In this document: one piece after another, positions 1-64,000 of the stretch
Position numbering within the stretch: the stretch's first letter is position 1
How the letters are laid out: each line of letters begins with the position of its first letter
DNA from: Chiloscyllium plagiosum
Lineage: Eukaryota
DNA: 64,000 bases
Assembly (NCBI RefSeq): GCF_004010195.1
Contig: NC_057718.1
Coordinates: forward strand, 56,492,174-56,556,173
Reading direction: 5' to 3'
The notes under the pieces: model-generated
Told to the model about the DNA's origin: nothing
The model's database searches: none
Seen by the model: only the letters and a program-made list of their open reading frames with translations
Made by a program: the position numbers and the translations under genes

Positions 1-1035
1 TTGTTTTTCAGACTGGAGGCCTGTGACCAGTGGAGTGCCACAAGGATCGGTGCTGGGCCCTCTACTTTTTGTCATTACATAAATAATTTGGATATGAGCA
101 TAAGAGGTACAGTTAGTAAGTTTGCAGATGACACCAAAATTGGAGGTGTAGTGGACAGCAAAGAAGGTTACCTCAGATTACAACAGGATCTGGACCAGAT
201 GGGCCAATGGGCTGAGAAGTGGCAGATGGAGTTTTATTCTGATAAATGAGAAGTGCTGCATTTTGGGAAAGCAAATCTTAGCAGGATTATACACTTAATG
301 GTAAGGTCCTAGGGAGTGTTGCTGAACAAAGAGACCTTGGAGTGCAGGTTCATAACTCCTTGAAAGTGGAGTCGCAGGTGGATAGGATAGTGAAGGCGGC
401 GTTTGGTACGCTTTCCTTTATTGGTCAGAGTATTGAGAACAGGAGTTGGCAGTTCATGTTGCGGCTGTACAGGACATTGGTTAGGCCACTGTTGGAATAT
501 TGCGTGCAATTCTGGTTTCCTTCCTATTGGAGAGATGTTGTTAAACTTGAAAGGGTTCAGAAAAGATTTACAAGGATGTTGCCAGGGTTGGAGGATCTGA
601 GCTACAGGGAGAGGCTGAACAGGCTGAGGCTGTTTTCCCTGGAGCGTCGGAGGCTGAGGGGTGACCTTATAGAGGTTTTACAAAATTATGAGAGACATGG
701 ATAGGATAAATAGGCAAAGTCTTTTTCCTGGGGTCAGGGAGTCCAGAACTAGAGGGCATAGGTTTAGGGTGAGAGGGGAAAGATATAAAACAGGGGGCAA
801 CCTTTTCACGCAGAGGGTGGTACGTGTATGGAATGAGCTGCCAGAGGATGTGGTGGAGGCTGGTACAATTGCAACATTTAAGAGGCATTTGGATGGGTAT
901 ATGAATTGGAAGGGTTTGAAGGGATATGGGTCGGGCACAGGCAGGTGGGACTAGATTGGGTTGGGATATCTGGTCGGCATGGACGCGTTGGACCGAAGGG
1001 TCTGTTTCCATGCTGTACATCTCTATGACTCTATA
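1..1035 (+). mobile_element. CR1-clade LINE, 3' part of ORF2 and 3' tail
   Basis: SKFADDTK, LYRTLVRPLLEYC, LERRRLRGDLIEV, FTQRVVRVWNELP; tail ending ctatgactcta. Confidence 0.9.
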
Positions 1036-1699
1036 AAGTGCAGCAATGGGTGATGTAGAAGAACAAGATACTTGATCATTGTTACAATTAACACCACTCA
1101 TTTATATAAAGCAATACAATTATTTCTGCATTTGCCCATCTGAGAATAACAGATCACTAAGACCATTTTTCATTAATTTCTTTGCCTTTACAACTAAATT
1201 TACTGCAGGCAGGTAGAGAACTGGCCTCGGTGTGATCTTAAAGAGATGTATAAGATGCTGAGATTGAGAAGGTGAATCTGGAAAATGACTTTAAATCTAA
1301 CTGTGAGAAGAACACGGGTCATACATTGAAACATTCTAAGACTGGTCTCAGGAAGTTTTGCCCTGTAATTAGTTAAGAAGCAATGGGATGTTAAAATAAG
1401 GTTCATTTAAGATCCTTCTGGAAGGATAAGCAAAATACAGATAATAGTTTTAGTATTCTCAAGTATTCCATGACTTTAGTCATTTTAAAAACAAAACAAT
1501 ATTAGTATTGACCTTTAAAAACAGGATCAGAAGAAGTTATTAAAGTAAACCTAAAGCTTTGGTCAGAACAATACAGTTTGGCAATGTGTTGGTTTTCCAT
1601 CAAAGAGAATAGTTTCCACTATCAGTGGAGTCAAAATCTAGAGGACATAAATTTCAAATAATTACAAAAGAACAAGATGGGAGAGGAAATTACCTAAGA

Positions 1700-2830
1700 A
1701 TTCCATTATCTCTATTGGCCAATTGTTTTCCATAACTCCCTCCAACATTAGTCTTGAATACACATCTTTCTCCAGTTTCTCTCCTATTTTCCCTCATGCC
1801 ATCTCAAAACTTCACAAGATCTAATGCTTGCTCCCTCAACTCTACATCCACTAAATCACTGATGATCCAACTGCCTGCTCCAGGTCCCATTAACTGATAT
1901 TGTTAATATGGTTTTGTCTTGAATTATTATCCTTCTCTATTTTAAGTCTGATTTCAACGCTCCTTCAAAAAAAAACCCAGACACCATAATCCTTGTAAAT
2001 CCTGCCCTAAATTCCAAGCTCCCTTTACTCTCCTAGGTCTCTGAATGTGGTGTAATTTCTAAATCTATGTCCATCTATTTTCCTAGTTTGGACCACTCCT
2101 ATAAGGTTTCCTACCTGAACAGGAGTGAACCAGCTCCTATCAAATTCTCAGATGGTATCCTTTGTGATTGGGAGAAAGATAAACTTCTCCTCCTGGATCT
2201 GTCATAGTCTTTGATGTGGTTGACCATATCATCCTCCTCCATTGCTCTTCACTGTTCCCAGCTGGGTGGGATGTTCTCATGATTTAGTTTTCACCTCTCA
2301 AACTGTATTTATCGATTCACTTAGTGTAGTTTCTCTTCCGGCTCCCACATGGTTAATTACGGTACATGCTTCCTTCTATTTCTCATCTCCATGCTTCCGT
2401 TAAACAACATTATCCAGAAACAGGGTGTTAGTTTTCACTAATATTCTGAAGACATGCAGCTCTACTTCACCATCTCCTCTCCCAACTCCTCTGATATTAG
2501 AATGTTATCAGATAGCTCATCAATTTCTGCTATGAATGAGTAGTAAGTTCTTCTAATTAAGCACTGGGAAGACTGAGCCTTTGTTTTCAGTAATTGCCTC
2601 AAATTTCATTCCCTACTATTGAATATATCCCCCTCTCTGACAACGGTCTGAGACTAAACAGGTTTGTTGGTAGCCTCGGTGTTATGGTTGACCTGGTATG
2701 AGCTTTTGACTACATATTTATTCATTACCATTTCCATTCTCATCCCCAAATATTGGTTAGTTTTGCCCCTATCCCAACTCAGCTATAGCTGAAACCCTCA
2801 TTCGTGATTTAGTCACCTTTAGATTGATTA
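1700..2830 (+). mobile_element. Degenerate L2-clade LINE RT fragment
   Basis: C/T-rich remnants of RT motifs (LLLLDLS..FD.VDH..LL at ~2185-2240); boundaries approximate. Confidence 0.55.
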
Positions 2831-4983
2831 CTGAATGAATTCTGGTCTCATATTCTATCTTCTGAAACAAGAACAAAGAAAACTGCTATCCTTGCCTGGC
2901 CTGGCCTACATGTCATTTCAGACACACAGCAAATATGATTGATCGTAACTGTGATTACTCGTTGGGTAATTAGACATCAGCAATAAATGGTCTAGCCAGC
3001 AAAACCTACTGGCTAGGTTTTGAGGAAGTACGGTACAATGCAGAACTCATCAGATGAAATACTACATGCCTCTTTTCATTTTGAGGGTAGTAGTTTGAAG
3101 GAAAGAATGCAGAAGATGAGCAACTTAAAAGCTTTGAAGAATATCTGGAACCCTGGATCAATTGTAGGAGATACTATGGTGGAAGAAGAGGATGAATTGG
3201 AAGAATTTGCAAGTTCGAACTACATCGCATGAATGAATGATTTAAAAAAATCTCTCCACACCTGGTCTCCTTGAACACTACAACTCTCCAAGAAACTTGT
3301 GCTCTTTTAATTCTGGCTTCTTGAGTGGACTCAATTTTAATCACAATTTTGGTGATTACACTACTCACACTCTCTACCTTGCTTTCCTCCTTTCAATTGC
3401 TCTTTAAAATCTACCTTTTTGACTAAACCTTTGGTTATATGCCCAAATAACTCAGGTGGTTCAGTGCCATTTTTGTTTTAGAATGCTCCAGTGAATTGTA
3501 ATGAGACAATTTATTACATTTCAGATGCAATAAGTGGTAGTTGCAGAATGACAGCAGACAAGCATTCACCCTAGCTGGTCTGTCCCAATATTTATGCTCC
3601 ACACCAGCCACCTTTCCACTTTAACTCATCAGCATGACTTTTTTTTAATTGCTTTTTGTTTCATGTAAGTACTTAAATTCCCTTCAAAATGCATTTTTTT
3701 AAACCTGAACTACTTCAAGTGGTAGTATTCCACATTCAAACCAATCTTTGGGCAATAAAGTTTCAGATGAATTCCTTACTCAATTTATCAGTGACAAATT
3801 TATATCCCTAGTGTTGAATTTCCTTATAAGAAGAAACATTTTCACTATATGTACATTATGAAACCCCTTAATAGTTTTAAAGGCCTCTATAAAGGTCACT
3901 CCTCAAATTTATCTGAGGGAAAAGAGCATCAGCCAGTTTCATCTTTTTTCATAATAGGTACAACCTTTCAATTTTAGTACCAACCTTGTAAACCTTTACA
4001 GTGCCTTCTGCAATGCCACCATATGTGTTTTCTTTATTAATTGGAGACCAGAATAGTTCAGTATTCTATGTATCAAAACTCTATACAAATTTAACACAAT
4101 TTGCTTTTGCATTCTATTGATTCAGAAATAGACCCTGCATGTTTGTTTTTTTTAAATGACTTGCCAACTTGTAAATTTTAATGATTTCTGAAGTTGTGTC
4201 CTTCGATATTTTTATTCCCATTTAGACCTTCATTTCCCAAGAAAAATTATTTCTCTTATCACCTTATGTGCAAAACTTTGTGATCTATGCTGAACTAAAA
4301 GAGTTGTACTTGAGGGGTTCAAGAAACTGTACATGCTCTGAAAAATAAAATTGTATTGAAAGATTTTATCTATAGTCATGAACCGAGAGAGAAATACTGA
4401 TTTTTGTCAGAGTTCATCCCAAGTAGATGACGCAGGACTCTGTATTCTATAAGCTGTTACCAGGAACATAGTGGGATAAACATCTCTGCTGCTCGAATAT
4501 CATCAACTCTGTGAAATATGCTCTTTGATCTATCTAACTTGCTAGTCTTTAAATATAAAAGAGTTGTCCTCAAATGAATGTTGTAGCCTGGCACATTCCA
4601 AAGTCCAAGACTACATGCTAGGGGTGCACTATAACTTGGGGCAGTCACCATAAAGACACAATAGGGAATAGGTACTGTCTAAGACCTTTCAGCTATTATG
4701 TACTGACAGGCAGAAAATTGCCAAACTTCTCAGGCTGTATACCTCAAGAGAAATGTAGATTGTGAATGTCAAGGGTATTAAAATTATATTGAAGCACTCA
4801 GACTGGAAATGATGCAAGGATACAAATTAATTTCTATTACACTTACTGCGATTTTCAAATCAAAATGTTTGGTAATTATACAGTTATACATTTTTTTGGT
4901 GTTAAAAAAAACTACTTGATGGTAAAAGTTCTCCAATAGATAGGTACTAGTTTCCAAAATTACAAGTAAAATTTGAAACATTA

Positions 4984-43800
<38,817 letters not shown>

Positions 43801-44693
43801 CTGCCAATCAAAAGTACAGGATGAAAATAGCAATATAGAGCATAGCAATTCAGTTTTTCACAAAAAAATCTAGTAAGGTTGTTGATCCATTTTTCATAGA
43901 GTTATCAAGATGGAAAATTCTCTCAAATGCTGCAATTATGTGGGATGTGAGCTACTGACACACACCATCTTAAAAAAAGTTTTGCTTTAATGACCTAGGG
44001 TCTAGTCTAAGATTTTAAAGTAGGAGTTACATTGACAGATTTATATGGTATTCCATGGGTGATCTGATTGTGGGGATACTGAGACCAAAGAATAGAGCCC
44101 AATTACAATGTAATCAAAGCAGAAAGTGGCTTGAAGGTAAAACCATCAGGAAGGGAAAGGACATTAAGAATAATTTGGAGTGAGGAAACTGCTATGGAGG
44201 CCAAAAGTAACAGATGAAGATAAAGGCTCTCTATAGTCAATAATATTACAAATTAGAAGGCACAGAGCAACAGACGCAATTTATGTCAACTACTTTGTGC
44301 AGAATTGATGATTGGGATATAATTACATGAATTCCGTCAAGCTTTTTCTATATTTCTGCCCAAACTCACTTGCATATCACCAAACACAACATGTACAAAC
44401 ACAACTGCCCAGACTTCTCAATGCAGTTCAAACAAACAAACAAACATAATTCATGCTATTTAACTATAGAAAGCACATCATCCAAGTTCATTACCACGTC
44501 ACTGACATCCTGCCTTCTCAATGGCTTCCTTTTCTATCAATCAGGGAGGATCGGCATGACTGCATTTGCTAAACCTGCTCAATGTCATCATGTTCTGCAT
44601 TATCAGGTCAGTAGTAGTGTAGTCCATGGCATCTACACTACCAACGCTACCTGGAACGATGGTGGCAACTGTGGTCCCTTCTCAATTCCCACC

Positions 44694-45428
44694 TGCAAGT
44701 GGGCATCAGAGCCGCCCCGCATTTGCCATGGGACTATGCCTACATCGGTAAAACTATAGGAATTCATTTTGTGTTTTAAAAACGGCAGCCACAGCTTAAA
44801 GCCACAGAACTGAGCAGCTGCCGGTCCGCCCACATGACCGGGTGATGGGAGCCAGAGGACAGATCAAATCCACGCTAGGCCAGACACTAACCATGACTCA
44901 TAGACCGAAACTCCGGAGCTAATTAATATGGAAACCCATCTCCTAATCAAATCAAGAGACTGACTGAAACACACCCATATTCATCAATACAGAACCATCC
45001 TGACACAAAGAACAGGCATCCACCAGACAGGAACGAACAGACTAATACACACCAGCACCCCAAGGGAACAAAGGGGGGGTGCCAGCCCCCAGCCCTCACA
45101 GAGAGAGACAAGCAGATAGTACCCGAACCCTGTTTACATAATCCAATTAGCACCCTATTGTGTGTACACGGCAACTCTCCTGGGACGGAAGGAAACCCAC
45201 CATTTGCACCTACTCCAGCAATGATGGGGAACTATCATTCCATTCATACTCAAAATCCTCACATCCTGACAAAGAAAGGTATATAATGTGTAGCAGCACG
45301 CGGGAACAGCAGAACAGCCGAGATTCGGACCTCGGTTGGTCTCCGCCTGTGTCACTGTATCAATAAACGTTACTGATTGTTGAACCGCACTCTGGGCTCG
45401 GACTGATATCATTTCATCCGCGCTAACA
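44694..45428 (+). repeat. ERV 5' LTR (735 bp, TG...CA)
   Basis: Direct repeat of 53791-54524; TATATAA at 45280-45286; AATAAA at 45362-45367. Confidence 0.95.
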
Positions 45429-45430
45429 AT

Positions 45431-45449
45431 TGGGGGCTTCGTCCTGGTT
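45431..45449 (+). promoter_or_regulatory. Primer-binding site, tRNA-Pro-like
   Basis: TGGGGGCTTCGTCCTGGTT lies 2 nt after the 5' LTR; resembles the tRNA-Pro PBS TGGGGGCTCGTCCGGGAT with one insertion and two mismatches. Confidence 0.75.
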
Positions 45450-45480
45450 AACGATGGCTGCTGGATCCCTGCGACGGCAC

Positions 45481-45490
45481 TGGGTGAGTA
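45481..45490 (+). promoter_or_regulatory. ERV major splice donor (TGG|GTGAGT)
   Basis: Consensus donor just downstream of the PBS, the usual position for the env mRNA donor. Confidence 0.65.
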
Positions 45491-46413
45491 TCTTTACTCT
45501 TTTACTTCTCGCGTAAAAGTCTCCCAGTGCCCCGCAAGGGACTTCACTGCCGGCCATTATCTGAACCTGTGAACAGAGTGAGTCCGGCAGTCATATAACG
45601 GTAGAGTACTCTTTAAAAAAGTGTGTTTGTGTGTGTGTGTGTGAGAGAGTGATCCTTCGCGGATGGGCGATTGGGGTCGCGGAACACTCGTAAATGTGTG
45701 CGTGATTATTATTATTGTTGTTTATTGTTAATGTGCTACTGTGACTGACGGACTATCCTTGGACCGACGACTTTAGGTACGAGACCCCGACAGATTGACC
45801 CCCATGTTTAAAAACCGACCAAACAAGCCTTCCTGGTTGACCTCTGCAATGGGAGATAGGGGACCCCATTGTACGTTGAGCCCGGTTTTAGCACCTTCCT
45901 TGCGTACGCGGTAGAGGCTGGGAGGTCTACGCGCGCTACAAGAAGGGAAGTCCTCCAAACCAGCCCGACATGCGGAGCCTCTGGGCCAAACGACGGTTAC
46001 GCGCTCAGCCCATTGACTTCGCGGTCCCAAGGTGTTGGCCTCTGCAGGATCAGGTGCGGTTAGGTCGTGGTGCCGAGGTGTTGGCCTCTGCAGGATCAGG
46101 CGCGGTTAGGTCTGAGTTCACCCCCCCCCCTTGCACTAGGGCCCCTGGTTCACGCCCAGTGTTTGTGGGGTACACACGGCCGCTGAACGTCAGGCGGTGA
46201 GAGAGAGACTCGCGGAAACCTGGGGTCGCGCACTCAGGAATCGACACGCGCCCCGTCTGTAACTATCCCCACCCCTGCCCAGGTTGACCTCCGGGGCTAG
46301 GGTTCGACTTACAGGGAGTGGACTCCCCGACTGGGAGATTAATAAGCTAGTGCCAGCGACATCCCTTAGCACACCTGCTAGCTTTACTTTAGTTTAGCTT
46401 CTGTCAAGTTACC

Positions 46414-47793
46414 ATGGGTGGAAGTGCGGCTGAAGACCTAGATTGGGGGCCGGAGGGTTCCCTTACCCGTTTTATAGCCGACGAGAATAAAAAAAAGTTA
46501 TTAAGGCTATGCTTCGCTCAGGCTGGCGACCCGCTGGATGTACAGCGCAAGTGGTGGGCCCGCCAGAAGAAAGATAGGTACGAGAAAGCTTGCGTCCTGG
46601 TGCTACAGGCACACATTAAAGCTGAACCTTGCCAGCAAGCCTATGTCCAAGACAAGAAAAAACAGGCCACAGAGCACCTAGAAGCCCAGGCGCTTGCTGC
46701 CCGTACGGTTTTACCGACCTTATCCGATGCGCCCAGCGCCCCGCCGTCCCCCACCTGGGACTGGGAGGGGCTCACGGACAATCCGGACCCCCGGGAATCG
46801 CGCACGGGCTATGCCCGTGCAGCCCTGATGAAAGTTGAATATACCCCCGGGGGAGGGGACGGGCCACAACCCTTGCCCATAACCCCCGCCTTAAGATGAC
46901 CTACGTCTCCCTGACCCCGGGGGACACCATGAAACTTCTGGACAGGCTCCCTGGCCCTTAAGCCTCGGCACAATAACGCTGAATTTCGGCAGAGGCTTAG
47001 GGAGATGCAGATCTGCCACAACCTTCACAATAGGGACGTGGCCGGCCTGGTCCGGACCAAACTCCCGGAGAACCTGTGGTCCAGGCTCCAGCCCGTGCAC
47101 CAGAATGGGTCCTGGTGCGCTGACCTCAGCGACAGCAATCGCGAACAGGAGGTTGCCCTCGCCGACTTCAAGGCTGATGTCAGCAAGGCGCTCGGCCATA
47201 CACCGGTTGACTGGAACGCCATTGTGGGTATCACTCAGAAACCTGGGGAAGCCCAGGAATATGGGGTCCGCAAGTTTGAGGCGTTCCGAGCCCACAGCGG
47301 GGTTCCCGACACTGATAGGCAGAACCCCGCATTCGTCCAATTATACAAAGACGGCCTGAGCCCCGCACACCAGGCAGTCCTATGGATGGGCCTGATGCCC
47401 TATGTCACCTTTGCGGAGCTAGAGAACTGGGCCATGTCCCTTGACAACCGAGCGGCGCCCGCCGTTGCGGCAGTTTCGACGGATGTTACGACAGTTTCGA
47501 CGGATGAACCGGACGTTTGCTTCCGCTGCAAACGGACGGGGCACCGCAAAGCCCAATGCCCACTCTCTTTCCGACTCCCCTGGGGTCCGGGTCCGAAGGG
47601 GGACCAGCCACCTTCACAGCCGCACTCCTCGCGCCCCCACGACCAGGATCGCCCCAGACAAGGGGTCAACAGCGACCCCAGCCCCCACAAACCTCGCAGC
47701 CCAAGCCCGAAACCCACCACCCTCGACTGGGATCAACTCAGTCAGGACCAGCTGCTCGAGCTTTTACAGCTGCTCGCCTGACGCAAAGACTGA
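46414..47793 (+). pseudogene. gag: ERV gag (MA-CA-NC) with two compensating frameshifts near 46890 and 46953
   Basis: accATGG start, MGGS N-terminus (Gly2), PSAP late-domain motif 46732-46743, CCHC knuckle CFRCKRTGHRKAQC 47518-47559; stops at 47779 and 47791. Confidence 0.85.
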
Positions 47794-50700
47794 GTAGCGT
47801 CGGCCCCCGTCCCGGGAGCCGACCCCCGTATCTGGGTTTCCGCATCGCTAGGGGGCTGCCGATGCAAGATTTTGATTGATACGGGGGTGTCGGTCTCCCT
47901 CACCGACCTCGACCTTCCCTCAACCCACCACTCCATTTCCATTAAAAAGGGTTGGGGGAAGCTCGGTTGTTGCACGCCGAAGTGAGGCCATCCTTCTAGA
48001 GGTAGACAACATTTTACTCCCCGTGCATTTCTGGGTTTGCCCAAACTCTGAGGGGATGATTATGGGTATCGACCTTCTGGGCGAACTGGGGGCGGTGGTG
48101 GACGCGTCCACCACCGCCTCCTGTGGACATCCCGCAAATTTCACAAGAGCGCCCACGAGGGTAGATGGGTGCCCACTAAATCCATCGCTGCACTTGCCCC
48201 CAGTATGCCCATCGCCCGGGACTGGGCCAAGGACGGTGCCTTCGGGGCCTTCTGCCAACTAGTCCCGGAGGTGTGGGCCACAAGCAAGCAGGACTGCGGC
48301 CTCGTCTGCTCCCCTCCTGTGCGGATATCTGGCCCCACACACGCCCCGCACCGACAATACCCGATTACACCTGAGGCGCTGCGCGCCACTGAGGCAATCG
48401 TTGCCGAGCTCACCCGGCACAGCGTCCTGCGCCCCACGGTGTCCACCACCAACTCCCCTATATGGCCAGTCCGGAAGCCGGATGGGAGCTACAGGCTCAC
48501 CATCGACTACACGGCACTCAATAGGGTCACCCCCAAAGAGCACCCTATCATAGCCAGCCTGACCACCATCTTCAACGGCCTCGAACCCTCACACCGGATC
48601 TTAACGGTCCTGGACGTGGCGAATGGCTTTTGGTCCATTCCCCTGCACCGTGACTCACAGGACAAGTTTGCCTTCACGCTGCAGGACAGACAGTATACAT
48701 GGACCCGCCTGCCGCAGGGCTTCCACAACAACCCTAACATTTTCCACAGGGTCATGAGCCGGACCCTGTAGGGGTGCGACCTCTCCCCCTTCTCGAGCAC
48801 CCTCCTACAGTATGTAGACGACCTTTTGATCGAGTCCACGGACGCGCGCCACCACCTGGGAGCCCTGGTCGCCGTCCGCGGACCCTCGGCCGGGCAGGTT
48901 TCAAAATAAGCCCCACAAAGGCCCAGGTCGGACTGGCTAAAGTCCGGTACCTGGGACATGACATCAGCCAGGGAAGCAAGACCCTAGCCATTGCCGACAT
49001 GCCACGGCCGGACACAGTCAGGGGAATCTGCCGCGTCTTGGGGCTTTTTAACTACTGCCGCTCTTTCATTGCACATTTTGCCACTATCGCCGAACCCATT
49101 CAGCGCCTAGTGAAGGGGGGCAGGCCAGGAGCGGAGAGGTAAGGGGACCCGAACAGGACGACGCTTATTCTAAGAGGAGAAAGTGAGGGCTGCAGATGCT
49201 GGAGATCAGAGCTGAAAATGTGTTGCTGGAAAAGCGCAGCAGGTCAGGCAGCATCCAAGGAACAGGAGAATCGACGTTTCGGGCATAAGCCCTTCTTCAG
49301 GCTTATGCCCGAAAAGTCGATTCTCCTGTTCCTTGGATGCTGCCTGACCTGCTGCGCTTTTCCAGCAACACATTTTCAGCGACGCTTATTCTAAGTTAAA
49401 GTCCCATCTCCTCAGCGTCCCGGCCCTGTGCCTCCCCGACCTATCAAAGCCCTTCCACATCTTTTACGGCCTCGAAGGGGGGTTTTACAGCGCTGTTGTC
49501 ACCCAAACCTCAGGTGACCACATGAGACCAGTGGGTTACTACTCCACAAAGGAGTCCCTGGTCGTGAAGGACATGCACCGCTGCGTGGCGGCGCTGGATT
49601 GCGCTGCACGGGCGGTCCGGGTGTGAGAGTCGGTCACCATGTCCGGCCAGATAATTTTACACACTAGACACACTATAGTCGAACTCCTGAATATGGGCTG
49701 CCTCCGGACGGACTCGGATGCCCGCAGGGCAACATGGGAGGTGGTTCTCCTCCCCTGGGACCAGTCCATTCAGATCGTTAGGGACACAGGGCCAAACCCC
49801 GCCAACGGGATTATCGCGGTAGGGGAACCCCACCATTGCCAGGCTGCCATCGACTCGGCGGAGGGGGACTGCATGGCCGACAGCCCGGTCCCTGATCCCG
49901 ACCTGACCTTGTATGTGGACGGCTCACGTAGGCTTGTCGAGGGGTCCTACCAAACGGGATGGGCAGTGGTCGACCATACCAGGACCACCTGAGCACAGGG
50001 AACGATGGGAGGGGTGACACCTCCGCCCAAGTCGCGGAGCTGGTCGCCCTCACCGCCGCACTCCGCCTGGGAACAGGCAAGCGGGTAAACATCTTTACCG
50101 ACAGCCAGTACGCTTTCAGGGTAGTCCATGATTACATGGCAGCGTGGAACCGCCAGGGTTTTATTACGGCCGGCGGTGGCCAGATTAAACACGGAAATAT
50201 GGTCCGTGACCTGGTGGCGGCCGCATGGTGAAAATCAAAGCACACCAACAGGCCACCACTGTTGAACAGCTAGGGAATTATTGGGCCGACCTGGCCGCCA
50301 AGGCCGCCGTGGGCGCGGCGCTACCGCCCGCGCATGCAGCACCGGCTACTGAGGTCCGGGACTGAACGTCCTGGACGTCCAGAATTGCGCACAGCCCGGA
50401 GAGGTAGAGGACTGGCTGGCAAAGGGCGCAGCCCGCGACCCCGATGGAGTGTGGCGGCACGGCGGCAGGGTCGTGGCCCCCGCGGCCATCAGAACGACCT
50501 TGATGCAACTACACCACGAGCCAGACCACACGGGCCACGATGGAACACTTGCTAGGCTCCAGACCGACTGGTGGTAGCCCGGCCTCGACCGCGATGTGGC
50601 CAAACACTGCCGCCGATGCGTTGTCTGCGCCCAGCACAACCCAGGGCGGCCCCTGCGCATTCCCCTGGCGCACCAGCCATGGCCCAAGGGGCCCTGGGAG

Positions 50701-51184
50701 AACCTCCAGGTTGATTTCACAGGCCCCCTACCCTCCAACAGTGGCAAGATGTATTTCCTGGTGATCGTTTACCATTTCACGCGCTGGGTAGAAGCCTTTC
50801 CTACACGGGACTGTACATCCGCCACCATGGCCAGAGTGCTGGCCTTCGACATCTTCCCGTGCTGGGGGATCCCCCTCCAGATTGACTCGGACTAGGGCAC
50901 GCACTTCACCGGACGCGCAATGAAACTGGCCTGCCGCCTCCGAGGCATCAGACAGCGCTTCCACGTCCCGTTCCATCCCTAGAGCTCCGGGATGGTTGAG
51001 TGCATGAACCGGACCCTTAAAGCGGCGATCGCGAAGGCGATTGCCGATACAGGGCAGGGCTGGGTGGACGTTCTGCCCTGCATACTGATGCGCTTAAGGA
51101 CCACCCCGGGCCGCTCCACTGGCCTCACTCCCTTCAAGCTCATGACGGGGAGGGCCATGCGACTACCAGAGAACGTCATGGTCG
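47794..51184 (+). pseudogene. pol: ERV pro-pol: protease, RT, connection/tether, RNase H, integrase; several stops and frameshifts; runs into an assembly gap
   Basis: ILIDTG (DTG 47878-47886), GIDLL; LDVANGFWS, LPQGF, YVDD (48811-48822); YVDGS, SAQVAEL, TDSQY RNase H; HHCC, QVDFTG, DSD*G, GMVE integrase motifs. Confidence 0.93.
49175..49380. mobile_element. Penelope-like terminal fragment inserted as an inverted dimer into ERV pol
   Basis: ~81 bp inverted arms (49211-49291, 49300-49380); TSD GACGCTTATTCTAAG (49160-49174, 49381-49395); same sequence as the PLE ends at 20119-20245 and 24115-24240. Confidence 0.85.
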
Positions 51185-51413
51185 NNNNNNNNNNNNNNNN
51201 NNNNNNNNNNNNNNNNNNNNNNNNNNNNNNNNNNNNNNNNNNNNNNNNNNNNNNNNNNNNNNNNNNNNNNNNNNNNNNNNNNNNNNNNNNNNNNNNNNNN
51301 NNNNNNNNNNNNNNNNNNNNNNNNNNNNNNNNNNNNNNNNNNNNNNNNNNNNNNNNNNNNNNNNNNNNNNNNNNNNNNNNNNNNNNNNNNNNNNNNNNNN
51401 NNNNNNNNNNNNN
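51185..51413. other. Assembly gap (229 N) inside the ERV, between integrase and env
   Basis: Run of N. Confidence 1.
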
Positions 51414-51428
51414 CCAACCTTTGACTTG

Positions 51429-51458
51429 ACTCTAACCGCCTCCTTTTTCTCCTTACAG
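51429..51458 (+). promoter_or_regulatory. Candidate env splice acceptor 1
   Basis: CTCTAAC branch-like motif, pyrimidine tract, TTACAG; ATG at 51463. Confidence 0.55.
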
Positions 51459-51524
51459 AGCGATGGGCGGACCGGTCCGGGGGGGTCTGCTCCTACACAC
51501 ACTAACCCTACACCCTTGTGTAGG

Positions 51525-51555
51525 GTCCCCTCTCTCTCTCCCTCTCTTCCCACAG
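51525..51555 (+). promoter_or_regulatory. Candidate env splice acceptor 2
   Basis: Long C/T tract ending CACAG; ATG at 51559 opens a signal-peptide-like sequence. Confidence 0.6.
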
Positions 51556-51558
51556 ATC

Positions 51559-53655
51559 ATGCTTCACCGGTGCACCGCTCTCCTCTTCGCCCTACGACTG
51601 ATGCCTTCTTTCCCCGAGATACATGACAACTTCTACCGCCACGGTGTTGCCTTCAACGCGTCTGACGCCATCTGTATTCCTCCAAGGGACAAGCCCGACA
51701 AGATCGACGCATTCTACAAGGCCTGGCTGGAGGTCCTCCCGGGCGTACAGACACTCTGTTTATTCTGCACGTCGGAGCGCGACCCCACGGCCGACCTGCC
51801 TCCGGCGTGCTGAGGCGATGGACTTGGGGGGTTGCATGTTCGGGACAATGTGTGCCATGCCGGAGGACCTCGCCTCTGCCCCGGCCTTTGATGCTTTTAC
51901 TTTACGGGATCTGTCTGTTTGGGGGTATTATGAGCCCACCAATGCCACGGTAATCTCCTTGTATTTGTGCTTTCCACCCGCCCCAAACACACCATCGACC
52001 ACAACTCCCGAGATATTGCCGTGCCCCTCTCTGGGACTAGGGCCCGCGGGGGGAACTGGTATTGTGGGATGAGGGAGAGGCCCTTTATGACAACGTCCGA
52101 CATGAGGTCGTACCTGTGCTGGTCAATATATCGGGCATCCAGGTACCGGACTATTGCACAGCACAGGTACGCAACCTATACGCCATGATGGGGAAGGAGG
52201 TTATAGAGAGGGCCATAGATGCCATGGGGGCAACCCACTACCGGACCGACATACATAACACACACACACAACGACACAGACGAGACATAGTCAACGATGC
52301 TCTCACAGGACTCAACATGGGGACATCCGTAGTAAACTCCCTAGACATTCAGGGCCTTAACGAAAAAAATCGAGCAACTAAAAGGGGTAATGAGGGACCT
52401 GCTACAAAGGTCTCTCACAGATCAGGCAGACCAGGCATTCTTGGGGGAAGAGGGAGCATACATCCAGCTCGATGGCATTGCAATCCTGGAAACACACGCC
52501 CACACCATTAACCACCTTATAGACCGGGAAAGAGAAAACACAGCCCATATCCATGAGGGGCATATGGCCTGTTGATGGTAGCCCAGATCCGGCATAATCT
52601 TGACCAGGTCCAAAGGGGGGAGGTGCCCGACTGGATCGACAGCGCCAAACTGGCCTCACTTGCGAGGCGCTCCGGGCCGCTCGACAGCCGGACTCTGAAG
52701 GGTATGACCAGAGTATACCCAGTGATTCCCGACTGTGAGGTCAGTGAGGTGACAGGAGTCGGGATTGTCCTCCTGATCCCCGTGGTCACCCCAGGGTCTG
52801 GGCCATTTCCCCTGTTTCACATTGAGAACATTGGAGTCATACGGGAAAACGCTTCCCTCAAATATCGTTTAGCTCACCACACAGCCATATCTCGAAACGG
52901 CGCTGTGTATGGGGTGCCGCTTACAGGCTGCAAGCGGCAGGGGGCAATTACCATCTGCCCTCACCCCTTACGAAGGAGTGAAACAGCGGAATGCGGGTTC
53001 AACCGGACACAGAGCTGCACCCTGGAAATCGAACCCACGGGCCCCCACTTCACTAGGGTGGGGTATGGTGGAAGGGGACAGTATTGTGTTTCCACTCTTG
53101 AAACCTCATTTTGGTATAACGGACTGCAGTGCCCGATTCCCCAGCACGAGTTCTGCTTCACCCCCAGGCGCCCAGTCACGATTGGACAAGCTCACATCTC
53201 AGAGGTCCGACGACGGAACCCCGAGTCCATACAAACTACCGACAAATTCAGGGACACCCTCAGGGAATATCAGGAGCCCGAACAAGCCCCCATCCCACAT
53301 TTGGCCGAGGTCTTACGGGAGCTTAGGACCCGGGTACAGCACTCAGTGAAACTGTACTACCAGTTGCAATCACATATAAAGGACCTAGGGGAGAACACAG
53401 AGACAGCTCTGCAGTCCCAGGGCTGGGCACAGAGAGTGTGGGATTGGGGCCTAAACGCCCATACATCCCTGGATCCGAATCATCTCGCACACCATTGTAG
53501 GCATACAGTTACTGCTGGCTCTGGCCTGGTTCCTGGTGGCGTGTCACTCATGCCGTCAGCACAAGAAACGAACGGCCAGAAAGACCATGCTCCACGCCAT
53601 AGACTCCTGGCGGGTGATCAGGCACCACGAGCTCACAGGGCTCGAGTTAATGTAA
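51559..53655 (+). pseudogene. env: ERV env, class I fusion glycoprotein, about 5 frameshifts
   Basis: Signal-like MLHRCTALLFALRLMP; N-glycosylation sequons (NAS, NAT, NIS, NRT); furin site RHRR 52272-52283; fusion-peptide/heptad region; Cys-rich ectodomain (ORF 52572..); frameshifted TM IISHTIVGIQLLLALAWFLVAC; basic tail; TAA 53653-53655. Confidence 0.85.
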
Positions 53656-53778
53656 TCATCTCCCGGGACTATCCAAAGGCCCCATGACTGCTGTATGACG
53701 GCCGGCAGAATGTACCGGGCGAGGAACCGACTTTCAAGGTATCGGCATCGGGGGTGTGGATGTGTCCAACCTCTTGCC

Positions 53779-53790
53779 GAAAGGGGGGAC
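53779..53790 (+). promoter_or_regulatory. Polypurine tract
   Basis: GAAAGGGGGGAC immediately before the 3' LTR. Confidence 0.85.
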
Positions 53791-54524
53791 TACAAGCGGG
53801 CATCAGACCTGCCCCGCATTTGCCACGGGACTATGCCTACATCGGTAAAACCAAAGGAATTCATTTTGTGTTTTAAAAACGGCAGCCGCAGCTTAAACCC
53901 ACAGAACTCGGCAGCTGCCGGTCCCCCCACGTGACTGAGAGATGGGAGCCAGAGGACAGATCAAATCCACACTAGGCCAGACACTAACCATGACTCATAG
54001 ACTGAAACTCCGGAGCTAATTAATATGGAAACCCATCTCCTAATCAAATCAAGAGACTGACTGAAACACACCCATATTCATCAATACAGAACCATCCTGA
54101 CACAAAGGACAGGCATCCACCAGACAGGAACGAACAGACTAATACACACCAGCACCCCAAGGGAACAAAGGGGGGGTGCTAGACCCCAGCCCTCACAGAG
54201 AGAGACAAGCAGATAGTACCCGGACCCGTTTACATAATCCAATTAGCACCCTATTGTGTGTACACGGCAACTCTCCTGGGACGGCAGGAAACCCACCATT
54301 TGCACCTACTCCAGCGATGATGGGGAACTATCATCCCATTCATACTCAAAATCCTCCCAAGCTGACAAAGAAAGGTATATAATGTGTAGCAGCGCGCGGG
54401 AACAACAGAACAGCCGAGATTCGGACCTCGGTTGGTCTCCGCCGGTGTTATTGTATCAGTAAACGTTACCGATTGTTGAACAGCACTCTGGGCTTGGACT
54501 GATATCATTTCATCCGCGCTAACA
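53791..54524 (+). repeat. ERV 3' LTR (734 bp; starts TA instead of TG, ends CA)
   Basis: About 37 substitutions and 1 indel versus the 5' LTR by hand count; preceded by the PPT; polyA signal reads AGTAAA (54458-54463). Confidence 0.95.
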
Positions 54525-56041
54525 CACCTCAATCTCATTCTGAAATATGGTTTGATGGAAGGAGCAGGAGCAGATGGCGTGACCATGGTTCTTCCGCTTT
54601 CCATCAGAATTGCCACTTACCTCGGTTCAAGCCTCCCCTTATAGATCCAAATTCCCTAGAGGTTTTGGTTGCACAGCTTCAGGTCAGCTAGGATTAAGAG
54701 GAAGAGAAACTGCATGGCAGTGGTGAATAGTGACCATCACTTGATCTGATACTCCCAGTCATTGCAGGTACCAGTACTGCATGAACTTCAGAGCGTAATC
54801 TTGAATCAGGATCTGTATTATTTAATCAATGGGCAAGACTAGACTACAGCCAGGTGGTGAAAAGAGGGTGAACTTTGCCAAATCTCCAAAGGGTAAGGTA
54901 ACAAATGTTATGATGTTGCAAAGAGCTCAGATAAAGATTATAAAAGGGCAACATAAAATGGAATGCAGATGATAGTGGACAAAATTATGTTTGAGGTTTT
55001 ACTGTCAAAGAGCATAGCGGAATCAGGCTCCAGTGTGACAGAGCTTAGGATCTACCCTTTCCAATGTCTATATGGCGACAGCCAATTCCATAGTAGCACT
55101 AGTGCACCAGCCCTTGGAGCAATTCCATTGCAACATAAGATCACCATGGATGCAGATCTCAGTGCTCAAACAGGTCTGTATACTTTAACAGTAGCAGCAA
55201 TCTGTCCTTTAGCAAATTACTAAGATTGATGAGCTGCCACCATGTGAGAGCAGTGACAAAGTGACCTCAATATGAAGACATTCGCGGTACCTGATGTCCC
55301 GTAACCTCTCAATCAGCCAAAACTGCTCTACCCATGGTAAGGTGGTGCAATCTGAATCTAGGTTCTCAAAGCCTAAAGATGCTTAACAGCATCATTTCAG
55401 GTCATTCACAACTGCCCATGCACAAAGTCAAAGTCAGCAGAGTTTCACAGACATATAATCACAGAGATAGCACAGTATAGGAGCAACCATACCTCCAAGA
55501 CAAGCATGAGCTATTGTTGATGCAAATAGATGGCGTTGTAGGATAAAGATGCTTGATGCAGATTTGTGTTTGTCCTTTGTTTAATTAATTTATTGAAAAA
55601 GTGGGAATTGTTGGCTAGGTCAGCATTTATTGCCCACCCCTAGCTGCCTTTGAGAAGGCGATGGTGAGCGGTTTTCTTGAAGTGCTGTGATCCAATTGGT
55701 GCAGGTACACCCACAACTCCATGTAAGATGGAGTTTCAGGATTTTAATACGCAGACTCCGAACTAATAGACATATAATTCCAAGTCTGGATGGTGAGTAG
55801 TTTGGAAGAGTTCTGGCAGGTGGTAATGTTCCCATGTTTCCTCCACTTTGAACCTTCTGACAGTAGTGTTTATAGGTTAGGAAGCACTGTCTAAGGAGCC
55901 TTGGCGAATTAGATAAGTGCATCTTGTAGATAGTGCATATTCGTGCTACCGTGTGCTGGTGTTGGAAGAAGTTAATATTTCTGGATGCAGTGCCAGACAA
56001 GTGGCTGCTTTGTTCTGGATGGTGTCAAGTCTCTGAATGCT

Positions 56042-56522
56042 AGATTCTAGATTCCCTACAGTGTGGAAACAGGCCCTTCGGCCCAACAAGTCCACACTGA
56101 CCCTCTGAAGAGTAACCCCATCCAGACACATTTCCCTCTGACTAATGCACCTAACAATATGGGCAATTTAGCATGGCCAATTCACCTGACCTGCACATCT
56201 TTGGACTGTGGGAGGAAACTGGAGCACCCGGAGGAAATCCACGCAGACATGGGGAGAATGTGCAAACTCCACACAGACATTTGCCCGAGGCCTGCCCTTA
56301 AGCCTCGGCACAATAACGCTGAATTTTGGCAGAGGCTTAGGGAGATGCAGATCTGCCACAACCTTCACAATAGGGACGTGGCCGGCCTGGTCCGGACCAA
56401 ACTCCCGGAGAACCTGTGGTCCAGGCTCCAGCCCGTGCACCAGAATGGGTCCTGAGGGAGGAAACCAGAGCACCCAGAGACATTTGCCCGAGGCTGGCAT
56501 CGAACCTGGGACCCTGGTGCTG
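56042..56522 (-). mobile_element. HE1-type V-SINE, rearranged, carrying the gag fragment
   Basis: Reverse complement of the HE1 tail, V-domain and head, interrupted at 56291-56454. Confidence 0.85.
56291..56454 (+). other. 164 bp copy of ERV gag (46950-47114) embedded in a SINE
   Basis: Identical except for 1 substitution and 1 indel. Confidence 0.95.
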
Positions 56523-56838
56523 GACCCTGAGCCACCAGGCCGCTGTTGGAGGTATGCTCATCTAGGCAAGTGGGGAGCATTCCTTTACACTCTTGACTTG
56601 TTCCTTGTAGATGGTGAAAGGCTTTGACCTGCTCTTATAGAGACAGTATTTATAAGGCTAGCCCAGTTCAGTTGTTTTGATTAAAAACACTCCAATGTTG
56701 TTGTACAGGATTCAGCCATGAAAAAGTCTTCGACTAACAAGGTATGATGCTTAGATATTCTTGTTTGAGATCATTATTGTCTGGCAATGGTGATAGGAAT
56801 ATTACTTGTCACTTGTCAGTACAAGTCTGGATATTTGT

Positions 56839-57142
56839 GGGCAGTATGGTGGCTCAATGGTTAGCGCTGCTGCCTCACAGCGCCAGGGACCTGGGTTTGA
56901 TTCCAGCCTCGGGTGACTGCCTGTGTGGAGTTTGCACATTCTCCCCATGTCTGCGTGGGTTTCCTCTGGGTGCTCTGGTTTCCTCCCTCAGTCCAAAGAT
57001 GTGTAGACCAGGTGAATTGGCCATGTTAAATTACCCATAGTGTTAGGTGCATTAGGCAGGGGGGGTGGGTTGCTCTTCGGAGGGTCGGTGTGGACTTGTT
57101 GGGCCGAAGGGCCTGTTTCCATACGATAGGGAATCTAATCTA
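56839..57142 (+). mobile_element. HE1-type V-SINE
   Basis: A/B boxes, V-domain, CR1-like tail. Confidence 0.88.
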
Positions 57143-57789
57143 TTTGAGCACAAATTGCTTCAATACCTGAGAAGTCAATTTAGAGCTGGAGGTTGGGTGA
57201 GTGGACAGTGTGATTGGATGTAATGGTGGGTCCATGTTTGTTTGGTCAAGTTGATTCAGTGAAAGTAAACTCTCATAATCCACTTTCTTAATGTATACAG
57301 TTACTCGAAATCCATAGTGCCTGCTCCTTTTCCCAAGGTGGCCATCCTAATAATAACTGAATTGACTAATAGCCAGGACAAAGCATATTACCACAATCTC
57401 AGAGATCCTGTTTGCCATTCCTGCAGCAAGCCCCCTGAACATTTTTGACAGTGGAAGCATAATTTCAGGAAGTTTACTGCATGCTCTACTAGGGTATGAT
57501 TCACTTCATGGTTTTTATTGTAAGTCTACTTGAGTTGTAGGATAGCAGAAAGGAACCATAAGACATACGTTGTATGTAATTATGTCCCTCAGCATTCTCC
57601 AGCTTTTTTAGAAAGTCCAAAGATGGTGAGTTAGGACAGACTGGCGCAGAATGGGAAGCATCATGACTGCTGCTATGACAGCATGCATTCACGGAAATGA
57701 AAGTTTTGGTGCGGTCACACAACCATGTAATGCTAGCATTTGCAAATTTCTGTTTCTTCCCTCACTGAGATGGGTGACCTGTAGAACCA

Positions 57790-59104
57790 TGTCATAGAGT
57801 CATAGAGATTATACAGAACGCAAACAGACCCTTCGGTCCAACTTGTCCATGCCCGCGAGATGTACTAAACTAATCTACTCCCATTTGCCAGCATTTGGCC
57901 CATAGCCCCCTCAATCCTTCCTATTCATATACCCATCTAGATGCCCTGTAAATTTTGCATTGTACCAGCCTCCATCACTTACTTGGCAGCTCATTCCATA
58001 TACCTACCACTTTCTGTGTGAAAAAGTTGTCCTTTTTAAATCTCTCCTCTCACCTTAAACCTTTGACATCTAGTTTTGGACTCACCCACCCCAGGGAAAG
58101 ACTTTGTCTATTTACCTTATCCGTGCTTCTCATAATTTCATAAACTTCTATAAGGTCACCTGTCAGCCTCGGACCCTGCTGGAAAAGTAGCCCCAGTCTA
58201 TTCAGCGATGTCCCCGTAGCTCAAATCCTCCAACTCTGATAACATCCTTGTAAATCTTTTCTGAACCCTTTCAAGTTTCACAGTTAAAAATCATCCAACA
58301 CCAGGTTATAATTCAACAGGTTTATTTGGAAACACAAGCTTTCGGAGGGCTGCTCCTTCATCAGGAGATCCAAAAGCTAGTGCTTCCAAACAAACCTGTT
58401 GGACTATAACCTGGTGTTGTGTGATTTTTAACTTTGTACACCCCAGTCCAACACCAGCACCTCCTATTCAAGTTTCACAACATCCTTCCTATAGCAGGGA
58501 GACAGGAATTGCACACAATATTCCAATAGTGGCCCAACCAGTCTCCTGTACAGCCACAATATGACCTCCCAACTTCTACATTCAATGCACTGACCAATAA
58601 AGACCAGCATACCAAATGCCTTCTTCACTATCCGATCTACCAGAGACTCCACTTTCAAGGAACTACGAACTTGCACTCCAAGGTCTCTGTGTTCAGCAAC
58701 ACTCCCCAGGATCTCAGTGTATAAATCCTGTACTGATCTGCCTTACCAAAACGCAGCAACTCAGATTTATCTAAATTAAACTCCATCTGCCACTGCTCAG
58801 CCCATTGGATCAAGATCCCATTATACTCTGAGGTAAACTTCTTCACTGTCCACTACACCAATGTTGGTGTCATCTGCAAACTTACTAACCATATCTCCTA
58901 TGTTCACATCCAAATCATTTATATAAAATGACAAAAGCAGTAGACTCAGCACCAATCCTGTGTACACTGCTGGTCACAGGCCTCCAATCTGAAAAACAAC
59001 CCTCCACCAATCCCCTCTGTCTTCTACGTTTGAGCCAATTCCATATGCAAAATAGCTAGTTCTCCCTCTATTCCATATGATCTAATCTTGCTAACCAGTC
59101 TACC
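57790..59104 (-). mobile_element. CR1 LINE 3' part; continues at ~60355-60490 beyond the PLE insertion
   Basis: ORFs 58464..58676 and 58655..58846; SKFADDT. Confidence 0.88.
58283..58466. mobile_element. Terminus of a second PLE family, inserted as an inverted dimer
   Basis: TSD TTCAAGTTTCACA (58270-58282, 58467-58479); same family as 8373-8495. Confidence 0.8.
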
Positions 59105-60350
59105 AGGAGAAAGTAAGGACTGCAGATGCTGGAGATCCAAGTAGAGAGTGTGGTGCCAAAAAAAAGAGGCGGCCCAGGACCTGCATGTCCTTGGTGGAGT
59201 GGGAGGGGGAGTTAAAGCGTTCAGCCATGGGGCAGTGGTGTTGGTTGGTGTGGGTGTCCCAGAGAAGTTCTCTGAAACAATCCACAAGTTGGCGTCCTGT
59301 CTCTCCGATGTAGACAAGACCACATCGGGTGCAACGGATGCAGTGGATGACATTAGTGGAGGTACAGGCAAATCTCTGTCGGATGTGGAAGGATCCTTTG
59401 GGGCCTTGGACAGAGGTGAGGAAGGAGGTGCGGATGCAGTTTTTGCACTTCCTGCAGTGGCAGGGGAAGATGCCAGGAGTGGGGTGAGGGCTGGTGGGGG
59501 GAATGGATCTGACAAGAGAGTCATGGAGGTAATGGTTTCCCCAAAACACTGATGGGGAGGGAAATATATCCCTAGTGATGGGTCTGTTTGTAGGTGGCAG
59601 AAGCAGTGGACGATGATGCACTGTAAACGGAGGTTGGTAGAGTGGAGGAGAGGACCGGAGGGGTTCTGTCCTTGTTGCGTTGGGACAGTGGGGTTCAAGG
59701 GCAGAGGTGTGGGAAGTGGGGGAGATGTCCTGGAGGGTATCATCGACCACATAGGAGGCCATCTGGGATTTTCTGTGGTGGAACTGGTCATCCTGGGAAC
59801 AGATGTGGCAGAGGCAGAGGAATTGGGAATAAGGGATGGTGTTTTTACAGGAAGCAGGGTGTGAAAAGGTTAGCTGTGAGAGCCCGTGGGTTTGTAGTAG
59901 ATGTCCATGGTTACTCGGTTGCTGGAGATGGAGATGGAGAGGTCCAGGAAGCTTCCGAGATGGTCCAGGTGAATTTGAGGTCATGGTGAAAGGTGATTGT
60001 GAAGTTGGCAAACTGTTCCACTTCCTCGTGGGAGCAGAAGGTAACGCCAATTCAGTCATCGATGTAGCGGAGGAAAAGGTGGGGGATAGTGCTGGTGTAG
60101 CTGCGGAAGATGGACTGTTCCACGTACCCGACAATGAGGCAGGCATAGCTGGGGCCCACGCGGGTGTCCATGGCTACGCCTTTGGCTTGGAGGAAGTGGG
60201 AGGATTGGAAGGAGAAGCTGTTAAGAATGAAGACTAGTTGAGCCAGGCAGATGAAGGTGTCAGTGGAAGGGTATTGGTTGGGATGGTGAGAGAGGAAAAA
60301 ATGGAGGGCTTGGAGGCCTTCGTCATGGTGGACAGATGTGTACAGGATAG
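59105..60350 (-). mobile_element. Penelope-like element (RT, Cys linker and GIY-YIG; Neptune-like), truncated and frameshifted
   Basis: GVAMDTRVGPSYA and RYIDD (RT); CHCRKCKNC linker; VIHCIRCTRCGLVYIGETGR (GIY-YIG). Confidence 0.9.
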
Positions 60351-62093
60351 GTGAGGACCAATCTACCATGAGGAACTTTGTCAAAACACCTTATTCAAGT
60401 CCATCTAAATCACATCTATTGCTCTACCCTCATCAATGCTCTGTTACTTTTTAAAAACTCAATTAAGTTAGTGAGACACGATTTCCTGAGCAAAAGTTAG
60501 TTGAAAGCACCTTGCCTGCAAATTACTGAGTGACTGGAGTTCAAAGCCTTGTTTGCTTCTTTCTTGTTTGCAGAGTGATATGCAAATGTGTTGAGAGAAC
60601 AAATGTTGCATTAGTCAGTCAAGCCGAGAAATTAGGACACTGCAATCTCATGTTTCCAGGATACCTGCATAGGTACAATTTTGTGCAGACCTCAGTATGA
60701 GCTGTGCAGAAGCCCACTGGTGGCCTTAAGATCCACTAGAAAAAGGCACTGGGCTTGCAGTAATGCTATGTAACTGATTTTCACACCCAGAATGTTTTTA
60801 GATGAGCCTAATTGTCATCAACTATCAATTTTGCTTTTCTGCTTTATGATGTCCTGATTAAGTCAATTTGACACAGTCACTCCTTAAGGAGCATGCCAAG
60901 TAATGTTTTTTCCTGATCTGTAGGTTACAAAAGGATGAAATCACTGGAGATTTTCTTATGCATCTGCAATTTTCTTTTCTCTGTCAATTATGCTGGCCAA
61001 GACCAGGACAGTCATTTAGTGATATTTTCTTACTTGATCATCTTTTGATGAAAGCCATCATGCTGCTTGGATATAGTTTGCTTAAAAAAAAACTGGTTTC
61101 AAAAACACTGAAGATTTTTTCAGGTTTACGAAATTGTAAGTTTTATGGTATACCAGTTCTTTAATAATTTGCAGACTTGTTGACTCTGTGGGGCTTTTGA
61201 GGCAAGAATCCACAATGCAAAATTTACTTGACAAATCCAATGTTCTTTCTGGTAAAAGACGATCAATCAATCCCAAGAAAGTGAGCTGCCCTGGCTTGCT
61301 TCAATCAGTTTGAATTTCAACTAAGCAGCAGACATCACTGGTCAAAATCATAAGTTGAAGAAATCTGAATTTAAAATTGTTGGTTAACTTGTATTAAGAG
61401 TCTCAAATTAAGCAATTCATTTCCAATGGAAGGTAGTTTGATTTAAATTGATAATTTTAAGTTGCTTTATTCAAAAGAATGATAATAGACTCAATTGGTT
61501 ACACTTTATAATTGCATTAATATTTCTACTTTATACAATGTAATCAATATCATTCAAATTCATAAATTTGAATAGGATAGGAATAGGAATTCTAAAAATT
61601 CTTTGACTGGATGACAGAAACTCAACTGAGTATCTGACTTCATAAAATAGAGATTTCCTGGTAATTGGCTCACATTACTATTGATGAATACAATAGAATG
61701 GTGCAGATGGAATTTAACCCTGATAAATGTGAGGTGATGCACATGAAAAGGTTAAAAATTTGTCTACTTCAACCTTGAATATATTTAACAAAACAGCTTC
61801 GATAGCCCTCTGTGAGAAAGAATTCCACAGATTTACTATCCTGAGAGAAGAAATTCCTCCTCATCTTGGTCTTAAGTGCACAAGCCCTTATTCTGAAAAG
61901 ATCCACTTTCCTTCAGGAATAATATCCTATCTTTCCATTTTACTAGGACCAGAGGTCTGCTGAGAGATATTAAATCTAAACAAAATCTTCCATCTTCTTA
62001 TAGAATGAAGTAGATTGGTGTGGGATAGCTGGACTGGTAATGAGGTAAGATCACATGCCCTTTGGTCCTAGACCTTCCCACAAGAAGAAATAA

Positions 62094-62402
62094 TTAGATT
62101 ACTTACAGTGTGGAAACAGGCCCTTCAGCCCAACAAGGTCCACACCGACCCGCCGAAGCACAACTCACCCATTCCCCTACATTTACCTCTTTACCTAACA
62201 CTACAGGCAATTTAGCACGGCCAATTCCCCTGACCTGGACATCTTTGGACTGTGGGAGGAAACCGGAGCACCCGGAGGAAACCCACGCAGACATGGGGAG
62301 AATGTGCAAACTCCACACAGACAGTCGCCTGAGTCGGGAATTGAACCCGGGTCTCTGGCGCTGTGAGGCAGCAGTGCTAACCACTATGCCACCGTGCCGC
62401 CC
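62094..62402 (-). mobile_element. HE1-type V-SINE nested in a minus-strand CR1 relic (~61740-62880)
   Basis: Reverse complement of the HE1 structure. Confidence 0.88.
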
Positions 62403-64000
62403 TATGTCTCTGCATCTACATGACCAAGCCCCCCAAGAATATTTAATATTTCAATAATTTCTCCTCTCATTCCCCTAAACTCCAATGAGTACAAGGTCAA
62501 CTAACCCAACCTCTCCTCATAAGAGAGACTGCTCCATACCCAGACCCAACCTAGTGAATCTTCTCTGGATTGCTCCCAATGCAATTATGTATTTCCTTAG
62601 GTAAGAGGACCAAAACTATTTACAATAATAAAGATAGGGCCTGACTAGTGCCTGGCATTGTTTCAGCAATATCGACCCATTTTTATATTCCACTCTTTTT
62701 GAAATAAACGTTAACATTCAATTTGCCTTCCCTCCTAACTGCTGATCTTGGATACTAGGTTTTTGTGATTCATGTACAAGGACCCCAAATCCCTCTGTAC
62801 TGTTCTGCAATCTTCTCCCATTTAAACAATATTCAGCTCTTTAATTCTTCCTGCCAAAGTACATAATCCCTCACTTTCTCAAGGAAGTGAATTACTGTAC
62901 TATGTTCAAAGAGGAACACAAGAACATAGGTCATTCAGCCAGTCAAACCTCTTCTGTAACTCAATTTGATTATGGCTCAACATCTACCTCAAAGCAACTT
63001 TCTCAAACTATCTCCATATGCCTGGATGTCACTAGCATCCAGAATCTATTGATTTGCATTCGAAATATGCTCTTGTTTGAGGTTCCACAGCCCCCTGGAG
63101 TGAAGAAATTCAAAACATTTACCACACGCCAAGAGAAAAAATTCCTTTTCTTCTTAGTCTTATGGTCTACTGTTTATCATGCAACAAAATCCCATGGTTC
63201 TAAATTCAGCATCCATATGAACCATTTTTTCTTATTCAAGACGTCATGTCCTCCAATGTACCTCGTTACAACATCTATGTAATTCACATTTCACATACGT
63301 ATCTCTGTGGAGTATGTTTTTGATTGTACTAAAAGGAAAGAGATAATGATTTTTTTGTAGTTTTAAGTATATGTTTCCTCGTACGGCAGTGTTTAGTCAT
63401 TGGTCATCGGAGTTTTTTTTGTTCGAGTAAAAAGTCGTAAACCCTGAATTCTTGTTGTGCCACATTTCCAGCTATTAGCTACAAATGAGACTTTAGTCTT
63501 AAAAGTTATCAGTCCCTACATAGTTTGTAACAAATCGAGGCCTACCTCATATCCTTAAACTATGACCCCTGGTTCTGGACTCGCAGTCGTTGAGAACATA
63601 CTTCCCAAGTTTACTTCCCCTGACTAATCCTCTTAGCATTTGATAGGTTTATATGAAATCCCTCTCATCTTTTTCCAAAATCCAGTGAATAAAACTCTAA
63701 TCCAGTCTCTCTTCATATATCAGTCCTGCTTTATACTTAATGCAACCTATAGACATGTTCATGTAGTCTCCAACAGCTTGCACAATAAGCACAGGTCCTA
63801 TTACACTTGTCATGCCATTATGGTGAATCTTGCAGGACTGGAAGGGCCATAGTGGAGGAAGTTGTGTGGTCAGAGACAAAAGTGGAGTTAAATGGTGAAG
63901 GTGGTGTGGGGGAAGGGGTGAGATTGAAGATCACACCATGGGAGCACAGATGAGAGAGGGAGCAATTGGAAACACGGGTAGAAGACCGTGGCTTTCAGTA

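Follow-up and report, generated by a model that had tools for sequence, protein, structure and literature searches.

Which kind of fusogen is encoded by the env gene of an endogenous retrovirus in the shark Chiloscyllium plagiosum? The window (the whole stretch of 64,000 nucleotides that was analysed) contains a provirus of 9.8 kb at positions 44694-54524, and a sequence-only reading had placed its Env, at 52040-53655, in the class of the paramyxovirus fusion protein (F) and the foamy virus transmembrane subunit (TM). The explanation that we prefer, at a probability of about 85 %, is that this stretch covers two thirds, at the 3' end, of an env pseudogene belonging to a multi-copy shark endogenous retrovirus (ERV), the intact Env of which is an F-type class I fusogen. 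We arrived at it from the provirus anatomy, the Env homologue family, the predicted fold, the missing gamma-type motifs and the layout of Gag and Pol.

Anatomy of the provirus

The following features were located around env (positions of the window).

44690..44693, + strand: target-site duplication CACC, 5' copy, read from the LTR flanks (3' copy at 54525-54528)
44694..45428, + strand: 5' LTR (TG...CA), aligned to the 3' LTR at 53790-54524
45431..45448, + strand: primer-binding site TGGGGGCTTCGTCCTGGT, two bases after the 5' LTR
46414..47781, + strand: gag, which starts MGGS and has PSAP and one CCHC knuckle, with two in-frame stops near 46897-46932
47782..51184, + strand: pro-pol in several frames, protease and then reverse transcriptase (RT), RNase H and integrase
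49172..49380, no strand assigned: palindromic repeat within pol, a non-retroviral insertion (self-match in reverse, 94 %)
51185..51413, no strand assigned: 229 consecutive N where pol ends, just upstream of env
53779..53789, + strand: polypurine tract AAAGGGGGGA(C), from sequence reading
53791..54524, + strand: 3' LTR, from sequence reading and the LTR alignment (53790-54524)

The two LTRs are 95 % identical (698 of 735 positions; K2P 0.052) and are flanked by the 4-bp target duplication. The primer-binding site presumably resembles a tRNA-Pro site. Four further sites in the window match the palindromic repeat at 80-96 %. Only 135 bases lie between the env stop and the 3' LTR, which leaves no room for accessory genes.

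Gag and Pol

The gag open reading frames 46393-46899 and 46933-47781 share one frame, as seen in the ORF list and the three-frame translations. Gag starts with Met-Gly and its single knuckle was recognised by Pfam (zf-CCHC, E 1.4e-4), while no Gag_p30 match was obtained at E ≤ 1 and the PDB search returned zinc-knuckle matches only (E 0.14-0.97). The motif ITQKPGEAQEYGVRKFEAFR may be an MLV-like major homology motif. The gene ends with TGA at 47779-47781, a second TGA follows at 47791, and the protease sequence LIDTG stands in the same frame at 47878 (DTG at 47878-47886), behind both stops. The description of Gag as orthoretrovirus-style was therefore borne out by the Met-Gly start, the zf-CCHC match and a pro gene in the gag frame behind stops.

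Pfam searches on pol detected RVT_1 (1.7e-15), RNase_H (2e-11) and rve (4.5e-6). When the pieces were compared with PDB sequences, RT matched foamy virus PR-RT at 1e-27, MLV RT at 3e-23 and the HIV and Ty3 enzymes at 1e-10 to 1e-14; in the language-model atlas it fell into generic RVT_1 clusters only. The best match of integrase was that of prototype foamy virus (PFV, 4.8e-10), a likeness which is biased because Ty3 was the only non-foamy chain among the matches. For RNase H the best match was MLV/XMRV (4e-14), and its 30 matches at E ≤ 0.01 included no foamy chain. A gag and pol in one frame, split by a stop, is the arrangement of gamma- and epsilonretroviruses, and the one-frame gag-stop-pro-pol order, the Met-Gly start and the Cys-His box of the provirus all belong to this class I layout. 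The provirus thus has the organisation of a simple retrovirus of gamma or epsilon type; this is an assignment by layout, as the PDB matches of pol are mixed.

The env gene and its homologues

The env gene lies at about 51559-53655 and was divided as follows, using an intact homologue from another shark (P0001, 714 aa, 69 % identity over the long frame of the window) and its structural model (see below).

51559..52040, + strand: signal peptide and variable Cys-rich N-terminal part of the surface subunit (SU), frames 1 then 2
52041..52271, + strand: conserved C-terminal SU, predicted F2 counterpart (two strands and a helix; model and tblastn)
52272-52283, + strand: furin-type cleavage site RHRR, frame 0, aligned with RSKR, RRKR and RDKR in homologues
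52284..52569, + strand: TM fusion peptide and HRA (first heptad region), frame 0 to 1 near 52345-52350
52557..53210, + strand: TM beta-rich Cys-containing core, predicted counterpart of F domains III, I and II (open frame; model alignment)
53301..53414, + strand: TM HRB (second heptad helix), from model helix 596-633 mapped via tblastn
53424-53447, + strand: aromatic membrane-proximal motif WAQRVWDW (WVQKVWDW in P0001)
53461..53655, + strand: TM anchor, short cytoplasmic tail and stop (53653-53655), frame 1 after a frame change

The N-terminal part (51559..52040) shares 40-41 % identity with P0001 by tblastn, and the homologous region of P0001 is of low pLDDT and variable in alignment A2. Behind RHRR a hydrophobic Gly/Ser/Asn-rich stretch, DIVNDALTGLNMGTSVVNSLDIQGL, precedes the helical heptad region; within 52284..52569 the frame-1 part is 66 % identical to P0001 residues 274-347 (tblastn), and the model places helices at 249-366. 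The open frame 52557-53687 holds FHIENIG, LTGCKRQGAITIC, ECGFNRTQSC, FTRVGYGGRGQYCV and CPIP. The segment 53461..53655, with the hydrophobic anchor IISHTIVGIQLLLALAWFLVAC, is 55 % identical to P0001 residues 650-696. Starting just behind RHRR and ending at the stop, the TM of the window spans about 456 codons, and P0001 has 463 residues after RSKR. Thus, the very long TM (about 450 aa) noticed earlier was confirmed, and each element that had been named in it (the fusion-peptide and heptad region, the Cys-containing block, a second helical region, WxxxxWxW and the anchor) was found in the sequence.

The TM of the window is not a single open frame, however. Alignment with P0001 by tblastn revealed five frame changes across env, three of which lie inside these limits (near 52345-52350, 52557-52569 and 53461). 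The copy in the window is a dead pseudogene, and because its TM carries frame changes, an Env reconstructed from 52040-53655 is a pseudogene read-through.

The absence of gamma-type motifs also held. CX6CC, LQNRxxLD and QN[RK]xx[LIM]D gave no regular-expression match in any + frame of 51430-53700. The ectodomains of eight homologues likewise contained no immunosuppressive domain (ISD) or CX6CC by regular expressions; the sole CX6CC in these eight proteins (P0035) is placed in the membrane anchor.

When a library of 1.84 billion proteins was searched with phmmer, 58 homologues of Env were found at E ≤ 1e-3, and 129 matches were found within the same genome, so that this Env is more than a chance reading. 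The named homologues come from sharks and frogs, some of which have the gene intact and in multiple copies; the frog genera include Mantella, Bombina, Lithobates, Pelodytes and Xenopus. Chiloscyllium punctatum, C. plagiosum and Scyliorhinus torazame all hold homologues of the window Env. A follow-up homologue search with A2 gave just 2 proteins. In one other genome copy (L011) the ectodomain and the anchor stand within one 280-aa frame, and other fetched copies have integrase, gag or LTR-like sequence beside env. In all, five other copies were fetched; their long "open frames" turned out to be runs of N, and they yielded only the 3' part of env. Viral contigs scanned with P0001 gave no match and hence no exogenous relative there.

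Sequence-family and profile searches

The four env pieces of the window matched none of the families PF00523, PF03408, PF12259 and TLV_coat (PF00429) in Pfam at E ≤ 1, nor did P0001 at E up to 10, a threshold at which no gamma-type or beta-type Env family was matched either. Among 49 family members, none matched PF00523 or PF03408 at E ≤ 0.01, and TLV_coat likewise matched none; one member matched Baculo_F at E 0.0011, which is weaker than the family cut-off. The family profile A1, when compared with the PDB, had foamy virus Env as its top three matches, in the Cys block and at E 0.019-0.038 only. With profile A2 (9 rows) foamy Env was absent at E ≤ 10, and coiled-coil noise was all that appeared. 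The 376-aa frame of the window gave one phmmer match in the PDB (a phage maturation protein, E 1.1) and P0001 gave none. The Pfam check that had been proposed for F and foamy families therefore came out negative, and since neither Pfam nor profile searches gave a significant match to F or foamy Env, it is the fold, not the sequence family, from which the F-like assignment is drawn.

Predicted fold and structural matches

The fold was modelled with AlphaFold2 as a monomer of the homologue P0001, not of the broken gene of the window, using an alignment of 63 rows, many of them fragments. The mean pLDDT was 65, with 198 residues at pLDDT ≥ 90. Block means were 85-96 for residues 160-235 (except 69 for block 231-240) and 79-97 for residues 340-565 (except for a single block at 68). 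Values stayed below 50 in the HRA region and throughout the N-terminal SU domain. A model from the single sequence had a mean pLDDT of 34 and was unusable.

A Foldseek search of the PDB with the 63-row model returned 225 matches at E ≤ 1e-3 (best E 1e-10), and the best 39 of these 225 were all paramyxovirus or pneumovirus F. With VIA-align, model residues 174-566 were aligned on residues 26-431 of hPIV3 F at Z 11.5, spanning the Cys-rich beta block, and the alignment to Nipah postfusion F had an rmsd of 5.5 Å over 286 residues. A scan of 48,161 chains, which was independent of Foldseek, placed F proteins at ranks 1-9 and F proteins or foamy Env at ranks 1-15 (Z 10.3 to 6.3); below rank 15 there were just short coiled coils (Z ≤ 5.9). 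In that scan the postfusion TM of foamy Env reached Z 7.8 with 307 residues aligned, and its prefusion form Z 7.1 with an rmsd of 5.7 Å over 274 residues. Full-length structural alignments gave rmsd values of 18-29 Å, so it is the domains alone that superpose, not the overall conformation. Chains of gamma-type TM, filovirus GP2 and HIV gp41 were not among the fold matches listed, which leaves room for a distant likeness of the helical parts. Matches of the model in BFVD were mononegavirus glycoproteins, baculovirus F, the Envs of WEHV-1 and WDSV, F0 and feline foamy virus Env, and by language-model features Env was nearest to Baculo_F, Fusion_gly and Gypsy clusters (0.91-0.93).

The P0001 model contains the F fold, namely an F2 segment and the domains III, I and II between HRA and HRB, and it supports an F-type fold and domain order for the intact Env. 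The assignment to the F-like class is therefore upheld by the predicted fold (Foldseek E 1e-10, Z 11.5). The proposed structure prediction and fold search had F as the best solved matches across the Cys-rich block and foamy Env as the next (Z 7.1-7.8); best matches to gamma- or beta-type Env were not obtained, and a likeness to F and foamy Env was present.

Comparison with known envelopes

The model and the F proteins (1ztm, 3rki, 3maw), which match it best in structure (Foldseek E 1e-10, Z 10.3-11.5), have the same order of F2-like segment, furin site, fusion peptide, HRA, domains III/I/II, HRB and anchor. They differ in sequence, as PF00523 gives no family match and the identity in structural alignments is 8-14 % (VIA) or 10-15 % (Foldseek). 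Unlike F, the shark Env has an extra N-terminal domain of about 150 residues before the F2-like part. F depends on a separate attachment protein. F is a gene product of negative-strand RNA viruses, whereas the shark gene is retroviral.

The F-type class also includes baculovirus F (PF12259) and errantivirus/gypsy Env (PF07253), which the model matched in BFVD at 8e-11 to 8e-7 (language-model neighbours at 0.91-0.92); they come from insect viruses and Ty3/gypsy elements. In a survey of F-type Env retroelements (bioRxiv 10.1101/2023.10.26.564294), no vertebrate ERV is given as homologous to the invertebrate elements.

The predicted structures of the WDSV and WEHV Envs match the shark model at E 1.6e-10 and 3.2e-9, a likeness of fold only. 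These proteins have 1159-1317 residues, compared with about 700 in the shark Env, and no homologue has their length, since none of the 58 phmmer matches exceeds 1084 residues. In addition, the walleye viruses carry accessory genes, for which the shark provirus has no room. The sequence-only reading had treated the epsilon-type TM as short and provided with gamma motifs, which is wrong for exogenous epsilonretroviruses; according to PMC9967133, epsilonretrovirus Env lacks the gamma-type hallmarks. The pairing of an F-like Env with an orthoretrovirus Gag is therefore less unusual than it had seemed, because the predicted WEHV-1 and WDSV Envs match the model too.

Alternative explanations

One alternative is that the provirus is a foamy-like (class III) ERV with a divergent foamy Env. 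The foamy Env, likewise retroviral, has a fusion core of the F-like kind (PMC11468914). It was the only solved protein touched by a family profile (E 0.02) and had the highest identity in the structural alignments of the 48,161-chain scan (13-14 %, vs 8-12 % for F), and the best PDB matches of RT and, with the bias noted above, integrase were foamy enzymes. Other features speak against it. Gag opens with MG and holds a CCHC knuckle, and pro sits behind a stop in the gag frame; in foamy viruses Gag has no Cys-His box and Pol is translated from a spliced mRNA of its own. RNase H sided with MLV/XMRV, PF03408 was not matched, and the 135 bases behind env leave accessory genes no room. The Envs also differ in plan: foamy gp130 (8rm0, 8rm1, 8ozh) has about 990 residues and, according to PMC11468914, a leader peptide and a receptor-binding domain (RBD) inserted between HRC and the cleavage site. 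The shark env of about 700 codons has its variable domain at the N-terminus, before the F2-like segment, and no such insertion, with about 15 residues between the helix (213-233) and RSKR in P0001. We consider a foamy-like provirus unlikely. A lokiretrovirus, which would be the first record in cartilaginous fish, is quite improbable. The Loki Env, compared here by its published description, likewise belongs to a lower-vertebrate ERV; it resembles F and comprises signal peptide, RXKR site, fusion peptide, coiled coil and anchor (PMC7947760), and frogs host both Loki elements and homologues of the shark Env. However, Loki Env is recognised by PF00523 (2.2e-7 in the same account), and the shark and frog family is not (0 of 49). 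The Loki survey reports no such element in six of six chondrichthyan genomes, including C. punctatum, C. plagiosum and Scyliorhinus torazame, yet these three species hold homologues of the shark Env. RT is nearer to foamy virus and MLV than to HIV and Ty3, an argument that is weak because the comparison included no Loki RT.

That the Env is instead a highly diverged gamma-type protein, and the F-like model an artefact of a shallow alignment, appears very improbable. Gamma-type Env (TLV_coat, PF00429) is a class I fusogen too, with a furin site as well and the fusion peptide at the N-terminus of TM; it is described as ubiquitous in fish and amphibian ERVs (PMC12690878, PMC9967133), and the alignment behind the model has just 63 rows, many fragmentary. 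Nevertheless, its hallmarks (ISD, CX6CC and a short TM ectodomain) are absent from the shark Env, TLV_coat gave no match, and no gamma TM, GP2 or gp41 was among the fold matches listed. About 220 of the roughly 460 TM residues form a beta-rich core, modelled at block-mean pLDDT 79-97 save for a single block at 68. There is hardly any probability that the F-like gene is a fragment of a paramyxovirus-like RNA virus, endogenised separately beside a retrovirus. Elements of that kind have been reported in sharks, fish and amphibians (PMC11089739), but the gene of the window has pol on one side and the polypurine tract with the 3' LTR on the other, within a provirus bounded by the 4-bp duplication, and env has integrase, gag or LTR-like sequence beside it in other genome copies as well.

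Proposed function and significance

For the preferred reading, an F-type retroviral Env, the intact protein would start with its signal peptide. A variable N-terminal domain would come next, about 130-150 residues long and presumably receptor-binding, and after it the conserved F2-equivalent segment and the furin site. The TM of about 460 residues would then provide an N-terminal fusion peptide, a long HRA helix and three beta-rich, disulfide-bonded domains that correspond to III, I and II of F, and end with the HRB helix, the aromatic membrane-proximal motif, the anchor and a short tail. Like F and foamy Env, the protein would assemble into a metastable trimer; once this is cleaved and triggered, HRA would extend, the fusion peptide would insert and HRB would fold back to give a six-helix bundle. 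From this analogy we infer that the shark Env would trimerise, be cleaved, bind a receptor by its N-terminal domain and mediate fusion.

Among retroviruses, F-like Envs have so far been documented by structures in foamy viruses (2024) and by sequence similarity in lokiretroviruses (2020), two groups outside the orthoretroviruses. Descriptions of the shark and frog Env family, or of epsilonretrovirus Env as F-like, were not found in the literature searched, which covers anamniote Env and the foamy ERVs of cartilaginous fish in part. The model now places the F fold in a shark and frog Env family that Pfam does not recognise, in a provirus with an orthoretrovirus-type Gag and the gag-stop-pro-pol order, and together with the matches of the predicted walleye virus Envs this suggests that the F-type fusogen is spread over several deep retroviral branches. 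It is conceivable, though doubtful, that the common ancestor of retroviruses had an F-like Env from which the shark and frog, epsilonretrovirus, foamy and Loki Envs all derive, with the gamma-type being a later replacement or reduction; if true, the element described here would be a simple gag-stop-pol orthoretrovirus that still has the ancestral envelope. The finding is relevant to the origin of retroviral env and to the frequency of its exchange with negative-strand RNA viruses, baculoviruses and gypsy-like elements, and the model flags "uncharacterized" shark and frog proteins as probable retroviral fusogens.

Structure of the env gene and its provirus

When an intact homologue was compared with the window using tblastn, env was recovered as segments in changing frames. 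Five frame changes were observed, three of them within 52040..53655, where the sequence-only reading had placed an F-like Env, and the gene therefore cannot produce the Env protein. The last frameshift is supported by another copy of the element in the same genome (L011), since that copy keeps the ectodomain and anchor in a single 280-aa frame (end ...HELM). The features that had been described for env were all recovered, and the reported absence of CX6CC and of an LQNRxxLD-like motif holds in every forward frame of env.

Features of env (window coordinates)
51580-51777, frame 1: env segment (tblastn)
51794-52054, frame 2: env segment (tblastn)
~52041-52350, frame 0: env segment (tblastn)
52348-52569, frame 1: env segment (tblastn)
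52557-53462, frame 0: env segment (tblastn)
53461-53652, frame 1: env segment (tblastn)
52272-52283, + strand: cleavage site RHRR, after which TM begins
3' of RHRR, + strand: hydrophobic Gly/Ser-rich peptide, then heptad region
Within open frame 52557-53687, + strand: Cys-containing beta block
Between Cys block and WAQRVWDW, + strand: second helical region
53424, + strand: WAQRVWDW
Before the stop at 53653-53655, + strand: hydrophobic anchor

The GC-rich block at 44.7-54.5 kb of the window is a provirus with the internal order gag, pro-pol, env. The LTR pair is 95 % identical (698 of 735 positions match; K2P 0.052) and carries the 4-bp duplication CACC on both flanks. Converted with the pair of neutral rates that PMC4422223 applies to sharks, the LTR divergence gives an insertion age of approximately 12 to 119 million years.

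Features of the provirus (window coordinates)
44694-45428, + strand: 5' LTR, 735 bp, TG start, CA end
Two bases 3' of the 5' LTR, + strand: primer-binding site TGGGGGCTTCGTCCTGGT
51185-51413: run of 229 N covering the end of pol
Directly ahead of the 3' LTR, + strand: polypurine tract AAAGGGGGGA
53791-54524, + strand: 3' LTR, 735 bp, TA start (5' copy: TG), CA end

The gag gene starts with MGGS, contains PSAP and a single zf-CCHC knuckle (E-value 1.4e-4), and is interrupted by two in-frame stops. Pro-pol is split over several frames, with Pfam matches to RVT_1 (1.7e-15), RNase_H (2e-11) and rve (4.5e-6). The protease motif LIDTG (47878) shares the gag frame, and upstream of it are the gag stop TGA (47779) and a second TGA (47791). 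The gag-stop-pro arrangement in one frame is the read-through layout of gamma- and epsilonretroviruses, whereas class II viruses use a frameshift layout and foamy viruses a separate pol mRNA. As only 135 bases lie between the env stop and the 3' LTR, there is no space for accessory genes 3' of env.

A 161-bp piece of gag (46954-47114) is repeated 1.8 kb downstream of the provirus (56294-56454) with 99 % identity, as against the 5 % difference between the two LTRs; possible explanations are a stray piece from a younger copy, gene conversion or an assembly artefact. A palindromic repeat of approximately 210 bp, matching its own reverse at 94 %, is inserted in pol (49172-49380), and copies with 80-96 % identity are found at ~8.0, 18.6-18.8, 20.1-20.2 and 24.1-24.2 kb of the window.

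Homologues of the Env in sharks and frogs

P0001, which comes from the shark Mustelus asterias and is intact with a length of 714 aa, matches a 376-aa frame of the window (69 % identity, 80 % of the query covered). An exhaustive phmmer search of 1.84 billion representatives gave 58 proteins with E-values of 1e-3 or lower, including 39 at 1e-10 or lower and 15 at 1e-30 or lower. The named homologues, all annotated as uncharacterised, fall in two groups: sharks (Chiloscyllium punctatum, C. plagiosum, Heterodontus, Scyliorhinus and Pristiophorus) and frogs (Pelodytes, Mantella, Bombina, Xenopus tropicalis and Lithobates). Full-length members share a conserved 'CP...GL...YNNV...PV' segment, a Gly-rich fusion peptide and conserved core cysteines. 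Most also have an R-x-K/R-R site, the strict match being absent in P0039, P0045, P0087 and P0088.

With at least 129 Env matches (53-100 % identity) in the C. plagiosum genome (3.56 Gb), the element belongs to an ERV family present in many copies. In five other copies (L011-L015), N runs occupy most of the interior of the provirus, and such runs also create, as an artefact, the very long 'open frames' of other copies (up to 2244 aa). In Mantella aurantiaca, a cluster (P0035) of 16 members with at least 90 % identity, 677 aa long in 13 of the 15 listed, is spread over several chromosome-scale contigs of one frog, which points to recent activity of an ERV whose F-like env is intact. Two further proteins join a piece of Env to other domains, namely an F-box (P0031, 'fbxo15 isoform X3', Heterodontus) and cadherin repeats (P0044, 1084 aa), and are probably gene-model artefacts running across ERV fragments.

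Sequence profiles and predicted fold

Pfam matches to PF00523, PF03408, PF12259 and PF00429 were found neither for the env pieces of the window (E-value up to 1) nor for P0001 (up to 10). When 49 members were scanned against four families (cut-off 0.01), the single match was a sub-threshold Baculo_F (0.0011). With the profile of family alignment A1, foamy Env gave the three best PDB matches, on the Cys block (E-values 0.019-0.038). This match did not recur in the PDB with the smaller profile A2, and a sequence-profile link to foamy Env is unproven.

P0001 was folded with AlphaFold2 on the 63-row family alignment A3 (mean pLDDT 65); a single-sequence fold (mean pLDDT 34) was rejected. Two regions are predicted with confidence (10-residue block means mostly 79-97), namely residues 160-235, which lead up to the cleavage site, and residues 340-565, which make up the beta-rich Cys block; 198 residues of the model have a pLDDT of 90 or more. 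Foldseek gave 225 PDB matches at E-values of 1e-3 or lower, and the 39 matches listed were all paramyxo- or pneumovirus F, the best being hPIV3 F (1e-10). VIA-align placed model residues 174-566 on residues 26-431 of hPIV3 F (Z 11.5) and superposed postfusion Nipah F with an rmsd of 5.5 Å across 286 residues. In a Foldseek-free scan of 48,161 representative chains, ranks 1-15 were F proteins or foamy Env (Z 10.3 to 6.3), followed by short coiled coils only (Z 5.9 or lower). The foamy Env chains 8rm1_D (Z 7.8, 307 residues aligned) and 8rm0_A (Z 7.1, rmsd 5.7 Å over 274 residues, 14 % identity) were both aligned with the model.

Among the predicted viral structures of BFVD, the best matches of the model were arthropod mononegavirus glycoproteins (2e-14), the baculovirus F-type protein Ld130 (8e-11), WEHV-1 Env (1.6e-10), parainfluenza F0 (1.3e-9), WDSV Env (3.2e-9) and, further down the list, feline foamy virus Env (4e-5). 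Language-model neighbours were clusters with Baculo_F, Fusion_gly and Gypsy (scores 0.91-0.93), which is weak evidence as the recognition score was low.

As in F, the cleavage site is followed by fusion peptide, HRA, HRB, aromatic membrane-proximal motif and anchor, and F2 aligns with the part of Env that precedes the site. The predicted model thus shows an F-type fold for the Env core, with the domain order of F, and the F-like class proposed from the sequence is supported by this fold, without a sequence-family match.

The retrovirus carrying the Env

Two pol pieces bring a foamy virus into consideration. The RT piece matched foamy PR-RT (1e-27) and MLV RT (3e-23) in the PDB, and far less well Ty3 (2e-13) and HIV (1e-10 to 1e-14), and the integrase piece was closest to PFV integrase (4.8e-10), Ty3 being the sole non-foamy match. 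However, the best match of RNase H was MLV/XMRV (4e-14), its 30 matches included no foamy chain, and the Gag features and gag-stop-pro layout are unlike those of foamy viruses. Lokiretroviruses also have a published F-like Env (PMC7947760, available part), but the available supplement table of that survey gives none of six cartilaginous-fish genomes as positive, three of these six species carry homologues of the shark and frog Env, and PF00523 recognises Loki Env and not this family. On these grounds a class I-like simple retrovirus, of the epsilon or snakehead-retrovirus type, is favoured as the carrier from indirect evidence, with a probability of about 0.7.

Comparison with published Env proteins

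F-like Env has also been published for foamy viruses (PMC11468914), and F-type Env for gypsy-like elements and baculoviruses (bioRxiv 10.1101/2023.10.26.564294; PMC12583693), according to the available parts of these sources. For amphibians, the available part of PMC12690878 reports only gamma-type Env outside spumaviruses. The premise that epsilonretrovirus Env is gamma-like is contradicted by the available part of a review, where walleye viruses encode a 'distinct' Env (PMC9967133), and by the BFVD matches to WEHV-1 and WDSV. For the same reasons the combination of orthoretrovirus Gag and F-like Env, which the predicted fold supports for this provirus, is probably not unique. In the part of the literature that was searched, neither a description of this family nor a statement of epsilonretrovirus Env as F-like was found. 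The family, which Pfam does not recognise, seems to be new, as do its compact layout with a variable domain ahead of the F2-like segment and its occurrence in a simple provirus of the gag-stop-pol type.

Proposed mechanism

By analogy with F and foamy Env (PMC11468914, available part), the Env would form a trimer, which furin would cut into an SU of ~230 residues and a TM of ~460 residues. Upon triggering, HRA would extend and the fusion peptide insert, and HRB would fold back to give a six-helix bundle. The variable N-terminal domain would bind the receptor. This SU domain is wholly different between family members, being Ig-like per UniRef in the shark member P0015 and giving a weak V-set match (E-value 0.045) in P0039. 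Since it varies while the F-like core is kept throughout, the receptor-binding module may have been swapped between members of the family.
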